This document shows, piece by piece, positions 1 to 64,000 of a DNA stretch of 64,000 nt. The first letter of the stretch is position 1. Each line of letters begins with the position of its first letter. The position numbers and the translations under genes were made by a program. Origin of the DNA: a virus; IMG/VR virus record IMGVR_UViG_3300045988_071562, positions 18,522 to 82,521 of that record. One strand, 5' to 3'. Below the pieces are notes generated by a model that ran no database searches, had not been told where the DNA came from, and was given only the letters and a program-made list of their open reading frames with translations.

Positions 1-575
1 AAATCTTCTTCTGAAAAATAATCTCTCATACTTTCTTTTTTTGTGATTCCGAATTCCTCTCTTAGTTGCTTGGCGTTTTTACCAAATATGGACTTGTAAA
101 TAACGTCCGTATATGTAGAATAGGCATGTCCGTGCATTCTTTCATTTTCAGAAGATTGCTGGATTGCCTTTGTCAATGCCTGTCTTACTGCTATTCCTTT
201 AGCTCGTTCAAGTTCTGCTGCACGCTGCTTTTTAAAAGCAATTTTTAAGGATTGTTCGCAACCAATAAAATAGTTTCTTGCTTGTTCTCCTCTTTCAGAT
301 TTTGATAGCATTGAAAGTTTTTTGGCGAAATGGGCAGTTATCTTATAATCAACAGTTTTATTACCCTCGACATAAATGTCGAACCCCCAATAGTCTTCAT
401 TTTCTACCGCAAATGAATTGTCGATAATATTTGTTTTCGCCCATCTTGAAAATTGTCCCTGTGCAAGTCCTAAAAATGAATATAGTTTTCTTGCAGTAGT
501 CATGCCTTCTTCGTCAATCCCAAGTGCAATCTCAATAGGTGTCTGTTCACTTGTTATCAAAACTTCATTTTCCAT
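1..575 (-). CDS. Phage antirepressor, AntA/AntB-like N-terminal domain plus ORF6C-like region (3' end runs off the window)
   Basis: Truncated by the window edge, so absent from the ORF track. Reverse strand from ATG 575 (GGAGG at 585-589) reads MENEVLITSEQTPIEIALGIDEEGMTTARKLYSFLGLAQGQFSRWAKTNI..DYKITAHFAKKLSMLSKSERGEQARNYFIGCEQ, an AntA-type motif. Later ..ENERMHGHAYSTYTDVIYKSIFGKNAKQLREEFGI resembles ORF6C. Confidence 0.7.
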   Translation of the reverse strand, partial: MENEVLITSEQTPIEIALGIDEEGMTTARKLYSFLGLAQGQFSRWAKTNIIDNSFAVENEDYWGFDIYVEGNKTVDYKITAHFAKKLSMLSKSERGEQARNYFIGCEQSLKIAFKKQRAAELERAKGIAVRQALTKAIQQSSENERMHGHAYSTYTDVIYKSIFGKNAKQLREEFGITKKESMRDYFSEED

Positions 576-600
576 TCTCCATTCCTCCTTATATTGATGG

Positions 601-675
601 ATAAAATAAAAAGAGCCGCCAAGTAAGATAAAAATTCCTCAAAATCGAGAAATATTAATTTCTTCTTAGCGGCTC
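601..675 (-). terminator. Putative terminator after the tape measure gene
   Basis: GAGCCGC (613-619) pairs with GCGGCTC (669-675), with a long imperfect interior. A T-rich run follows on the minus strand (601-612). The loop is long, so this is only moderately convincing. Confidence 0.4.
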
Positions 676-736
676 AAAAATCAAGACCGTGTGTACTTCT
701 TCATTGAAGAAATTATACCACACAATCAGTCAAAAA

Positions 737-3700
737 TCAATATGCCGGGGATGGTTTGAAACGGCTATCCGTATCATTCTGGGCTTTTGTTACTGCTTTT
801 GCAATCTCGCTTCCATCCAGAATAATGCTGTTCATAATGTACTGCGGATTCTTGTTTCCGCTGTTCATACTCATTGCCATTGCAACTCCTTGTGCTACTG
901 CTTTTGCCATTTCTTCTTTTGTAAGTCCCATGCTTCCGTCTGAGCTGGAAACAATGCTGTCTGCGATCTTCTTCATTGTTCGTGGGTTTTCCAGTGGAAG
1001 AACGGCTTCAGAACCAGCTTCACCGATACCGATTACCTGTGCGCCATTAAAAAGACCACCTTTGGCGTACCAATTAGGCTTGTAAACTGGTGTAGAACTG
1101 GTTTTTCCACCTCCAAGATCATGTTTTCTCCACTTTGAAATATAATAAGTCAGAGTCGGTAAATGTACTTGTTTCATGCCATCAGCAAATGATTGAGCAG
1201 TTTCCCGACCAATTGATGTAAGATTAACATTAAATAGCCTTTTAATTTTATCCGAAATCCCAGACAAATTAGATTCTGTGTAGGTTTTCATTTTTCCAGT
1301 TTCCGTGTCAACTTTACCAGAAGCCTTTTCCCAAATCTGGTTTGTATTGATCAGAACGGAAGACCAATAGCTTTGAATAGTGGTCATAACCTTACCCATT
1401 ATATCTTTGGTATCGGTGTCCATGGTTCCGAGAGCTGTCGATACAGCACTTGCAGAATTTCCCCAATTGGTTTTAGAGTTGGTTTCAACATCATCATTCG
1501 TGTTCTTTATCTTTGACCAAATGGAAGGCATTGTGCTTTCTGTTCTTTTTTTCATTCCAGCCATTGCAGTGCTTACGGCAGTATTGGCGAGACCAAAACC
1601 AGTTTTTGTCTTGGATGATACGGATTCGGATGCTGTTGCAACTGATTTGCTCATTGTTGATGAAGCTTTCGGAACATCTTCTGAAAAAGCTTTTATAACT
1701 TTTCTTGTGTCAATTCCCATCTCTGCCATTTTATCCATCAATGCTTGGAATGCGGCTCTAGCTGTTGCACCAGATAATTCTTGCTGTTGAAGGACAGTAC
1801 TTAATTCATCAAACTGCGTTGGAGTGATTACTGCTTGATATGAAAGTCTTTCCAGTGCAGATTTCGCATTATCAAACTCAGTTCCCATTGTTCCAATGTA
1901 TTCATTAATATTTCCGATATGGGAATTTGTAGAGGTATCGGATTCCTCCATTGCCTGTTTTAATGCTTGCTTAAATGTATCGGAAGAAATTCCAAGATTT
2001 TCAAGTGATGTTTCTACAGTTTGGAGCTGTCCATCAAAATCAAATGCATTGTCTTTCACATTTTTCAAATCGCCACCAAGCCCAATAAATTTATCCCCAG
2101 AAACTCCAGTTTGGTCTTCAAGTATTTTCAAGGCTTTTCTGACAACTTCAAAATCGTTGAATGCGTCCGCTGTGGAATCTTTAAAGTCCATAGCTTTTTT
2201 TACTTGTCCAAGTCCTTCCATGACAAATGCGGTTGCGCCCAAATTGGTTGCGTATCCCCAAAATCCTTGGAATTGTCCACCAGCTGTTTGTGCGACGTCA
2301 CCAAGATTTTTTATCTTTTCAGCAAGGGTAGTAAATCCTCCATTTCCTGCGGATTCTGCCGCATCCCCTAAATCTTTTATTGCTTCTTTTGCTCCACTCG
2401 TGCCATCTCCAAGGACATCTGCTAATTTTTCAGCAATGAGATCAGCATTTTCTTTGGCAATAATTTTTCCGCCAATGTGATCAATAAGGTTCCATGCAAG
2501 TTCTCCAATTCCGCTTACTTTAAGAACATTTACGACAAGAAAGGCTTTTCCAAGAATATCAACAAGACTTCCAACAAGCGGATGGTCTTCTTTTATTCCA
2601 TCCACCAATCCGTTAAAGGCACTTGATAAACCACCAAGAATCAAATCAGCCGCAGTACTAAGTATTTCGCCCCAAGGCAACTCTCCTAAGAATGTTCCAA
2701 CGCCTTGTCCAAACTCATAGAAAGTGTCTTTTGTAAGCGTATTTTTCAACGCCGTACACAGGTGAGATATGAAATCTCCAAGTGCTTGTCCATTTTCTTT
2801 CCAGTTTGTTTTTTTCAAGAAAGTAGAAATTCCCTCTGTGATATTATTAGTAAGTTCATCCCAGTTTACAGTTTTGGTAAACGCAGCCAAGCTTCTAAAC
2901 GCTCCATTTAAAATTCCAGATAAAGAATCTGCAATATCCTTCATGGAAATTTTGGACACAGCGCCATTTAAAGCTTTTCCAAGTGAACTACCAAGCTTAT
3001 CCCAACCAGTTACACCAGCGCCGTCCTCTTCTGACATACGTTTTACAAATCCAGATAGAATTTTCCAGGAAATCATAAACTTATTTCCAAGCAATTCACC
3101 CAGATTAGTCCAGTTGATTTCATCCAGTGCGCCGATTAACCCATCACCAATATTTCTGCCGATTAATCCAAAATCAATACCGCCATCACCAATAAGCTGA
3201 TTAAGAGTATTTACAGCTGTGTTGATTCCCGTCCCGATAGTTCTTCCAAGCAAGTCAAAATCAAGTCTGGTATTTAATGAATTGAATGCTCTTGTAAATG
3301 CGTCTGTAAACTCAGTTATTTTCGGGGCAACATTTTTCCAGTTAATAACCTCATACACCTTGCTCATTCCGAGATTAAGCATATCGGCAATAGTAGTTCC
3401 TACACCCTCCCAGTCTTTCGCCAGGAATGCTTTTCTAATTTTGGAAGCCCATTTGTTAATAGGTGTTTCATCGACAGTCAAAACTTCGTCCAAGGAATCT
3501 TGTATTCCTGCAAAGCTATCAGCCAAATCGCCAAGTCCAGAACCAAGGCTTTTAGATGCAGTCCCGGAATCGTTTGAGTTATCAGCAAGCTGATTTAATT
3601 GGTCGAATGGTAATACAGAAAGTGCCTTTTTCAGCTTCTTTGCAGATGATGTAGCGTCATCCAATCCAGAAGAAGCATCATCCACAGCCGTTTCAATTCC

Positions 3701-5635
3701 ACCCAGATCAGATACAACATCACTAACACCAGTCTGTGAACCTTTAAGCTTCTTTCCCATCAATACATACATGAAGTTACGGAACACATTCGCAGCTTGC
3801 ATAAGCTTTGCCATGAGAGCGTTAAGTGCTTGAATAGCAGGAAGAATACCAGCAATCAAACCTTGCCCGATTACTGCGGAAAGCGACTGGAAATTCAGAG
3901 TGAGTAAACGAACCTGGTTTGCCCAGGTGCCGCTTGTCCTGGCGAAATCCCCTTGCACATCTCCTGTAACTGACATTAAATAGTTGTATCGAAGAGCAAC
4001 TTTTTCAGCTTGGGACATTGCGTTATAAGATGTTGTAATTCCCCTTGAAAGGGCATAAGCCTCCATATTTGCAACGGATAAATTAATACCCAATTGTCTT
4101 AAAGGCTCAATTTCCCCGGAAATTCCAGCGCGTATTTTCTGAAAAGCAGTATCGGTATCAATGTTGTAAAATGATGCAATATCCCCGGCTAATCCAGCAA
4201 GAGAAATTGACATTTTAGAAGCTGCATCTTGCGCAACACCAGATGATTTCATCATTGCCATCATGGTTCCAGAATATTGCTTTGCTGCCAATTCGGATAA
4301 TCCAAATTGTTCTTTTGCCGTAGAAGCAAATTTATAAGCTTTATCAGACATGCTGCCAAACGCAACATCTACAACGTTTTCAACCTCTGTAATTTGAGAG
4401 CCTAAATCAACTGCGCTTCTTCCAAAGTCAACAATACCTTGGATTGCCTTAAATCCAATTGCAGTTTTAAAGAGTGCGCTCAGATTAAAGGATGCAGTTT
4501 TCAGTCCAGAGCTACCGCTTCCAAGACGCTGAAACCCACCAATGATAGTTTTTATGCCACCACCAATTTTAGAAGCAGTTTTACTTACAAGATTTCCAAG
4601 ACTCAATGTACCAGATGATAACTTAGAAAAAGCACTGGATATGGAATTTGTTGCAGTATTCACCTTGCCGCCAGCACTTGCCAACTGCGCCAGTGCTTCC
4701 GTCATGCGGATGGTATTCTCACTGATTTTTGGAGCATTTTCCATTACTTTGAAAAACTTCTTTGTTTCTTGCGCCAGATTTTGCAATTGTCCAGCGGTCT
4801 GGCTAGTCTTGTTTCCAGCACTTGCCAGTCTTCCGATGGATTGTACAAATAAATTAGTTGGTTCAGAAACATCACCAACTCTGGATAGTGTTTTTATTAC
4901 GGATTTTAATTGTTTTCCAAGCCCAGGAAGCGCAGCTTCCACCTGTCTTGCCTTATCACCAGCATTTACAAGTTTTTGCAAAGAAGAAACAAAACGGTTG
5001 GTGCTGGAAGATACATCTGGGAGATCAGAAAAGCTTTTCATGGAATTTGCAATTTTATCCAAAGTGGTTGTGTCAAAATTATCCGTTTTGACTTCCATTA
5101 GCCTTTTGACTGCATTAATTCCTTGGATTACTTTTGAACCACTAAAATCAACAGTATTAAGAACAGACATAGAGTGTGCCACTTTCTGTATACTGTTAAT
5201 TGTTTGCTGTGCATTTGAAGAATCAACTTTTCCAAGCTTTTCAATAGCTTTTGTTACTGAATTAATATTTTTAGCATCTATTTTGGGTACAGAAATATTC
5301 TGTAAACCGCTGATAGACAATAAACCAGACGCAAAATCTTTAAGTGATTTCCCACTTCCATCCAATGCTGAAAAATTTACACGTGATATGCTGGTGAGTT
5401 GCTTTGTAAGACCACCAAGATTAGGTAAGGAAACTCTAACACCATTTAATGTTTTTATGGATGCAGATACTCTTCCTATTTCTCTGGCATAATGGCGCAA
5501 TCCACCTGTATTCAGATTCTTAAATGAACTGTTTACGTTCAAAAGTTTTCTTGATAAGTTCTCAAGTGACCGAACAGCTTTTGCCGTACTACTTCTAACC
5601 TGTAAATCAAGGGTATCAATGGTGTTATCCGCCAT
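737..5635 (-). CDS. Tail tape measure protein (TP901-type core)
   Basis: 1632 aa. Start moved to ATG 5635 (MADNTIDTL) behind GGAGGG at 5645-5650. The core ..FGLSELAAKQYSGTMMAMMKSSGV..DIASFYNIDTDTAFQKIRAGISGEIEPLRQLGINLS.. is the tape-measure signature. It lies directly after the chaperone pair. Confidence 0.9.
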   Translation of the reverse strand: MADNTIDTLDLQVRSSTAKAVRSLENLSRKLLNVNSSFKNLNTGGLRHYAREIGRVSASIKTLNGVRVSLPNLGGLTKQLTSISRVNFSALDGSGKSLKDFASGLLSISGLQNISVPKIDAKNINSVTKAIEKLGKVDSSNAQQTINSIQKVAHSMSVLNTVDFSGSKVIQGINAVKRLMEVKTDNFDTTTLDKIANSMKSFSDLPDVSSSTNRFVSSLQKLVNAGDKARQVEAALPGLGKQLKSVIKTLSRVGDVSEPTNLFVQSIGRLASAGNKTSQTAGQLQNLAQETKKFFKVMENAPKISENTIRMTEALAQLASAGGKVNTATNSISSAFSKLSSGTLSLGNLVSKTASKIGGGIKTIIGGFQRLGSGSSGLKTASFNLSALFKTAIGFKAIQGIVDFGRSAVDLGSQITEVENVVDVAFGSMSDKAYKFASTAKEQFGLSELAAKQYSGTMMAMMKSSGVAQDAASKMSISLAGLAGDIASFYNIDTDTAFQKIRAGISGEIEPLRQLGINLSVANMEAYALSRGITTSYNAMSQAEKVALRYNYLMSVTGDVQGDFARTSGTWANQVRLLTLNFQSLSAVIGQGLIAGILPAIQALNALMAKLMQAANVFRNFMYVLMGKKLKGSQTGVSDVVSDLGGIETAVDDASSGLDDATSSAKKLKKALSVLPFDQLNQLADNSNDSGTASKSLGSGLGDLADSFAGIQDSLDEVLTVDETPINKWASKIRKAFLAKDWEGVGTTIADMLNLGMSKVYEVINWKNVAPKITEFTDAFTRAFNSLNTRLDFDLLGRTIGTGINTAVNTLNQLIGDGGIDFGLIGRNIGDGLIGALDEINWTNLGELLGNKFMISWKILSGFVKRMSEEDGAGVTGWDKLGSSLGKALNGAVSKISMKDIADSLSGILNGAFRSLAAFTKTVNWDELTNNITEGISTFLKKTNWKENGQALGDFISHLCTALKNTLTKDTFYEFGQGVGTFLGELPWGEILSTAADLILGGLSSAFNGLVDGIKEDHPLVGSLVDILGKAFLVVNVLKVSGIGELAWNLIDHIGGKIIAKENADLIAEKLADVLGDGTSGAKEAIKDLGDAAESAGNGGFTTLAEKIKNLGDVAQTAGGQFQGFWGYATNLGATAFVMEGLGQVKKAMDFKDSTADAFNDFEVVRKALKILEDQTGVSGDKFIGLGGDLKNVKDNAFDFDGQLQTVETSLENLGISSDTFKQALKQAMEESDTSTNSHIGNINEYIGTMGTEFDNAKSALERLSYQAVITPTQFDELSTVLQQQELSGATARAAFQALMDKMAEMGIDTRKVIKAFSEDVPKASSTMSKSVATASESVSSKTKTGFGLANTAVSTAMAGMKKRTESTMPSIWSKIKNTNDDVETNSKTNWGNSASAVSTALGTMDTDTKDIMGKVMTTIQSYWSSVLINTNQIWEKASGKVDTETGKMKTYTESNLSGISDKIKRLFNVNLTSIGRETAQSFADGMKQVHLPTLTYYISKWRKHDLGGGKTSSTPVYKPNWYAKGGLFNGAQVIGIGEAGSEAVLPLENPRTMKKIADSIVSSSDGSMGLTKEEMAKAVAQGVAMAMSMNSGNKNPQYIMNSIILDGSEIAKAVTKAQNDTDSRFKPSPAY

Positions 5636-5682
5636 TTTCAATTTCCCTCCTTTTTGCATAAAAAAATAAAGGGCAGACAAGA

Positions 5683-6098
5683 CTAATCATCCTGCCTGCC
5701 CTCTTCGTTACCTATCTCGTCAAGTTTCGCATTTGCTTGTTTTACAAGAAGCTCAAAGTATCTTTCTTCTTGCTTTAATTCCTCTTCTGTTTTTTCATCA
5801 TAAATCTTTTCTGGAAGCAATTCTTTTTTATCATCACTTCCAAATGGCTTTTTGGGGTATGAAACCTTGGAAGAAAGTGCACTTGCTATAGCAATTTGAA
5901 CATACGCACCAGAAACCCAGGATTGATAATCAATCAATTTGCTCTTCTGATTAATTTCATCTTCTTTTTGGTTTCTCCAAGCTTTTAATCGAAGTTGAAA
6001 CTCTTTTATGGTGCAATGCAAAAAATCACGTTTACTCATGCCAATTCTTACAGCTTCTGGATAAAGTTCACCCCAAATTACTTCTCGGTAGCTTTTTT
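5683..6098 (-). CDS. gpT-like -1 frame extension of the tail assembly chaperone (expressed as a G-T fusion spanning 5683..6548)
   Basis: The frame of ORF 5683..6039 is -1 relative to 6078..6548. I read it open upstream to at least about 6180. It overlaps the slippery run at 6093-6098. Its position between the major tail and tape measure genes is canonical. Confidence 0.65.
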
Positions 6099-6548
6099 CT
6101 GCGGATTTACTGATTTCTTCTTTGTTTTGGAACTCTTGAACACTTCGTCCAGAAATGTCCCGATTCCGGTCAGATTGAAAAAATCATCTTCCTCCATCTG
6201 TTCAATGCAAAGTTCAAGAACTCCGTAGAAATTTCCAGTTTCATCACCAGAATGTTCGCGAAGATAACTTGCAAGAAGTCTTTTAGCTGCCGCAATGTTC
6301 GGAACTTTCCCATCTCCATCTGGATGATCTCCGTGATGTTCCATGAGTCCGGCATAAAATACTGTAAGTGTAGTCTGTGGAATATTGGAAACTCCGGCTA
6401 TAATTTTAGAAACATCTTTTTCATCAGATGCCAGTGCGAGTGAAGAAAATAATTCAGCTGTTCCCTTAACACAATCAGCATATAGAGATGCCTCAATTGT
6501 GTATTCTAGTTTATAGTCATTTCCGCCAATAGTTAATGTTTTATACAT
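6078..6548 (-). CDS. Tail assembly chaperone (gpG-like)
   Basis: 156-aa acidic ORF between the major tail protein and tape measure genes. It ends ..KKKSVNPQKKATEK just after the slippery site. Confidence 0.75.
   Translation of the reverse strand: MYKTLTIGGNDYKLEYTIEASLYADCVKGTAELFSSLALASDEKDVSKIIAGVSNIPQTTLTVFYAGLMEHHGDHPDGDGKVPNIAAAKRLLASYLREHSGDETGNFYGVLELCIEQMEEDDFFNLTGIGTFLDEVFKSSKTKKKSVNPQKKATEK
6092..6099 (-). promoter_or_regulatory. -1 programmed ribosomal frameshift site G_AAA_AAA_G
   Basis: Minus strand reads cag aaa aaa gct in the G frame (T6 on the plus strand at 6093-6098). A -1 slip gives ..PQKK|SYREVIWGELYPEAVRIGMSKRDF.. in the T frame. Confidence 0.6.
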
Positions 6549-6569
6549 GGCCTATCCTCCCAATAATAA

Positions 6570-7061
6570 TTACTCTTCCTCTGTTGGCTTGATCGCGGTA
6601 TCAGCACCAACATACTCATTGATAGTCAGAGACATGGAAACTGTAAGAAGTCCGTTCTGGTCTCTGGCTGGTTTTGGAATCTTTGTTGGTGGCTCAATTT
6701 TGGTAAAAAATGCCTTTTGAAGAGAAGGGAAATACTCTTCATACCACATTGATAAGCCAGATGCCTTTCCAGTTTTGTATGCAGCAATAAGTTTTTCCCA
6801 CTCATCAATTGTTTCGTCTGTAACGTTTACTGTTACATTGAATGTTCCACCTGTAGAACCACGTCCAGCAATTGTTCTTTCAATTTCGTCTTCCAGTGCA
6901 GACGCATCAATCGTCTCTACATCAATGGTAATTTCGTCAGAAGCGTTGATTCTGTGAAGCATTATAAATTTTGTAGGCTTAGTACCAGCCACTGTTTCAA
7001 CGGCATATCCAGTAAGAGAACCAACTGTAGATACACCAGCAATATTGCCTTTTTCTGCCAT
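6570..7061 (-). CDS. Major tail protein
   Basis: Start moved to ATG 7061 (MAEKGNIAGV) behind GGAG. It is a 163-aa beta-rich protein immediately upstream of the G/T chaperones. Confidence 0.7.
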   Translation of the reverse strand: MAEKGNIAGVSTVGSLTGYAVETVAGTKPTKFIMLHRINASDEITIDVETIDASALEDEIERTIAGRGSTGGTFNVTVNVTDETIDEWEKLIAAYKTGKASGLSMWYEEYFPSLQKAFFTKIEPPTKIPKPARDQNGLLTVSMSLTINEYVGADTAIKPTEEE

Positions 7062-7156
7062 TTCTATATCTCCTTTTCTTTCTATCAAACTATAAACTGG
7101 CTCTATGACTCTCTTGCACGTAACCCTGTGCCGGGAGATAGCGGATCACCGCCTTT

Positions 7157-7450
7157 CTACTCTTTTTTTCCTGATTGCTTAATAAGTTGATTCACATAAT
7201 TACTTAATCCGGCAACGATAACACCTTGTGTAATTGCGGTAAACAGTGCCATTGCAGCTTCTTGTGAACCGGAAACTGTAGATGTTGCAAAAACATAAAG
7301 ACCGCAAATTAATACACCAAGAATTCCTAAAATCATTGGAATAAATTTGTCAGAAATATTCTCTGACTTTTTAATCATTTCTCCGATAAAATAAAGAAAT
7401 ACAACGACAATAAGTAATTCTGGCTTTACATAACTTAAAATCTGATCCAT
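7157..7450 (-). CDS. Holin-like small membrane protein
   Basis: 97 aa with three hydrophobic segments: LLIVVVFLYFIG, FIPMILGILGVLICGLYVF, ALFTAITQGVIVAGL. It has a charged KQSGKKE tail and a GAGGTGAG SD. Resembles Firmicute phage holins. Confidence 0.5.
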   Translation of the reverse strand: MDQILSYVKPELLIVVVFLYFIGEMIKKSENISDKFIPMILGILGVLICGLYVFATSTVSGSQEAAMALFTAITQGVIVAGLSNYVNQLIKQSGKKE

Positions 7451-7508
7451 AATCTCACCTCGCTTTCGTTTTTGGAATAAAAAAAGAACGTCTATGCGTT
7501 CATTTGGT

Positions 7509-7910
7509 TTAAAGTAATTTTCCTGTATATATCCGGCTGTATCGACTCACAAGCTTTTTGATTCCACTGTCGCCAAAAAACATAGGTTCCGGTCCGTATG
7601 TACGGCGGAATCCCATGCTCACCATAGTTTTGTGACTTATCTTGTCCAATTCATACAATCTGGTTAATGCTTTGCTCCCAGATGTGAAGCAATTTACTTG
7701 AAATGATGGTATTGTTGCACATTCATCTCCTTCAAGGTCACCTCTCGTAATTGGATTTCCAAGCATATAAAGCTGTGCATATGCTTTTTTGTCAGAAGCA
7801 TTTGTTTCGCTCCCGTCCATGGAATAATTGTCTGCGCCAGTAATCTTAGAAACAGCCTCTCCCCATTTTGAAAAAACTTCCAGTACAGGGGATTCTATTG
7901 TGTCTGGCAT
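7509..7910 (-). CDS. Tail completion / tail terminator-like protein (position-based)
   Basis: ORF track 7509..7964. Start moved to ATG 7910 (MPDTIESPV) behind GAGGTGA. It is the last neck-type gene before the major tail gene. Confidence 0.45.
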   Translation of the reverse strand: MPDTIESPVLEVFSKWGEAVSKITGADNYSMDGSETNASDKKAYAQLYMLGNPITRGDLEGDECATIPSFQVNCFTSGSKALTRLYELDKISHKTMVSMGFRRTYGPEPMFFGDSGIKKLVSRYSRIYTGKLL

Positions 7911-7925
7911 ATCTGTCACCTCACA

Positions 7926-7960
7926 ATAAAAAATGCGCCCACCTTTATGGTGAACGCATT
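7926..7960 (-). terminator. Intrinsic terminator or attenuator inside the neck operon
   Basis: Stem AATGCGCCCACC / GGTGAACGCATT (7932-7960, 10 of 12 bp paired, 5-nt loop), followed on the minus strand by T6 (A-run 7928-7933 on plus). Confidence 0.5.
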
Positions 7961-8007
7961 GCATGTTATGCTACAATTTAACACTGTAATCATAACATAA
8001 TTGGTTA

Positions 8008-8032
8008 GTATCATTCAGTATATTATGGTATC
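8008..8032 (-). repeat. Conserved 25-nt element, copy 1 (minus strand GATACCATAATATACTGAATGATAC)
   Basis: 24 of 25 nt identical to 19599-19623. Both copies sit at or just after a stop codon and upstream of a late gene. Confidence 0.7.
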
Positions 8033-8036
8033 TTCT

Positions 8037-8549
8037 TTAAGAAGAGAATACCTCTTTGGCAATTTTGCGAACAGCAATAATAACGGCTTGTTCTGCGTGA
8101 TACATAGGCATGTACGCTCTATTTCCATATGAATGGCGTGTTTCTCCACTTCTTTCGTCCGTATACCACCATCCATAAGGTGAAAATGCATGGGTTTGTC
8201 CGGGGTATGTACCTACTCCGTATTCAGAACCAGAGGGCAGAGGGTAATTGTTTGAACCATATGTGATACCAGCTGAAAATTCAATGAACAACACTTTTTC
8301 ACCAGATAGTCTAACAGAAGCCCCGACGATATTTCCGTTTTGATCATTAATGATTTCTGTATAGTAAGAGCCTTTTTCTTCATCCGGGATTGACTCCATG
8401 GTCGTTTGAATAACATCCAACCCGATTTCAGACAATCGTTTTACAAAAATCTCATTTTTCCTCTGTAGTTCATTTTGGTAAGCTTTTAATTTTTTGAGGG
8501 CATTTTGAATAGATTTCGTTGATAAGTCGCATTTTATTGTCTTACCCAT
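8037..8549 (-). CDS. Neck/tail component, HK97 gp10-like (tentative)
   Basis: Start moved to ATG 8549 (MGKTIKCDLSTKSIQNALKKLKAYQNEL). Its size and position in the head-tail joining block support the call. Confidence 0.45.
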   Translation of the reverse strand: MGKTIKCDLSTKSIQNALKKLKAYQNELQRKNEIFVKRLSEIGLDVIQTTMESIPDEEKGSYYTEIINDQNGNIVGASVRLSGEKVLFIEFSAGITYGSNNYPLPSGSEYGVGTYPGQTHAFSPYGWWYTDERSGETRHSYGNRAYMPMYHAEQAVIIAVRKIAKEVFSS

Positions 8550-8934
8550 CCTCGTTTCCTCTCTTAGAAATTCCGTATCTGGCAATATTGCCCTTTTGTG
8601 TGTCTAAAATCTTCTTTAGCATGTAGTCTGGCAATGCTGCAGGCTCTCCATTTTCGTCCAAAATAAGGCTTCCATCCTCGCTTATTTGTGGGATTCTGTC
8701 TATCCAAAATATATCTGCTTCCTGTGGGTGAAAATTTCGATTAAAGCTTGTAATATACCTGTCATAATCTGGCACTATTCCGGCTGCGATTTCTTCCGGT
8801 GTTCCGGCTGTAGATGATACGGAAAAAGAGTACAAAGCTGGTTTCTCATAAACTTTAATGCGGTCTAATCCTTCTGTTTTTTCGGATATTCGTGACCAGT
8901 ATACCTTTTGCTTTTGACGGACTAATCCTCTCAT
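8542..8934 (-). CDS. Head closure / head-tail adaptor-like protein (position-based)
   Basis: 130-aa ORF with a GGAGGAA SD. It overlaps the next gene by 8 nt. Confidence 0.45.
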   Translation of the reverse strand: MRGLVRQKQKVYWSRISEKTEGLDRIKVYEKPALYSFSVSSTAGTPEEIAAGIVPDYDRYITSFNRNFHPQEADIFWIDRIPQISEDGSLILDENGEPAALPDYMLKKILDTQKGNIARYGISKRGNEDG

Positions 8935-8984
8935 ATTTCCTCCTTCTTAAATTTGATTGATTAACTAAAACTTCTTTTAGTTAA

Positions 8985-9161
8985 TTACTTACCATCTGGA
9001 TATTCCTCTTTATACAGCATTTCATATTCTTCCACAGGAAGTTTTCCTTTTTTCACATACTCAATACCATATTCTCTTACTTTATCCTGATATTTCTCAG
9101 GAATTGCATCATATGTAATAGTTCCTACAATCAATCTGTTAAAAAATACTTTTGCCATCAT
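8985..9161 (-). CDS. Small conserved phage protein (CD1375-like)
   Basis: Start moved to ATG 9161/9158 behind GGAG. MAKVFFNRLIVGTITYDAIPEKYQDKV resembles the CD1375-type mini-protein of clostridial phages. Confidence 0.4.
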   Translation of the reverse strand: MMAKVFFNRLIVGTITYDAIPEKYQDKVREYGIEYVKKGKLPVEEYEMLYKEEYPDGK

Positions 9162-9177
9162 TTTATTTCTCCTTTTC

Positions 9178-9330
9178 TTATTCAGCATTTCCAAGTGTTT
9201 CAAGCAGTTCGCAGACAGCAATCTCAAGGTCATTGATACGTTCTTCATTGCTTACCACCGTTTCTTTTTTCTCAAAGTCTGATTCAACCAGACCAAGTTT
9301 CTCAATCATTTTCTTCTGCATTTCAGTCAT
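9178..9330 (-). CDS. Hypothetical 50-aa protein
   Basis: Below the ORF-track cutoff. ATG 9330 overlaps the fibre gene stop (ATGA) and follows GGAGGTGG. Reads MTEMQKKMIEKLGLVESDFEKKETVVSNEERINDLEIAVCELLETLGNAE. Confidence 0.4.
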   Translation of the reverse strand: MTEMQKKMIEKLGLVESDFEKKETVVSNEERINDLEIAVCELLETLGNAE

Positions 9331-11006
9331 TTTGCCACCTCCGCTAAAGATATTACATATTCCTCAGAACTTGGTACAGGAATTCTGTAATCATTACCGT
9401 TGCTGTTTTTGAACGTCAGTGTACCGCCTACTTCAACTTCAAGAGGTTCTTGGAATGTATTGCCTATGATATCCGAGATGTCAGAAACAATTGGTTCGGC
9501 AAGTTCATAGCAGAGCATGATTCCATTGATCTTGTTTTTGAAATCGTTTTCATCGGTACAAAATGTTGATTTCACCGTGAACTGAAGAGGGTATGCCATT
9601 TCACTATTACCTATACTATATTCGTATTCATTTCTATTAATATCGTTTACTTTTACGATATTAAATTTCTCACATATTGAATTTCCACTGTATGTGCTAT
9701 ATCTTCTTATGACTGTGTTAAGGCTGCCGCTTTTATATGTTGCATTGCCATCACGCTGAGCGTCACCAGACTCCATCCAATTCAACGTCCCCAAATCCAC
9801 TTTGTCAACTCTCTGGATATACTGCTTATTCTCCCAATTCACTTCATTTCTCACATCCCCAGCTGACCAACCGTAACCAGGAAGATTAAGAATGGCTTGT
9901 GGAATAGAGTAATGTGTTTCTTGAGTTTTGGTATCTGAATATGTAATTTCATTCACAGAAGCGCTCATCAACTCTCCTGCATTATACGGATAATAGTCTG
10001 CTGGAAACATAGCTTCAAATTCCTCTTGTGTGGATGGTTCGTTGCCAGTACCAAACATTTGTGTGAGATCAAAAATATTCATTCGCATCGTAATATTATC
10101 CACGGTTACTTTGTCTTTTACAAATATTATTGGATTAAAAGCGTAATTATAAATTACTGCTTTTTTTAGTGGGGAAGAACCGCCGTTAATTGCAAAACCA
10201 TAATTTCCATCAGAATATTTATCGGCTTTAACTAAATATTTATGACCTGATACATATTTTTTTGAAAATAAATATACGATTGTATCAATTCCATCATCGT
10301 TAGATGCACTGCAAGTTCCATTTATTGTCCACGAACCATCCTTATTGTTTATAAAAGAAATACCATTTTTCGTAATAGATTTCCCGCTATTTAAATTCAA
10401 CTGATTCCAAACAATTGTCTTACCTCCGATACTTTTAATGCTTGCTACTTTCGCACCACTTGGAACCGTTTTCTGATAAGCTTCCGCATCATCTGTCTGA
10501 AATTCATAGCTGATACCCTGATTAAGTTTCCAGAGTGCATCGAGTTTTCTGTCAGTTTTAACAAGGGATGTTTTATCGGCTTTAGATATCATGTCTTCCT
10601 TTAGTGAACCAGTTTCCGTTTTCAGTGAAGCAATGTCTGTCTTGTTCTGCTCGATCTGCTGTGCCTGTTCTGTCGTGGCGCCAGGCTTGACTGGGTTCTT
10701 CTCAAAATATTCCGTGACTAATCTTTGTATTACCGACTCTGCTTCTTCTTTTGTAAAATAAAGTGACATATCAATCGGTGCGCCCATAGTATCCCAGGTC
10801 ACGCCATTCCAGGATACGTTCATTCCAGCTTCGCCGTAGATGGATTTGGATTCGATATTGTACATGTCTCCAATGGCTGGATTTAACGGAAGCAAATCAG
10901 CAGTCGCAACTGTACCTCTGTATCTTACAGGGCTATTTAATTTTGCTTCCATATCGGAAATCTGGCGTTTTAATATTGCATATACTTTCTTTGCTGTTAA
11001 TGCCAT
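9327..11006 (-). CDS. Tail fibre / host-recognition-like protein
   Basis: Start moved to ATG 11006 (MALTAKKVY). The N-terminal ..YRGTVATADLLPLNPAIGDMYNIE..WNGVTWDTMG.. is the motif common to Firmicute phage fibre N-termini. A coiled coil (DIASLKTETGSLKEDM) and a beta-rich C-terminal region of about 350 aa follow. Confidence 0.55.
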   Translation of the reverse strand: MALTAKKVYAILKRQISDMEAKLNSPVRYRGTVATADLLPLNPAIGDMYNIESKSIYGEAGMNVSWNGVTWDTMGAPIDMSLYFTKEEAESVIQRLVTEYFEKNPVKPGATTEQAQQIEQNKTDIASLKTETGSLKEDMISKADKTSLVKTDRKLDALWKLNQGISYEFQTDDAEAYQKTVPSGAKVASIKSIGGKTIVWNQLNLNSGKSITKNGISFINNKDGSWTINGTCSASNDDGIDTIVYLFSKKYVSGHKYLVKADKYSDGNYGFAINGGSSPLKKAVIYNYAFNPIIFVKDKVTVDNITMRMNIFDLTQMFGTGNEPSTQEEFEAMFPADYYPYNAGELMSASVNEITYSDTKTQETHYSIPQAILNLPGYGWSAGDVRNEVNWENKQYIQRVDKVDLGTLNWMESGDAQRDGNATYKSGSLNTVIRRYSTYSGNSICEKFNIVKVNDINRNEYEYSIGNSEMAYPLQFTVKSTFCTDENDFKNKINGIMLCYELAEPIVSDISDIIGNTFQEPLEVEVGGTLTFKNSNGNDYRIPVPSSEEYVISLAEVAK

Positions 11007-11019
11007 ATGCGCTTCTCCT

Positions 11020-11262
11020 TTACAGTTTGTACCATGTATCGGTAGGTTTGTGATATTCGTATAATTCAGAAGTATCAAGGCACAACGCCGAAGAACCGCT
11101 CTGTACATAATGTGGGAGCTTTGATACATCTTTTGAAAGTCCCTCGTAATCACGAACCATACCTTTTGCATCTGTACATACCCAACTGCCTAAATCAGGC
11201 AATTCATCACCTGGATTGTACTGAATGCCATCAAAAATAATTGTGTTTTCTGCTTTTGCCAT
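11020..11262 (-). CDS. Hypothetical protein (80 aa)
   Basis: From the ORF track. It abuts its neighbours with no gap. Confidence 0.5.
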   Translation of the reverse strand: MAKAENTIIFDGIQYNPGDELPDLGSWVCTDAKGMVRDYEGLSKDVSKLPHYVQSGSSALCLDTSELYEYHKPTDTWYKL

Positions 11263-11649
11263 TTACGCAATCATCCTTTCTGCCCCAATGGGAGCTACAT
11301 ATGTGAACTGGTTTCCTAAAATATCTCTGGCTGTGCCAATAACAAACTGTCCATAGTCTGCCAGAATATTGCATACAAATTCCTCTGCATCCACCCAATA
11401 CCGTTTCTTAACCATACGATGAAGTTCTGGTAATAGACCATAGCTGAACATCACACAATGCCCTAACTCATGAATAAATACACGGTTTATAAGTTCGCCA
11501 TGCAGGTTGTTTGCAATCGAAATTGTCATTGTAGAGTAATCAGATACAGCAAGTGTCCTCTGCCCTGTACGGTCAATCAAAACATTATCATTTGGAGAAA
11601 CAAAGCGAACTCTCCATAAGTCCCCATTCATATAGAATTGTCGTAGCAT
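11263..11649 (-). CDS. Zn-metallopeptidase-like protein (HExxH), ImmA/IrrE- or SprT-like
   Basis: ..ISIANNLHGELINRVFIHELGHCVMFSYG.. carries the HELGH zincin motif. 128 aa. Confidence 0.55.
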   Translation of the reverse strand: MLRQFYMNGDLWRVRFVSPNDNVLIDRTGQRTLAVSDYSTMTISIANNLHGELINRVFIHELGHCVMFSYGLLPELHRMVKKRYWVDAEEFVCNILADYGQFVIGTARDILGNQFTYVAPIGAERMIA

Positions 11650-11725
11650 GGTTTATCACCATCCTTTCTACGAAAAAAGCCCCTGCCGCATTAATTTGCG
11701 ACAAGGACTTAATTCATTTATTACT

Positions 11726-12352
11726 CTAGTTCATCTGCTGTACAAGACGGGTCAGATCAGTTTTCATCGACTGTCTGAGCGATGCATCCGCATCAGACCA
11801 CATTTCTGTGAGATTACGGATAATATCGGATGTGTACTCTTTCATGGAATCATCCATTTTTCTTTTGGATTCCGTGTCTTTGGAATCATGATAATGCCTA
11901 CGATTCTCATCGTATCTATCATAGGATTCGCCATATCTGGATTTCTTCCGATTCATGTCACCCATTTCCATATCACTACGGTCTGGATGATATCCCATGC
12001 GGTACATATTGCGCTCAAATTCTGGATTGTTTAAATACTCATCCATCCAGTCATCATCCTGCATATACAGATACGGTCTATAGCCTTTTCTGGTTCCCCT
12101 ACCTTTTGGAGCGAAACGCCCATTTGAATAGCGGTAACGGTCATATCCCATGCGTCCAAGATACTTTTCTTCCTGTTCGCATTCATCCATGGCTTCTACA
12201 ATACGATAATCTTTGTCAGCGCAAATTGCACATTTAACCGCTTCCATGCAGTCTTTCAGATCGTCCCAGTCTTGAGCGCTGAGATTATCAAAGCCATGTG
12301 TTTTTGCTTTTTCCATAGCCCATTTTCCCATTTCCATTGCAACTTTATGCAT
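11726..12352 (-). CDS. Hypothetical highly charged Arg/Tyr/Asp/Met-rich protein
   Basis: 208 aa with a GGGGG SD. Contains CMEAVKCAIC followed by ..RYRYSNGRFAPKGRGTRKGYRPYLYMQDDDWMDEY..SRYGESYDRYDENRRHYHD. Confidence 0.5.
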   Translation of the reverse strand: MHKVAMEMGKWAMEKAKTHGFDNLSAQDWDDLKDCMEAVKCAICADKDYRIVEAMDECEQEEKYLGRMGYDRYRYSNGRFAPKGRGTRKGYRPYLYMQDDDWMDEYLNNPEFERNMYRMGYHPDRSDMEMGDMNRKKSRYGESYDRYDENRRHYHDSKDTESKRKMDDSMKEYTSDIIRNLTEMWSDADASLRQSMKTDLTRLVQQMN

Positions 12353-12777
12353 TACAGTGCCCCCTTTCTAACAGCCTGCGTAACAGGTGCTTCTGTCGTT
12401 GGGGCTGTACCATTAATTGCTTTCAAATTGTTGCTCGGACTACATGCCGGATTTCCTAACATTTTGAACGCTCCACCAGTAGCACTTGTTGCAACTCTGG
12501 TTGCATATTTTGTTCTGGTTCTTACGCCACATGCTGTTACCTGTGCGCAACAACGATTCTCCAATGGATATAAAGTTGTTCCTGTTCCTATCTGAATCAT
12601 CACTGGGGCGGTAATTGTGGTTGTATTCGGAATAGACTGCGCTAAAACAATGCAGTATTTTTCTCCATTATTGTAGCTTCCTTCCGGGATAGTAACCACA
12701 AGATTTCCACCTGTGAATGCAATTGCAGTAGACAGCACAAGGTGATTGCAAATCTTACAAACATTCTTACATGCCAT
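12352..12777 (-). CDS. Hypothetical Cys-rich protein
   Basis: 141 aa with a GAGGT SD. Contains MACKNVCKICNH.. and ..RCCAQVTACGVRTRTKY..NPACSPSNN. Confidence 0.5.
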   Translation of the reverse strand: MACKNVCKICNHLVLSTAIAFTGGNLVVTIPEGSYNNGEKYCIVLAQSIPNTTTITAPVMIQIGTGTTLYPLENRCCAQVTACGVRTRTKYATRVATSATGGAFKMLGNPACSPSNNLKAINGTAPTTEAPVTQAVRKGAL

Positions 12778-12855
12778 ATTTTTTACCTCTCAATCAATAA
12801 GAGGTGAGCCGCAACCCACCTCTTAGAATTTAGTCAACCTCTAAGGGTGAGTTAC

Positions 12856-13662
12856 TTAGCAACAACCACTGTTGCATCCGTTGTTTCCGTAATATCCATA
12901 CAAATTACTTGCCGGATATGACGGAACTGGAAGCGGTGCAGTGCGTCTGAGGATTTCTGCTGTATTTGCGTTCATAGCCGCCTGTAATACCGCATTCTGG
13001 TCGGACTGTGAAGCCGCCAGTTTAAGTGCCTGATTCTCTGCTCTGAGGTCTGCTGTCTCTTTCTGGCAAAGATAATCAAGGATTGCTCTTGTGTTGCTGT
13101 TCTGATTTTCCAGAAGGTCTCTGGTGTTATTGTTCATTGTGTTCTGCAATGCACAAGTGTTGGTAGCCAGGTTATAGTTGATACCCTGGATGGCTTCTCT
13201 GTTGTCACAGCAACACTGAGCTAACTGAGACTGTAATGCGTTTGTGTTCTGCATATTCGCTACAGTATCAGCATTGATTGCCTGCTGAACGCCGTTGAAA
13301 CCTTGAAGCATTCCAACATTCACACCATTGAAGCCACTCTGCATGGTATTGTTAAGTGCATATGTGCTATCACAAATGCCCTGCTGAATACCTCTAATAC
13401 CATTCTGAATATCGTTCAGAGCAAAGCTCTCATTGATATCCGCTCTGGTTGCCCATCCTTGGAAACCTGCACCATTTGTACCGTTTCCACCATTGCCACC
13501 CCAGCCGCCAAAGCCGCCGAAACCGCCCCAGCCAAAGATTGCGAAAATAAGGACAAGCCAAATAAGGGAAAAACCATCGCCGCCCCACATGTCGTTTGCA
13601 CGGTTATTAGAGCCTGTAGCGGCTGCAATGTCGCTAAGACTATAATTTGAACCATTCATCAT
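12856..13662 (-). CDS. Membrane-anchored Gly/Trp-, Asn/Gln- and Cys-rich low-complexity protein
   Basis: 268 aa. The N-terminus ..DMWGGDGFSLIWLVLIFAIFGWGGFGGFGGWGGNGGNG.. has a TM segment flanked by GW repeats. The core is N/Q-rich with a CCC run. The C-terminus reads ..YGYYGNNGCNSGCC. Confidence 0.55.
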   Translation of the reverse strand: MMNGSNYSLSDIAAATGSNNRANDMWGGDGFSLIWLVLIFAIFGWGGFGGFGGWGGNGGNGTNGAGFQGWATRADINESFALNDIQNGIRGIQQGICDSTYALNNTMQSGFNGVNVGMLQGFNGVQQAINADTVANMQNTNALQSQLAQCCCDNREAIQGINYNLATNTCALQNTMNNNTRDLLENQNSNTRAILDYLCQKETADLRAENQALKLAASQSDQNAVLQAAMNANTAEILRRTAPLPVPSYPASNLYGYYGNNGCNSGCC

Positions 13663-13756
13663 GTTTTTAGTCTCCTTAAATTTTATTTACAATAGGAGAC
13701 ATCCGCGGCTGTCATCCCAAATTGTAGCGATTCTAAATCACCCAATTATGGGGAAG

Positions 13757-14005
13757 TTATTTCATCCCTAAAAATTTTTCTAAAATTCCTTCAGGAGAAA
13801 AATTCTTTTCTTTAAATATATTTTGCTGAACTTGGTGTAGTTGTTCTGTATCGCCATGTTTGTATAAATCCAGAGCATTTTTTAATGTTGGATTGTTTCC
13901 AGCAAATTTACTCATATCGTTCATCATGTTATCAACACTTCCGAACCTCTGAGAAATCATTTGCTGAATTTTTTGTTTCATTATTGTATTTGGGTTGAAA
14001 TTCAT
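13757..14005 (-). CDS. Hypothetical protein (82 aa)
   Basis: From the ORF track. Its start overlaps the upstream stop by 4 nt. Confidence 0.45.
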   Translation of the reverse strand: MNFNPNTIMKQKIQQMISQRFGSVDNMMNDMSKFAGNNPTLKNALDLYKHGDTEQLHQVQQNIFKEKNFSPEGILEKFLGMK

Positions 14006-14490
14006 CTCTGATTACCTCCCTTCTGTGTCTTGGGCGGTTCAGATTGTATTGGCAATAATTCTTTAATTTCAGAAATTTCAGCATGAACATCATCACGAAG
14101 TTGATTAATCAGCGAAACAATATCAACTTGATTTGCATTATTGGTTTCTGGTTGTTCTCCTTCATTTACAAGTCTGTAAGTGAAAATTCGGCTTCTGCCA
14201 TCTGCCTGTAACTGTTTTCGGTAAACTTCTGTACCATCAGTTTTTGGATAATAAACAGGATTCCCGGACATATCCACATCTTTTGCCTTTACAGTATCAA
14301 TTCCATCAACCATCTGTCCTTGCAACATGGGGATTTGTGGTACTTGTGGCATTTGTTGTATTGGTTGCTGAATCTGTGCCTGTCCGTATGGCATTGCCTG
14401 CTGATAACTATTCTGCAATTGTGCTAATCTATCTTGATACGGTTGTATTTGTTGAAATGGTTGCGCAAAATACGGATTACCATACTGCAT
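14002..14490 (-). CDS. Hypothetical protein with a Gln/Pro-rich N-terminus
   Basis: 162 aa with a GGGAGG SD. The first ~60 aa read MQYGNPYFAQPFQQIQPYQDRLAQLQNSYQQAMPYGQAQIQQPIQQMPQVPQIPMLQGQ. A globular C-terminal half follows. Confidence 0.5.
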   Translation of the reverse strand: MQYGNPYFAQPFQQIQPYQDRLAQLQNSYQQAMPYGQAQIQQPIQQMPQVPQIPMLQGQMVDGIDTVKAKDVDMSGNPVYYPKTDGTEVYRKQLQADGRSRIFTYRLVNEGEQPETNNANQVDIVSLINQLRDDVHAEISEIKELLPIQSEPPKTQKGGNQR

Positions 14491-14548
14491 ATCTCAAACC
14501 TCCCTTGTTTTTATAAGTATATTTTACAATAATAAGAGGTTGATTAAC

Positions 14549-14577
14549 ACGCCATGATAACGCCATAAATACGCCAT
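14549..14577 (-). promoter_or_regulatory. Three direct repeats ACGCCAT (minus strand ATGGCGT) at exactly 11-bp spacing
   Basis: Copies at 14549-14555, 14560-14566 and 14571-14577. They lie between the sigma-like gene stop (14580) and the next gene (start 14490). Confidence 0.55.
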
Positions 14578-14579
14578 TT

Positions 14580-14819
14580 CTATGAATGCAAAGAAAAGCC
14601 CCGACAATACATCGGGGCAACTTTCATAATTTTCTTTTTTAATTTTCTATTTATGCGGTCTACAGTTCTTGTGCTGTACCCCATGATTTCTGAAGCTTCT
14701 GCAAGTGTTTTTTCTTCGTAAACACGCAATCGGAATAACTCTTTTTCTCTGGAATCAAATCCAGCTTCACGCAAATAGAAGATTCTTTCATCTTCCGAAA
14801 AGTCTTTATAATTATCCAT
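14580..14819 (-). CDS. Small sigma-70 region-4-like HTH protein
   Basis: Start moved to ATG 14819 (MDNYKDF) behind GGGAGG. ..LFRLRVYEEKTLAEASEIMGYSTRTVDRINRKLKKKI.. is a region 4.2-type HTH. Confidence 0.55.
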   Translation of the reverse strand: MDNYKDFSEDERIFYLREAGFDSREKELFRLRVYEEKTLAEASEIMGYSTRTVDRINRKLKKKIMKVAPMYCRGFSLHS

Positions 14820-14850
14820 TCCACCGTCCTCCCTGTTAGTGGAATCAATA

Positions 14851-15162
14851 TTACACCGGGAAAATGCCTTTAAGGGCAAATCCTAAAACAATACCAATTA
14901 TGCCAGTTATGACATAAGCAATAATTTTGTCCTGTAATTTTCCTGGCTTTTCCATGAGTGCTTTTAAATTGTCGTTCATTTCGTCAACTGTATCTTTGAT
15001 GTGGCTCAGGTCATTGTTGTATAAAGCAATTTTCTGTTCCAGCGCATTGATACGTTCAAAAAAAATTCCATCCCTTTTGGAATGCTTTTCTTTCATCTCA
15101 TGGACGGCGCTTTCCAATTCTTTCAAGCGGTGTTCGTTAATACACTCGTGTTCACATCCCAT
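14851..15162 (-). CDS. XhlA-like protein (coiled coil with a C-terminal TM segment)
   Basis: 103 aa. ..LKELESAVHEMKEKHS..INALEQKIALYNNDLSHIKDTVDEMNDNLKAL.. is followed by IIAYVITGIIGIVLGFALKGIF. Same architecture as PBSX XhlA. Confidence 0.5.
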   Translation of the reverse strand: MGCEHECINEHRLKELESAVHEMKEKHSKRDGIFFERINALEQKIALYNNDLSHIKDTVDEMNDNLKALMEKPGKLQDKIIAYVITGIIGIVLGFALKGIFPV

Positions 15163-15271
15163 CGCTATTCCTTTCCATCACTCCCATTTTTTTAAGATAT
15201 TGCTTCTACCCACCTAATTTGAAGCACCCCTGCGATACGTGGGAGGATTGACGTATCACGCACACACCATC

Positions 15272-15592
15272 TTAGAATCCGATAAATGGAAAAACTCCAT
15301 GATTTACATAGATTTCAGTTTCGGAATTCCAACTTCTATTTACGGAAGATTCGGAATGTGATCCTTGGAATTCAGCTCCCTGTTTCACTAGAAAGAAAAG
15401 AGCCAAATCAAATATGCAATCATAGCAGTTTTCCATATCAGAATTTATTTTCTCATCACTGTAGGATGAAGGATAATTCCTTTTCTTCTTAAATGAACGA
15501 ATAGCCCTCTTTGCTGAAAGAGGAATCATCCTCGCAGTTTCTGCATCATCTTCAAGATAATTTGTCAAATCCTCTATAAGCTGTTCGTCCAT
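15272..15592 (-). CDS. Head-tail connector protein, gp6-like
   Basis: 106 aa (MDEQLIEDLTNYLEDDAETARMIPLSAKRAIRSF..DLALFFLVKQGAEFQGSHSESSVNRSW). Its pattern and post-capsid position match the family. Confidence 0.6.
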   Translation of the reverse strand: MDEQLIEDLTNYLEDDAETARMIPLSAKRAIRSFKKKRNYPSSYSDEKINSDMENCYDCIFDLALFFLVKQGAEFQGSHSESSVNRSWNSETEIYVNHGVFPFIGF

Positions 15593-15600
15593 TTAATCAC

Positions 15601-15912
15601 CTACCTTTGCTGAGATAAAATCTCTGATATTATTCCAGCCTTATTAGTTGCTGTCAGGGCATAGCCGTTATCACTTGCGAGTTGTCTTAACTGAGATACA
15701 GTCATATTAGACAACTCGCTTTCTGTATACTTATGTGTTGATTCATCATAAGCACTTGCTACAGATGGTGACTGGCTGTTTTCATCGAGACTATGCCCGG
15801 TTATTCCCCCGCCTTGGTACCGATTACGATACCGCCGTTGGCTTTGGGTACAACCGGGACGAACATACCGGATGCTTTTGTCCATACTGCAACTGGATCC
15901 TGTGTAGCCCAC
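15601..15912 (-). CDS. ORF in the -1 frame overlapping the capsid gene 3' end; C-terminal Rho_N/SAP-like helix-hairpin; own start unresolved
   Basis: ..ESELSNMTVSQLRQLASDNGYALTATNKAGIISEILSQQR. After the capsid stop the only in-frame starts are TTG about 15717 and ATG 15708, and neither has a convincing SD. See the capsid-extension finding. Confidence 0.45.
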   Translation of the reverse strand: MGYTGSSCSMDKSIRYVRPGCTQSQRRYRNRYQGGGITGHSLDENSQSPSVASAYDESTHKYTESELSNMTVSQLRQLASDNGYALTATNKAGIISEILSQQR

Positions 15913-16838
15913 ATGGAAAGGGTTACAAAAGAACGGTTCTCTTCCTGAATGAACTGTCTGTATTCAAGTTCCTCAGGTGTCACACCCCAGAGACCAACAC
16001 CGAAAGAACCGTTAGCATCTGCTTCATACAGAGTAAATACATCCTCTTTAAGGTATCTGGCTGTTTTCAGGGTTCCATCTGCTTTTCTGAAATTAAAGTT
16101 CTCATCACAACGATCAATTGTGATTTCATATTCCTGCATAAGCAGATTGGCAAGCTCCTGCTTTGTGAGAAGCCTTTTATTTGCAGCACCCAGAACAGCT
16201 GTCTGCATTGCAGTGTTGTTCCGCATATAGTTAATCATTTTAAGAGAAGTAACAGCTTTGTTTACTACATAGCCATTGCCTTCTGCTACAGCTACCATTT
16301 TCTGGATATCGCCCATGATGTCTGCATCTGGCTTAGACCAATCAGTAAGCGTTACTTTTGCACTTGCTGGAACGCCATAGTCAATTCCCATGTCAACATG
16401 ATTCTCTTTGATTGTTACAGCGCCAGTGGAAAGGAACTGTCCTTTCATAACATTTGCTCTTGTAACAACGCCCTCGAACAGTCTGGCTGCATCATCAAAT
16501 ACAAAGCTTTTCAGCGCTTCATTATCCGGCACACCGTTTTCAATTGCCTGCCGTAAGTTTTCGGACTGATTGATTTTTCTCTTAATGAAGAGTTTTTCAG
16601 TCAGGACTTTTTCAAATCCAGGTCTTGTGCCGATTTCTGCTTCGCTATCAAGAGCGTGGACGAATGCAACTTCAGGGAGATTCTGTCCAGCCATAAGTCT
16701 GTAATACTCTGCTTTCAGATACTGGGTTTTTGTATCTGGGAAAATGGTATCGAGGATACCTGGTCTTTTAACGCTGAAATTCTGAGAGAAATTAAGTCTT
16801 TCTTCTTGGGTAATTGATTCCAAAATATTAAATGGCAT
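15801..16838 (-). CDS. Major capsid protein (protein E-like family)
   Basis: 345 aa with a GGAGG SD. MPFNILESITQEERLNFSQNFSVKRPGILDTIFPDTKTQYLKAEYYRL.. is typical of the family. It follows the scaffold and decoration genes. Confidence 0.85.
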   Translation of the reverse strand: MPFNILESITQEERLNFSQNFSVKRPGILDTIFPDTKTQYLKAEYYRLMAGQNLPEVAFVHALDSEAEIGTRPGFEKVLTEKLFIKRKINQSENLRQAIENGVPDNEALKSFVFDDAARLFEGVVTRANVMKGQFLSTGAVTIKENHVDMGIDYGVPASAKVTLTDWSKPDADIMGDIQKMVAVAEGNGYVVNKAVTSLKMINYMRNNTAMQTAVLGAANKRLLTKQELANLLMQEYEITIDRCDENFNFRKADGTLKTARYLKEDVFTLYEADANGSFGVGLWGVTPEELEYRQFIQEENRSFVTLSMWATQDPVAVWTKASGMFVPVVPKANGGIVIGTKAGE

Positions 16839-16851
16839 TTGTCATACCTCC

Positions 16852-17196
16852 TTAAAATACTGGGTCTTCTGTGACTACAAAAACAATTCCGGCTTTTTCA
16901 AGCTCTGTTTTTGCAGTAGTGTCAACTGTTACTGGAAGTCTTTTTTCGAGAACACGGCCTGCGACGATCACGGAAATTGGTCTCTTTGTATCATCTGTCA
17001 TATCAACATCTTCAAATACAATGCCGATTGCGCCTGTCGCATTTGTTGGATATACGGAACCTGCTTTAATAATTTTCTTAGTTCCAACTGTTTCAGCATT
17101 TGTTTGATCTGCTGTGTAGGTTTTAAGTACAAGTCCGACCTCGGATTCAAGAATATTTGGAGTGGACTCATATTGCTCTGTTTTCATAAAAGCCAT
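16852..17196 (-). CDS. Small capsid-associated (decoration / DUF2190-like) protein, tentative
   Basis: 114 aa between the scaffold and capsid genes, with a GGAG SD. Confidence 0.45.
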   Translation of the reverse strand: MAFMKTEQYESTPNILESEVGLVLKTYTADQTNAETVGTKKIIKAGSVYPTNATGAIGIVFEDVDMTDDTKRPISVIVAGRVLEKRLPVTVDTTAKTELEKAGIVFVVTEDPVF

Positions 17197-17214
17197 TATT
17201 TATATCTCCTTTAC

Positions 17215-17865
17215 TTAAATATTTACAGGGGCGTTACCGTCCGCTGATTTAGTTTCCTGGTTCATTTTTTTTGCTGAGTAAGCTTTTGCGAATTCAGCAG
17301 CATCGCTTTTCACTGTAGCTTTGCCACCACTACCACCGCCCGGATTCGGAGTGTTTTCCAATGCTTCTTTCTCCCAAGCTGCCTTTGCGGTATCGAGTGC
17401 TGTTTTATTTGCTTCGGAAACTCCCTTAACAAAAGTTTCGACTTCTTTCATTGCATCTTCTGGTTTCTCATACGGTGCAGATGCGTATGCTTTAATAGCA
17501 CTCGCGTATGTTTCAGTTGAAAGTCCTGCATTTGCGAACATAGAAGTAATTTCACTGGTAAGGGCTTTTTTGTTGGATTCTGCAAGCGCAGCTTTCAAAT
17601 CAGCTAACTCCTTATCCACTGCTTCCTTTTCTTTCTTGCGTTCAGCTTCTAGCCGTTCGGCTTCGGTCATGTTCTGCTTTTTCAACTCTTCCAACTCTTT
17701 TTCCAGGGAATCTGCTTTTTCAGCTTTTTCCTTCAGAGAAACATTTTTGTCTTTCTCTTTCTTAGTTTCAGCAGAAATAGAATCAAGAAGCTTAGAAACC
17801 TGTTCCTCGGAAGGTTCTGCAACTCCCATACCGATAAGTGCCTGTTTTGCCTGTTCTCTTGTCAT
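17215..17865 (-). CDS. Capsid scaffolding protein
   Basis: Start moved to ATG 17865 (MTREQAKQ) behind GGAGA. It is an Ala/Glu/Lys-rich coiled coil located between the portal and capsid genes. Confidence 0.65.
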   Translation of the reverse strand: MTREQAKQALIGMGVAEPSEEQVSKLLDSISAETKKEKDKNVSLKEKAEKADSLEKELEELKKQNMTEAERLEAERKKEKEAVDKELADLKAALAESNKKALTSEITSMFANAGLSTETYASAIKAYASAPYEKPEDAMKEVETFVKGVSEANKTALDTAKAAWEKEALENTPNPGGGSGGKATVKSDAAEFAKAYSAKKMNQETKSADGNAPVNI

Positions 17866-18030
17866 TGAAATCTCCTTTCTTCCAGTCCAATACGCTTTTT
17901 CAACACGGTTCGCTCCGCACATGGTCTGTACCCGATTTACGCTCACGGGCTGTTGCAATTTATTTGATTTTGGGTATTAAAAAAGAAGCCTTAGATTTCT
18001 CTAAAACTCCTTAAATAATCGAAATTTGGT

Positions 18031-19503
18031 TCATTCTTCGTTAGATGGAGAATTTGCCATTGGTTCTGTTTTGGACGGATTTTGAAACTTTCCGTCAAGT
18101 AATTGCTGTGCTTTCTGCATTTCCGCTTCTGGGTTTGCCAGTTCTGGATAAATTGTTCCAAGATAAGGAAGGCTCATTTCATAGACTTTCTGCGGATCAC
18201 TAAATAAGCCGCAAGTAATCAGTGCGATAAGCGGATGAATTTTATTTTTGAACAGATAATCAAGCGCTTGTGCTTTTACAAGCATATTGTCTGTTGGGTT
18301 TCTGGTTATCTTCACATCGAAATCTCGTGTTGAGATATTAACATCATTTGATGTGCCACGGATAATATTCAGAATAATTCTGGCAGATTCCTTTTCAGCT
18401 TCCTTGGTGAATGCTTCTACCAATTTTGCATCTCTCTCTGCAAAATCCCATCCATTACGAAGGTATACGGCATTTCCTGTATCCCCTCCGCTGTTGCTTT
18501 GACGGTTTGGCATTGCTTCCACAATCAGCATATTATTGTAGATATCATCCTTTGCAACCTGGCTTTCTGATTGATTTAGTTCAGCGGTCATCAGTTCAAC
18601 ATCCGACTGACATCCATTTCCGGTATCTTTAACAGAGATAGCACCAAGCTTTACCATTTTCAAAAACTCGTTTTCGTCTACCTCGCAGTTTTTAAATTTC
18701 ATAAAGGCTTGCACAAACTGTTCCACGCCATTTAATCTATCAGACTGATATTTGTTGATTGCATCGAATAAGGTGATTGCAATTTCAACATCCGAAAGTC
18801 TATCGTGATTATTCGGGCATTCAACAATAGGAATACCACCAAAACCATTGATGCCGTAATTGGTCACTTTTCCATTCTTGATTTCAAAAAACTGGTTCTT
18901 TGAATAACATAAATAATATTGCTGTTCATCTTCATCTTTTAAAATCTGTACGGAAAGCATTGCTTTCCCATTTCTCTGCGAATATACAATGTAACAATCA
19001 CCTGGATATGGGATGAAAATTCTAAATGGAGGTAAATCTCCGTTTTTTGTCCAGTCCTCTTCTTTCAGAATAGCCTTATAAGAAGTTCCTGTTGCGCTTT
19101 GGTATATTGCCCTCTGGATGTTTCTTGCATCTGCATTGGCTTCATCCAGATAATCATTCAGAAGGTCAACTTGCTCATTTATTTTTTTATCTGCTTTTTT
19201 CTTTTTGCATACATATTGGATTGGCTCCCCGCAAATTTGTCCAGCTTTAAATTTCACAGTTTCAAATGCGTGATTTTCAACCACTCTGTTATTAACTTCT
19301 GGACGGACTATTTTATTTCGATATAATATTGGCTGATCGCCTTTCATGTACCGATACAAGTAATCAATCAATGTTCGGTTTCTATTATGTATACCAATTG
19401 TATCTGACACTACTTTTACTACATTTTGTGGAGTGATTCGGTCAACGCCTGTGTAGGCTACTTTTCGCCCGAACTCACCTCGGCATAAATCTACAAAATT
19501 CAT
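18031..19503 (-). CDS. Portal protein (SPP1 gp6-like)
   Basis: About 490 aa directly after the terminase region. The start is ATG 19503 or 19527, both with weak SDs. Confidence 0.85.
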   Translation of the reverse strand: MNFVDLCRGEFGRKVAYTGVDRITPQNVVKVVSDTIGIHNRNRTLIDYLYRYMKGDQPILYRNKIVRPEVNNRVVENHAFETVKFKAGQICGEPIQYVCKKKKADKKINEQVDLLNDYLDEANADARNIQRAIYQSATGTSYKAILKEEDWTKNGDLPPFRIFIPYPGDCYIVYSQRNGKAMLSVQILKDEDEQQYYLCYSKNQFFEIKNGKVTNYGINGFGGIPIVECPNNHDRLSDVEIAITLFDAINKYQSDRLNGVEQFVQAFMKFKNCEVDENEFLKMVKLGAISVKDTGNGCQSDVELMTAELNQSESQVAKDDIYNNMLIVEAMPNRQSNSGGDTGNAVYLRNGWDFAERDAKLVEAFTKEAEKESARIILNIIRGTSNDVNISTRDFDVKITRNPTDNMLVKAQALDYLFKNKIHPLIALITCGLFSDPQKVYEMSLPYLGTIYPELANPEAEMQKAQQLLDGKFQNPSKTEPMANSPSNEE

Positions 19504-19598
19504 TGTATTTCTCACGAGCCGAACCATCCTTTCTGCAAAATAAAAAGCACTGGATATTTTAATCCAATGCTCTACTTTATATTTTACACATATTGGCG

Positions 19599-19623
19599 GT
19601 ATCATTCAGTATATTTTGGTATC
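19599..19623 (-). repeat. Conserved 25-nt element, copy 2 (minus strand GATACCAAAATATACTGAATGATAC)
   Basis: 24 of 25 nt identical to 8008-8032. It overlaps the stop of 19622..20044 and lies 75-100 nt upstream of the portal start. Confidence 0.7.
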
Positions 19624-20044
19624 ATCTTTCAAAACCTTTTATCTTTTTTACTTCTGCCAAAGCTTTTAAGTGTTTTTTCTTAATATGTATTTCAGAATAT
19701 CCCATCTCGTCTGCGATACGAACCAATGATTTGTACTCAACATAGTGCTTAAATAGTATGTTGTACAGCAACGGGTCTTCAACCTGTTCTATGGTTCGAA
19801 CTATTTCCTGTTTTTTTTGTAAAAATTCGGATATCATTTTTGAAATCTCTTCTCGCAGATCAAATATCTTTGCAACCATATCTCCCATTGGATCACGTTT
19901 TACAGAAGTTTGTACCTTTTCTCCAACAGGGATTGCAGATACACTTGTGGAAAGAGAACTGAGCTGTTCTTCTTCGATAAGCTTGTTTTTGATTCTGTTA
20001 TCATAATTTTCAATTTGTCGTAAATATTGAGTTGCAGTCATCAT
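19622..20044 (-). CDS. DUF1492 / ArpU-RinA-like late regulator (sigma region-4-like)
   Basis: 140 aa. The C-terminal ..LLYNILFKHYVEYKSLVRIADEMGYSEIHIKKKHLKALAEV.. is an HTH. It sits unusually between TerL and the portal gene. Confidence 0.55.
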   Translation of the reverse strand: MMTATQYLRQIENYDNRIKNKLIEEEQLSSLSTSVSAIPVGEKVQTSVKRDPMGDMVAKIFDLREEISKMISEFLQKKQEIVRTIEQVEDPLLYNILFKHYVEYKSLVRIADEMGYSEIHIKKKHLKALAEVKKIKGFER

Positions 20045-20047
20045 ATT

Positions 20048-21742
20048 TTATCTCCTTCCCCACATAAAATTTTTGGTTGCTTTTACTTCTGCAAATCTTT
20101 TTCCAGCAAGTGTTATTGCAAGCTGTGTAACTCCATCTGCGGCGTCATCATGCTCATTATCGCCAATATATACAAAGGTCGTTAATTCATCCATGGCCTT
20201 TTGATACTGCTTGTCTTGATATTTTGGAGCCAAAAATATGAAATTCTGCTTAACATCCCCGGAATACTGATTTATTTTTTCTTTTTTTGCTTGTTTTGAA
20301 GGCGCTTTTGTACTGGTCGTGCTGCAAGCGTATTTATGTTCTTTCAACCGTTCATTTACATAATAGGCATACATATCTCCACCATTATTTGCTTCAAAAT
20401 TGATGGATTGAATATTATTACCCATGATTCTTCCAACAACTAATGGCAATGTTCCTTCTTTTGGTGCCGTGCTGAAAATCCAGTCATAAATATACACATC
20501 TCCATTTTCGTATTCTGCGCCCACTGGCATTGATAAGCTATCACCACCACCCCACGCAACATCACAGGCAGAAACATTTTTAACAAATCCCCCTTCTGGA
20601 AGAACGCCGTTATAATATCTCAATTCATCAGCTGCAAACACAATTCCTTCACGTAAGAAGGGCTTTTGCTGATATTTGGCTTCCCATTCGTTAGCGTCTA
20701 ACCTGGCTTTCATATCGACATAATATTTTGTTGAAAATCCAACGCCATACTCATAATCGAAATTCGATTTACCTTCATCATTCAAAGCTGGAATTTTTCT
20801 AAACCGATACATTGGATTATCGTGATTTAGCTTCTCGATTTTTCCAAGAGGGTCATATAAATTCCATCTAGTTCCAACCATAAGTTCCCTTGCGCCATCA
20901 ATCTTACGGTCAACCATCTTATTCAGATATTCTTGATATGTATTTTCTAATCGGGTAGGACTTAATGAATGTTGCCTATCTCTTACAAGATCATCCACAT
21001 ACAAATAACCATCGGAAGAAATATCAACGGCACCCGTCCAAGTTCCTTCAATACCACGGCAAGTCATTGTTGCAAATCTATCTGGTTTGTCCAGGTTTAT
21101 TTCAAAATCATCAGCACTTTGTTTTTGAAGTTTCGACTGTGGAAAAATTTCATTGTAGTTGTATTCCTGTGTATTAATGAGATTAAGAAGTTCTCCGTAA
21201 AATCCTTTTGCCAGTTTTCCAGAATGACCGCCCATTGCACTATGACTATTCGGTCTTTTACCCATTATCCAAGACATAAAGAAAATACACATAGTAGATT
21301 TTCCAACACGGCTTGGAAGCGATAAACCGTAAAACTCTATCTTTCTTTCTTCCAAATCTTGTAGGTCTTGGGCTACCACATGTAGTGTTTTTCTTCTTGG
21401 AATATAAAATTTCTTGCTGTCCGGTCTATTCTTTTCCATATAAAGCAAGTAACTTTCAAATAAATGTGGTGCTTCCAGTAACAAATACTGCCAGTATATA
21501 TCGTCAAAGTCACCACTACCAGTTAATGCAGCACACTTCTCTGCTATGTTATGTGAGTATTGACTTACTTTCATAGCCATTTTCCGTGCTTCTTGGTTCT
21601 TGTCGAAAGGAAGGTCAATATTCATATTTAAGAGCAAATCAAGGCAATCTTTTTGGTTCTGATAGATTGTCATATCACTATTGATAATTTGATTCAGTAC
21701 TGCCCGATACCATTCGAGCGAGCCTTCTGTAATTTTTGACAT
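20048..21742 (-). CDS. Terminase large subunit
   Basis: 564 aa. Walker A ..LPSRVGKST.. and Walker B ..GYLYVDDLV.. are present, with a nuclease half downstream. No SD is visible before ATG 21742. Confidence 0.9.
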   Translation of the reverse strand: MSKITEGSLEWYRAVLNQIINSDMTIYQNQKDCLDLLLNMNIDLPFDKNQEARKMAMKVSQYSHNIAEKCAALTGSGDFDDIYWQYLLLEAPHLFESYLLYMEKNRPDSKKFYIPRRKTLHVVAQDLQDLEERKIEFYGLSLPSRVGKSTMCIFFMSWIMGKRPNSHSAMGGHSGKLAKGFYGELLNLINTQEYNYNEIFPQSKLQKQSADDFEINLDKPDRFATMTCRGIEGTWTGAVDISSDGYLYVDDLVRDRQHSLSPTRLENTYQEYLNKMVDRKIDGARELMVGTRWNLYDPLGKIEKLNHDNPMYRFRKIPALNDEGKSNFDYEYGVGFSTKYYVDMKARLDANEWEAKYQQKPFLREGIVFAADELRYYNGVLPEGGFVKNVSACDVAWGGGDSLSMPVGAEYENGDVYIYDWIFSTAPKEGTLPLVVGRIMGNNIQSINFEANNGGDMYAYYVNERLKEHKYACSTTSTKAPSKQAKKEKINQYSGDVKQNFIFLAPKYQDKQYQKAMDELTTFVYIGDNEHDDAADGVTQLAITLAGKRFAEVKATKNFMWGRR

Positions 21743-21789
21743 AAAAATAGAGCCAGACCTTCTTTCTTTTTAGGATTTAGTCTGGCTCT
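21743..21789 (-). terminator. Intrinsic terminator after rtcB
   Basis: AGAGCCAGAC (21749-21758) pairs with GTCTGGCTCT (21780-21789). ATTTTT follows on the minus strand, directly abutting the TerL ATG. Confidence 0.5.
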
Positions 21790-21793
21790 CATG

Positions 21794-21808
21794 TGGCTCT
21801 CTTGACTG
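21794..21808. repeat. 15-bp direct repeat TGGCTCTCTTGACTG, copy 1 (abuts the rtcB stop)
   Basis: Identical 15-mer at 23027-23041. Confidence 0.85.
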
Positions 21809-23011
21809 TTATTCACTTGCTTTAAAGTTATATATAGGTTTGATAATATCAATTATTTCTACGGTATCTTTGATGTTATCAATAATTTCTTGCGGTGTTT
21901 TGTAAGCCATAGGGCTTTCATCAATTGTAGATTTATGAACGGATGTTGTATATATTCCATCCATAGACTCCTTAAATTCTTCTAACGAAATGTTTTCTTT
22001 TGCTTTTGACCGGCTCATAATACGTCCTGCGCCATGCGGGGCTGAACAGTTCCAATCCTCGTTTCCTTTCCCGACTGCAATAATGCATCCGTCTCGCATA
22101 TTCATGGGGATAAGAACTTTTTCACCATACTTAGCTGATATCGCACCTTTCCGAACAATATTTGTATCGTGGTCAATATAATTATGAATTGTGTCAAACC
22201 ATGTATTTCTTTGAAGCGTCCAATTCATGCTGTAGAATATAGCCGACTGTATACACCGTCTGTTTATTCTTGCAAATTCTTGACAGATTTTCATATCATG
22301 CAGATATTGTTTTCTGTGTTCTCCTGTCAAGTAGCACAATTCTTTCGGAATGTCAAGTTTGTCTGGCTTCCATTTTCGTTTTAATTCGTCAATACCATTT
22401 TGAATTTCCTTGTGCCTGCCAGAGCACTTGTATTCTTTTATTAATTTCTGTATTTCAGTTTCAAGTTTATCTGTGCTCCGCATATCTTCTATGGCAATTT
22501 TTTGATATATTTCAGCTACTTGCTTCCCAAGGTTGCGACTTCCAGTATGAATTACAAGGTATTTTGCACCTTTTGAATTGGTGTCAACTTCAATAAAATG
22601 ATTTCCACCCCCAAGTGTACCAAGGCTCCTGCGAATCCATTCGATATTTTTAAGCTGATGAAAGCAGTGAAGTTCTTCTAATTCTTCAAAATTTATGATT
22701 TCGTCACGTACATTTCTTCCTGCTGGAACATTGTTTCTTATTACTTCGTCAAGTTTTTTTAAATCTATTGTTCCCACATCGGTAGGAATTTGTGTTGTAA
22801 GCATTCCACATCCAATGTCCACGCCAACAATGTTTGGAATTACTTTATCTCCGAGATCAGCAGTAAAGCCAATTACACATCCTGCTCCTGCGTGAACATC
22901 TGGCATGATTCGTACTTTGCATTCAGAAAATGCAGGCTGTTTTATCAATGCATAAATCTGATTTAATGCTTCTGGTTCGATATTTTCTGTAAATATCTTC
23001 AAGTCACTCAT
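21809..23011 (-). CDS. rtcB: RNA ligase RtcB
   Basis: 400 aa with the hallmark motifs PDVHAGAGCVIG, GVDIGCGM, GGGNHFIE, HTGSRNLG, MRDG and SAPHGAGR. Confidence 0.9.
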   Translation of the reverse strand: MSDLKIFTENIEPEALNQIYALIKQPAFSECKVRIMPDVHAGAGCVIGFTADLGDKVIPNIVGVDIGCGMLTTQIPTDVGTIDLKKLDEVIRNNVPAGRNVRDEIINFEELEELHCFHQLKNIEWIRRSLGTLGGGNHFIEVDTNSKGAKYLVIHTGSRNLGKQVAEIYQKIAIEDMRSTDKLETEIQKLIKEYKCSGRHKEIQNGIDELKRKWKPDKLDIPKELCYLTGEHRKQYLHDMKICQEFARINRRCIQSAIFYSMNWTLQRNTWFDTIHNYIDHDTNIVRKGAISAKYGEKVLIPMNMRDGCIIAVGKGNEDWNCSAPHGAGRIMSRSKAKENISLEEFKESMDGIYTTSVHKSTIDESPMAYKTPQEIIDNIKDTVEIIDIIKPIYNFKASE

Positions 23012-23026
23012 AATGGCGCTCCTTTC

Positions 23027-23041
23027 TGGCTCTCTTGACTG
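23027..23041. repeat. 15-bp direct repeat TGGCTCTCTTGACTG, copy 2 (16 nt upstream of the rtcB ATG)
   Basis: Identical to 21794-21808. Confidence 0.85.
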
Positions 23042-23043
23042 AT

Positions 23044-23238
23044 TTACTTATTTTTTTCCGTAAAAATATTTTCAATTACTTTCCACTCTGCGAATACTGT
23101 CATAAACAATAATGGTACTGCCGAAAATCCCCAATGATTTTCAATCATCATTTGAATTGTGGCTATCAAATAATCTGCTACCCATTTGGATATTATGAAA
23201 TTCGCAATTATCCAACATATTTTTCTTGCCTTCTTCAC
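23044..23238 (-). CDS. Small membrane protein (64 aa)
   Basis: From the ORF track. It has two hydrophobic segments. Confidence 0.45.
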   Translation of the reverse strand: MKKARKICWIIANFIISKWVADYLIATIQMMIENHWGFSAVPLLFMTVFAEWKVIENIFTEKNK

Positions 23239-23253
23239 TCAATAGACCTCCAT

Positions 23254-23535
23254 TTATTTCCACGGTATATTATCATTTTCGTGTTCCAAAAAGAAATCAA
23301 CCTTGTCAACATATCCTTTAGCTATCAGTTTTTTTACACAATCATCAACTCTTACAGGAGATGTATACCTTGTAAATTCATTTGAATATACAGTCTTGGC
23401 TGTAATATTTCCGCATATTTTGCATTTTTTTACAATATAAGCATTTATATGAGTACCATTTCCGTAATCTATTCTGTCATAGCATTTCCCAATTTCCTCA
23501 TATAGGTGGGAACATTTTTCTTTAAACCAATTCAT
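23254..23535 (-). CDS. Hypothetical protein with a CxxC pair (CKICGN)
   Basis: From the ORF track, 93 aa. Confidence 0.45.
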   Translation of the reverse strand: MNWFKEKCSHLYEEIGKCYDRIDYGNGTHINAYIVKKCKICGNITAKTVYSNEFTRYTSPVRVDDCVKKLIAKGYVDKVDFFLEHENDNIPWK

Positions 23536-23539
23536 ACAT

Positions 23540-23719
23540 TCACCTCACTGGAATCCCTAATTGTTTGTAGGCAAATACGGCAGTGTACTTCTTCCCACAT
23601 TTGTAGCAAGTTTCCGTAATAGTGCAAGTCTTTTCTTTGTCATTACATTTTGATTCTGTATCCGAACTTTTGAACTTGCATCCACCTGTCAAAATGCATT
23701 TAATCCGTTTTACGTTCAT
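23540..23719 (-). CDS. Cys-rich mini-protein (59 aa)
   Basis: Start moved to ATG 23719 behind GGAGG (23726-23730). Reads MNVKRIKCILTGGCKFKSSDTESKCNDKEKTCTITETCYKCGKKY. Confidence 0.5.
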   Translation of the reverse strand: MNVKRIKCILTGGCKFKSSDTESKCNDKEKTCTITETCYKCGKKYTAVFAYKQLGIPVR

Positions 23720-24221
23720 CTGGTTCCTCCAAATAATTGATAATTTCATGTGCGATATGCGCCAATTCCCTTCTGGTATGTCGTTCAAAAAATTCATCAA
23801 TGTCAATTTTGAATACTGAATCAAATTTCTGTGATTCATTGATTCTTTTTATAGCTTTATCAAGTTTTGTTTCTGGATAATGTGGGTTTATATAACAAGT
23901 CAAAGGATTATTTTCATCATGTACCTCTGAATCGCATATAACCTTATACCATTTAACAGAAGTTCTTTCTCCTGCATCTTTTTGAATTAGAATATTTGAA
24001 AGTCCTCCAATATAACATTTTATGACCATATCATCATTTTTTATTTTTACTGAATATTCCTTTTGAAATTCAAATACAGTGTACTCAGTATAAAATTTTA
24101 AAACGGTCTTTGTAATTGGCGGATAAGATGTAAAAAGAATTTCCTCGATATCAATCTGCGCATATGTTTCTATTCCAAGTTCGATGATCTCAATCGGAAT
24201 CCTTTTAACCACAATTCTCAT
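23700..24221 (-). CDS. Hypothetical protein (173 aa)
   Basis: From the ORF track. Overlapping start/stop with both neighbours. Confidence 0.5.
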   Translation of the reverse strand: MRIVVKRIPIEIIELGIETYAQIDIEEILFTSYPPITKTVLKFYTEYTVFEFQKEYSVKIKNDDMVIKCYIGGLSNILIQKDAGERTSVKWYKVICDSEVHDENNPLTCYINPHYPETKLDKAIKRINESQKFDSVFKIDIDEFFERHTRRELAHIAHEIINYLEEPDERKTD

Positions 24222-24451
24222 ACATTCACCTCAAACTCTCTCTTACAATTGCTACCCTTGCATTTCAATTTAAGATGCTGAATTTTTGTCTCTGGGCTAA
24301 TCAGAAGTGCTTTCTTCTGGCAAAAAGGACAACAAGCGTATTTCGTTCCATTGATATTCCGTATCAATGCCTGTCCATTCCACGGTTCGGGTGGGTTCAT
24401 GTATTTAGAAAAATCTATCCCTTCGGATTCTAATGCTGACTTAATGCTCAT
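24218..24451 (-). CDS. Zinc-ribbon protein, Com-like (tentative)
   Basis: ..YACCPFCQKKALLISPETKIQHLKLKCKGSNCKREFEVNV. Confidence 0.4.
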   Translation of the reverse strand: MSIKSALESEGIDFSKYMNPPEPWNGQALIRNINGTKYACCPFCQKKALLISPETKIQHLKLKCKGSNCKREFEVNV

Positions 24452-24692
24452 TAATTTTCTCCCTCAATTGCTTTGGCAAATCATTAATGGAAAATGTTCC
24501 AAAAGTTCCGTAAACAATCTTTTTGTTTTGTGTGATTTCTATATTGTTCAACACTTCTTTTGATATTGGTTCAATATTTCCAATCTTTAAATCATCGCAT
24601 ACTAGATACTCTGAATGTAGTTTCTTTAGATATACGGCTTCATCACGCAATAAAGCTCCGTCAAGGTCATAATCTGCGTTTCCTGGTACCAT
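24441..24692 (-). CDS. Hypothetical protein (83 aa)
   Basis: From the ORF track; overlaps its neighbours. Confidence 0.4.
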   Translation of the reverse strand: MVPGNADYDLDGALLRDEAVYLKKLHSEYLVCDDLKIGNIEPISKEVLNNIEITQNKKIVYGTFGTFSINDLPKQLREKINEH

Positions 24693-24963
24693 TAATTTTC
24701 CTCCGTTTCGGAATACCGTGCATTTTACGGAAATTGTTCTGTTTTATTCGATCTGGAAAAGCAAAGAGCAAAGCATTTTCTTTAGTGAGTTTAAATTCGG
24801 TTTCAAATTCAAGTGATTTTCCTGCGAAGATAACAGAATTATTTTGTGTCTCAAAAGTCTCTAATGCATAAGCAATTAAATCTCGTGGAAATTCTGGTAT
24901 TCCCGATATGGATATTTCCTCATCTCCTATAAATAAACGCCTTAACTTGTCTTTCTCACCCAT
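24667..24963 (-). CDS. Hypothetical protein (98 aa) with a basic C-terminus
   Basis: From the ORF track. Confidence 0.4.
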   Translation of the reverse strand: MGEKDKLRRLFIGDEEISISGIPEFPRDLIAYALETFETQNNSVIFAGKSLEFETEFKLTKENALLFAFPDRIKQNNFRKMHGIPKRRKINGTRKRRL

Positions 24964-24964
24964 A

Positions 24965-25306
24965 TCAGCACATTCCTTTGTTTTTCCTTAAATTAGCGTA
25001 TCGGTCAACCAGAGTGTCAATGGTAGTCATCAGCTCATTAATTCTAATGCAATCATCCTGGTGGCGTTTTTCGTAATAAACATCCTTGAAAGAATCATTT
25101 TGTATATTCTCAACGCCCATATATCCCACTAAAGCTCTCTTAGTATCCATTTCATTTGTAAGCGCCATAATATGAGCATTGGCCGAATCAAGCTTATCTT
25201 TCAAATCCGATATTGTATTCTGCTTTTTCTCACACTCTTTGGATAGACGAACAACTTCTTTCTTCAGCTGTTCTTCCGTCCAGTCTGCCATGTCTGCATA
25301 TTTCAT
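24965..25306 (-). CDS. Hypothetical coiled-coil protein (113 aa)
   Basis: From the ORF track. Confidence 0.45.
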   Translation of the reverse strand: MKYADMADWTEEQLKKEVVRLSKECEKKQNTISDLKDKLDSANAHIMALTNEMDTKRALVGYMGVENIQNDSFKDVYYEKRHQDDCIRINELMTTIDTLVDRYANLRKNKGMC

Positions 25307-25318
25307 ATTTGCCGCTCC

Positions 25319-25528
25319 TTATCTGGTAGAACTCAAAACAATTTTATTTTTACACTGCGGACATACGATATATTTCTGCCTGTATCCGAAACCGGATGGC
25401 ATATTTGTAGCAAATTTCTTTTCTGTGTTTTCTTCTTTTACATCTTCTGATTCATCATAGCTCAATAACGCTCCGCAGTTCAAACAGGTTGCTTCTTTCA
25501 GCGTTCCCGGCTTAATAATTTTAATCAT
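25319..25528 (-). CDS. Zinc-ribbon mini-protein (69 aa)
   Basis: Start moved to ATG 25528 behind GGAGG (25535-25539). Contains CLNCG..CPQCKN. Confidence 0.5.
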   Translation of the reverse strand: MIKIIKPGTLKEATCLNCGALLSYDESEDVKEENTEKKFATNMPSGFGYRQKYIVCPQCKNKIVLSSTR

Positions 25529-25691
25529 GCTTTTCCTCCCTTTTCTGCCTGTGCCGCATCTGGCAGGCAACCATTTTAGTTATGTTTTCACGTTCCTGTT
25601 TTATACCATGTCCTTGTCTAAACAGTTCACATTCAAGGATATTCCCGCACTTGGAGCATTCGTCTTTTATTTCTTTACCGCATACTTCCAT
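25521..25691 (-). CDS. Cys-rich mini-protein (56 aa)
   Basis: Start moved to ATG 25691 (MEVCGKEIKDECSKCGNILECE) behind GGGAGAG. Confidence 0.4.
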   Translation of the reverse strand: MEVCGKEIKDECSKCGNILECELFRQGHGIKQERENITKMVACQMRHRQKREEKHD

Positions 25692-25825
25692 CTTCTTTTC
25701 TCTCCCAAAACTCACAACAACACTCTGGTTTCGTAAAGTCTGCACAATATTCACTGTCACCGTTGAAGCAAACCCATGTGAAGTCATCATGCTTTTTGCA
25801 ATTCTTACAACATTTTTTCTTTCAT
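25675..25825 (-). pseudogene. Cys-rich mini-ORF that needs a frame change in an A6 run
   Basis: ATG 25825 behind GAGGT reads MKEKML-stop. Dropping one A of the A6 run (T6 on plus at 25813-25818) gives MKEKCCKNCKKHDDFTWVCFNGDSEYCADFTKPECCCEFWERKEDGSMR. Confidence 0.3.
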
Positions 25826-25943
25826 AATTTACCTCGATTTAGGAAAATCCAGTGCTCCGACTTGAACGGCATAAATCTCCCAACGAGAAACACTGGAACT
25901 TTAAGGGGGAAAATGCAACTTCTGGCAATGGCAATTTGCCAGA

Positions 25944-26015
25944 TAGAAACAACAGGAATCGAACCTGTGTCACATGATATTGGATATCATTGCTCTACCA
26001 CTGAGCTATGTTTCT
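25944..26015 (-). tRNA. trnW: tRNA-Trp (anticodon CCA)
   Basis: AGAAACA-TA-GCTC-AGTGGTA-GAGC-A-ATGAT-ATCCAAT-ATCAT-GTGAC-ACAGG-TTCGATT-CCTGT-TGTTTCT-A. Full cloverleaf, 72 nt, no encoded CCA. Confidence 0.85.
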
Positions 26016-26237
26016 TTTTCATCCTCAAACGCTAAACAAGATGATTTTTTTAGAATCCCCGACTATCACTCCTCACGGGCATTGGTCTTATCTCTCTAAA
26101 AAGTTTTTGCACAAGATCGCTAGTGAGTTGCGTCTATATGCCTGCACGAACGCACACAAACAAATCCGCATTTATGTGCAAGAACTAACAATAGCTATGC
26201 TAAAGTCAGATTTCCTATCTACACTTGGTAGATAGAA

Positions 26238-26309
26238 TTGCAGGAGACGGATTCGAACCGCCGTTTCCATGGATATGAGCCATGTGAGATTCCACTTCTC
26301 TATCCTGCA
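26238..26309 (-). tRNA. trnM: tRNA with anticodon CAT (Met; could be Ile2 if lysidinylated)
   Basis: TGCAGGA-TA-GAGA-AGTGGAA-TCTC-A-CATGG-CTCATAT-CCATG-GAAAC-GGCGG-TTCGAAT-CCGTC-TCCTGCA-A. No initiator features (1:72 is paired and there is no GGG/CCC in the anticodon stem). Confidence 0.8.
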
Positions 26310-26657
26310 AGAACCCGGAAGAACCGGGTTAGCAATAGGTTTATCGTGTTATGCTTTCCACTATCCAGTTTTCTTTATTTGCGGCACGCATACTGGCAAC
26401 CCTAGCGGCTTTTTGATAACCGTGGTATGCTCCACGAGTATTTTTATGCACAACTTTAATGGCTTATGGTTCGCATCTTTTGAAAACTCCTTTAATCAGC
26501 GTGCGCTGCGCTGATTTCTTTAACTCCAAGATGCATTCCAGCTGGGAAACCAGATCCATTTAGGCTACGCCGTATCGCACCTATAATTTACCTGATCCAC
26601 ACGCTCAACTGGAAGTTTTTTCCACACATATTACGGATGAATGGCATTTAGAAGAAA

Positions 26658-26730
26658 TGGAAACTCTGGGATTCGAACCCAGGACTTACGGCTTATGAGG
26701 CCGTTGCTCTTACCGCTGAACTAAGCTTCC
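26658..26730 (-). tRNA. trnM: tRNA with anticodon CAT (Met or Ile2)
   Basis: GGAAGCT-TA-GTTC-AGCGGTAA-GAGC-A-ACGGC-CTCATAA-GCCGT-AAGTC-CTGGG-TTCGAAT-CCCAG-AGTTTCC-A. Confidence 0.8.
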
Positions 26731-26944
26731 TGAGATACCAGTTGGCAATACTGGTAACCAAACTGGCACTGTTACAGTTCTTAACCACCAACTATAACAA
26801 AGGTTTTCTGAAATACTCCTGATACTTCAGATACGCCTTCCGGGATATTTGAAGTCCCTTTAATCAGTCTCAGTTAGACTAGAAGGCTAGAGGTGTTTCT
26901 TATGAAAAAAAAGAATATTTTTGCAGCATATTAACTACTGCAAA

Positions 26945-27016
26945 CTGGGCTAGTTGGATTTGAACCAACGAATTGTGGAGTCAAATTCCACGGCCTTACC
27001 ACTTGGCGATAGCCCA
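26945..27016 (-). tRNA. trnQ: tRNA-Gln (anticodon TTG)
   Basis: TGGGCTA-TC-GCC-AAGTGGTAA-GGC-C-GTGGA-ATTTGAC-TCCAC-AATTC-GTTGG-TTCAAAT-CCAAC-TAGCCCA-G. The U1:A72 pair and 3-bp D stem are typical of bacterial tRNA-Gln. Confidence 0.85.
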
Positions 27017-27235
27017 TTACCCCCTGGCGCACCATTAATCCAGGGGCGTGATATATAAAGTCCAGCACTTTTATCCTATAAAGATTGTTATTCGCTACTC
27101 TGGATGCATCGACTTTTCGCTTTCGTAGGCTTTTCCGAGCCTACATGGATTAAGTCGAAGTGGTGCTTTTATGAATTTAACCCTTTCGATTAACTCGATC
27201 GGGATAATTCCAATTGGAATTGGTAGATACATATG

Positions 27236-27406
27236 TCACCTCATGATCAAGAAAATATTCAGTGCAAACACAATTTCCATCAGAAAGTAAAAGAACGCTT
27301 GTAAAAGATTTATCTTTCTTTCATCCAGCATTGACAGAACACCAGCAATAACAATCACGAAAAACATAAGATTCGCAGCAATTCCGATTAGTTCAAGTGC
27401 GTTCAT
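27236..27406 (-). CDS. Small membrane protein (56 aa)
   Basis: Below the track cutoff. ATG 27406 lies behind GGAGG (27416-27420). Reads MNALELIGIAANLMFFVIVIAGVLSMLDERKINLLQAFFYFLMEIVFALNIFLIMR. Confidence 0.45.
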   Translation of the reverse strand: MNALELIGIAANLMFFVIVIAGVLSMLDERKINLLQAFFYFLMEIVFALNIFLIMR

Positions 27407-27791
27407 CTGATTTTTCCTCCCCTATCAGGAAATCCAAAATCTTTCCTGCAATCTCTTCTTCTGGCTCAAATGGCATTCCACAGTAATTGTAGGATTCTAA
27501 AGCCGATTTTAGGCTTGATTTGAAGCCATCGTAAATTTCTCCATGTTGTAGTAATTCGTGCCTTAAAACCAAAATTGCATCAGCAATTGATTGAGAAGTG
27601 ACACTAATTTGTGCAAGGCAGTCTATCTCAATGTCTGGAACAGCCATCATTTCAAACTCAAATACCGGAATTTCATCTACTGCTGTATGAAAATTTATTG
27701 ATCTTACTCTCGGAACTTCATTTCCATCAATGAAATATTTTGTGCCGAGCCAATCATAGGGGTTGGGGTTTGTGATCTTCACTATCGGCAT
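27393..27791 (-). CDS. Hypothetical protein (132 aa)
   Basis: Start moved to ATG 27791 (MPIVKITNP) behind AAAGGGG. Confidence 0.5.
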   Translation of the reverse strand: MPIVKITNPNPYDWLGTKYFIDGNEVPRVRSINFHTAVDEIPVFEFEMMAVPDIEIDCLAQISVTSQSIADAILVLRHELLQHGEIYDGFKSSLKSALESYNYCGMPFEPEEEIAGKILDFLIGEEKSDERT

Positions 27792-28122
27792 CTTCGTACC
27801 CCTTTCTTCGAAATTTACAATACAAAAGAATGTGTTTTGCGATTTCTTCAAGCTCATATATGCTGTATCTTGGAACTACACATGGCTCACGTTTCAATAA
27901 TGGGGATAATGGTGAAAATGGCTTTGGCGGCTCATATGTTATAGTCGCGTTAATAATCATGGGAGCTACATCTGTAGGAGATTGCAAAAGATTTTTGCCT
28001 TCTGAACCAATCACCTGTTTCCATTTTCCACCTACTTTCAAAAAGCATTCCCCGTATTTTTCCCTAACCGTCCCTTCTGGAGCGACGTCTTCTTTATCTT
28101 TGTAGAAGGTGTAATCTGTCAC
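27754..28122 (-). CDS. Hypothetical protein (122 aa)
   Basis: From the ORF track. ATGA overlap with the upstream gene. Confidence 0.5.
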   Translation of the reverse strand: MTDYTFYKDKEDVAPEGTVREKYGECFLKVGGKWKQVIGSEGKNLLQSPTDVAPMIINATITYEPPKPFSPLSPLLKREPCVVPRYSIYELEEIAKHILLYCKFRRKGYEDADSEDHKPQPL

Positions 28123-28544
28123 CCTTCTTCTACCTCCCCGAAATATTTCTTGTAAAGCTTATTGTTGTAATACCACAGATGTTGCATCACAAAAAATTTA
28201 TCAATACATTTCAGACCATAATACATTACTCTGTACTCGGCGGTTCTGTCTCCGTTTTCATCAGCACTGTAACCAGCTAATTCAGATTTTGATTTAGCCC
28301 CAAACCATCTGCCATTCTTCGTTACAAACAGGGAAAGGTCTCCGTATTCACAAACATATGTAGCAGTTTGAGTATCATATAATCTACCATCAGCTAATAT
28401 CGCTTTTGCGTGAATTGGCTTCACCAGTTTTCGGATTGCTGGGGATTCTTGTCCGACATTTTCATAATCATGTCTGATTTCAGAAACACCTTTTTTATTT
28501 TTTGAGAAAAATTTAAGCACGTCTTTTCCTCCCGAAATATTCAT
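28119..28544 (-). CDS. Hypothetical protein (141 aa)
   Basis: From the ORF track (TTG 28547 / ATG 28544). Its start overlaps the 3' end of the RHH gene. Confidence 0.5.
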   Translation of the reverse strand: MNISGGKDVLKFFSKNKKGVSEIRHDYENVGQESPAIRKLVKPIHAKAILADGRLYDTQTATYVCEYGDLSLFVTKNGRWFGAKSKSELAGYSADENGDRTAEYRVMYYGLKCIDKFFVMQHLWYYNNKLYKKYFGEVEEG

Positions 28545-28668
28545 CAACTGCCTGTCTTACAATATCCGATACGCTCCTGTCTGTTCGGTTCTTCTCTTCC
28601 AGGAGCCTTTTTTTCTGTTTTTCGGAAAATCGGATACGGATGGATTCGGATTGTGGGTTTGGTTTCAT
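28513..28668 (-). CDS. Ribbon-helix-helix (CopG/Arc-like) protein, 51 aa
   Basis: Below the track cutoff. ATG 28668 lies behind GAGGTAAG. MKPNPQSESIRIRFSEKQKKRLLEEKNRTDRSVSDIVRQAVDEYFGRKRRA has the beta-strand and two-helix RHH pattern. Confidence 0.55.
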   Translation of the reverse strand: MKPNPQSESIRIRFSEKQKKRLLEEKNRTDRSVSDIVRQAVDEYFGRKRRA

Positions 28669-28679
28669 AAGCACTTACC

Positions 28680-29147
28680 TCAACTTACAATTTCAATTGG
28701 ATATCCTAAATATGCTTCCAACTCTGAAACAGTCAGTTTGCGTGGTTTCTTTATTTCAACATCAACACGCTGTATGATATTGTCTGTTGTCTTTGCGATT
28801 GCCTTTCCGGTATAACTTTCAAGCTCTTCGTTTGCATATACATTCAAATGTTCATATCCATATGCCCGGCACCATCTTGCAGCTGAATCAACAATTTTTC
28901 TTAGCTCTTCTTGCTCATCACCAAACAACTCCGAATATCTAACCGCCTTGTTGGGGTCGTTCAAACTTACTCCGCAAGAAGCCACAACATGTTTATATGG
29001 ACTTCCAATAAAATGAAAATATCTATTCGATTCCATTGCTTTTTGGCCTTTTGGCAAGTTGAACCCTTGAGCTATTGCTTTTTTAAGCAACTGTTCTGAT
29101 TCAACATTGTTTTCTGTAATAATGCATTTGTTTGTAAAATCAATCAT
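28680..29147 (-). CDS. Hypothetical protein (155 aa)
   Basis: From the ORF track. Overlaps the resolvase gene stop by 8 nt. Confidence 0.5.
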   Translation of the reverse strand: MIDFTNKCIITENNVESEQLLKKAIAQGFNLPKGQKAMESNRYFHFIGSPYKHVVASCGVSLNDPNKAVRYSELFGDEQEELRKIVDSAARWCRAYGYEHLNVYANEELESYTGKAIAKTTDNIIQRVDVEIKKPRKLTVSELEAYLGYPIEIVS

Positions 29148-29730
29148 CTTTATCCCCCTCTAAAAGTTTATATAGCGTGCTTCTTGAAACTCCCATAATC
29201 TCGGCAAATTGTACCTTTGTTATTTCCCCTCTTTGCCAGCTACGTTTGGTTTCTTTGAAAAGTTCCTTATCTATCTCTTTTTTGGCGCGGCCTTTATATT
29301 TGCCTTGCGTTTTTGCTATTTCAATACCTTCTTTTTGACGCTTCCGAATGTTTTCTCTCTCTCTTTGGGCTACATATGAAAAAAGCTGCAATACAATGTC
29401 TGTAATTAAGGTTCCTGTTAAGTCTTTATCCTGGCATGTGTTAAGAAGCGGCATGTCCTGTACGATAATATCGGCTCCGATTTCTTTTGTGATACATCTC
29501 CACTGTTCAACAATTTCATTGTAGTTTCTTCCAAGACGGTCAATTGAATGGATTACCAATATATCGTCTTTTGTTAGCTCTGAAATCATTCTCTGGTACT
29601 CTGGACGATTGAAGTCTTTCCCAGATTTTTTATCCATATAAATTTTTTCAACACCATCTGCTTTCATTGCTTCAATCTGTCTCGCTTCGTTCTGATCTGC
29701 TGTTGAAACTCTTACATATCCTATCTTCAT
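29140..29730 (-). CDS. Small serine recombinase (resolvase/invertase family)
   Basis: MKIGYVRVSTADQNEARQIEAM.. carries the catalytic Ser. ..SIDRLGRN.. is present, with a C-terminal HTH ..ITKVQFAEIMGVSRSTLYKLL.. 196 aa. Confidence 0.9.
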   Translation of the reverse strand: MKIGYVRVSTADQNEARQIEAMKADGVEKIYMDKKSGKDFNRPEYQRMISELTKDDILVIHSIDRLGRNYNEIVEQWRCITKEIGADIIVQDMPLLNTCQDKDLTGTLITDIVLQLFSYVAQRERENIRKRQKEGIEIAKTQGKYKGRAKKEIDKELFKETKRSWQRGEITKVQFAEIMGVSRSTLYKLLEGDKDD

Positions 29731-29820
29731 ACATAATCACTCCCATTTGTTTATAGGTTGATTATACACTTTTTCAATTATGTTTGCAAGTGTATTATAC
29801 ACATTTATGAGTATTTTTCA

Positions 29821-29849
29821 TTGACTATTGAAATGCTTTTGAGTATGAT
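29821..29849 (+). promoter_or_regulatory. Sigma-A-type promoter for the XRE gene
   Basis: TTGACT (29821-29826), 17-bp spacer, TATGAT (29844-29849), then AGGAGG and ATG 29872. Confidence 0.6.
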
Positions 29850-29871
29850 AATGTCAATAGGAGGTATTTAT

Positions 29872-30105
29872 ATGGTTTCTGATAAGATAAAGCAAATAAT
29901 GAAAATGAAAAAAGTAACCAGTGTTCAATTAGCTCAGCACCTTGGGATACTACCGCAATCGCTTGCAAATAAATTTTCAAGGGGAAGCATATCCGCAGAT
30001 GAACTAATTCAGATTCTTGATTTTCTGGAATGTCAACTGATAATTGAACCAAAACCAGATATATCAATCAAACTAACAACAGATGATCTCAAAAGGGAAC
30101 CGTGA
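29872..30105 (+). CDS. XRE-family HTH regulator
   Basis: Start moved to ATG 29872. MVSDKIKQIMKMKKVTSVQLAQHLGILPQSLANKFSRGSISADELIQIL.. It is divergent from the resolvase gene. Confidence 0.7.
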   Translation: MVSDKIKQIMKMKKVTSVQLAQHLGILPQSLANKFSRGSISADELIQILDFLECQLIIEPKPDISIKLTTDDLKREP

Positions 30106-30119
30106 TGGTTCTCTTTTTT
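30095..30119. terminator. Bidirectional terminator between convergent genes
   Basis: GGGAACC (30095-30101) pairs with GGTTCTC (30107-30113) with 1 mismatch. There is a T6 run on plus and an A/T run on the other side. Confidence 0.55.
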
Positions 30120-30128
30120 ATGCTCTAA

Positions 30129-30311
30129 TTAATCCCTGTCCATATTCTCTGAAAGTTCATCTATAATCCGAACGATCTCTTCTTTCTGAGTTTCCGACAA
30201 TTCTTTTCTGAGCTTTCTGCTGAAATTACCATCATTGATATGTAACACCTCTGCGATCTGCCATAAGCGAACGCCCTTTGCCTTGGCATAGTTCTTGATA
30301 TCTTGATTCAT
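30129..30311 (-). CDS. Small HTH protein (Cro/excisionase-like size, 60 aa)
   Basis: ..AKAKGVRLWQIAEVLHINDGNFSRKLRKEL.. Confidence 0.55.
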   Translation of the reverse strand: MNQDIKNYAKAKGVRLWQIAEVLHINDGNFSRKLRKELSETQKEEIVRIIDELSENMDRD

Positions 30312-30685
30312 GTTTTATACCTGCCTTTCCTGGTATTGCCTTATTTTGTATTGACAGAGAAACAGTTAAGGCTTAATGCTTGTCGTGTTGCAATCACTAT
30401 CCCTGCCATGTTAAGGAGAGCTTTTTTGTTTTTTCGGGCGGTTTCGGTGGTAACTACCGCTGACTGGGGTTTTATATATACCCCCTCCCGGTCATCCAGT
30501 GCGGTCGCTGTTTATCGTAAGCCTTCGGCGGTGGTCAAGGAAATGCTATGCAAAATCTATTGTCATATTGCACAAAAAACAGTGTTTTATAGAATGTCTT
30601 TTTAGGGTGTACCCTATTTATACATTACATATTACTATATATAGAATCCATTTTCTCGTAATCACAACATATAGTATTTTTACTG

Positions 30686-31381
30686 TTATAATTCCGGTTT
30701 TTCCATCTCTGGAAGCTGCAAAGCTGCTTTGTGTTTCTCTGCAATCTCTGCGGCGGTTCGCCTTGGCTTTCCGCTGTTCTCGTCTGCGCCTCTTCCGTTT
30801 GGAGCGTTCCAACCATATTGAGTATTGAGTTTCATCGCAACGCCTGTATTATTCCTGTCGCTAATTCCAATGTTAGACAAAGAGTGTTCGTCCATTAATC
30901 TAATTTTTTTCACTAGGTCAAGGTGTGCAGTGCTTGCAATCTCCCTATATTCGCCCCTATTATTTAACTTCCATTCCTGTATATCCTTTATTACATTACC
31001 GTCTATATCTATATATATCTTTGATTTATAATCACCATTTAACCAATTATACATAGTCTGTTCACTTATTTTTATATACCTACTAAACCCTTGTATATTA
31101 ACCTCTTTGTTATATGTTTTGCAAATTTGCTCATATCTATCTAAAATATAATCAATAAGTGGCGCATTGTCAGAATCTATAATGGTTTTTCTGTTATATT
31201 TTAAAGTCACATTATCTGGCTTTAAAAATATGTGATCTCCAGCGTAAGACATGGCAGCCTCAAAAGTATTTTGCGGTGCTTTGGATAAATCATCAATCTT
31301 GTATCTATTGCAAAAAGCAAGCAAATAGCTTTCTGTTTCTTCTTCAAAATTTTCTAAAATATTCTCTGTTGATCTCACCAT
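30686..31381 (-). CDS. Terminase small subunit-like protein (tentative)
   Basis: Start moved to ATG 31381 behind GTGAGG. The HTH ..QGFSRYIKISEQTMYNWLNG.. and ..NNTGVAMKLNTQYGWNAP.. resemble TerS (Terminase_2-type). It lies about 9 kb from TerL. Confidence 0.5.
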   Translation of the reverse strand: MVRSTENILENFEEETESYLLAFCNRYKIDDLSKAPQNTFEAAMSYAGDHIFLKPDNVTLKYNRKTIIDSDNAPLIDYILDRYEQICKTYNKEVNIQGFSRYIKISEQTMYNWLNGDYKSKIYIDIDGNVIKDIQEWKLNNRGEYREIASTAHLDLVKKIRLMDEHSLSNIGISDRNNTGVAMKLNTQYGWNAPNGRGADENSGKPRRTAAEIAEKHKAALQLPEMEKPEL

Positions 31382-31752
31382 GTCTCGCCTCACTTTAACA
31401 CGTTAATTTGTAAATAAAAAAAGAGAACAACCCAAAACAAAAGTAACCTGTAATCCAATCACTCTTATTTTTTTATCGTTCTCTTTGGTAAAATGTCGTA
31501 AAAAGTAAATTTATTTTCGTTGCTGATACCTTAACACAGTTTTTAATATCTTGTCAAATTTAATTTTGCATAAAATAAAACCATCTATTTTGTTAGTAAT
31601 TAATAAATAATAATTGGGGTATTATATTATAATCTTTATTTATATTTATATCTTATATATTATTATACGGTACTGTATAGCATATCTTTTAATAAACTCT
31701 AGTCTTAAGAATCTATGGAGGGGTAAAAGATATATTATATATAATATATTTA

Positions 31753-31805
31753 AACATAATAAAAGCCAGACCTTACCGGGCTGCAATGCCTGGTTGATCT
31801 GGCTT
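31753..31805 (-). terminator. Intrinsic terminator of the 33166-32193 minus-strand operon
   Basis: AAGCCAGA (31763-31770) pairs with TCTGGCTT (31798-31805), with inner CCGGGC/GCCTGG pairing. TTTTATTAT follows on the minus strand. Confidence 0.55.
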
Positions 31806-31946
31806 GTTAGGTGCTATTTTATTCTGTTCAGGTGCAAACGATTTTGCAATAACTACCCCTCCATGAGTTCCCGCGACCGTCGTTGGTAATAACGTTACTG
31901 TAAGTTCTCCAGAAAGTCAAGACCAAAAATAAGAAAAATATTTTTC

Positions 31947-31976
31947 TTGACAAAAATTAAAAACCTGTGCTATTAA
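31947..31976 (+). promoter_or_regulatory. Sigma-A promoter with extended -10
   Basis: TTGACA (31947-31952), 18-bp spacer, TGcTATTAA (31968-31976). Confidence 0.55.
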
Positions 31977-31982
31977 TATCTT

Positions 31983-32080
31983 AACAGTTTCGGCGGTGGG
32001 CTGTTAACCCCTCGATTGTCGTTACGCCGCCACAAATAAGCATTTTAAAAGCCCTAGGAATTATCCCAGGGCTTTTTCTT
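31983..32080 (+). ncRNA. Candidate small RNA 1 (about 98 nt)
   Basis: Lies between the promoter above and the intrinsic terminator GCCCTAGG/CCCAGGGC (32051-32072) plus T5. There is no ATG or SD. Internal alternative pairings exist: TTAACAG/CTGTTAA and GGCGG/CCGCC. Confidence 0.4.
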
Positions 32081-32081
32081 A

Positions 32082-32110
32082 TTGACAACTATATTTTTAT
32101 ATGCTATATT
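32082..32110 (+). promoter_or_regulatory. Second sigma-A promoter with extended -10
   Basis: TTGACA (32082-32087), 17-bp spacer, TGcTATATT (32102-32110). Confidence 0.55.
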
Positions 32111-32116
32111 TATTAT

Positions 32117-32193
32117 ACCTAAAATTTAGGTGTGAATTGAAAAATATTTATTATTTAATGGAGATTGGACAACCAAAAAAGTTGTCCTTTTTT
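32117..32193 (+). ncRNA. Candidate small RNA 2 (about 77 nt)
   Basis: Ends at hairpin GGACAAC/GTTGTCC (32167-32187) plus T6. No SD-preceded ORF. Contains the 13-nt palindrome CCTAAAATTTAGG. Confidence 0.3.
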
Positions 32194-32504
32194 CATTCTA
32201 CGTAATACAATTCTATTGGTTCCCCATTCTTAAATAAAATATGGCTTGCTCCCGAAAATGTAACTGTTGAGAAATTGATAGCTGCGTTTTCATCCCAAGA
32301 ATAACCGTTTTCTTTGAAACTCTCGTCAGAAGAATTTTCAATCATATTTTCCACATAATCTTTTATGGGGTCTTCGTCATCTTCTGTCCATTCCTCCGAG
32401 TATTCGCATTGAAATTGTTCTTTGCATACTTCGTAAATCGGTTCTTTTGTCCCCTCATTGTAACTCTGGGACATTGTAATCTCGTGATAATATATTTTTT
32501 TCAT
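32193..32504 (-). CDS. Hypothetical strongly acidic protein (103 aa)
   Basis: From the ORF track. ..QCEYSEEWTEDDEDPIKDYVENMIENSSDESFKENGYSWDENA.. Confidence 0.5.
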   Translation of the reverse strand: MKKIYYHEITMSQSYNEGTKEPIYEVCKEQFQCEYSEEWTEDDEDPIKDYVENMIENSSDESFKENGYSWDENAAINFSTVTFSGASHILFKNGEPIELYYVE

Positions 32505-32530
32505 ATTTTTTTATCCTCCTGAAAGTTTGA

Positions 32531-32818
32531 TTATCCTATAATTTTTAAATATTTTCTATGTCCATCCATATTCTTGTCTAATGCGTAAAAGCAAGGATTT
32601 TTGTCCCCCTGTAAAACTTCGTTTATTTCGTAGTCCCATCCCCATGGAGCTTTTACCATTAACTTGCCCATATCGTTTTTAAAAGGCTCCCATCCTTCTG
32701 GTGTTTCTACTGTCATTTCTTCCCAGCAATCAGCCGTTGCATGTGGTGCTCCAAAAGTGTATTTCTTCCTTTTCTCCGCTCCTAATACTCCGTAATTGCA
32801 ATAGATTTTAATTTTCAT
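32531..32818 (-). CDS. Hypothetical protein (95 aa)
   Basis: From the ORF track, with a GGAGGG SD. Confidence 0.5.
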   Translation of the reverse strand: MKIKIYCNYGVLGAEKRKKYTFGAPHATADCWEEMTVETPEGWEPFKNDMGKLMVKAPWGWDYEINEVLQGDKNPCFYALDKNMDGHRKYLKIIG

Positions 32819-32876
32819 ATTTTCCCTCCTGATCTGTCCCTGTCTGGGGCTGTGCTGTTCTTCTTTAACTGTCTTT

Positions 32877-32906
32877 ATTATATCACTATATTTTGTGATT
32901 TGTCAA
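32877..32906 (-). promoter_or_regulatory. Consensus sigma-A promoter (minus strand) for 32818-32193
   Basis: Minus strand reads TTGACA (32906-32901), 18-bp spacer, TGaTATAAT (hexamer 32882-32877). Confidence 0.6.
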
Positions 32907-32914
32907 TGTATTTA

Positions 32915-33166
32915 TCACTCTTTTTTGTGAATTATATTTATATAATCTGATCTATCTTTTTCTGTTTCTACATATTTCAAAATGTCTCTTGGCTGCATCT
33001 CCAGAACTGCGCAAAGCCGATTAAGGTTATCAAGAGATATATTAGTATCTCTATCCCTAAATTTTTTCATTGTAGCCTGTCCAAAAATCCCGGTATTTTT
33101 TGCAACTGTTGTATTTATACCAATATTTGAAAGTTCTTTTATTACATCGATTTTATACTCTAGCAT
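32915..33166 (-). CDS. XRE-family HTH regulator (83 aa)
   Basis: Start moved to ATG 33166 behind AGGAGG. MLEYKIDVIKELSNIGINTTVAKNTGIFGQATMKKFRDRDTNISLDNLNRLCAVLEMQPRDIL. Confidence 0.7.
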   Translation of the reverse strand: MLEYKIDVIKELSNIGINTTVAKNTGIFGQATMKKFRDRDTNISLDNLNRLCAVLEMQPRDILKYVETEKDRSDYINIIHKKE

Positions 33167-33197
33167 TTTTCTTTCCTCCTGTTTTATTTCTATATAT

Positions 33198-33226
33198 AAT
33201 GTAACTTTTTGCGATCTAAATGTCAA
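33198..33226 (-). promoter_or_regulatory. Promoter of the XRE gene (minus strand)
   Basis: Minus strand reads TTGACA (33226-33221), 17-bp spacer, TACATT (33203-33198). Confidence 0.5.
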
Positions 33227-33259
33227 GAAAAATTTTCACTTATTTTTGTGATTTATGTA

Positions 33260-33288
33260 TTGACTTTCCCTAAAATTAGTGATATTAT
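33260..33288 (+). promoter_or_regulatory. Divergent sigma-A promoter for the plus-strand block
   Basis: TTGACT (33260-33265), 17-bp spacer, TGaTATTAT (33280-33288). A leader of about 200 nt, rich in A/C with several GGA motifs, precedes ATG 33500. Confidence 0.6.
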
Positions 33289-33499
33289 ATAACCATCAAC
33301 AAAGGAACAAAAGAAACAAACAACCGGAACCGCCCGAACCACTCAACACAATGAGGACATAAGGAACCGAATCCGATTAATTGAAAAATTCTAGTTCCTG
33401 GACAAAATAAAAAAAAGCCCGGCGATCTTCCAAACCAAACCGGGCACCAAACTAAAAAGAAAGGCAACCCTATTATAACAGGGTCGAAGGTAAAAAACA

Positions 33500-34456
33500 A
33501 TGAAAAAATACACACTTGAAACATTAAAGAAAGAGAACGAGCTTTTCAATAGCTATTACGGACTTGAAGAGTCAGACGTAAAAAAAGTAAACCGCATTAT
33601 TGAAATGATTGAAAGATCACGCTCTACAGAAGTCATTCAAAAATATGACGTAGTAGAGTATACAAATGAATATGGTGAGTATTTTCCAAAAGCAACAGCA
33701 ACAAAGAAAAGAGGAGAAAACATAGAGCTTTGTGAAAATGCTGGAATACATTTAAGTATTTATGATAACGAGTTGTGCGGAAGTGCTTCTGGTGGTGCGT
33801 TTAGCCATCATAATAAGTCTGAATTTACATATAAAGGCACGTCAAGCAATACTTTTTGGACTTGGGGAAATGCTGGAGCTTGCGCAAATGGTGGAATTTA
33901 TTTTACCGCAACAATTAATTTGTGGGAATGTAATGACAATAAAGAAATGTTTTCCACAAAAACACATGATAAATATCATTTGTCATATAGAAAAGCAGGA
34001 AACAACGGAGATTATCAATATTTTGCTTCTAAAGCTGGAATGAGTAGCTATGCATGGAGAACTGAAGAAGATATGCAAGCATGGTTGAGAACTAAAAGAG
34101 CAGTTGTGACCGAAAAAAATACATGGGGTGGCGCGGTTATCTGGACATATAAAGAAATAGAGCACCATTGTTCAAATACAGAGTATGACGCTTTAGAAGC
34201 GCCGGAAGATATTTTTTTAATGAACGGAAGCAAAAGACGTTGTAAACGTGTCTATGATGATAAGAATTATATCTTGCATACTTATTTTGTCTGGTACTGG
34301 GAAGATGATACTTTAGACTTTTATAAAAGAATGTCATTACAGAATAAAATTATTGATTCTTACGAGGTGGATTATTTTACAAATGAAGTAAATAAAATCG
34401 CGCTTGAAGAATTGAGAAGCGGAATTATAAAGCCGCTTGAAGTTAAATTTAATTAG
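33500..34456 (+). CDS. Hypothetical protein (318 aa), Trp/Tyr/Cys-rich
   Basis: From the ORF track. First gene of the plus-strand block. No motif recognised. Confidence 0.6.
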   Translation: MKKYTLETLKKENELFNSYYGLEESDVKKVNRIIEMIERSRSTEVIQKYDVVEYTNEYGEYFPKATATKKRGENIELCENAGIHLSIYDNELCGSASGGAFSHHNKSEFTYKGTSSNTFWTWGNAGACANGGIYFTATINLWECNDNKEMFSTKTHDKYHLSYRKAGNNGDYQYFASKAGMSSYAWRTEEDMQAWLRTKRAVVTEKNTWGGAVIWTYKEIEHHCSNTEYDALEAPEDIFLMNGSKRRCKRVYDDKNYILHTYFVWYWEDDTLDFYKRMSLQNKIIDSYEVDYFTNEVNKIALEELRSGIIKPLEVKFN

Positions 34457-34524
34457 ACCGGTAAGCGTACCGGGGAGCATTTCCCCGGCGACCTTTTAAC
34501 AAAAATTCAAGGAGGATAAAAAAC

Positions 34525-34728
34525 ATGATGAAAATTGACATGTGGTACAATGACAAAAAGGAGCAGGCAACCGAGCTTGATATCTGGTTTAATGATTTAG
34601 GGTGTTTTTACTCTGGAAATATCAAGATTTTTGGCAAGACCGTTGGGGATTATTACGCCGACAGTGTGCAAGAAATTTGTGAAGCGTTCCCACATCTGGA
34701 AGAGAAAATAAACGCTTGTTTGAATTAA
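34525..34728 (+). CDS. Hypothetical protein (67 aa)
   Basis: AGGAGG SD. Confidence 0.5.
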   Translation: MMKIDMWYNDKKEQATELDIWFNDLGCFYSGNIKIFGKTVGDYYADSVQEICEAFPHLEEKINACLN

Positions 34729-34742
34729 ATAAATCGATTCCG

Positions 34743-34767
34743 GGCGGGGCTTTCCCGCCTGTTTTTC
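34743..34767 (+). terminator. Intrinsic terminator or attenuator
   Basis: GGCGGGG (34743-34749) pairs with TCCCGCC (34753-34759), followed by TGTTTTT. Confidence 0.45.
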
Positions 34768-34787
34768 TAAAAAAGGAGGGCTTAAAC

Positions 34788-35054
34788 ATGAACGAAAGAA
34801 CTTTTATTATCCGCTTAAAAACTGGGAATAAAATAATCACAGAATCTGAGGCAATAGCCAACGCAGAAGAGCAGAAAGCTAAAGGAATAAAACCGCATTA
34901 TGTTCTTTTTGACGGTGATAAAAAGGAAAAGCTTTCAAATCCCGGCTGGCTGATCTGGTCAACTTGGGAAGATGGTGCAGGCGTTGTGGTTCCTCGCGAT
35001 GACGGAAAGCTTGTTTTACTTACTGGCTGGCAGTCTAATTTAGCATACTGTTAG
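34788..35054 (+). CDS. Hypothetical protein (88 aa)
   Basis: Start moved to ATG 34788 behind AAGGAGGG. Confidence 0.5.
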   Translation: MNERTFIIRLKTGNKIITESEAIANAEEQKAKGIKPHYVLFDGDKKEKLSNPGWLIWSTWEDGAGVVVPRDDGKLVLLTGWQSNLAYC

Positions 35055-35123
35055 GCGTGATGATCTTCTGCCCGGTTCGATTCCGGGGCGCGTCTTTTTA
35101 TCAAAATTATGGAGGTTAAAAGA

Positions 35124-35324
35124 ATGAAAAACTATAATGTATATTATTCTGGAGGATCAAAAATAACAACAGTAAAAGCAAGTTGTGTTATAAAAGCTTG
35201 CAAAGCCTTTATGGAACAATTTAATAAGCCTTACAAAATAGAAAAATATGGTTATGATTATGTAGCTATCAGATTTTGTGATAATTACTCTATATGTAGT
35301 GATTATGTAGTGATTTCAGAATGA
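35124..35324 (+). CDS. Hypothetical protein (66 aa)
   Basis: Start moved to ATG 35124 behind GGAGG. Confidence 0.45.
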   Translation: MKNYNVYYSGGSKITTVKASCVIKACKAFMEQFNKPYKIEKYGYDYVAIRFCDNYSICSDYVVISE

Positions 35325-35371
35325 TTTTATTATTTCCTGGCTCCCAGGGTGAAGGGAAGAAAGAAAAAAAT

Positions 35372-35524
35372 ATGGACTTAATGCAAATAATAAGTTATAT
35401 ACGTGAAAAACATTTGGAAGCTGAGTTTAATAAATTTAGAAATTATCGGTGCATTTCTGGTGTAGAACCTATAGAAACAACATTAATTCTATTTTATAAA
35501 AATCAAAAAGCATCATCGAAATAG
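35372..35524 (+). CDS. Hypothetical protein (50 aa)
   Basis: Start moved to ATG 35372 behind GAAGGGAAG. Confidence 0.35.
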   Translation: MDLMQIISYIREKHLEAEFNKFRNYRCISGVEPIETTLILFYKNQKASSK

Positions 35525-35530
35525 ATTTCC

Positions 35531-35588
35531 ACCGCTTACCAGCTACCAGGCTGGCGGCACGTTCACGGCGTGCAAGCGGTTTTTTTGG
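35531..35588 (+). terminator. Strong intrinsic terminator closing the plus-strand block
   Basis: Outer stem ACCGCTT / AAGCGGT with nested CCAGC/GCTGG and GCAC/GTGC pairings, followed by T8 (35580-35587). Confidence 0.65.
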
Positions 35589-35743
35589 CATTCTGTCAGT
35601 AGTACCTTGGCAATTTAATAGCACAAGTCAGCAAATAAGCAAGCTATTTAAGCCGCAAATGGCTTTTAATGCTGTTAATGGGGATTTATGCCACTATTGC
35701 ATTATAAGCCGTTTATGAGCCTTTAAATGCGTTACATGGTTTA

Positions 35744-35772
35744 TTGACTGTCTGCGGCTATGGGTGTATAAT
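35744..35772 (+). promoter_or_regulatory. Near-consensus sigma-A promoter with no downstream ORF
   Basis: TTGACT (35744-35749), 17-bp spacer, TATAAT (35767-35772). Confidence 0.55.
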
Positions 35773-36557
35773 AGCCTTGTGTAGCTATGTGCGGCTATGC
35801 CTTATTTGCGTACCTTTCCAACAGGCGCATTATGTCCTCTTATGTGCGTAGCTTGTACAGGCTTCCCGGTGATCTGTCGCAGCTGTCCGGGTTATATATC
35901 AATTAGGGATATACAACTATATTGTGATATGCTCGTATAACGCCGTATTTGCCATTTTAAGGTGTTTTATAATCGTAGTCAATAAAATATAGGATAAATA
36001 CGTTACAAGCTATTTAAGGCTTATTTTGTAAGAGTATTATTGCATTTTTAATCACTGCATTATATGCTGTTTGATGTCACAATCTATTATCTGTTGGCTG
36101 TTGGTTCTAATCTGCCAGGGCTACGGCTGGCGGTTGGCTTTGCTGGTGTCCAATTGTTCCCGACATCGTCCCGGATTCATCAGTTCGGCGCGGTATCGGT
36201 TCCCGGTGGTGTATTTGTTTGATTTGCAGCAATAAATACTCGTAGCTGCTCACAGCTTCAATAGTTACAACTAACTTGTAAACGGTTCCCAAATTTCAGC
36301 ATCATTTTGGAAACCAAAAAATCACGGAAATTAAGAAAAAAAGTGGCAATCAGAAAATTTCTCGCATTTTCTAGTTACCACTTAAATTTTAATTTTGCAC
36401 AAATATTTCTATAGCGTAAAGTTCTGAATGATTCAAAATTCACAATTTATTTAATCCTTCTTTCTTACGTGTTCCATATCTTCTGTGAGATGATTTCTCT
36501 AAACGTTCCGTCCTTTTTGTTTGGGACTTTGAAAGTTTTTTCTTTCTCTGGTAATTG

Positions 36558-37223
36558 TCAGTCGTTGTTCCCATTCATACCCTCCTTGTTAATTTTCTGA
36601 TTCCTAGTCTCAAAGTTTACAATTTCCGTGTCTGTTTCTAATTCTTCCGGTATTCTTCCAACAATGATAACTCGCAGTGGCTTCAATCTGCGTTCCATTT
36701 CCTTGAAACCAACGCAAAATTCCAACCGTGCTGCCTTGCTCTTTACTCTTCCATTTGTGCAACAGGCAACTGTGCTTCCCTCTGGCAGTCCATCAAAGCA
36801 CCAGTCCCAACAGTATTCTGGCAGTATGTTTACGTTCGGAATTACCGGAATATCATTCAAGATCATGTAGTGAGCCAGTGAGTGATTGCGGTATTTATTC
36901 CACAAGCACATTACCAGTGGCATTCCATTCTTGCCTACCGATATGCTAAAATCCGGCATAATGACTGCATGAAAACATTTTAAATGCTCCATATATTTGT
37001 CTGGCTGATTCCATAATCTTTGAAACTGTACATCGTCCACGTAGAAGTTTACATCCAGTTCCCGGTGTTTCTTTATCTTTCTACTGAAGCTCTCTGCAAA
37101 GTCTACAGTATCTTTGCCTGGATGGATAAAAGTCTTTGGAATTTTCGGTATTCCGTACTTACCATCAAGGTCTGCATCCGTGATTAAAAACTCTTTCATT
37201 ACGTCATAAGCTGTATGTATCAT
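36558..37223 (-). CDS. DUF4417-like protein
   Basis: Start ATG 37223 (behind GGGAGTGG) or 37238. ..VNFYVDDVQFQRLWNQPDKYMEHLKCFHAVIMPDFS..LWNKYRNHSLAHYM..IPVIPNV..WCFDGLPEGSTVA.. matches my recollection of DUF4417. This family is commonly found next to serine recombinases. Confidence 0.5.
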   Translation of the reverse strand: MIHTAYDVMKEFLITDADLDGKYGIPKIPKTFIHPGKDTVDFAESFSRKIKKHRELDVNFYVDDVQFQRLWNQPDKYMEHLKCFHAVIMPDFSISVGKNGMPLVMCLWNKYRNHSLAHYMILNDIPVIPNVNILPEYCWDWCFDGLPEGSTVACCTNGRVKSKAARLEFCVGFKEMERRLKPLRVIIVGRIPEELETDTEIVNFETRNQKINKEGMNGNND

Positions 37224-37246
37224 TGATTCCACTCCCATTTTTTCTC

Positions 37247-38959
37247 TTATAGTGCTAAAAGGTACTTATATTTGAAAAATACCATATCTTGTGTCTTAAT
37301 GCAAGTTTTCCTACTAAATATATTGTGTTGTTCTGAATGTAGAGTTAAAATCATATCGTCAGAACAACGCAAAGGAAATCCCCATTTTTCAAGGTTTCCA
37401 GACCTCAATTGAAATGTTAGTGTTGCACATGTAGCCGCCAACGGTTCCACGGTAATTTTTTCAAAAAGTTCATTGATAATCTGCCTGTTAATGTCTTTTG
37501 GAGTAACGCCCTTAAACTTTTCTAACTGTTCTTTAATAGCACTTAATTGTATTTCTACTGGCTCTGGACTTTTGGTATTTTGGATTTCTAGAATATGGCT
37601 CTCAATCTGCTTTATCTGCTTCACGTATTCTTTATTTCTTGAAATAAATTCATCATCAGATATTTTTCCGTCCAGATTATATTCCAGTATTTTTTCACGT
37701 TTTTGTTTTAATAGATCAATCTGTTTTTTAAGTCGTGAGATTTCGTTTTTATTGTCTGGAATGTTTTTGATCGAGGACTGCAAAATTTCAAAATATTCCT
37801 CCAAAATGCTATCAATGTTTTCAGAAGATTTATTTATTAATTCTGCGATTACTTCTTTCAGTTCTGATTCTGCCAGTCCAAATGAATCACATGAAGCTGC
37901 TCCGTTTTTTATCTTATAACTACATACCCATCGAACATCTTCTTTTCCTCGAATATAATGTTGCTTCATCCAGTATGGTGCTCCGTCGTTAGCACAGAAA
38001 AGTTTTCCAGTGAAAATATTTTCACTCTTAAAAGAGGTTTTTCTTGATTTTATAGCTTCTCCGCGCTCCCTTAAATACGCATTTGCTTTTTCCCAAGTAA
38101 TCTCGTCAATAATCTGCGGTACTCTGGAACCATCGTCTTTAAACATTACCCATTCTGACTGCGGAAGAAATTCCTGCTTTTTTGTGAACATATCAACGAT
38201 CTTGACTTTTCCTCCGCAATAGTATCCTTTGTATTTTGGATTCCGAATAATATTTTTTATGACATCTCTACTGATCTTACCGCCTTTGAAACTTCTATAT
38301 CCCATATTCCAGAGTTTTTTTTCGATTCTTGGTGTAGACATTCCAGAAGCATAGTCTCGAAAGACCATTCGAACCATATCTGCTTCTTCCGGTATTAGCT
38401 CAAGTTTTCCTTGATGATTTGAGTATCCATACATTCTGTGTCCAAGTACAACACCGTTTTTAATTGACTGTGCATGTCCAAATTTTATTCTTGAAGATAA
38501 TTTTCTGATTTCGTCCTGTGCTACTCCAGCCATAATTGTTAGCCTAAGTTCACTATCTTCATCAATGGTATTGATTCCGTCATTTTGGAACCACACGCAC
38601 ACACCGTAAGACAACAATTCTCTGGTATATTGGATACTATCAAGAGTGTTTCTTGCAAATCTTGAAATTTCTTTTGTGATAATCATATCAATTTTTCCAA
38701 GTTTTGCATCTCTGAGCATTCTTTGAAATTCTTCTCTTTTATCTGCGTGCATTCCAGAAATACCATCATCAATGTAAGAACCTGCAAACTTCCATCTGTT
38801 GTTAGAATGTATCAGTTCTTCAAAATGTTCTTCCTGATGTTTGATGGATGCTTGCTGCTCAAGTTTTTCCGTTGAAACCCTGGCATAATAAGCAACATTT
38901 AATTCAATGTCGTAAATAGAGCAACTTCTTAATTTTTCTCTGACATAATAAATATTCAT
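37247..38959 (-). CDS. Large serine recombinase (integrase)
   Basis: Start moved to ATG 38959 behind GAGGGAG. The N-terminal resolvase domain ..VAYYARVSTEKLEQQ.. carries the catalytic Ser. Recombinase, Cys-containing and coiled-coil regions follow. 570 aa. Confidence 0.85.
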   Translation of the reverse strand: MNIYYVREKLRSCSIYDIELNVAYYARVSTEKLEQQASIKHQEEHFEELIHSNNRWKFAGSYIDDGISGMHADKREEFQRMLRDAKLGKIDMIITKEISRFARNTLDSIQYTRELLSYGVCVWFQNDGINTIDEDSELRLTIMAGVAQDEIRKLSSRIKFGHAQSIKNGVVLGHRMYGYSNHQGKLELIPEEADMVRMVFRDYASGMSTPRIEKKLWNMGYRSFKGGKISRDVIKNIIRNPKYKGYYCGGKVKIVDMFTKKQEFLPQSEWVMFKDDGSRVPQIIDEITWEKANAYLRERGEAIKSRKTSFKSENIFTGKLFCANDGAPYWMKQHYIRGKEDVRWVCSYKIKNGAASCDSFGLAESELKEVIAELINKSSENIDSILEEYFEILQSSIKNIPDNKNEISRLKKQIDLLKQKREKILEYNLDGKISDDEFISRNKEYVKQIKQIESHILEIQNTKSPEPVEIQLSAIKEQLEKFKGVTPKDINRQIINELFEKITVEPLAATCATLTFQLRSGNLEKWGFPLRCSDDMILTLHSEQHNIFSRKTCIKTQDMVFFKYKYLLAL

Positions 38960-39040
38960 AGTGCATTTCTCCCTCAATAAACAGGGAGTGGAATCATATA
39001 AAGTATAACACCTCACATAACTCCACTCAATACATTTTCG

Positions 39041-39148
39041 TTACTTTCTAGTGCTGATTTCAGCTTTAATTTTATCTCTTGTTTTCTCGTCTATCAGACC
39101 AAGTGAGAACATTCTTTCGTTTATGGCATACAATATAGCTTTTTCCAT
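39041..39148 (-). CDS. 35-aa ORF upstream of the integrase (possible accessory or directionality factor)
   Basis: ATG 39148 lies behind GGAGGG (39155-39160). Reads MEKAILYAINERMFSLGLIDEKTRDKIKAEISTRK. Confidence 0.35.
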   Translation of the reverse strand: MEKAILYAINERMFSLGLIDEKTRDKIKAEISTRK

Positions 39149-39277
39149 TAAATGTCCCTCCAAGTAATTATCTAATTTTTTACGTTATTTTCCTTTATCT
39201 TTTGTATGCCCTATAATTTCTACCATTATTCTCTTTTGAACGATTCTTCGCTATTTTAAGTACACAATTATCACATT

Positions 39278-39490
39278 TTACAACAAATCAAAGATATTGA
39301 CCTGTCCGTCAATCTGAGTTTCTTCCAGATTGTAAAATTTACAAGCTATATAATCTGGTTTCCAGTCAATTTCCAGTTCGTATTGCAAGCACTGCGGATG
39401 CTTGCCTCCACGGAAGAACCTGCAATCTGAACAGGTATGCTGATAAGCTGTACCGCCAGACCGCTTATACATTTCGCTTATCTTCCTCAT
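39278..39490 (-). CDS. Hypothetical Cys-containing protein (70 aa)
   Basis: From the ORF track. ATGA overlap with the upstream gene. Confidence 0.5.
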   Translation of the reverse strand: MRKISEMYKRSGGTAYQHTCSDCRFFRGGKHPQCLQYELEIDWKPDYIACKFYNLEETQIDGQVNIFDLL

Positions 39491-39729
39491 AGAATCACTC
39501 GCTTTACTCTTGACTTTCCTTTCGCTTTCTTCTTGAAGATACCATTTTTAACACAATCCCTTGGATCACATCCTCTGCTATGCTCTTCGATCAAGATATA
39601 ATCACAGGTTGCATTTGTACTCCATGCATTTTCACTCTTGCTGTAATAGTCGCATTTTGAGCATTGCCTCCGCTTTAAGCCTATAATTTCAGTGCTTTTT
39701 AATTCTCTCCATGGTTTTCTATCTGGCAA
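39487..39729 (-). CDS. Cys-rich (zinc-binding?) protein, 80 aa
   Basis: Start moved to TTG 39729, which lies 7 nt after GGGAGGTG. ..RRQCSKCDYYSKSENAWSTNATCDYILIEEHSRGCDPRDCV.. Confidence 0.5.
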   Translation of the reverse strand: MPDRKPWRELKSTEIIGLKRRQCSKCDYYSKSENAWSTNATCDYILIEEHSRGCDPRDCVKNGIFKKKAKGKSRVKRVIL

Positions 39730-40259
39730 TTTTCCGCACCTCCCAATCTGGCAGTATCTATAATTTTTAAAAGGTCTGGACTTAGTTTTCTTCGTTCCTG
39801 TTCCCTCTGTACCTCTGCCCGGTAAGTCCTTTGAAAATTTGATTGAACCACACTCCACCATGTGCCATCCACATTTTCAGATACCGCCCATTCTCTAAGT
39901 TGTGCCGGGCTTGATACTGCTTTCTGAATGATTTTTGGAAGCTTATCAAACTCTGTTTCTGCATTATATGTAGAGTTCTGAATAGCTTTGCATACCTTTT
40001 CCCAGGCTTCTGTTTCATTCAGCTCTTCCTTTTGCGGTGCAACGCTTTGTGCGCATTTCCTTAATGCGGCTATTGATGGCTCTTTCCATTCCGTCTGCAT
40101 ATATTTCTTTAATCCGAAACTTAAAAGCTTGTAATCTAGGTCTTTCAAAAGTCCATACCAAGTATCAAAAGCATATTGATCTGGCAGAAATGCTGGGGAA
40201 GTGTACACAGCTTTCATTGCCTTTACGAGTACCGCCCATTCTTCTCTTGTCATACCCAA
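39699..40259 (-). CDS. G39P-like helicase loader/inhibitor domain protein
   Basis: ..MTREEWAVLVKAMKAVYTSPAFLPDQYAFDTWYGLLKDLDYKLLSFGLKKYMQTEWKEPSIAAL.. resembles the SPP1 G39P family. It follows the replisome organiser gene. Confidence 0.5.
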   Translation of the reverse strand: MGMTREEWAVLVKAMKAVYTSPAFLPDQYAFDTWYGLLKDLDYKLLSFGLKKYMQTEWKEPSIAALRKCAQSVAPQKEELNETEAWEKVCKAIQNSTYNAETEFDKLPKIIQKAVSSPAQLREWAVSENVDGTWWSVVQSNFQRTYRAEVQREQERRKLSPDLLKIIDTARLGGAENCQIENHGEN

Positions 40260-41122
40260 TTATCCACCTCGCTTACCCTGTTTTGGATTTTCTCCATGTA
40301 GCTTTGCGGTTTACTTCCGGATTTATCAAGATAGTTCCCTTCAAATACCTTCGCAAAGTTACCTGGCTTTAAGAACCAATCGAAAGTTATCATCCAGCCT
40401 TCTTTGTTCTGGCCTTGTAAGAAGCTGCTATGGCGAATGTTTTCAATGGCTTCTAAGATATCGTCCATATGGTTCTGACGGATTCTGGCTTTCACTGCTT
40501 GTTCTCGTTTTGATGTCATTCTTTTTACAGGGTTAATACCAAATTCTTCCAGAGTATTCCATTCATCAATGATTCGTTGGACGTCAGTCTGACGAATAGT
40601 ATCTTTAGATACTATTAAATCATTTATATCTTTTTCTTTATCTTTATCTAATTCTATATCTAAATCTAATTCTAAATCTTTATCTAAACCTATATCTTTA
40701 TCTGAGTGCGTCTTTTGTTCGTCTGTTTTGCGTCTTTTCTGCGTCTGCCTGTTTGAACGCTCTATTAGTTTGGTATCATCAATAGAATTTCCATTTGTCA
40801 GTGAGTAGCTTCCATTATCTTTCAATAGCAGTTTCTTTTTTTCATCAGTGTATGAAGTTTCTATATATCTGTCTCTAGACAGGGTGTTGTGCATTCTCCA
40901 ATGCTTAATAACAATCACGCCATCATCAAATAAGATAACAAATCTCTTGGCAATCAGAAGCTTTAAATCATCATCGTTTGCACCTATTATTTTTTCAATC
41001 CTCTTTGGGTTTCCAATAAATCCATCATCGTCCGCTCTCATGTTTAGATGAAAATAAAGACATTGTGTTGATAACGGCATATCAAGAAAAGCATCTGTAT
41101 CAACAATTTTCATTGTGAACAT
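40250..41122 (-). CDS. Replisome organiser / DnaD-like replication initiation protein
   Basis: The start is uncertain (ATG 41122/41113 or TTG 41158). N-terminal region: ..DTDAFLDMPLSTQCLYFHLNMRADDDGFIGNPKRI..VIKHWRMHNTL.. C-terminal region: ..IIDEWNTLEEFGINPVKRMTSKREQAVKARI..SSFLQGQNKEGWMITFDWFLKPGNFAKVFEGNY.. (phage conserved C-terminal domain). Confidence 0.7.
   Translation of the reverse strand: MFTMKIVDTDAFLDMPLSTQCLYFHLNMRADDDGFIGNPKRIEKIIGANDDDLKLLIAKRFVILFDDGVIVIKHWRMHNTLSRDRYIETSYTDEKKKLLLKDNGSYSLTNGNSIDDTKLIERSNRQTQKRRKTDEQKTHSDKDIGLDKDLELDLDIELDKDKEKDINDLIVSKDTIRQTDVQRIIDEWNTLEEFGINPVKRMTSKREQAVKARIRQNHMDDILEAIENIRHSSFLQGQNKEGWMITFDWFLKPGNFAKVFEGNYLDKSGSKPQSYMEKIQNRVSEVDNWV
40627..40704. 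repeat. 13 tandem hexamers (consensus WATCTW) inside the replisome organiser gene
   Basis: tatctt tttctt tatctt tatcta attcta tatcta aatcta attcta aatctt tatcta aaccta tatctt tatctg. They encode the acidic linker DKDIGLDKDLELDLDIELDKDKEKD. Confidence 0.8.
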
Positions 41123-41180
41123 TCTTTTATTTGCCAATTCCAAAATTCCTTTCTCCAATTCCTGACTTTTTAAAAAGCGT

Positions 41181-42302
41181 TTATTTTAATTCAACTTCAA
41201 TTCCATTTATTTTCAGTTCTCCATTTACTGGAATCACAAGGGATGGAACACCGTTTATTTCTTTCAGTTCAATTAAAGCAATTTTATCTGGCTGGATACA
41301 GATTGTTGCATCTGGTGTTACAATTTTTGCAGTTTTTGAATTATGAATATTGTCAAGAGCAACAGGCTCATTACTGAAATACATTTCCCAGTTTTCTTTG
41401 AAATTTGATAACTTCTCATCTGGAACTCCGCAATATCCAAAAATCTGTTCCATTTCGTCACATGATACAGTTATCATCTCCGGGCTGTCTTTCTTCTGTT
41501 CTTTCACTTCCTGTAATGATTCAACCAGACTTTCCGTGAAATTGAATGTTGTATCTCCTTCGAAATTATCCATGATGAAATCTGAAAAGACATTGATCTC
41601 ATTACCGGGTATACGTGGAATTGGTGTACCAAGAACGTTTTCGATAAAGTCTGGATGAATATTCTTTATGTTTTTGTTAAAATACAAAATTCCATGAATA
41701 TCAGTGCTTCTGTCATTGAATACAGGGAATAAGAATCCTGTTTCTGGTCTTGAGACTACCCAATCACGAACTCTGTCTTTGATGTTATTTTCAGCCACAT
41801 CATAGCTAAGCCCAGCCTTTGAAAGATTTACTGGACAAATGCTGCACAGAATGTGTTCATAAATTTCTTCTGATGCATCGTGCATTTCGGTTCCATCAGA
41901 AGCTTTTCCTGGAATGTCATATACTGCATGAATGAGAACTATGTAGTAATTTTCGTGATAATCGTAATTTTCAATCACTTTGTCGTAGAACTCGTCCAAA
42001 AGCTCATCATCTTTAAGCTTACTTGCTCTGATCCGCATAAGAAATTCCTGTGTTCCACCCTCTTTTTCCTGTGCTAATGGAAAATCAAGGTTCATAAGGT
42101 TCTTTCCAAGTCTGCCAGACATGGTTTTCTTGAAAATGTCAAAATACTTAAACATTTCTTCCTCTGGAAGGGAAAGGAAAGCTTCTTTAATCTTTGTTTT
42201 CTTATTCTTCTCCGCATCCACATAACAACCACAAATGCGTGTAATGGAACAATTTGCTGGTGTAAATTGTTTCTTGATCTCTGCGATTTCTTTCTTATTC
42301 AT
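41181..42302 (-). CDS. DUF4317-like protein
   Basis: Start moved to ATG 42302 behind GGAGG. MNKKEIAEIKKQFTPANCSITRICGCYVDAEKNKKTKIKEAFLSLPEEEMFKYFDIFKKTMSGRLGKNL.. matches my recollection of DUF4317. Confidence 0.5.
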   Translation of the reverse strand: MNKKEIAEIKKQFTPANCSITRICGCYVDAEKNKKTKIKEAFLSLPEEEMFKYFDIFKKTMSGRLGKNLMNLDFPLAQEKEGGTQEFLMRIRASKLKDDELLDEFYDKVIENYDYHENYYIVLIHAVYDIPGKASDGTEMHDASEEIYEHILCSICPVNLSKAGLSYDVAENNIKDRVRDWVVSRPETGFLFPVFNDRSTDIHGILYFNKNIKNIHPDFIENVLGTPIPRIPGNEINVFSDFIMDNFEGDTTFNFTESLVESLQEVKEQKKDSPEMITVSCDEMEQIFGYCGVPDEKLSNFKENWEMYFSNEPVALDNIHNSKTAKIVTPDATICIQPDKIALIELKEINGVPSLVIPVNGELKINGIEVELK

Positions 42303-42360
42303 GATTAATCCTCCAATTTTAATTTTTGTAAAATAAATCAAATTATATGAATTTTATGTG

Positions 42361-43314
42361 CTATTTCTTGATTACCTTCATGTTTTTATTCCAACTTCCA
42401 GAAATTGTTCCGTCTGGGTGAATTATAAATTCTCTGCAAACACTATTATCTTCCGTTTTCTCTATTTCGCTAAGCATTTTCATGTTTGAATAGCTAAAGG
42501 TAATTAAAATATCTTTGTATTTCCATATCTCATACACATAATAATCCTGAATTGTTTGTTCGATAAATTCAAAATGATTGTATGCGTATTCAAGTATTTT
42601 GTTATATAATTCTTCTTTTTCATCGTATTTAATTCCGCTTTTTTCACTTAGCTTCATAAGTTTTCTGAATGATAAATCATCTGCAAAAGAGTATGCATCA
42701 ATCGTATTTAATACATCTTCGATTGTGTTTGCATCGCACAATACGCATTGCAATCTCATTTTGGTCTTTAACAATTTGCCTTTAATACGTTCCAGATCAG
42801 CCAAAGATGGCATACATGTTCCAAAAATTTCATTATTTTTCTTATCAGAAATAGCATGTCTGCTAATGTCTACAAAATCAAACAGTCCATCAATTTCTTT
42901 AATATGATTTTCTAAGTATTTCCCATTTGTATTAATCGTCAAAAATTTAATATCGTGTTTTCCTAAAACTTCACACAATTTAGTAAATTTTTCAAATAGC
43001 AGTGGCTCTCCACCTGTTACAGATACGGAATACAATATTCCTTCTTTTTCCATTTCTGAAAGCATTTCATCAACTTGCATTATAAAATACTCTGCATTCT
43101 CGCAACGTTCTGCGTTTTGTTCGACACAGAATGAACATTTGGCATTGCACTTATCTGTTATTTTCAAATGCAAGTGCCATAACCATTCATTCTTTTCTAC
43201 TAAAATCCGATGACCAAATAATTTGACTTCCATCTTGCCATCATAATTTATTGGTAATCTTTCGACATTGCACTTGTGAATGTAATCTTTTATACTTTTA
43301 TTTTGTACAAACAT
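42361..43314 (-). CDS. Radical SAM enzyme
   Basis: Start moved to ATG 43314. The CX3CX2C motif is in ..LKITDKCNAKCSFCVEQ.. and a GGEPLL motif is in ..VSVTGGEPLLF.. 317 aa. Confidence 0.8.
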   Translation of the reverse strand: MFVQNKSIKDYIHKCNVERLPINYDGKMEVKLFGHRILVEKNEWLWHLHLKITDKCNAKCSFCVEQNAERCENAEYFIMQVDEMLSEMEKEGILYSVSVTGGEPLLFEKFTKLCEVLGKHDIKFLTINTNGKYLENHIKEIDGLFDFVDISRHAISDKKNNEIFGTCMPSLADLERIKGKLLKTKMRLQCVLCDANTIEDVLNTIDAYSFADDLSFRKLMKLSEKSGIKYDEKEELYNKILEYAYNHFEFIEQTIQDYYVYEIWKYKDILITFSYSNMKMLSEIEKTEDNSVCREFIIHPDGTISGSWNKNMKVIKK

Positions 43315-43837
43315 TAATATCACCAATCCTTTCTGCTTCTCTCGCCTGTTTCTTTTCAATCCACTTATTAATTTTATCATCGGAAATCATGTACATTTGC
43401 TTTAACATTTCGATGCAGATCAACACATCAGCAATTTCTTCTATCATGTTATCACGGTTGATTTTTCCACGCTTTGCCTTACTGATTGCCTGGATAAGCT
43501 CGGCACATTCTTCCATGCAGACGGTACTCTGTTTTTCTTCCCCATAATACAGAATGCTTCTCGCAATAGTGTACTTATCAATAATGTATCTCTCTTTTGT
43601 GCTGGATTTCTCTTCTTTTACCAATTCGAAATATTTATCTCTATATTCCAGGACAACTTCAAAATTGTATGAACCATATCCCGTATGGTAAAAGTTATCT
43701 CCAACCTTCTTATATTTTATTTGATAATATGGTTTCTCACCCATAACCTCAAAAACCAGATCCAATTCAGTTACTTTTTCTTTTTCAATTTTTGCTTCTC
43801 TTTCGCTTTCTATAGAAACATTTTCTAAATTATCCAT
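43298..43837 (-). CDS. MazG-like nucleotide pyrophosphohydrolase domain protein
   Basis: Start moved to ATG 43837 behind GGAGGGG. The C-terminal half ..CMEECAELIQAISKAKRGKINRDNMIEEIADVLICIEMLKQMY.. has the MazG EExxE...D pattern. Confidence 0.6.
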   Translation of the reverse strand: MDNLENVSIESEREAKIEKEKVTELDLVFEVMGEKPYYQIKYKKVGDNFYHTGYGSYNFEVVLEYRDKYFELVKEEKSSTKERYIIDKYTIARSILYYGEEKQSTVCMEECAELIQAISKAKRGKINRDNMIEEIADVLICIEMLKQMYMISDDKINKWIEKKQAREAERIGDINVCTK

Positions 43838-44335
43838 TATTCCCCTCCACCTTAATAAATGCCATCCAATGTGTTTTCCCCTGTTTGCCAGATCTATTGC
43901 CGTACAAGGGTCGTGCCCCAATGGCTGCAATAACGTCCTTTACAGAAATCTGTGTCTCATTCCACTTAAAAATCAATGTGCCGTAAGGTTTAAGCACACG
44001 CATACACTCCGAAAAACCATCATGTAACACTTGTTTCCATGTATCTTTGTTGAGTTTTCCGTACTTCTTTACCATCCAGGCATTGTCTCCTCCTTGGATA
44101 AGATGTGGTGGGTCAAACACAACATGGCAAAATGTATTATCTTCAAACGGGAGGCATGTGAAGTTGCTATAATATCTGGATGGATGTTGCAATACCTTGT
44201 TACTTTTCCATCTCCGCTTGTCCATATTGCTTCGTCATCCAGTTCGCGTTTATCAACGAAAACAGCAAATTCATTATTTTTGTTGAACCAAATCATTCTT
44301 GAACCACATGTAGCGTCCAGAACAGGTTTATCCAT
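43830..44335 (-). pseudogene. SAM-dependent DNA methyltransferase split over two frames (needs a -1 shift)
   Basis: ORF 44069..44335 carries motif I (..KPVLDATCGSRMIWF..AVFVDKRE..). ORF 43830..44225, in the -1 frame, carries motif IV (..FCHVVFDPPHL..) and the rest of the fold. Both frames are open across 44069-44225. Confidence 0.7.
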
Positions 44336-44412
44336 TTTCCTTCATCTCCTATCCAAAAAGTTTTCCACAAATTACACATCTGTATATATGCCCTCTTCTG
44401 CGAGAGTGATAT

Positions 44413-44916
44413 TTAATCCATTGATGACTGTGCATTCTTCATCTCCTCCAATTTCCTTGCAGTTTTTCTATAATCTCTATTTGCTGACCGGAACATCATC
44501 AGAAGAATTTCAGATACAGGTCTTGTTCTGTATCTCCTCACTGCTCTCTTGATGCATGAAAGCTCACTTCCGTCTGGTATGTAAACCCCTACAGAATACG
44601 GAATTTCCAGAGATATTTTTGCATATACATCTTGCGGCATAACTAAATAGTTGAAATCGCCAATGAAATTTAACCCGTGTCCAGATTTGAAATCTTCAAC
44701 AGACGACTTAATTTCATAGCAGTAGCAATCCGCTTTTTCTATTCCAGAAACGCTATTATTTGCTGGAACAAATTTCATGTAGTCCACTCTGATTGCATGA
44801 TCTGTATAGTAATCAAATGTAACTTCTCGTGCCCAATAAATACGTGGATCATTATGCGGATTAATTTTCTTTTCAACCATGGCTGATAATTTTGCCGTAA
44901 TCTCAGGTCTTGTCAT
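44413..44916 (-). CDS. MmcB-like PD-(D/E)xK nuclease-fold protein
   Basis: ..REVTFDYYTDHAIRVDYMKF..ADCYCYEIKSSVEDFKSGHGLNFIGDFNYLVMP.. Confidence 0.5.
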   Translation of the reverse strand: MTRPEITAKLSAMVEKKINPHNDPRIYWAREVTFDYYTDHAIRVDYMKFVPANNSVSGIEKADCYCYEIKSSVEDFKSGHGLNFIGDFNYLVMPQDVYAKISLEIPYSVGVYIPDGSELSCIKRAVRRYRTRPVSEILLMMFRSANRDYRKTARKLEEMKNAQSSMD

Positions 44917-45463
44917 TTCCCAGCTCCTCCAACTTCTTCTCAGCTTCTTCGCTGGTAGTAAATACTTTTATCCCAATAACATCATCTGAGAAAAATACTT
45001 CTCCATAATCTTCTTGGATTGCCTTTATGTTATATAATTTGCTTATCATAGTAATCTGAGATACTTTCATCTTGATAATTGGGTTTCTTGCGCCCTTGTT
45101 AATTCGGAATAATATATCCCCAACCTTACACGGCAATCTCACAAGCAATCCCTGTTCTTCTAAGTCTTTGTATTTCTTCAACTCTTTCTGCATTATCGCT
45201 AATTTAGCAAGTTCCAATCCAGTAAATGCACCGTTTTCTTTGAGTTCCTTTAATTCTTTTAAAGTGCCAATATCTTTGTAAGACTTTAATTCTTCAAGCC
45301 ACTCTGCGATTTGTTCATACTCCTTTACATATTGATTTCGTATATCTGCATTTAACTCATTTGCATCTTCTGAACCCATATCTGCATTCTCGATACTCCA
45401 TTTATAACGATTTGCAACTATCTTTAACTGTTTAATACCATCATCAATTAGAAATCTCTCCAT
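44903..45463 (-). CDS. Hypothetical coiled-coil protein (186 aa)
   Basis: From the ORF track. Confidence 0.5.
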   Translation of the reverse strand: MERFLIDDGIKQLKIVANRYKWSIENADMGSEDANELNADIRNQYVKEYEQIAEWLEELKSYKDIGTLKELKELKENGAFTGLELAKLAIMQKELKKYKDLEEQGLLVRLPCKVGDILFRINKGARNPIIKMKVSQITMISKLYNIKAIQEDYGEVFFSDDVIGIKVFTTSEEAEKKLEELGNDKT

Positions 45464-45826
45464 CTACTTCACCTCTTCCATCTGACTTTCTACAGTATCT
45501 GCAAGTAACTTCAAGGACTTAATAAACGAGTCCGTCAATGCTGTTTTGTATGGGCTTTTAGTGAATGTTCTGACAAGGCTTACTGCATCCTTGATTTTTT
45601 CTTCATCTTCGACGATTTCAGATGCTTCACACAATGTTTTTTTATTGTCTCTGTAAGTAACAACCTTGCTACTATAAAAATTCAATAAGTTTGGAAACGG
45701 AATTTCGATAGGGTTTAAATGGTCTTCTCTCGCCCATGTGAATCCCTGAAGCTTTGCCATTTTTATAACACTCAAATATTCTCCCTGTGTCTTTACGAAC
45801 ACGCTCTTCCCTGTTAAATCAATCAT
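45464..45826 (-). CDS. Hypothetical protein (120 aa)
   Basis: Start moved to ATG 45826 behind AGGAGG (45835-45840). Confidence 0.5.
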   Translation of the reverse strand: MIDLTGKSVFVKTQGEYLSVIKMAKLQGFTWAREDHLNPIEIPFPNLLNFYSSKVVTYRDNKKTLCEASEIVEDEEKIKDAVSLVRTFTKSPYKTALTDSFIKSLKLLADTVESQMEEVK

Positions 45827-46127
45827 CAAAATTTCCTCCTGTAATCTCATCAATACACTGATTCCAGCCCTCCGCAAAGCCAGCATCAGACGTATTGGCT
45901 GGATAATCTCCATTGTCTTTTTCTGGCAAATCCATAAGCGGACACCAGTCTGGTCTTGATTTACTTTCACAATCATAATGTTCTTCTGTCATCAGAATTA
46001 CATCATAATATAAACAGTCAGCTAATTCACAGCATCCCTCATATTCAAGATTTCCACAATATTCAGTTCCGAACGGGCAGCCATAACAATTTTCTGGCGT
46101 GTCAATCACTAATACTGATTTGCTCAT
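45819..46127 (-). CDS. Hypothetical Cys-rich protein (102 aa)
   Basis: ..PENCYGCPFGTEYCGNLEYEGCCELADCLYY..PDWCPLMDLPEKD. Confidence 0.5.
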   Translation of the reverse strand: MSKSVLVIDTPENCYGCPFGTEYCGNLEYEGCCELADCLYYDVILMTEEHYDCESKSRPDWCPLMDLPEKDNGDYPANTSDAGFAEGWNQCIDEITGGNFDD

Positions 46128-46384
46128 TCAACTCCACCGCCTTTCACGATTTCGATTGCCCTGCTCAGTCCAGCATTGTATCCTTGATGCACATCAGATA
46201 AAATACATTCTGATTCAATGAATTTATCTCTTTCCAATTCGCTAATAGCCTTATCCACATCAAAAGCTGTCGGCTGCTCGTCAACAATATGTATATATCT
46301 GTCTATAATCTTCTGTATTGGTTCTCCTAAGATATTTTGAAGCAGTATATCTTTTTTTAATTTATCTGTGTCGATTAACCGCAT
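46124..46384 (-). CDS. Hypothetical protein (86 aa)
   Basis: From the ORF track; ATGA overlap. Confidence 0.45.
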   Translation of the reverse strand: MRLIDTDKLKKDILLQNILGEPIQKIIDRYIHIVDEQPTAFDVDKAISELERDKFIESECILSDVHQGYNAGLSRAIEIVKGGGVE

Positions 46385-46387
46385 TCC

Positions 46388-46780
46388 TCAGCCCTCCTTG
46401 TATGGCTCTGGAAGTGGTCGCCATGCCGTAATCTCAATCCAATCATAATTGCTATCAAGATAATATCCGTCACAATCAATAAAGCTTGTATCTTGCCATG
46501 TTGTTTCTCCGTTAGTAACCAATATTTCTTGTCCGTCATCTGGCATTTTGCAGTCAAGCATATACTGTATATCAGTTGATATGGATTCTTCCGCACGTTC
46601 TTTTTCTGATATCTGATGATATTTTACCGGAATCCACCCATTTTCTTTCTCGTCCTGTTCCAGATCGTCCAGAAGACTATTTACGATATCCAGCGCACTC
46701 CCTGGAAGCCCATGCTTATACTGTGATTTCTTTTCTATCTCAGCTTTGTATTGTTCTAATCTGGTTCGTACTCTGCTCAT
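46388..46780 (-). CDS. DUF551-like protein
   Basis: C-terminus ..GWIPVKY..ILVTNGETTWQDT..WIEITAWRPLPEPYKEG. Confidence 0.45.
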   Translation of the reverse strand: MSRVRTRLEQYKAEIEKKSQYKHGLPGSALDIVNSLLDDLEQDEKENGWIPVKYHQISEKERAEESISTDIQYMLDCKMPDDGQEILVTNGETTWQDTSFIDCDGYYLDSNYDWIEITAWRPLPEPYKEG

Positions 46781-47136
46781 TATTCCACCTCCGAATCTTC
46801 TGGCATCTGGAATATCATTTTTTTCATAAAATCTTTTCTAATAGTTTTTGCAATTAATGTATTATCTTTTCCCCTCTGAGATTCACTAGCCGATTTGCAG
46901 ACATCAGGAAGAAGAATTTCATTTAATTTTGCATCTGCATAAGCTTCCTGAATCATATCCAGTACTTTAAGGGCTTTTGCTTTGGTGGAATATTCTCCCA
47001 AAACAAAATATCCTCCGTTTTTTTGCGCATCCTGCAAACTCCAGCATATGACTCTTAATGATTCTGGAAGTTTTAGATTTATTACAATGTTTTCAAACTT
47101 TACCAGTGCTGTTTTATCCTGACTTCTGATTAACAT
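46780..47136 (-). CDS. Hypothetical protein (118 aa)
   Basis: From the ORF track. Confidence 0.45.
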   Translation of the reverse strand: MLIRSQDKTALVKFENIVINLKLPESLRVICWSLQDAQKNGGYFVLGEYSTKAKALKVLDMIQEAYADAKLNEILLPDVCKSASESQRGKDNTLIAKTIRKDFMKKMIFQMPEDSEVE

Positions 47137-47147
47137 TTTGCGTCCTC

Positions 47148-47435
47148 CTAATATCTGACAATCTCAATGCATTCATCCACGATGAATTTATGCGCTTCAT
47201 CTCGGAGATGTTTCATTCTCTCAGTGACAATCTCCTTAGACTTGCTGACTGCTTCGTTGAAATCTTCTGTTTCAAGGTCTTTCCAGCTGATTCCCAGTTC
47301 GTAGCAGCTCAGGTAAAGGTTATCCCCACATCCCACATACTTGTGAATGCTGAGTTTCAGTGAATTATCTTTCAAGTCGAAGATACTTCCATCTTCAAGT
47401 TTTTCTTCGTATCTGGCATTACTTTTAAATTTCAT
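47148..47435 (-). CDS. Hypothetical protein (95 aa)
   Basis: From the ORF track. Confidence 0.45.
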   Translation of the reverse strand: MKFKSNARYEEKLEDGSIFDLKDNSLKLSIHKYVGCGDNLYLSCYELGISWKDLETEDFNEAVSKSKEIVTERMKHLRDEAHKFIVDECIEIVRY

Positions 47436-47523
47436 TCCATCCTCACTTTCCCCATGTAAGCAACTGGCACGCTATTGTGCAGTCCTCCATGATTTCTGTA
47501 TTTATATTTCCTCTGACGGTAAT

Positions 47524-47832
47524 TCATACGCAAAACGGCTCTTCTGCCGCAGTATTACTTTTTTCTGCACGCATTTTATTTAATCTTTCCGCAGCTTTCT
47601 TTTTCGTTTCATCGGAATATTTTCTTGGTGGATTGATTTTAATGTAGGAATAAGGTAAGTGAGCGAAAATAGATCCATCATTATTTCTGGCAAGAATTTT
47701 CACATCGTCTGGAAATTCCTTTTCTAATTCCTCACATCTGTTCTTCCAGGAACTTCCATTCTTAGCAGTAAGCCCTACATAATCTCTTCCTGGAATCCAT
47801 TCAATTACACATTCGTTTGTATTTTCAGCCAT
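47524..47832 (-). CDS. Hypothetical protein (102 aa)
   Basis: From the ORF track. Confidence 0.45.
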   Translation of the reverse strand: MAENTNECVIEWIPGRDYVGLTAKNGSSWKNRCEELEKEFPDDVKILARNNDGSIFAHLPYSYIKINPPRKYSDETKKKAAERLNKMRAEKSNTAAEEPFCV

Positions 47833-48195
47833 TTATTTTCCTCCTGCTCCTGTTAACCTCATAATGTATTCTTTATACAAAGTCGGTGATGCTATTTTTA
47901 ATAATTCTTCCAATTCTTTAATGGGTTTGTTCCAGGCGCACACACTCAATGGGCTATAATCACTTTGATCGTCATATTCTGCGTAAAATTGAAAGTCTTT
48001 ATACTTCCAAGGTCTATCAGTAGTGAAATCAATTCGATCATAGTCCGTTTTAGCAAGCCACGGCCATAATTCTCCGCCTGCTTCAGTAACTGAATCTGTA
48101 TATTTATCAACTTCACTATCCAGTTCGGCATCTTCGATTTCATAAGTTTTTGCTAATAGAATAACTAGGGTACGAAATCTTAATTCTTCGTCCAT
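47833..48195 (-). CDS. Hypothetical protein (120 aa)
   Basis: Start moved to ATG 48195 behind AAAGGAG. Confidence 0.45.
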   Translation of the reverse strand: MDEELRFRTLVILLAKTYEIEDAELDSEVDKYTDSVTEAGGELWPWLAKTDYDRIDFTTDRPWKYKDFQFYAEYDDQSDYSPLSVCAWNKPIKELEELLKIASPTLYKEYIMRLTGAGGK

Positions 48196-48325
48196 TTTTT
48201 CTCCTTTCATTTATAATCTTCAAAAGAAGCCCGGTGCACCCTTTCGTCATATGAAGGCAAGCTCCTTTCATTTTTTTATTTTTCATCTTTGGAATTTAGC
48301 CAGTAGAACTACTGGTGTGTTAGAA

Positions 48326-48916
48326 TCAGTGATAATTTTCTTCATTGAGTAAGTCGTTGAATTTTTCCAACGCCTTAATAGATACTTTGTTATTTGCTTT
48401 TTCTGGTCTGATTGATACATTTAAGTGAATATCAATAATGTGTTTTAGTTCTCTTGCAAGAGTTATTTTCCCCTGTTGGATTCCATCTCTATATCCTTTT
48501 GCCGGACGAAATTCGTCAATTTGTTTCTTCCCCTTTCCTTGACCGCCACCTGTTTTATTTCTAAGTTGATAACCGTGGTCTGCAAATTGTCTTTCGTAAA
48601 ATTTTTCCTTTTCATCAAGCTCTGATATAGGGCAATTTATAAATGCCGCATTCCATCCATATGGATTAATTTTTGAAAGTACCCCATGTTTTTTTAAGCT
48701 TCTGTCAATATGCGAATTATATCCCATGTTGTGTCCACAAAGTCTTGATAAAATATGCTTTGCTTGTCCTATGTACGCATACTTGAATCCCTCTTCATCG
48801 CATCTAGTGAGCATATAAATTCCAGATTTGTCGTTCAGATTCGGATTAACTTTTAACCATCTTTCACGGTTTGTTGCTTCAATAGCTTTTGCCTGTCTAA
48901 GCTTTTTATAGTCCAA
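48326..48916 (-). CDS. GIY-YIG domain (homing-type) endonuclease
   Basis: TTG start 48916 lies behind AAGGAGTGA. ..KSGIYMLTRCDEEGFKYAYIGQAKHILSRLCGH.. has GIY..YIG, plus a downstream Arg and ..ELDEKEKFYERQF.. Confidence 0.65.
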   Translation of the reverse strand: MDYKKLRQAKAIEATNRERWLKVNPNLNDKSGIYMLTRCDEEGFKYAYIGQAKHILSRLCGHNMGYNSHIDRSLKKHGVLSKINPYGWNAAFINCPISELDEKEKFYERQFADHGYQLRNKTGGGQGKGKKQIDEFRPAKGYRDGIQQGKITLARELKHIIDIHLNVSIRPEKANNKVSIKALEKFNDLLNEENYH

Positions 48917-49026
48917 CCGGAATCACTCCTTTTCGATTTGGTCAATGAGTTTCTTACATTCATCTTTAACATAGGCAAGTGATCGAATTTCGCATTCTTC
49001 ATTTTGCACTTTCCAGTAATCTTCCA

Positions 49027-49341
49027 TTATTTTAAACATTTTTTGAAGTCTGGTTCTTCCCCGAAATAATGTTCTGCTGTCTTAATATCATAACCATCGA
49101 AACAATGAGCGCAGTCAAATCCAATCCACCATATATCATCATCGTCACAATCGTGTAGAAATGGTTCTGAATAAGTAACTCCACCATGGCAGTCAAGATA
49201 ATATAAATCATCAACACTTTTCTTCGCTAATTTATGGCTGTAAGGTATTCCAACATATCCGCATCTGTATGCTCCGGGCATAAACAGGACTACATATGGA
49301 TAACCTTTGTATGTAGATTTTGTTTCTAAAACTGGTTTCAT
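49027..49341 (-). CDS. Hypothetical protein (104 aa)
   Basis: From the ORF track. Confidence 0.45.
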   Translation of the reverse strand: MKPVLETKSTYKGYPYVVLFMPGAYRCGYVGIPYSHKLAKKSVDDLYYLDCHGGVTYSEPFLHDCDDDDIWWIGFDCAHCFDGYDIKTAEHYFGEEPDFKKCLK

Positions 49342-49345
49342 TTAA

Positions 49346-49762
49346 TCACTCCCATTCATCTTCATCCTCATCTTCGCCATCATCATAGCAACCATTTTCC
49401 ATTATTTCTTTAAATGTAGCTATTGCTTTTCTAAACCTGTCGCGTAGAACCTCTTCTTTTTGCTCAAGATTTGCAATTACCTTTTTACGTTCTTCGATTT
49501 CTTTAAGCATCGCTGCGTTCTCTTCTTCAAGATTGTATCTGGCAATACGTTTCATGGTTGTTGGGTCAAGTTTTACAAGTTCCTTTCCGGTGACAATAAG
49601 AGTTGTTGGATTCATCATTGCCAGCACATATGTTCTTGTTGCGTCATAAACCGATGTAGTTTCTATTTGCTCTGGTGGTTCAGTAATATCCTCAATGGAT
49701 TCAACATCAAAGCACATCATTTTTTGATTGCTAAAATAAATAATCTGTCTTGTTTGCATCAT
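49346..49762 (-). CDS. Hypothetical protein (138 aa) with an acidic C-terminus
   Basis: From the ORF track. Confidence 0.45.
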   Translation of the reverse strand: MMQTRQIIYFSNQKMMCFDVESIEDITEPPEQIETTSVYDATRTYVLAMMNPTTLIVTGKELVKLDPTTMKRIARYNLEEENAAMLKEIEERKKVIANLEQKEEVLRDRFRKAIATFKEIMENGCYDDGEDEDEDEWE

Positions 49763-49815
49763 TTAATCACTCCTTTTTATCCAAACGCTACCTGTCCGTT
49801 GTTCTGCATATGCTT

Positions 49816-50442
49816 CTAATTATCTAAAGCATCTGGATTTTCGCATTCCATAGCAACTGCAACATCTTCAATGAATTCATCCGGGATATAGATTCCAGCT
49901 TGCTTACAAATAGCATATTGTACTTTTGCAATGCTACGGATATCCGCTCCCTGCATTTTCATAGTATTTGTTAAAACTTTAAGGAGATTTGCAACTCCAC
50001 CATGAGAATGAGGGATTTTCATTTCAGCGAGTTTGTTATTGGTAGTTTCTTTTAACTGATTTTCCATTTTCTTTCTCATCTCCAATCTTTTTCGATTGAA
50101 CCAGTCCAAATAGTTGTTAAATAAGTCATCAAAAGTATTGCTATTATTAATTGCATTAGAAATAGTTCCAAATGTATCTTTCAGCCATAATTGAAGAATA
50201 TATTGTCCGTTTTCATGGAACCAGTAATAAGTTTTTGCCTTATCCGTTCTTACACTCCAAGCATTAAATTTCAACGCTACATACCAATTAATGCAATATT
50301 TTGTCATTCTGAAATTTTTGTTCTTCCCATTGGAATATGTCTTTGCGTCTTTATTGCCTTTTAATGTAAGTAAAGGCTTCTCTTCTTTAATTTCGGAATT
50401 AACCATTTCTCTAAGCGCATCATAAACAGCAACTTCTACCAT
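49816..50442 (-). CDS. Hypothetical protein (208 aa)
   Basis: From the ORF track. Confidence 0.5.
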   Translation of the reverse strand: MVEVAVYDALREMVNSEIKEEKPLLTLKGNKDAKTYSNGKNKNFRMTKYCINWYVALKFNAWSVRTDKAKTYYWFHENGQYILQLWLKDTFGTISNAINNSNTFDDLFNNYLDWFNRKRLEMRKKMENQLKETTNNKLAEMKIPHSHGGVANLLKVLTNTMKMQGADIRSIAKVQYAICKQAGIYIPDEFIEDVAVAMECENPDALDN

Positions 50443-50451
50443 AGTTTTCTC

Positions 50452-50877
50452 CTAACTAAAAGGAAATTCATCTTCCATACCACCTAAATTCGGCACATCC
50501 ATGAAACTAGGTTCCGGCGGCGGTACTGGTCGTGTGTCTGTTTCCTGTGCCTGCGGTGACTGGCTCTTTCTTTCTGCAAATTCATGCTCTGCAACAAGGC
50601 AATCATTTGAGTAGATTTTTTCGCCATTTTTGTTCGTATAGTTTCCAGTCTGCCATTCTCCGCGCACATTTACTTTCGTGCCTTTTTTAAGATATTTCTC
50701 TGCGAATTCTGCATTTTTGCCAAGGCACACACAAGTGATAAAGTCAGATTTTCTTTCCGTGTTCTTTTTCACTCTTCTTTCGACAGCCAAAATATATCTT
50801 GCAATTTTGATGTCATTCGTTCCCATTCTGATATCTGGATCAGCAGTTAATCTTCCAGAAAGAATAACAATATTCAC
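50452..50877 (-). CDS. ssb: Single-stranded DNA-binding protein
   Basis: GTG 50877 lies behind AGAGGTGA. (M)NIVILSGRLTADPDIRMGTNDIKIARYILAVERR..DFITCVCLGKNAEFAEKYLKKGTKVNVRGEWQTGNY.. An acidic tail follows, ending ..MEDEFPFS. Confidence 0.85.
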   Translation of the reverse strand: MNIVILSGRLTADPDIRMGTNDIKIARYILAVERRVKKNTERKSDFITCVCLGKNAEFAEKYLKKGTKVNVRGEWQTGNYTNKNGEKIYSNDCLVAEHEFAERKSQSPQAQETDTRPVPPPEPSFMDVPNLGGMEDEFPFS

Positions 50878-50881
50878 AATA

Positions 50882-51070
50882 TCACCTCTCAATCTGAATA
50901 TCACATCTGATAAGCGCGTGTTTGATTTTCTTTGTGTTCCATGTTACAACTTCTTCTTTCCCGATAACAAAGGAAATATCATCTTCTGTTACGTTGAATC
51001 CTTTTGTCTTGATATGCTCCATGATGATTTCTTTGATTTCATCTGTGCCGATTCCGATTGTGATTTCCAA
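50882..51070 (-). CDS. Hypothetical protein (about 62 aa)
   Basis: Start is probably TTG 51070, 9 nt after GGGGAGG. The ORF-track version overlaps the upstream gene. Confidence 0.4.
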   Translation of the reverse strand: MEITIGIGTDEIKEIIMEHIKTKGFNVTEDDISFVIGKEEVVTWNTKKIKHALIRCDIQIER

Positions 51071-51075
51071 TGGTG

Positions 51076-51429
51076 TTACCTCCCCGGTTTGTAGACTGGC
51101 GGCATTGGTTGCCATGCAACGACTGGATAATATACAATGCAATTTTCTACTTTACCCCACTTCCCATTTCCTAAATATGTAAGTGTTGTTGGTAATTCAG
51201 CTCCTTTGATAGTAACGTTATATTGCATCCAGTCTTGTGGCTCTTCTCTCTCATCTGGCTCTGGCGGCAACTTCACATCTGTTGGAATCCACATATCCGC
51301 AGGTCTGTATGAGCAAATCAGTTCTTCAACTTTCTTGATTGCATCATTCCAACCTTTGTCGTACTTGCATTCCCGTTCGGAAAGTTCTGGCTTTTTCAGT
51401 TTGTCAAGTGTTTTTAATAAGATTTTCAT
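51076..51429 (-). CDS. DUF551-like protein
   Basis: ..DMWIPTDVKLPPEPD..VVAWQPMPPVYKPGR. Its C-terminus is paralogous to that of 46388..46780. Confidence 0.45.
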   Translation of the reverse strand: MKILLKTLDKLKKPELSERECKYDKGWNDAIKKVEELICSYRPADMWIPTDVKLPPEPDEREEPQDWMQYNVTIKGAELPTTLTYLGNGKWGKVENCIVYYPVVAWQPMPPVYKPGR

Positions 51430-51432
51430 TGG

Positions 51433-51756
51433 TTAATCCTCCTTAACTTTCTCGACAGTTTCTTTTATTGCTTCTTTCACAGCCTTAGTTTTAATCATCT
51501 TATCTGCCAAGGCTTTTGCCGCTTCCTGTACAATCATGCTTTCGTTTCTTTTCAAAATTTCGTCAATTTGCATGCGAACCATTCTTTTTAATGGCTCATT
51601 GGTATCTCTACTACCGTATGTAGATTTTTCGTAGATAACTTCTTTAATTTCCTTGGTGATTTTCTCAACTACCCTATCCTCAACATTTTTACGGATTTCC
51701 TTGGCAATTTCTTCTTCATTAACGCCAATCACTACTGGCACGCTGAATACGCTCAT
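51433..51756 (-). CDS. Hypothetical protein (107 aa)
   Basis: Start moved to ATG 51756 behind GGAGA. Confidence 0.45.
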   Translation of the reverse strand: MSVFSVPVVIGVNEEEIAKEIRKNVEDRVVEKITKEIKEVIYEKSTYGSRDTNEPLKRMVRMQIDEILKRNESMIVQEAAKALADKMIKTKAVKEAIKETVEKVKED

Positions 51757-51769
51757 TAATTTTCTCCTT

Positions 51770-52540
51770 TCAAAACGGACATAAGTCCAAGTTAATTTCC
51801 AGTCCAGGTGTTGCAATCTGCACCAGGGCATCATCCCAAACCACTGCTTCTTTTATCTCTTTCAAAATCTGTTCCAGGTCAGCTGTTTCATTACTCAAAT
51901 GCACCAATGTTACCGTCCGTAATGCTGCCGTATGGTTTGTATTTACTAAGCTTTTGCAAGTATCTAAGGAACAATGCCCTTTAAGCCTGTGCGTGTAATT
52001 TTCAGCTGTTTTGTCAACCAATTCTTTACAATAGTTGCACTCAATAACCAAGTGATTCAGTCGCATTGCTTTGAAGTTGTACTTGCAGTATTCAAAGTCT
52101 GTCATGTACAACAGTTTTCCCATCTCTTCATGCTCCACGATATAACCATAATTGAAACACGGAATAAGTTGCCCTGTATCCTTGTCCCTTGTAGTATGCG
52201 GCAGATAAAACGGTATTACCGTAAACGAGCCAACCCGAAACGGTCTTTTCTCTGGAACGCCTTTCATCAGCTCGCCAGTGATGATTTGCAGATGTTCCAC
52301 GGTTTCATCATTGGTGTAAATCTGAATACCTAAATTCATCAGATTTTTAAATGATTCACGGTGATCACCGTGTTCATGCGTCAGAAGAACACCAGAAACA
52401 TCACTTGTCCTATAATCAATAGCCTTCAGAATGTCTTTGTATCTGCATCCGCAGTCCAGAAGAAGCATTTCTCCGCTGTTGGATTTCAAAACATAGCAGT
52501 TTCCATGGGTACTCCCTGTATTCACTACTCGCATGAACAT
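51770..52540 (-). CDS. Metallo-beta-lactamase-fold hydrolase
   Basis: ..LLLDCGCRY..GVLLTHEHGDHRES.. carries the HxHxDH motif. 256 aa. Confidence 0.75.
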   Translation of the reverse strand: MFMRVVNTGSTHGNCYVLKSNSGEMLLLDCGCRYKDILKAIDYRTSDVSGVLLTHEHGDHRESFKNLMNLGIQIYTNDETVEHLQIITGELMKGVPEKRPFRVGSFTVIPFYLPHTTRDKDTGQLIPCFNYGYIVEHEEMGKLLYMTDFEYCKYNFKAMRLNHLVIECNYCKELVDKTAENYTHRLKGHCSLDTCKSLVNTNHTAALRTVTLVHLSNETADLEQILKEIKEAVVWDDALVQIATPGLEINLDLCPF

Positions 52541-52546
52541 TTTTCA

Positions 52547-53020
52547 TCACCTCTTTTCTATTTTTCTAGAAAAATTCTTGTTAATAGGCGTATTTAATGC
52601 TTTTTCAACTTCCCATCCACTTATTATCCGTTTTACTAATGTTCCTCGTTTTATTCCTTTTTCTCTAGCCCATTCAGAAATATTCTTTTTTTCGCCATTG
52701 TATTCAAGCATATGCGTATGGCGGCTATTACTATTCTGCACCATCATAGTTACCCATCTACAATTATTAGGATCATAATTTCCTTCGTTGTTTATACGGT
52801 CAATAGTTAGATTTTCTGAATATCCATTTGAGTATGCCCAATTATAAAAATTAATAAAACCATCTTTTCCAAGCCACTCATCACAAATTTTAATACCACG
52901 GCCACCATAATTTTTAAATTCCTTCGCATACTCCTTGTAACAGCGACTCTTCATGTTATTATATATTTGATATAATCTTGAATGGGAGCAACCGTGTTTC
53001 TTATTATATCTATTTCCCAT
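52547..53020 (-). CDS. HNH-family homing endonuclease
   Basis: Start ATG 53020 lies behind GGAGTGA. ..SRLYQIYNNMKSRCY..YGGRGIKICDEW..LTIDRINNEGNYDPNNCRWVT.. followed by a C-terminal HTH-like ..ISEWAREKGIKRGTLVKRI.. Confidence 0.65.
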   Translation of the reverse strand: MGNRYNKKHGCSHSRLYQIYNNMKSRCYKEYAKEFKNYGGRGIKICDEWLGKDGFINFYNWAYSNGYSENLTIDRINNEGNYDPNNCRWVTMMVQNSNSRHTHMLEYNGEKKNISEWAREKGIKRGTLVKRIISGWEVEKALNTPINKNFSRKIEKR

Positions 53021-53022
53021 TT

Positions 53023-53148
53023 TCACTCCATATCAACCAGCGAAAATCTGAATTTCTTAGGATATCTCCTCGCGTTACTGGTTACTATAAGCGTGTGCTT
53101 TGCTAACTGCTTGGCTTTTATTATCACCTGTAAATCTTCATTTGCCAT
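53023..53148 (-). pseudogene. 41-aa remnant resembling the N-terminus of a four-helix-bundle (Avd-like) protein
   Basis: ATG 53148 lies behind GAGGA. MANEDLQVIIKAKQLAKHTLIVTSNARRYPKKFRFSLVDME then stops exactly where the HNH gene begins. The typical family length is about 120 aa. Confidence 0.35.
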
Positions 53149-53150
53149 TA

Positions 53151-53747
53151 TTAATCCTCGTCTGATTCAAAGATTGAAGAGGAAAAGATACAAGCCGGGC
53201 GAACACCGCAGTCATAGAAGCAGTCATTGCTGTTGACGTAACCCGAGGAGGAAACAACGGCTACGCTCTTAAAATAATCATTGTAAGGTGTACTCCATGG
53301 TGTAATAAGCCACCACCATTTATCCATATTTGGCAAATATTTCCTGTATTTTCTGTATTCATCCACGGTTAAGAGTGAAATCTTATCTCTACAAGTTCCA
53401 TATTCAGTCTGCCCGTCCAATGCCAACAGGTTACGGTCAAATTCAACAACTGCATTTCCATCGAAAGGCGTATTAATTTTTTCTAAAAATGATGTGTTTA
53501 ATTCTTCTCTTAAAGAACTTTCTTTCCAATTGCTGGAATCTGAATCAAACATTCTTGTTTTACCATAAAAACTATTTAAAATTGCAAAATATCCATCTGG
53601 AAGCTTGTCCAGGATCATCCATTCCATACCGGAAATTTCAACCACTTCCCCGGGTTTCGGAGTGCCCATGTGTTTCTTTTTGTAATCCTCGAATTCCTCT
53701 GTAATTCTTTTTATTTCTGACTCAAAATATTTCAAATCTTTTTTCAT
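53151..53747 (-). CDS. DUF6273-like protein, paralog A
   Basis: ..WWWLITPWSTPYNDYFKSVAVVSSSGYVNSNDCFYDCGVRPACIFSS.. Confidence 0.45.
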   Translation of the reverse strand: MKKDLKYFESEIKRITEEFEDYKKKHMGTPKPGEVVEISGMEWMILDKLPDGYFAILNSFYGKTRMFDSDSSNWKESSLREELNTSFLEKINTPFDGNAVVEFDRNLLALDGQTEYGTCRDKISLLTVDEYRKYRKYLPNMDKWWWLITPWSTPYNDYFKSVAVVSSSGYVNSNDCFYDCGVRPACIFSSSIFESDED

Positions 53748-53749
53748 TT

Positions 53750-54349
53750 TTATTCCTCCACCTTAGATACAAAGAGATTAGATTTTAAGATACAAACTGG
53801 GCGAACACCGTTGACACCGATGCAGACATAGTTGCCGACGTTACCCGAGGAGGAAACAACGGCAACGCTATTCCATCCGCGTTCTTTTGTTGACCAAGAT
53901 GTACATGTCCAATACCAGTCATTAAGTTTTTTGTTCGGAGTTAATTCCGTATATTTTCTTGCTTCATCAAATGTAAGAGGTCTGATTTTACATTTCACCG
54001 AAACGCCTGTATTCTGACCGTCGACCGTAATAAGATCTGCTTCATGTGTTTCAATATTCTCCGCACCAAATTCCTCTTCAAAATTCGCTAAAATTTCCGT
54101 GTCACAAAGTTCTTTTAATTCAGACTCTAAATAATCTGCATTATCCCCGAATTTTACATTTTCTTTTACAAGGTTAAAAGAAACTATCTTGGTGGTATTT
54201 TCATACTGTTCCAACACTTTGTATTTTCTTTTACCTGTAGTTTGGAATACATCACCAGGGTTCAACTCTGATAATTTGATTTTCCCACTTTTCTCCTGCT
54301 TCTCTAAAAGTTCAACCAGTTCTTTTGCTTTCTTTAAAATTTCATTCAT
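53750..54349 (-). CDS. DUF6273-like protein, paralog B
   Basis: ..WYWTCTSWSTKERGWNSVAVVSSSGNVGNYVCIGVNGVRPVCILKS.. It is a tandem duplicate of the previous gene. Confidence 0.45.
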   Translation of the reverse strand: MNEILKKAKELVELLEKQEKSGKIKLSELNPGDVFQTTGKRKYKVLEQYENTTKIVSFNLVKENVKFGDNADYLESELKELCDTEILANFEEEFGAENIETHEADLITVDGQNTGVSVKCKIRPLTFDEARKYTELTPNKKLNDWYWTCTSWSTKERGWNSVAVVSSSGNVGNYVCIGVNGVRPVCILKSNLFVSKVEE

Positions 54350-54363
54350 AACTATTATCCCTC

Positions 54364-54648
54364 CTAGTTTTCCTCATTCACTACAATACCGCCATGGATA
54401 ATAACCCTCTTTCCGTCCGAATCATCAAAATAAACTTCATTTTCAGATTCAGAAACATCGAACTTCCCAGACCAGGACTTGATTTTACCGCCGTTGTAAT
54501 CGTAAACAGTTACGGTACGGTTCAAACCACCGTCAATATCACTAGACAGTGATTTTAATGATCTGCTACAGGAAGAACAACCGCTAAACATTGTGATTGC
54601 TGTAATCCCTGTGATTAATACTGCTGTCTTAATACATTTATGCTTCAT
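54364..54648 (-). CDS. Lipoprotein (94 aa)
   Basis: Signal peptide with a lipobox: MKHKCIKTAVLITGITAITMFSGC. Confidence 0.6.
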   Translation of the reverse strand: MKHKCIKTAVLITGITAITMFSGCSSCSRSLKSLSSDIDGGLNRTVTVYDYNGGKIKSWSGKFDVSESENEVYFDDSDGKRVIIHGGIVVNEEN

Positions 54649-54661
54649 TTTGGCTCTCCTT

Positions 54662-54823
54662 TTACATTGTAAGTCGGATTATAATGAGTACCACATATGT
54701 AATAACATTTAAAAGAATAATTAAATTGGTTCGATTGTATTCATTTTCTCGAATAAAAGATACTATCCATACCAAAAGTGCTATTGAAAGCAAAATAATA
54801 AGCACAATTGTGGAAGTTTCCAT
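54662..54823 (-). CDS. Small membrane protein (53 aa)
   Basis: Below the track cutoff. ATG 54823 lies next to the RecT-like stop. Reads METSTIVLIILLSIALLVWIVSFIRENEYNRTNLIILLNVITYVVLIIIRLTM. Confidence 0.4.
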   Translation of the reverse strand: METSTIVLIILLSIALLVWIVSFIRENEYNRTNLIILLNVITYVVLIIIRLTM

Positions 54824-54824
54824 C

Positions 54825-55931
54825 CTACATTTCCTCCTGGCTCATAAATGACGGAATTTCTGTTTCCACTGGCTCTGCTGCCGGGATTGGTTCTTTCTCT
54901 TCTGTTTTTACGGTTTCGGCTACGGTTGGCTGCTTTGGCTTTTCTTCGATTGCTTCTGGCTGTGGAATAAATTCTTCTACATTGGCATTCTGTTTGATTT
55001 CTTCCTGCACTTCCCTGTACGTAGCATCCATCATGTTATATTCATAAGCCTGCACCGGATTATCCCATTTCTTAGGAATAGACTTCATAATGTTGTTTCG
55101 CATCTTACGAATAATCATTGATTCTCTGGATTGTGTTTCATAATAAGACGGTGAAATATACGGTCTTAATTCCTCACAGTCAATGATTGCTTCCAGTTCT
55201 CCAATGTCAGAGACCTTTTTCATGATTTCTTTTTTCTTTGCTTCAATTTGAGCTTTCTGCGCATCTGTAGCTTTATATCTGTCTGCACAAATTCCAAACG
55301 TTTCATTCTGGAGATTATTCTTGATGTGCGCTGCAAGATTCTTCAGTACATCTGCTCTTTCACAAGAAAGATATTCAATATGTCCGTCCTTATACTGAAT
55401 CGGATATACGATACGCACTACCTTACCTACACCAGACTCTTCCCATTCTGGCGGTGTGATTTCCACACCCTTATGTCTTGGTGGGATATACTTATCACCT
55501 TCTCTGACTTTCCAGTACGGGAATACTTTAGCTACATCGACACCATATCTGCTTACAAGAGCGTCATTTCCATCGCCCTCAATCGCAAATTCGATTTTCT
55601 TCTCCCACTGAGGTTTCTGCCCTTTCGCCGCTATGTTTACGTTTCTGATTTGGAAATAACACTCTCTCGGCTGTGCGTTTGCGTTCAGTTTTAACGCTGC
55701 TACTTTGCTCAGAATGAATTTAAGGTTAGAGCCATTAATTGCTTCAAAACTCACTCCACTCTCATGCACCATCTGGAAAATAGATCCCATTGCTGCCACT
55801 ACGCAATCCTTTGAGTAGGAATCAAATTCCATTCCTCTTGAAGTTAAATCTCTTTCCATTAAATCAACATAACGATTTGTGTAGTAGGAAAGCTGTGTGT
55901 TAAAATTTGCTACCTGTGTGTTTTCTGTCAT
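54825..55931 (-). CDS. RecT/Red-beta-type single-strand annealing protein (putative)
   Basis: 368 aa. ..LSKVAALKLNANAQPRECYFQIRN..IEFAIEGDGNDALVSRYGVD..WKVREGDKY.. loosely fits the RecT core. It has an acidic/Pro-rich tail and sits in context with SSB and the SbcC-like ATPase. Confidence 0.5.
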   Translation of the reverse strand: MTENTQVANFNTQLSYYTNRYVDLMERDLTSRGMEFDSYSKDCVVAAMGSIFQMVHESGVSFEAINGSNLKFILSKVAALKLNANAQPRECYFQIRNVNIAAKGQKPQWEKKIEFAIEGDGNDALVSRYGVDVAKVFPYWKVREGDKYIPPRHKGVEITPPEWEESGVGKVVRIVYPIQYKDGHIEYLSCERADVLKNLAAHIKNNLQNETFGICADRYKATDAQKAQIEAKKKEIMKKVSDIGELEAIIDCEELRPYISPSYYETQSRESMIIRKMRNNIMKSIPKKWDNPVQAYEYNMMDATYREVQEEIKQNANVEEFIPQPEAIEEKPKQPTVAETVKTEEKEPIPAAEPVETEIPSFMSQEEM

Positions 55932-55963
55932 TTTAATTCTCCTTTTCTTTATTTATATGCTCA

Positions 55964-56086
55964 GTGGCATATGAAACAGGATGAAATAATTTGTCCTATG
56001 TTGAATTGTAATTTCCTGTTCTTTCATTAACTGTTTTATTTTTCCCTGTTGTGCTTTCCGGGCATTCACCCGGATTCATATGCCAC
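55964..56086. repeat. Hairpin-bracketed phased-triplet element (solo copy between the RecT-like and 207-aa genes)
   Basis: 12-bp inverted repeat GTGGCATATGAA (55964-55975) / TTCATATGCCAC (56075-56086). It encloses T(G/A)T triplets in 5-nt phase from 55992 to 56049. Confidence 0.7.
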
Positions 56087-56097
56087 CGATTTTTTAT

Positions 56098-56721
56098 TTA
56101 CTCTACGTGGAATCTTCCATAACCGCTTGTTCTGCCAGACCCGATGCCACATCCAAATCCTGCAAGCTGAATAATATTAACGATCTGCTCAATGGAATAA
56201 ATATTATCTACATATGCAAGTTCGATTTCTGCTGACCATCCGGTAAATCTGTTTAAATGTACAAGAACAGGTTTTCCTTTCTTTGGTGACATTAGTTTTT
56301 CGTCAATGTAATGCTCAGCAAACTTAATCGGTATTAAACCTCCTTTGGCGATAATATTTACTCCAGCTTTGAACTTTGTACTATATGTATCAACCCCATT
56401 TCTTACAACAGCATCGCAAAAACATTTCAATAACCCGAATGCTGTAATGCAAGGTGCATTGTTGGTGAGTGCATCAATAAGGCCTTTTTCTGAGAAATCT
56501 GTAGGTTTTCCATTGTACCAGTGAATTGATGTAATGATTTCTTCCCATACATTTGCTTTTTCAAGGTTCTTTGCCTTGTCTTTTCTCTGATCAATCAGTT
56601 CTCTTGCGGTCACGTCATTCATCTTATTGAGAACTAAGTCTCCGTCTCCGATGATTGTGACTGTTGCGTGCTTAACGTTGATTGCCTGTAACTGAATTCT
56701 TTCTTCTTTTTTAGTTTCCAT
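56098..56721 (-). CDS. Hypothetical 207-aa protein with a Gly-rich RAMP-like C-terminal loop
   Basis: GGAGG SD (56731-56735). The C-terminus reads ..IVNIIQLAGFGCGIGSGRTSGYGRFHVE. The gene is flanked on both sides by the phased-triplet elements. Confidence 0.6.
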   Translation of the reverse strand: METKKEERIQLQAINVKHATVTIIGDGDLVLNKMNDVTARELIDQRKDKAKNLEKANVWEEIITSIHWYNGKPTDFSEKGLIDALTNNAPCITAFGLLKCFCDAVVRNGVDTYSTKFKAGVNIIAKGGLIPIKFAEHYIDEKLMSPKKGKPVLVHLNRFTGWSAEIELAYVDNIYSIEQIVNIIQLAGFGCGIGSGRTSGYGRFHVE

Positions 56722-56815
56722 AATTCTTTTCCTCCGATTTTTTAATAGTTTTTATAGTTTCTGTTTGCGCAAACATTCAAGCAGATTAATCCACAATAGT
56801 TTAATATAAATATAA

Positions 56816-57716
56816 TGTTGTGTTATGTATTTTCGTATGCTGTACTGTGCTATCCTGTAGTGTATTGCGAAAGTAATCCGCTTAAATCTTTGCGTAAATT
56901 TCAGATATGCTTAACTGACAATAGAAAATGTCTTATAGTGTCCTGTATTTTTCTGTAATATGCTGTCCTATATTTTGCTTGCATTGTAGTTCGCTTTCCT
57001 ATTCTTGGCAGATTCTACTGCCAGTTAAATACATCTGTGTTGAATGCTCGGTAGGTAACATGAAGTGTCCTATAGTGTCCTATGCTGTCATATAGTGAGT
57101 TATTCTTTACTTTCCTGTGACATTTTTCATGCCACCTACCCAAAATTCAATTTTCGGAGTGCTGTTTTACAGGCGATATAAAGGTCGTATAATATATATT
57201 GTGTTGTCCTATTTTGAGGTGTATTTCGTTATTTTGTTATATTCTTCATTGACGGTTATACCACCTGTAAAACAGCACTCCGTTAAAATGTTGCGTTGTA
57301 CTTTACTGTTCTGTCTTATCCTGTAGTTTAATATGTTATTTTTTAGTATAGTAAGTGTTCGCAACACTTGTCACTCTGCATAAGTGAAATATTTTGTCCT
57401 GTTCTGTTCTGTCTTGTCTTGTCCTGTCATGTATTGTAGTAAACTTTCTGCTTATGCAGACTGATAAATGCTGTGGTTTCCTACGCTCATAAACCTGTAA
57501 AATAGGTAATTATAGTGCTTTATTGTCCTGTCCTATACTGTTGTTCTGTGTATTATCTTGTGCTATTCTATAGTTTCTGCCTGTTTTACAGGCATATCAA
57601 CGTAGGAATTTCGCCGCTACTGCACTCATGTCCCTACAAGAATAAAGTGTAATATGTGTTGTGCTGTTCTGTTTTGTATTGTATTGTGTTGTTCTGTCGT
57701 ATTATCCTACTCCTGT
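56816..57716. repeat. Eight related units of T(G/A)T triplets in strict 5-nt phase, most bracketed by short inverted repeats
   Basis: Arrays lie at 56816-56868, 56929-56973, 57061-57118, 57200-57242, 57292-57324, 57395-57437 (9 consecutive TGT), 57524-57571 and 57655-57697 (9 consecutive TGT). There is no SD-preceded ORF. Confidence 0.85.
57155..57282. repeat. Perfect 19-bp inverted repeat CGGAGTGCTGTTTTACAGG / CCTGTAAAACAGCACTCCG around a 90-bp segment
   Basis: The arms are 57155-57173 and 57264-57282. The left arm contains TTTACA (57166-57171), which lies 16 bp from TATAAT (57188-57193) inside the segment. Confidence 0.9.
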
Positions 57717-57751
57717 AGGCATATCAGCACAGTAACGGCTTCGATATTTAA

Positions 57752-57949
57752 TTACTGATTACATTTCTTTATGGTAATCGGCATTGTTGGGTGATTAATT
57801 TCCCCATCCTCAAAAACTTTTACGATTTTAACTTTATTGGGATCTCCTGCATTTAAGTAAACCATGTCCCCTACTTTTGGTTCAAAATCCGCTTTGAACA
57901 CATATCCTCTTTTTCCTCCGGCATTTTCAATTTCTACATATTTAATCAT
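57752..57949 (-). CDS. Small beta-rich protein (65 aa)
   Basis: MIKYVEIENAGGKRGYVFKADFEPKVGDMVYLNAGDPNKVKIVKVFEDGEINHPTMPITIKKCNQ. It lies immediately upstream of the repeat locus. Confidence 0.55.
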   Translation of the reverse strand: MIKYVEIENAGGKRGYVFKADFEPKVGDMVYLNAGDPNKVKIVKVFEDGEINHPTMPITIKKCNQ

Positions 57950-57968
57950 TCTATTTTCCTCCTAATAT

Positions 57969-58415
57969 TTAATTAATCAGTTCCCAAACTTCTTCGTATT
58001 CAGAAATATTCTGGTATTTCTGCTTCACTGCCAGAAGTTCATTTCGGCAACGCTCTAAAAGTGCTTCGTATTCATCCGGCTGTTTCAAAATAAGCTGTGT
58101 TGGCTTATATCCGCTTTTTCCATCTGTTTTGTAAAACACTCGAATTGCTGTCGGCTTTGGCTTGTTGTCAATATCCTGTTCCACGATTTTTAACTGACAA
58201 ACTATCTGTCTGGCTTCTTGGATTCTGTATTTTTCAGCTGCTATGGAATCATCCCATGTAAAGCACTTATGTAATTCTGTACTTTCGTCCCTTGCTTTCT
58301 CAAGAATCTGTTGTGGTGTAGCTGATTCCATCTGATCGCAAATTTCCATGATTTCAGACGCACATTTTGTAGCATCTGCCTTGAAAAAATGTTTTCCCCA
58401 TGTTGCTGTTAGCAT
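57969..58415 (-). CDS. Hypothetical protein (148 aa)
   Basis: ..TELHKCFTWDDSIAAEKYRIQEARQIVCQLKIV.. looks like a conserved phage motif, but I cannot name the family. Confidence 0.5.
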   Translation of the reverse strand: MLTATWGKHFFKADATKCASEIMEICDQMESATPQQILEKARDESTELHKCFTWDDSIAAEKYRIQEARQIVCQLKIVEQDIDNKPKPTAIRVFYKTDGKSGYKPTQLILKQPDEYEALLERCRNELLAVKQKYQNISEYEEVWELIN

Positions 58416-58431
58416 TTTCCCCTCCTGTTTG

Positions 58432-60453
58432 TCAGATTACTTTCAAATCCCCATCTGTCACTCTTAGCACAATCATCTGCCTGTCTAACATAGGTATCCT
58501 GCTTTTGTCAATGCTCTCAGAATCATCAATCCAAAGCGGAAGATTCAGCCCATTCATTTCCTGTAATCCATTCAGTAAATCAACCTCGCAAAGAATTTTG
58601 TCGGAATGATTTAATCCGCTATTGTAGTCAATTCCATTGCAGATCATCTTGCAAGTTTCCACTGGATTTCCCTCAATCGTGTAATCAAGAAAACTAAACT
58701 GGAAATGCTGGAAAAATGGATTGATTTTCTCTGCCAGTGCCTTATTCTTCTGGATTGAGAAGTTAAGAACGGTATCAATGTTCTTTTCAATATCAGCTTG
58801 TACCTGTCCAAGGCTTTTCAGTTCCTCATTCAGTTCGGCTACTCGCTTTTCTTTCTCTGTGACTGCTGCCTGTGCAATATTAATATCTGCATCCACATTG
58901 GAAATCTGTTTCATAACATTGCTGATCTGCATTCTTAATTCCTGTTTCTTTCCAGGAACATCATCAAATGATTTCAGTTTCTCTTCAAGTTCTGCAATTC
59001 TCGCTGTAACCGCAAGATATTCTTCATCATTTGTCATATCTACAGATTCTGGAAGCTCCGTAAATTTGGACTGTTCTTCCTCAATCTGCTTAGTGAGTTC
59101 AGCAACTTCATCCTGCGCCGCACTGATTTCCGACTGTAATTTGTTGATTTCCTCGTTGGTTTTCTTTAATTTTGCAGAAGCAGAATTTCCAATGTCGCAA
59201 ATTCCTTTTAACTGGTTCTGCTTTGCTGATTCCCAATTTTTCTTTTGGGTTAATTCAGTTTCAATTCTAAACTTCTTCTTTTCTTCAAAGGAGGCTTTCA
59301 ATTCGGCAACCTGTTCTTCCGGCAGTTCCTGTCCGCAGGTGGGGCAAATGGTATCAGAATCATTGAATGTTTCAGCTTCAATAGCTTTCAGTCTAGAATC
59401 ATTCCACTCCTTTTCTTTGATTCTTGGATAGTCCTGTCTGGCTCTATCCAAGTCAGCTTTTGCCTGTTTTGCTTCCCTTATGTGGTTATCCAGTTCCATT
59501 TCCAACATTCGGATAGCTGATTCTTTTTCAATTTTATTTTTTGCAAGGTCGTAATACACATTCATAATGGCTGCTTTTTTGTCTTTCAGCTCTTTGTCTG
59601 CCTTGCTAACCAGACCATCCCTGGAAGATTTCAAACCACGGATTTCATATGAAAGGCTGTCGTAACCTTTTGATGAATCTTCAAGAATCCGTTCCTGTTC
59701 TTCCAGTTTGGAAAGTTCCGCATTAAGCTCCTGTTTTTTGGATTCTAAGGAGGAAGTATCTTCTGCTTCAACGCTTCGATTGGTTTCATATGCAATCTCC
59801 GTGTTTTTGGCATCCACCTTTTTCTTCTGTGCATTTAGTTCCTTTCGGAGCTTCTTCAAGGTATCCTCTACGGAATGCCCCTTTGTGATTTCTTCCACAT
59901 GAGCATACTGTGGATTCTCTTCCATAAACTGAGCAATATCGAAACCAGACATCTTTTCCAGTACCTTTCTGGATTCTGCGGTTGACTTCTGTAATGTGTC
60001 CAGAAATGGTTTTGGATTACTGCACATCAGAAGCGTTGAAGGTTCTGCTATTGACTGAATGAACTCGGTATAATCCTTTGATTTAGCCGGGAATCCGTCA
60101 ATTTCATAAGAAGTTTCATTTCCATCGAACGCCTCTTCGGACTGTCCTCTCGGTTTTCTCCACTTCTGTTTTGTGATTTTGCGGATTACTTTTTCTTTTC
60201 CATCAATCGAAAGCGTAAGCTCTCTTACAACATCAACCTTTGGCACTTCCACACCATTTTCTTTTCTACGAATAGAAGTAGGTTCTGTACCATTTGCCAT
60301 CTTTCCTGTCAGAACGTCCAAATATGCGTCCTGTAATGTGGATTTTCCTTCTCTGTTTCTGCCAGAAATCTCTGTTCTCGGAAACAAATCTACAGACTTA
60401 CTCGGAAACTTCTTGTAATTCTCCAGCAAAATTTTTTTCACTTCCACTTTCAT
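58432..60453 (-). CDS. Rad50/SbcC-like SMC-type ATPase with a CxxC zinc hook
   Basis: Walker A is in ..ISGRNREGKSTLQDA.. A long coiled coil with a central ..DTICPTCGQELPEEQ.. follows. The C-terminal Walker B/D-loop is ..LNLPLWIDDSESID.. 673 aa. Confidence 0.75.
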   Translation of the reverse strand: MKVEVKKILLENYKKFPSKSVDLFPRTEISGRNREGKSTLQDAYLDVLTGKMANGTEPTSIRRKENGVEVPKVDVVRELTLSIDGKEKVIRKITKQKWRKPRGQSEEAFDGNETSYEIDGFPAKSKDYTEFIQSIAEPSTLLMCSNPKPFLDTLQKSTAESRKVLEKMSGFDIAQFMEENPQYAHVEEITKGHSVEDTLKKLRKELNAQKKKVDAKNTEIAYETNRSVEAEDTSSLESKKQELNAELSKLEEQERILEDSSKGYDSLSYEIRGLKSSRDGLVSKADKELKDKKAAIMNVYYDLAKNKIEKESAIRMLEMELDNHIREAKQAKADLDRARQDYPRIKEKEWNDSRLKAIEAETFNDSDTICPTCGQELPEEQVAELKASFEEKKKFRIETELTQKKNWESAKQNQLKGICDIGNSASAKLKKTNEEINKLQSEISAAQDEVAELTKQIEEEQSKFTELPESVDMTNDEEYLAVTARIAELEEKLKSFDDVPGKKQELRMQISNVMKQISNVDADINIAQAAVTEKEKRVAELNEELKSLGQVQADIEKNIDTVLNFSIQKNKALAEKINPFFQHFQFSFLDYTIEGNPVETCKMICNGIDYNSGLNHSDKILCEVDLLNGLQEMNGLNLPLWIDDSESIDKSRIPMLDRQMIVLRVTDGDLKVI

Positions 60454-61060
60454 GCTCGATTATCCTCCCTATTGATACCTCATATGCAGTTCTAAGCTCT
60501 ACTTCATCACCAGATAATTTTTTCTGATAAATCCGGCTCTGGATTCTTCCGATTATGCTTACGTAATCACCGACCTTGAAATTAGCAGCTTCTCTGGCTT
60601 CTTTCCACCATGCCACACATGGAATATAATCCGTTCTTCGCAAGTCATATTCATTGCAAGCAATCATCAAATCACATACTTCTTTTCCTCTTGGTGTTCT
60701 ACGGTACACAGGTGGCTTGCAAAGATAACCTTCCAGAATGATTTTGTTTTCACCTTCTGCACTCCCATCACCATCTCCACACCAGATTGTTTCTGCTTTG
60801 ATTTCAAGAATCAAATGTAACTTTCCACTTTCATGTTTGTTTGAAGAACTGTATCTTCCTTTAACATAGACGTGTTTTCCAATCTTTAAGCCTTCCGTCT
60901 GCTTTTCTTCAACAATTACCGGAAGTAAATCTACGTTCCCGCTGGTACGCTTTGCACCAATATAGAATCTTACGAATTTTTCTCCGTCCTTGAAAAATGT
61001 TCCTGGCTGAATATCCATTATTACGCCAAATATCTGAACTTCATTCTTATTATTCTTCAT
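60398..61060 (-). CDS. SSB-like protein with two OB-fold halves, paralog B
   Basis: First half: ..EVQIFGVI..FYIGAKRTSGNVDLLPVIVEE..VYVKGRYSS.. Second half: ..ILEGYLCKPPVYRRTPRGKEVCDLMIACN..DYIPCVAWWKEAREAANFKVGDYVSIIGRIQSRIY.. Confidence 0.6.
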   Translation of the reverse strand: MKNNKNEVQIFGVIMDIQPGTFFKDGEKFVRFYIGAKRTSGNVDLLPVIVEEKQTEGLKIGKHVYVKGRYSSSNKHESGKLHLILEIKAETIWCGDGDGSAEGENKIILEGYLCKPPVYRRTPRGKEVCDLMIACNEYDLRRTDYIPCVAWWKEAREAANFKVGDYVSIIGRIQSRIYQKKLSGDEVELRTAYEVSIGRIIEHESGSEKNFAGELQEVSE

Positions 61061-61667
61061 CCTCCAATTTCTCCATTTCTTTTACGGAAATCTCATATAC
61101 ACTTTCCGTTTCTTCTCCATTAACATAAACATCACGGCTCATTAACCTGCCAGTTACTTTAATGTAATCATTTCTTTTAACCTCTACCGCCAGATCAGCA
61201 CCTTTTCCCCATAAAATACAGCGAATAAAATCCGCTCTTTCCGAATAATCCCTTGGAATTGCCACGAAAAGATTTGAAACTTTCCTGTGCGTTACTGGTG
61301 TAAGTTTTGCATATGGCTCTTTCGTGCAACTTCTGGCAATAAACTCTACTTCGTTTATATCACCTTCCGGAACCTGTCCATCCAGGATTTCCACTTCATC
61401 AGCTGCGATATAATTAACATTGTGGTGCTTATTTGGATTTTTAGAAGTGTCCATGCTTCTGATTACACCTGTTACCACAACTTCTTTTCCGTTATAATTA
61501 TTGTCTCGTACAATGGAATCTTCTATAACGATTGGGAACATATCTACTGCACCACTTTTGCGAATAACTGTCAGCATGAATTTGTAATAGTATCTTCCGT
61601 AATGTTCATGGCTGAATACTATTTCCCCGGCTCTACCGGATAATCTTACTTTATTTAATCTTTGCAT
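61050..61667 (-). CDS. SSB-like protein with two OB-fold halves, paralog A
   Basis: First half: ..NKVRLSGRAGEI..FMLTVIRKSGAVDMFPIVIED..VVVTGVIRS.. Second half: ..VEFIARSCTKEPYAKLTPVTHRKVSNLFVAIPR..DFIRCILWGKGADLAVEVKRNDYIKVTGRLMSRDV.. Confidence 0.6.
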   Translation of the reverse strand: MQRLNKVRLSGRAGEIVFSHEHYGRYYYKFMLTVIRKSGAVDMFPIVIEDSIVRDNNYNGKEVVVTGVIRSMDTSKNPNKHHNVNYIAADEVEILDGQVPEGDINEVEFIARSCTKEPYAKLTPVTHRKVSNLFVAIPRDYSERADFIRCILWGKGADLAVEVKRNDYIKVTGRLMSRDVYVNGEETESVYEISVKEMEKLEDEE

Positions 61668-61844
61668 TTACTTTTCCTCCGCTCCTAATATAATAGGAAG
61701 AAACACCATTGAGAATAAGACCGTTGATACGAAGAACACCCCAATAACATCAAATGATGTAAGCATCCATGTAATTGAGAAGATTACTGTAAACATCCCT
61801 ATCCCTACAAATATTTCTTCTATTGTCTTTACCACCTCTTTCAT
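61668..61844 (-). CDS. Small membrane protein (58 aa)
   Basis: Below the track cutoff. ATG 61844 lies behind GTGAGGA. Reads MKEVVKTIEEIFVGIGMFTVIFSITWMLTSFDVIGVFFVSTVLFSMVFLPIILGAEEK. Confidence 0.45.
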   Translation of the reverse strand: MKEVVKTIEEIFVGIGMFTVIFSITWMLTSFDVIGVFFVSTVLFSMVFLPIILGAEEK

Positions 61845-61851
61845 TTTGTCC

Positions 61852-61986
61852 TCACTTTCTTCTGGATGTGGTTACTGCAAGTGCAGCTGCCAGAATAGCG
61901 ATAATTATATTTCTTGCCATCAGCTTTTCTTCCAGATCAGCAATGATTTCACTGGAAAGTGGCTGATTTTCGCCATTTTTTTGCAT
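61852..61986 (-). CDS. Small tail-anchored membrane protein (44 aa)
   Basis: ATG 61986 lies 7 nt after AGGAGG. Reads MQKNGENQPLSSEIIADLEEKLMARNIIIAILAAALAVTTSRRK. Confidence 0.45.
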   Translation of the reverse strand: MQKNGENQPLSSEIIADLEEKLMARNIIIAILAAALAVTTSRRK

Positions 61987-62114
61987 AAAAAATCCTCCTG
62001 TTATAATTTCATTTGTCAAATACAGGAGAATGTGTTATAATTCCCTTGTATTTAACTTAGTCCAATTAAGTTAGATACCGTCCTGGTTGGTGTGCCAGCA
62101 CCTTCCAGGGCAAC

Positions 62115-62300
62115 TTAATCTACTTTTTCCTTTGGTTCCATCGCATCAAGCCCCAGCATTCTAAAGACCATGTCCTTAGTAAAGTCGTAATCCTTTACGT
62201 TTCTCGCCCAAGCTTCAAATGCTTTTAATCTGCCAACCAGAACAGCGTATTCCTCATTGGAATTTTCTGGAACGAAATCTGTGCTGTTATTCTCTCCCAT
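62115..62300 (-). CDS. Hypothetical protein (61 aa)
   Basis: Start moved to ATG 62300, 7 nt after GGAGG. Confidence 0.45.
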   Translation of the reverse strand: MGENNSTDFVPENSNEEYAVLVGRLKAFEAWARNVKDYDFTKDMVFRMLGLDAMEPKEKVD

Positions 62301-62302
62301 AA

Positions 62303-62584
62303 TTAATCCTCCTTCCCACTCATTTCCCAAGCCGCCTTCAACATTCCAGCTGCAAGAATCAAAGATAATTCCTTATTTTTCTCTATAACTTTCTCTCTGC
62401 GTTCCTCATCACTCAAGAAGCCTACTTCAGCGGAATCCTTAAGAATTTTAATTGCTTCCTTCTCACTGATTTTCCCGTTTTCAACCATTTCTTTCTTAAG
62501 GGAATCTGTAAGGACAGCATACTCTGCCAAGAGATCTGCCATGACTCCCTCGATTTTGATGGTTTCGTTTTTAATTTTGATCAT
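62303..62584 (-). CDS. Hypothetical protein (93 aa)
   Basis: From the ORF track, with a GGGAGG SD. Confidence 0.5.
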   Translation of the reverse strand: MIKIKNETIKIEGVMADLLAEYAVLTDSLKKEMVENGKISEKEAIKILKDSAEVGFLSDEERREKVIEKNKELSLILAAGMLKAAWEMSGKED

Positions 62585-62630
62585 GTTGTTTTTCCTCCCT
62601 GTTTTCTTTAATAAGAATATCTACTTTGAT

Positions 62631-63308
62631 TCAATCATTGCATTCTCGAATCAGCATTTTTGTATTTGTACACGGTTGCCAACCCTTGATGTATTTCACA
62701 GCTTCCTCATATCTCAATTTTGGAATATTGTTTCTTGCGTTTACACCGAAATAAGATTTCACATCCCTATTGCACTCTGCAAATACCTTCTTTCCGATTT
62801 CTGAGTAAGCATTGGAATCCTTACCGCCCAGTGCTTCAATAACCACTATTGAAACCAAATCACCAATGTATTTTTGTTGACCATAGTCGATTGTCATTGT
62901 ATTTTCAAGTTTTTCGATTCTTTCCTCATGGTCTGCTGTACCCTGGGCGAGAAGTTGAATCTGTTCTGCGACTGTCAATGGTTTCTGATAGGAACCTGTT
63001 TTACGAATAGTTGGTAGGATTTCATCCATAACCCATGATTCGAATTTCTCCGCGGATGGAAGCTTTGACTTCATAATCAAACGGTACAAATCTCCCTCTG
63101 ATATGAAGCTTGCTTCTTGGCTCCTGCCAAGAGAATCTGTGAGGTGGTGTTTTACCACCCCACGGCAATGCTGTTTAAGTGCATTAACCGTGTCCTTATA
63201 GCCAAGTGCCTTCGCTACATCTGCACCAACAAAATACGGTTTACCGTCAATCTCTACCGTCCGAATATCTCCGAACTCTGGCGAATTAAAAATCTGTAAT
63301 TCGTTCAT
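62631..63308 (-). CDS. Antirepressor, Bro-N domain plus ORF6C-like C-terminus
   Basis: MNELQIFNSPEFGDIRTVEIDGKPYFVGADVAKALGYKDTVNALKQHC..EGDLYRLIMKSKLPSAEKFESWVMDEILPTIRKTG is the Bro-N signature. Confidence 0.8.
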   Translation of the reverse strand: MNELQIFNSPEFGDIRTVEIDGKPYFVGADVAKALGYKDTVNALKQHCRGVVKHHLTDSLGRSQEASFISEGDLYRLIMKSKLPSAEKFESWVMDEILPTIRKTGSYQKPLTVAEQIQLLAQGTADHEERIEKLENTMTIDYGQQKYIGDLVSIVVIEALGGKDSNAYSEIGKKVFAECNRDVKSYFGVNARNNIPKLRYEEAVKYIKGWQPCTNTKMLIRECND

Positions 63309-63322
63309 TAGTCTCCTTTCTG

Positions 63323-63331
63323 TGATATAAT
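63323..63331 (+). promoter_or_regulatory. Extended -10 promoter element TGaTATAAT
   Basis: Lies 26 nt upstream of ATG 63357, and GGAGG follows it. Confidence 0.45.
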
Positions 63332-63356
63332 CTCCTTTAGGAAGGAGGTGTTAACA

Positions 63357-63536
63357 ATGGATAACTTTCAAATTGCTCACGACTTAGCTGTTGTCAAAGC
63401 AGTTAAGGAAGGTTCTGGTTCAAAAGAAATTCTTAAATTGTACCACGCATACAACGATGAATTTCTTACCTTGTTAAGCAAAGAACCTGTCAAAGTTGGA
63501 AAAGCAACTGCAACAGAATACCCATCAGCTAAATAA
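63357..63536 (+). CDS. Hypothetical protein (59 aa), divergent from the antirepressor
   Basis: Start moved to ATG 63357, 10 nt after GGAGG. Reads MDNFQIAHDLAVVKAVKEGSGSKEILKLYHAYNDEF.. Confidence 0.5.
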   Translation: MDNFQIAHDLAVVKAVKEGSGSKEILKLYHAYNDEFLTLLSKEPVKVGKATATEYPSAK

Positions 63537-63544
63537 TTATCTGG

Positions 63545-63578
63545 TGTGCTTTATGTAATCTCTTTTACATAGAGCACA
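63545..63578. terminator. 14-bp-stem hairpin between convergent genes
   Basis: TGTGCTTTATGTAA (63545-63558) pairs with TTACATAGAGCACA (63565-63578), with one G-U pair. Confidence 0.5.
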
Positions 63579-63730
63579 TCTACTGGGTTAAATTTCAAAC
63601 AGTATTGCTTCCCACTGTCATCCCATTCTAAACAAATCAGTTTGGGCTTAATATCCGGGCTTACAATTCCATTCTGAAATACACACGGAATTTCGATTGT
63701 TTCCCCATTTTTAAATTTGATAATTGTCAT
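63551..63730 (-). CDS. Hypothetical protein (59 aa)
   Basis: Below the track cutoff. ATG 63730 lies behind GAGAGG. Reads MTIIKFKNGETIEIPCVFQNGIVSPDIKPKLICLEWDDSGKQYCLKFNPVDVLYVKEIT. Confidence 0.4.
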   Translation of the reverse strand: MTIIKFKNGETIEIPCVFQNGIVSPDIKPKLICLEWDDSGKQYCLKFNPVDVLYVKEIT

Positions 63731-63745
63731 CTTCCAACCTCTCTT

Positions 63746-63904
63746 CTAATCTAAATCAACAGTTTCTTTTTTATCTGTTTTTTGTTCCAGGCTGTTATCA
63801 GAAAAACTTTCCACTTTCCCAAGAATGTAGCCTTTATCAAATTCCGACATCTTAGGAATTGCTTCTTTCAGCTTTTCTACGATTTTTTTTTCTTTTTCTG
63901 ACAT
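63746..63904 (-). CDS. Hypothetical protein (52 aa)
   Basis: ATG 63904 lies behind AAAGGAAG. Reads MSEKEKKIVEKLKEAIPKMSEFDKGYILGKVESFSDNSLEQKTDKKETVDLD. Confidence 0.4.
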   Translation of the reverse strand: MSEKEKKIVEKLKEAIPKMSEFDKGYILGKVESFSDNSLEQKTDKKETVDLD

Positions 63905-63926
63905 TATCTATTTCACTTCCTTTCTT

Positions 63927-64000
63927 CTACGCACAATATTTAATTTCGTATTCAGTTACGATTTTGGAGAAAATCTCTCGCAGCTTTTTATCGTCATCGA
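63927..64000 (-). CDS. 3' end of a gene entering from beyond the window
   Basis: The open minus-strand frame ..DDDKKLREIFSKIVTEYEIKYCA ends at TAG (63927-63929). Confidence 0.3.
   Translation of the reverse strand, partial: DDDKKLREIFSKIVTEYEIKYCA

What the first reader, a model, noticed from the sequence alone, without database searches (positions are those of the whole stretch)
56098..56721. 207-aa protein embedded between the repeat blocks ends in a RAMP-like glycine-rich loop
The gene is flanked on both sides by the phased-triplet elements.

Its extreme C-terminus, ..IIQLAGFGCGIGSGRTSGYGRFHVE, resembles the G-rich loop of RRM-fold RAMP proteins (Cas6 and Cmr/Csm subunits, G-x-G-x(4-5)-G-[FY]-G-[RK]-[FV]). 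If the resemblance is real, this would be an RNA-binding or RNA-processing protein sitting next to a repeat-rich non-coding locus in a phage that has no CRISPR array.

Upstream there is a promoter-like TTGAAT (56780-56775) and TATAAA (56756-51) pair. Its 18-bp spacer contains the perfect 12-bp palindrome GTTTGCGCAAAC (56763-56774), which is a plausible operator.

Alternative reading: by position, immediately upstream of the RecT-like gene, it could be the exonuclease partner. A possible (D/E)xK is present in ..AEHYIDEKL..
Basis: inference. Interest (0 to 1): 0.65.

Follow-up and report, generated by a model that had tools for sequence, protein, structure and literature searches.

The report
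VIPR-like phage system, ACA-repeat guides
The 207-aa protein is a phage relative of Vipr, the RNA-guided DNA-binding protein described in 2026, and the 5-base-periodic repeats around it are most likely its guide RNAs, written with a fixed ACA triplet instead of the published GGY and held in hairpin loops, which looks like an undescribed variant of a very new kind of programmable system.

Summary

- **Protein.** ORF 56098..56721(-) encodes a single-domain RAMP. A family profile seeded with it hits only one PDB sequence, SUSP1 Vipr (E 3e-14; hhalign 98.6%). Its model matches only Cas7-type RAMPs and no nuclease fold.
- **Repeats.** The "phased-triplet" blocks are nine guide-like units, eight upstream and one downstream. 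Each has 9-13 pentamers [A>G][C>U]A+NN on the gene strand, inside a stem of about 10-30 bp.
- **Comparative evidence.** In 135 related phage loci such tracts are always gene-sense (403 vs 0). The stems show G·U bias and compensatory changes. Loops are swapped wholesale between phages whose protein is identical.
- **Altered reading residues.** The four residues that read the two guanines of GGY in SUSP1 Vipr are all replaced in this clade. This fits the change of fixed triplet.
- **Partner gene.** A 148-aa neighbour co-occurs in 123 of 131 loci.
- **Targets.** None was found for the window's own guides. Sister-phage guides give suggestive in-frame, wobble-skipping matches to a rival's MBL-fold gene and to a LuxR-type HTH.
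- **Rejected.** The exonuclease reading is rejected. The "operator" palindrome lies in the stem of unit 8.

Verdict: a new variant of the VIPR kind.

The parts
56098..56721 (-). vipr-like gene: 207-aa single-RRM RAMP with a beta-hairpin thumb (about aa 136-160), a helical insertion (aa 36-87) and the G-loop GFGCGIGSGRTSGYGRF (aa 188-204).
57613..57739 (-). Guide unit 1. 5' arm 57739-57718, tract 57702-57653 (10 pentamers, NN = CG GA AC AT AT AA GA GC AC TA), 3' arm 57627-57613. The loop is hypervariable between sister phages.
57478..57608 (-). Guide unit 2. Arms 57608-57584 and 57502-57478, tract 57571-57512 (12 pentamers, some with a degenerate triplet).
57360..57475 (-). Guide unit 3. Arms 57475-57451 and 57384-57360, tract 57437-57388 (10 pentamers, 9 of them exact ACA).
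57286..57369 (-). Guide unit 4. Short arms 57369-57360 and 57295-57286, tract 57339-57295 (9 pentamers). Its 5' arm overlaps the 3' arm of unit 3.
57155..57282 (-). Guide unit 5. A 27-bp closing stem (57282-57256 with 57181-57155; -46.9 kcal/mol, z = -9.6), tract 57242-57193 (10 pentamers).
57040..57150 (-). Guide unit 6. Arms 57150-57127 and 57063-57040, tract 57118-57064 (11 pentamers).
56920..57003 (-). Guide unit 7. Short arms 57003-56995 and 56928-56920, tract 56971-56927 (9 pentamers). Nearly invariant among sister phages.
56764..56898 (-). Guide unit 8. Arms 56898-56874 and 56788-56764, tract 56863-56809 (11 pentamers). Nearly invariant.
55964..56087 (-). Guide unit 9, downstream of the gene. 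A 12-bp closing stem (56087-56075 with 55975-55964), tract 56049-55985 (13 pentamers with a degenerate triplet, third A conserved).
57969..58415 (-). Candidate accessory (vap-like) gene of 148 aa, PHROG 15946, function unknown. It lies on the same strand just upstream of the array in 123 of 131 related loci.
56751..56780 (-). Promoter-like TTGAAT-N18-TATAAA with the palindrome. Invariant among sister phages. It overlaps the 3' arm of unit 8, and its function is not established.

Best explanation
This is a VIPR-type system (Viral Interference Programmable Repeat; bioRxiv 10.64898/2026.04.26.720920 and .720927). It belongs to a clade that writes its guide RNAs differently from the published ones.

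**Shown here**
- The 207-aa protein is a homolog of Vipr, a minimal single-RRM RAMP.
- Nine units on the same strand each hold 9-13 pentamers: a fixed triplet [A>G][C>U]A followed by two free bases (NN). Each tract sits in the loop of an RNA-type stem.
- Stems are conserved scaffolds, while loops differ between otherwise identical phages.

**Inferred mechanism**
- The array is transcribed with or ahead of the gene.
- The long stems are cut, plausibly by host RNase III.
- One protomer binds each pentamer and sequesters the RYA triplet through its beta1 strand, thumb and G-loop pocket.
- The NN dinucleotides are presented to pair with DNA that has one skipped base per unit (NNx, the codon wobble position).
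- This silences genes of competing phages.

The 148-aa neighbour is the likely accessory protein.
For: **Protein**
- PDB sequence search with one sequence finds SUSP1 Vipr best (E 0.05).
- The broad family profile A2 hits only that chain (E 3.1e-14, near full length).
- hhalign gives 98.6%, E 5.7e-16, over 169 columns.
- Bridging homologs score 25-42 bits to SUSP1 Vipr.
- The AF2 model has pLDDT 85.8. All of its top 50 PDB fold hits are Csm3, Cmr4 or type VII Cas7.

**RNA**
- An unbiased lag analysis gives period 5 only.
- The unbiased consensus triplet is ACA in 219 of 239 tracts.
- The same pipeline returns GGT on the SUSP1 locus, which serves as a positive control.
- There are 403 gene-sense tracts and 0 antisense, all but one within 1.5 kb upstream or 250 nt downstream of the gene.
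- The logo is A .93, Y .95, A .98, N, N. All 16 NN dinucleotides occur, and tracts have 6-15 units.
- Cognate flanks pair far better than mismatched flanks. Inside helices there are 312 sense G.U pairs and 76 antisense ones.
- The unit-1 stem has 31 pairs, 2 compensatory and 12 one-sided changes, and 5 of 248 cells broken.
- Loops are replaced wholesale between phages with 100%-identical protein.

**Co-variation of protein and code**
- The SUSP1 residues that read G1 and G2 (H17, R138, D177, W178; paper .720927) align to N32, L156, S195 and G196 here.
- That replacement holds for the whole clade at 37% identity or more, whereas distant members keep H...RYR...[DE]W.
- Deep-clade loci (26-47% identity) again carry ACA, ATA or AAA tracts and never GGY.

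**Targets (suggestive only)**
- NN composition correlates with sense codon positions 1-2 (r = 0.61) and not with other frames.
- One 15-unit sister guide matches a LuxR-type HTH ORF in frame at 28 of 30 bases.
- Two sister guides hit the MBL-fold gene of a third clade in frame at 21/24 and 19/22. The guide-bearing phage's own allele matches only 18/24.
- At 0.85 or more, 2 of 175 guides reach that gene against 0 of 1750 shuffles.
Against: - No transcript or protein-RNA data exist for this locus.
- No target was found for any of the window's own guides. There were 0 exact skip-1 hits for U1, U3 and U8 in viral contigs, U6 in metagenomes and U2 in genomes. There is no self-target in the window.
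- The frame-0 sense bias of best hits is the same for shuffled guides, so it is not evidence.
- The MBL enrichment is about p 0.005 before correcting for eight genes tested.
- The LuxR hit is in a 64% GC contig, so it is a homolog of the target and not the target.
- The fixed triplet, the G-reading residues and the RNA architecture all differ from characterised Vipr systems. The skip rule and the DNA-versus-RNA preference may therefore differ too.
- No promoter or terminator signal rises above chance.
Confidence: 0.75

Rival explanations
1. It is an ordinary member of one of the seven published VIPR types. The ACA-type repeat is then one of the 'related consensus' logos shown only in that paper's figure S17, and nothing here is new beyond one more locus.
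For: - The protein family is connected by sequence to SUSP1 Vipr.
- Members are in NCBI nr, for example DAQ91198.1, already named 'Cas system-associated RAMP superfamily protein'. The authors' PSI-BLAST of nr probably reached them (methods).
- The figures and supplementary data of the paper are not held in the library.
Against: - The text lists the alternative repeats as NNNGG, YNNNG and NNNNG, all keeping G. The abstract, results and discussion speak only of GGY/NN.
- Stem-enclosed guides are not mentioned. 'Stem-loop' does not occur, and 'hairpin' occurs only for the SUSP1 tail.
Confidence: 0.3
2. The protein binds the ACA-repeat RNA, but not as a guide. The repeats would be a regulatory, sponge or assembly site, comparable to TRAP on (G/U)AG repeats, that controls expression of the adjacent recombination genes or of the protein itself.
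For: - No target was found for the window's guides.
- Units 7 and 8 are nearly invariant.
- The array lies inside a RecT / SSB / SbcC-like module.
Against: - A pure binding site would not need all 16 dinucleotides at the NN positions, nor wholesale loop replacement between phages with identical protein.
- Homology to a protein shown to use such repeats as guides.
- NN composition resembles codon positions 1-2.
- Sister guides give in-frame matches to a rival allele.
Confidence: 0.1
3. The repeats act as DNA, for example as iterons, a replication origin or recombination hot spots for the RecT module, and the protein binds them as DNA.
For: The locus lies inside a replication and recombination module. 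The tracts are A-rich and phased.
Against: - Strand asymmetry is absolute: 403 tracts gene-sense and 0 antisense.
- G.U pairs are four times more frequent on the gene strand than on the opposite strand.
- Stems show compensatory and G.U-to-G-C changes.
- The protein fold is an RNA-binding RAMP.
Confidence: 0.03
4. The protein is the exonuclease partner of the adjacent RecT-like annealing protein.
For: Its position immediately upstream of the RecT-like gene (phrog_2185), and a possible D/ExK in AEHYIDEKL.
Against: - No nuclease fold appears among the structural matches.
- There is no Pfam, NCBIfam or PADLOC nuclease hit.
- RecT is adjacent in only 37 of 131 related loci, whereas the array and the 148-aa gene are adjacent in nearly all.
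- DEKLMSP maps to the thumb hairpin of the RAMP model.
Confidence: 0.01

Closest known systems
VIPR systems: Vipr protein plus vrRNA, type II as in Escherichia phage SUSP1 (bioRxiv 10.64898/2026.04.26.720920 and .720927; PDB 36pp)
   Same: - Homologous protein of about 200 aa with a single-RRM RAMP fold, thumb and G-loop.
- Phage-encoded, with no CRISPR array or cas genes.
- The gene is flanked by non-coding arrays on the same strand.
- Guides are built of 5-nt units, 3 fixed plus 2 free, with 9-16 units in SUSP1 and 6-15 here.
- The free bases are hypervariable between related phages.
- A small partner gene lies in the locus.
- Hints of wobble-skipping targets in genes of rival phages.
   Different: - The fixed triplet is [A>G][C>U]A, not GGY.
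- All four guanine-contacting residues are replaced: H17 to N, R138 to L, D177 to S, W178 to G.
- The G-loop is shorter and has no PEK insert.
- There is no common 3' tail or pseudoknot. Instead each tract sits in a loop closed by a stem specific to that unit.
- Eight units lie upstream and one downstream, against one upstream and three downstream in SUSP1.
- The partner protein shows no similarity to SUSP1 Vap1 and has no known fold.
- Function is untested.
CRISPR class 1 backbone RAMPs (Cas7 family: Csm3, Cmr4, type VII Cas7)
   Same: These are the best structural matches of the model (E 8e-5 to 1e-3, probability 1.0). They share the RRM core, thumb hairpin and G-rich loop, and they oligomerise along a guide RNA with periodic base flipping.
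   Different: - TM-scores are only 0.35-0.46, and sequence identity is 10-15%.
- There is no CRISPR array, no cas genes and no second subunit type.
- The periodicity of the RNA is 5 nt and is written into the RNA itself, whereas in class 1 complexes it is 6 nt and imposed on a contiguous spacer.
TRAP, the trp RNA-binding attenuation protein of Bacillus, on (G/U)AG triplet repeats
   Same: A protein oligomer reads phased triplets separated by 2-3 nt spacers in an otherwise unstructured RNA. This comparison rests on my own knowledge.
   Different: The fold is unrelated. TRAP spacers carry no information, and TRAP has a regulatory role, not a guiding one.

Membership tests
VIPR system (Vipr + vrRNA) | Protein homologous to Vipr, a minimal single-RRM RAMP with G-loop and thumb | tested here: met
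   - Profile A2 against PDB: only SUSP1 Vipr, E 3.1e-14.
- hhalign 98.6%.
- AF2 model shows beta1, a helical insert, helix 1, a thumb hairpin, helix 2 and the G-loop.
- Foldseek returns only Cas7-type RAMPs.
VIPR system (Vipr + vrRNA) | Viral, non-CRISPR context; minimal locus with long intergenic regions flanking the gene | tested here: met
   - All related loci are IMG/VR viral contigs.
- No CRISPR-like repeats in the window.
- 1030 nt and 166 nt of non-coding DNA flank the gene.
VIPR system (Vipr + vrRNA) | Tandem pentanucleotide repeats on the gene strand, 3 conserved plus 2 hypervariable bases, about 9-16 units | tested here: met
   - Period 5 only.
- 403 tracts sense and 0 antisense.
- 6-15 units, with all 16 NN dinucleotides used.
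- Loops differ between phages with identical protein.
VIPR system (Vipr + vrRNA) | Conserved motif GGY, or the published variants NNNGG, YNNNG, NNNNG | tested here: not met
   The fixed triplet is ACA, ATA or GCA. The same pipeline gives GGT on SUSP1. The published variants are quoted.
VIPR system (Vipr + vrRNA) | Guanine-reading residues of SUSP1 Vipr (H17, R138, D177, W178) | tested here: not met
   They align to N32, L156, S195 and G196. These are clade-wide replacements, and distant family members keep the SUSP1 residues.
VIPR system (Vipr + vrRNA) | Invariant structured 3' tail after the repeat tract (type II) | tested here: not met
   There is no shared tail. Each unit has its own closing stem around the tract. 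The architectures of the other published types could not be checked.
VIPR system (Vipr + vrRNA) | Adjacent accessory (vap) gene | tested here: inconclusive
   A 148-aa gene co-occurs in 123 of 131 loci. It has no similarity to SUSP1 Vap1, no Pfam family and no fold match.
VIPR system (Vipr + vrRNA) | Targets follow the 1-nt skip rule (NNx), mostly in genes of competing mobile elements | tested here: inconclusive
   - Window guides gave no exact hit in nine collection scans overall.
- Suggestive results come from sister guides only.
VIPR system (Vipr + vrRNA) | vrRNAs are expressed and form an RNP with the protein | not testable with these tools
   This needs small-RNA sequencing and a pull-down.
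CRISPR-Cas RAMP (Cas7 / Cas5 / Cas6) | Encoded with a CRISPR array and other cas genes | tested here: not met
   There is no array. The neighbours are RecT-like, SbcC-like and SSB genes and unknowns. PADLOC gives no hit.
Lambda Exo / YqaJ-type PD-(D/E)xK exonuclease | Restriction-endonuclease-like fold with a catalytic D...(D/E)xK | tested here: not met
   The fold is RRM/RAMP, and no family hit was found.

The most novel reading that the evidence does not exclude
This abundant clade of gut-phage Vipr homologs has re-wired the scaffold half of the VIPR code.

- It reads an A-pyrimidine-A triplet through N32, L156, S195 and G196 instead of GGY through H, R, D and W.
- It presents each guide as the loop of a long, unit-specific hairpin. 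That hairpin is probably an RNase III substrate, so there would be no shared tail.

That would make it a naturally orthogonal second alphabet for noncontiguous RNA-guided DNA recognition. Its guide cassettes would be exchanged between rival phages and aimed at each other's alleles of shared genes.
Probability: 0.5. Interest if true: 0.75.

Novelty: new variant of a known kind. Interest (0 to 1): 0.66.

Why it matters
VIPR was described only in 2026 as a new logic for RNA-guided DNA recognition and as a proposed ancestor of CRISPR RAMPs.

- **Evolvable scaffold.** If a large and very common clade uses a different fixed triplet, read by different residues, then the scaffold part of the code can evolve. 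The exact protein occurs on at least 1000 public contigs.
- **Testable recognition rule.** The protein-RNA co-variation seen here (H/R/D/W with GGY, N/L/S/G with RYA) can be tested directly as a recognition rule.
- **Orthogonal tools.** Orthogonal Vipr-guide pairs could be combined in one cell for multiplexed repression.
- **Biogenesis.** The stem-enclosed guide architecture suggests a different route of guide maturation.
- **Phage ecology.** The hints of targeting a rival's allele while sparing the phage's own copy bear on how related phages in the human gut compete.

Tried and rejected
**Family and database searches that added nothing**
- Pfam, NCBIfam, PADLOC and PHROG on the 207-aa protein gave only a sub-threshold RAMPs hit and an unannotated PHROG.
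- Rfam on the region gave no family and no hammerhead ribozyme.
- blastn of the locus against 50,697 phage genomes gave no match.

**Target searches with the published NNx rule**
- Exact scans gave 0 hits for window guides U1, U3 and U8 (viral), U6 (metagenome) and U2 (genome). They also gave 0 hits for sister guides L049 and L052 (viral) and for the L045 12-unit pattern (genome).
- The L045 core in viral contigs hit an HTH gene in frame, but the outer units matched at chance (3/10). I rejected it as a target.
- There is no self-target in the window.
- No skip rule from 0 to 3 stands out when 108 guides are run against the window plus 80 loci.

**Other negative or discarded results**
- Frame and strand enrichment of best hits was the same in shuffled guides and was discarded as evidence.
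- The alignment of close homologs alone (A1) aligned only 51 C-terminal residues to SUSP1 Vipr. A broader profile was needed.
- The 148-aa partner has no PDB sequence match, no Pfam hit and no fold match. Its model is only moderate (pLDDT 76.9, pTM 0.47).
- The Apyc1 (anti-Pycsar) label on the MBL-fold gene is below Pfam's cutoff (20.8 against 50 bits) and is not adopted.
- The promoter and terminator scan was at chance.

Full report
**1. The observation**

The minus-strand ORF 56098..56721 encodes 207 aa ending in ...IIQLAGFGCGIGSGRTSGYGRFHVE. Non-coding DNA lies on both sides: 56722-57751 upstream and 55932-56097 downstream. The phasing is real and unique. Among all 64 triplets, only TGT on the + strand (ACA on the gene strand) forms long period-5 runs in the 64-kb window, with two exact 9-unit runs. 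The promoter-like hexamers and the 12-bp palindrome are present as written. The window has no CRISPR-like array.

**2. The protein is a RAMP and a Vipr homolog**

- Single-sequence searches are weak. Pfam RAMPs gives E 0.006, below the gathering score and on aa 146-204 only. PHROG 4652 has no annotated function. PADLOC and NCBIfam give nothing useful.
- The best PDB sequence hit was a chain named "SUSP1 Vipr protein" (36pp, E 0.05). That led to two 2026 preprints on VIPR systems.
- With 49 homologs, AlphaFold gives a confident model (pLDDT 85.8, pTM 0.80). All 50 best PDB fold matches are Cas7-type backbone RAMPs (Csm3, Cmr4, type VII Cas7; E down to 8e-5, TM 0.35-0.46). No nuclease fold appears.
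- The exhaustive representative search found 418 clusters. Many of the distant ones also match SUSP1 Vipr at 25-42 bits.
- A profile of 70 diverse members, seeded by the window protein, hits exactly one PDB sequence significantly: SUSP1 Vipr, E 3.1e-14 over nearly the full length. The profile-profile comparison gives 98.6% probability, E 5.7e-16, over 169 columns.

Membership of the Vipr protein family is therefore established by sequence.

**3. The repeats are guide-like RNA units**

On the gene strand there are eight units upstream and one downstream of the gene. Each has a tract of 9-13 pentamers flanked by complementary arms. Seven of the nine units fold into a closing stem around an unpaired tract, and five of these have z-scores between -3.5 and -9.6.

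I fetched 80 related viral loci at 69-100% protein identity and 55 at 26-47%.
- Without assuming a motif, only lags 5 and 10 are enriched. The consensus fixed triplet is ACA in 219 and ATA in 14 of 239 tracts.
- The same procedure on the SUSP1 locus returns GGT at the published vrRNA positions, a positive control.
- With an AYA model there are 403 tracts on the gene-sense strand and none antisense. 370 lie within 1.5 kb upstream, 32 within 250 nt downstream and one elsewhere.
- The logo from 125 distinct tracts is A .93 / C .72 + T .23 / A .98 / N / N. All 16 dinucleotides occur, and tracts have 6-15 units.
- Between close alleles, position 3 is almost never substituted (4 of 150 changes), while positions 1 and 2 toggle A/G and C/U.

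**4. The folded strand is the gene strand**

- Flanks of the same unit pair much better than flanks of different units. 70% against 13% reach a helix score of 16 or more.
- Inside helices, G.U pairs on the gene-sense strand outnumber those that would form on the other strand by 312 to 76.
- For unit 1, RNAalifold predicts 31 pairs. Two have compensatory double changes, 12 have one-sided changes that keep pairing, and only 5 of 248 cells are broken.

This argues for an RNA transcribed in the direction of the gene, so the fixed triplet is RYA and not URU. No promoter or terminator signal rises above chance. Where transcription starts is unknown.

**5. Scaffold conserved, loop variable**

An alignment of 13 distinct arrays from phages whose protein is 99-100% identical shows nearly invariant stems. 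The loops of units 1-6 are replaced wholesale, with 2-5 alleles each and differing lengths. The gene-proximal units 7 and 8 are almost invariant. Alleles of unit 8 differ by exactly one pentamer.

**6. Protein and code co-vary**

In SUSP1 Vipr, G1 is read by H17 and D177, and G2 by R138 and W178 (paper .720927). These align to N32, S195, L156 and G196 in the window protein.
- Members at 37% identity or more to the window protein have LNKM in beta1, LNRF in the thumb and GIGSGR in a short G-loop.
- Members at 22-31% identity have PLI.H, RYR and G[IV]G[ED]WRPEK, like SUSP1.
- The deep clade, with G-loops GSGR, GSRR, GTRR or GAHR, again has ACA, ATA or AAA tracts and never GGY.

It is an inference that these residues read the RYA triplet. 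The correlation itself is shown.

**7. Targets**

Under the published rule (NN pairs, one base skipped), the search is independent of strand.
- Window guides have no self-target. They also have no exact match in viral, metagenome or genome collections. A 10-unit guide carries only 20 specified bases, too few for an inexact search in collections of this size.

Three indirect results support targets with a 3-nt period in coding sequence:
- (a) NN composition across 108 guides correlates with sense codon positions 1-2 (r = 0.61). It does not correlate with other frames (0.09, 0.14), antisense (-0.31) or genomic dinucleotides (0.07).
- (b) A 15-unit sister guide (L045) reads G-L-S-Q/H-K/N-T-I/M-A-D/E-D/E-L-G-V-K/N-D/E. 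It matches a LuxR/GerE-type HTH ORF in frame at 28 of 30 bases, and the 8 bases outside the search core match 6 of 8. That contig has 64% GC, so it is a homolog of the target and not the target.
- (c) The two best local hits come from guides of two different clades. Both fall in the same MBL-fold gene of a third sister clade, sense and in frame, at 21/24 and 19/22. The guide-bearing phage's own allele matches only 18/24, with mismatches spread over four units. That gene is the only one of eight neighbour genes enriched: 2 of 175 guides reach 0.85 or more, against 0 of 1750 shuffles. The window's unit 2 has a sub-threshold hit there (19/24).

A tempting frame-0 enrichment was equally present in shuffled guides and was dropped.

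**8. Partner gene and context**

A protein of about 145 aa lies on the same strand just upstream of the array in 123 of 131 loci, including 47 of the deep clade. In the window it is ORF 57969..58415. It has no Pfam family, no similarity to SUSP1 Vap1 and no fold match. RecT-like and SbcC-like genes are adjacent in only 37 and 55 loci, so the recombination module is context and not part of the system.

The exact protein occurs on at least 1000 contigs. The longest that carry it are about 80 kb. One cluster member is already auto-named "Cas system-associated RAMP superfamily protein" (DAQ91198.1). Another lies on a 1.1-Mb contig of an Anaerobutyricum soehngenii MAG.

**9. Comparison and novelty**

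By protein homology and locus logic this is a VIPR system. It fails three features of the characterised type: the GGY motif, the guanine-reading residues and the 3' tail.

The preprint text names only NNNGG, YNNNG and NNNNG as alternative repeats and does not mention stem-enclosed guides. Its figures and data files are not held in the library. I therefore cannot exclude that this clade is among its 667 systems.

I rate the finding a new variant of a known kind. I am highly confident in the anatomy and moderately confident in the mechanism.

Noticed in passing
window 51770..52540 (-): A 256-aa metallo-beta-lactamase-fold protein (Lactamase_B_2 36.4 bits, Lactamase_B 33.1 bits, both above cutoff). 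Its similarity to Anti-Pycsar Apyc1 is only 20.8 against 50 bits. It is a better candidate than the 207-aa protein for the nuclease of the RecT / SSB / SbcC-like module. Its homolog in sister phages is the gene hit by the two best guide matches.
   Followed up: partly
window 57969..58415 (-): A 148-aa protein (PHROG 15946) that co-occurs with the vipr-like gene in 123 of 131 loci. It has no family and no structural match, and 28 positions are invariant in its family alignment (for example H49, C51-W54 and G102-P105). Its role is unknown.
   Followed up: partly
window 56764..57003 against 57040..57739; alignment of L001-L025: Polarity of variation in the array. The two gene-proximal units (7 and 8) are almost invariant among sister phages, while the six distal units are replaced wholesale. 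Alleles of unit 8 differ by an insertion of exactly one pentamer.
   Followed up: partly
window 57360..57384: Neighbouring units share sequence. The 3' arm of unit 3 overlaps the 5' arm of unit 4 (AAGTGTTGCG), so alternative pairings are possible. The units are packed with almost no spacer between them.
   Followed up: no
L124 (G-loop GLGAHR), L125-L129 (GVGSRR), L132-L137 (GIGTRR), L121 (GIGSQR): Further G-loop variants in the deep clade. L124 has tracts dominated by ATA instead of ACA, which hints at additional sub-codes within the family.
   Followed up: no
many loci, e.g. L034:3874-3939, L049:3745-3805, window 56809-56818: Many tracts end in ACATT followed by ACATC, GCATC-ACAAC, ATAAC or ATATT. 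This may be a conserved 3' terminal unit and not guide sequence.
   Followed up: no
window 53151..53747 (-) and 53750..54349 (-): Two adjacent paralogous ORFs of about 198 aa share a C-terminal motif (...W.TPWS/TSWS...SVAVVSSSG.V......GVRP.CI...). They were not identified.
   Followed up: no
window 57752..57949 (-): A 65-aa ORF lies between the 148-aa gene and the array. It is present in the closest phages (L143, L144) but is not called in others (L142, L145), and it is not among the widely conserved neighbours.
   Followed up: no
whole window; The phage is very common in public metagenomes: the index lists the exact 207-aa protein in 2067 blocks. Its genome is about 80 kb. A near-identical protein sits on a 1.1-Mb Anaerobutyricum soehngenii MAG contig, which suggests that host and possibly lysogeny.
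   Followed up: partly
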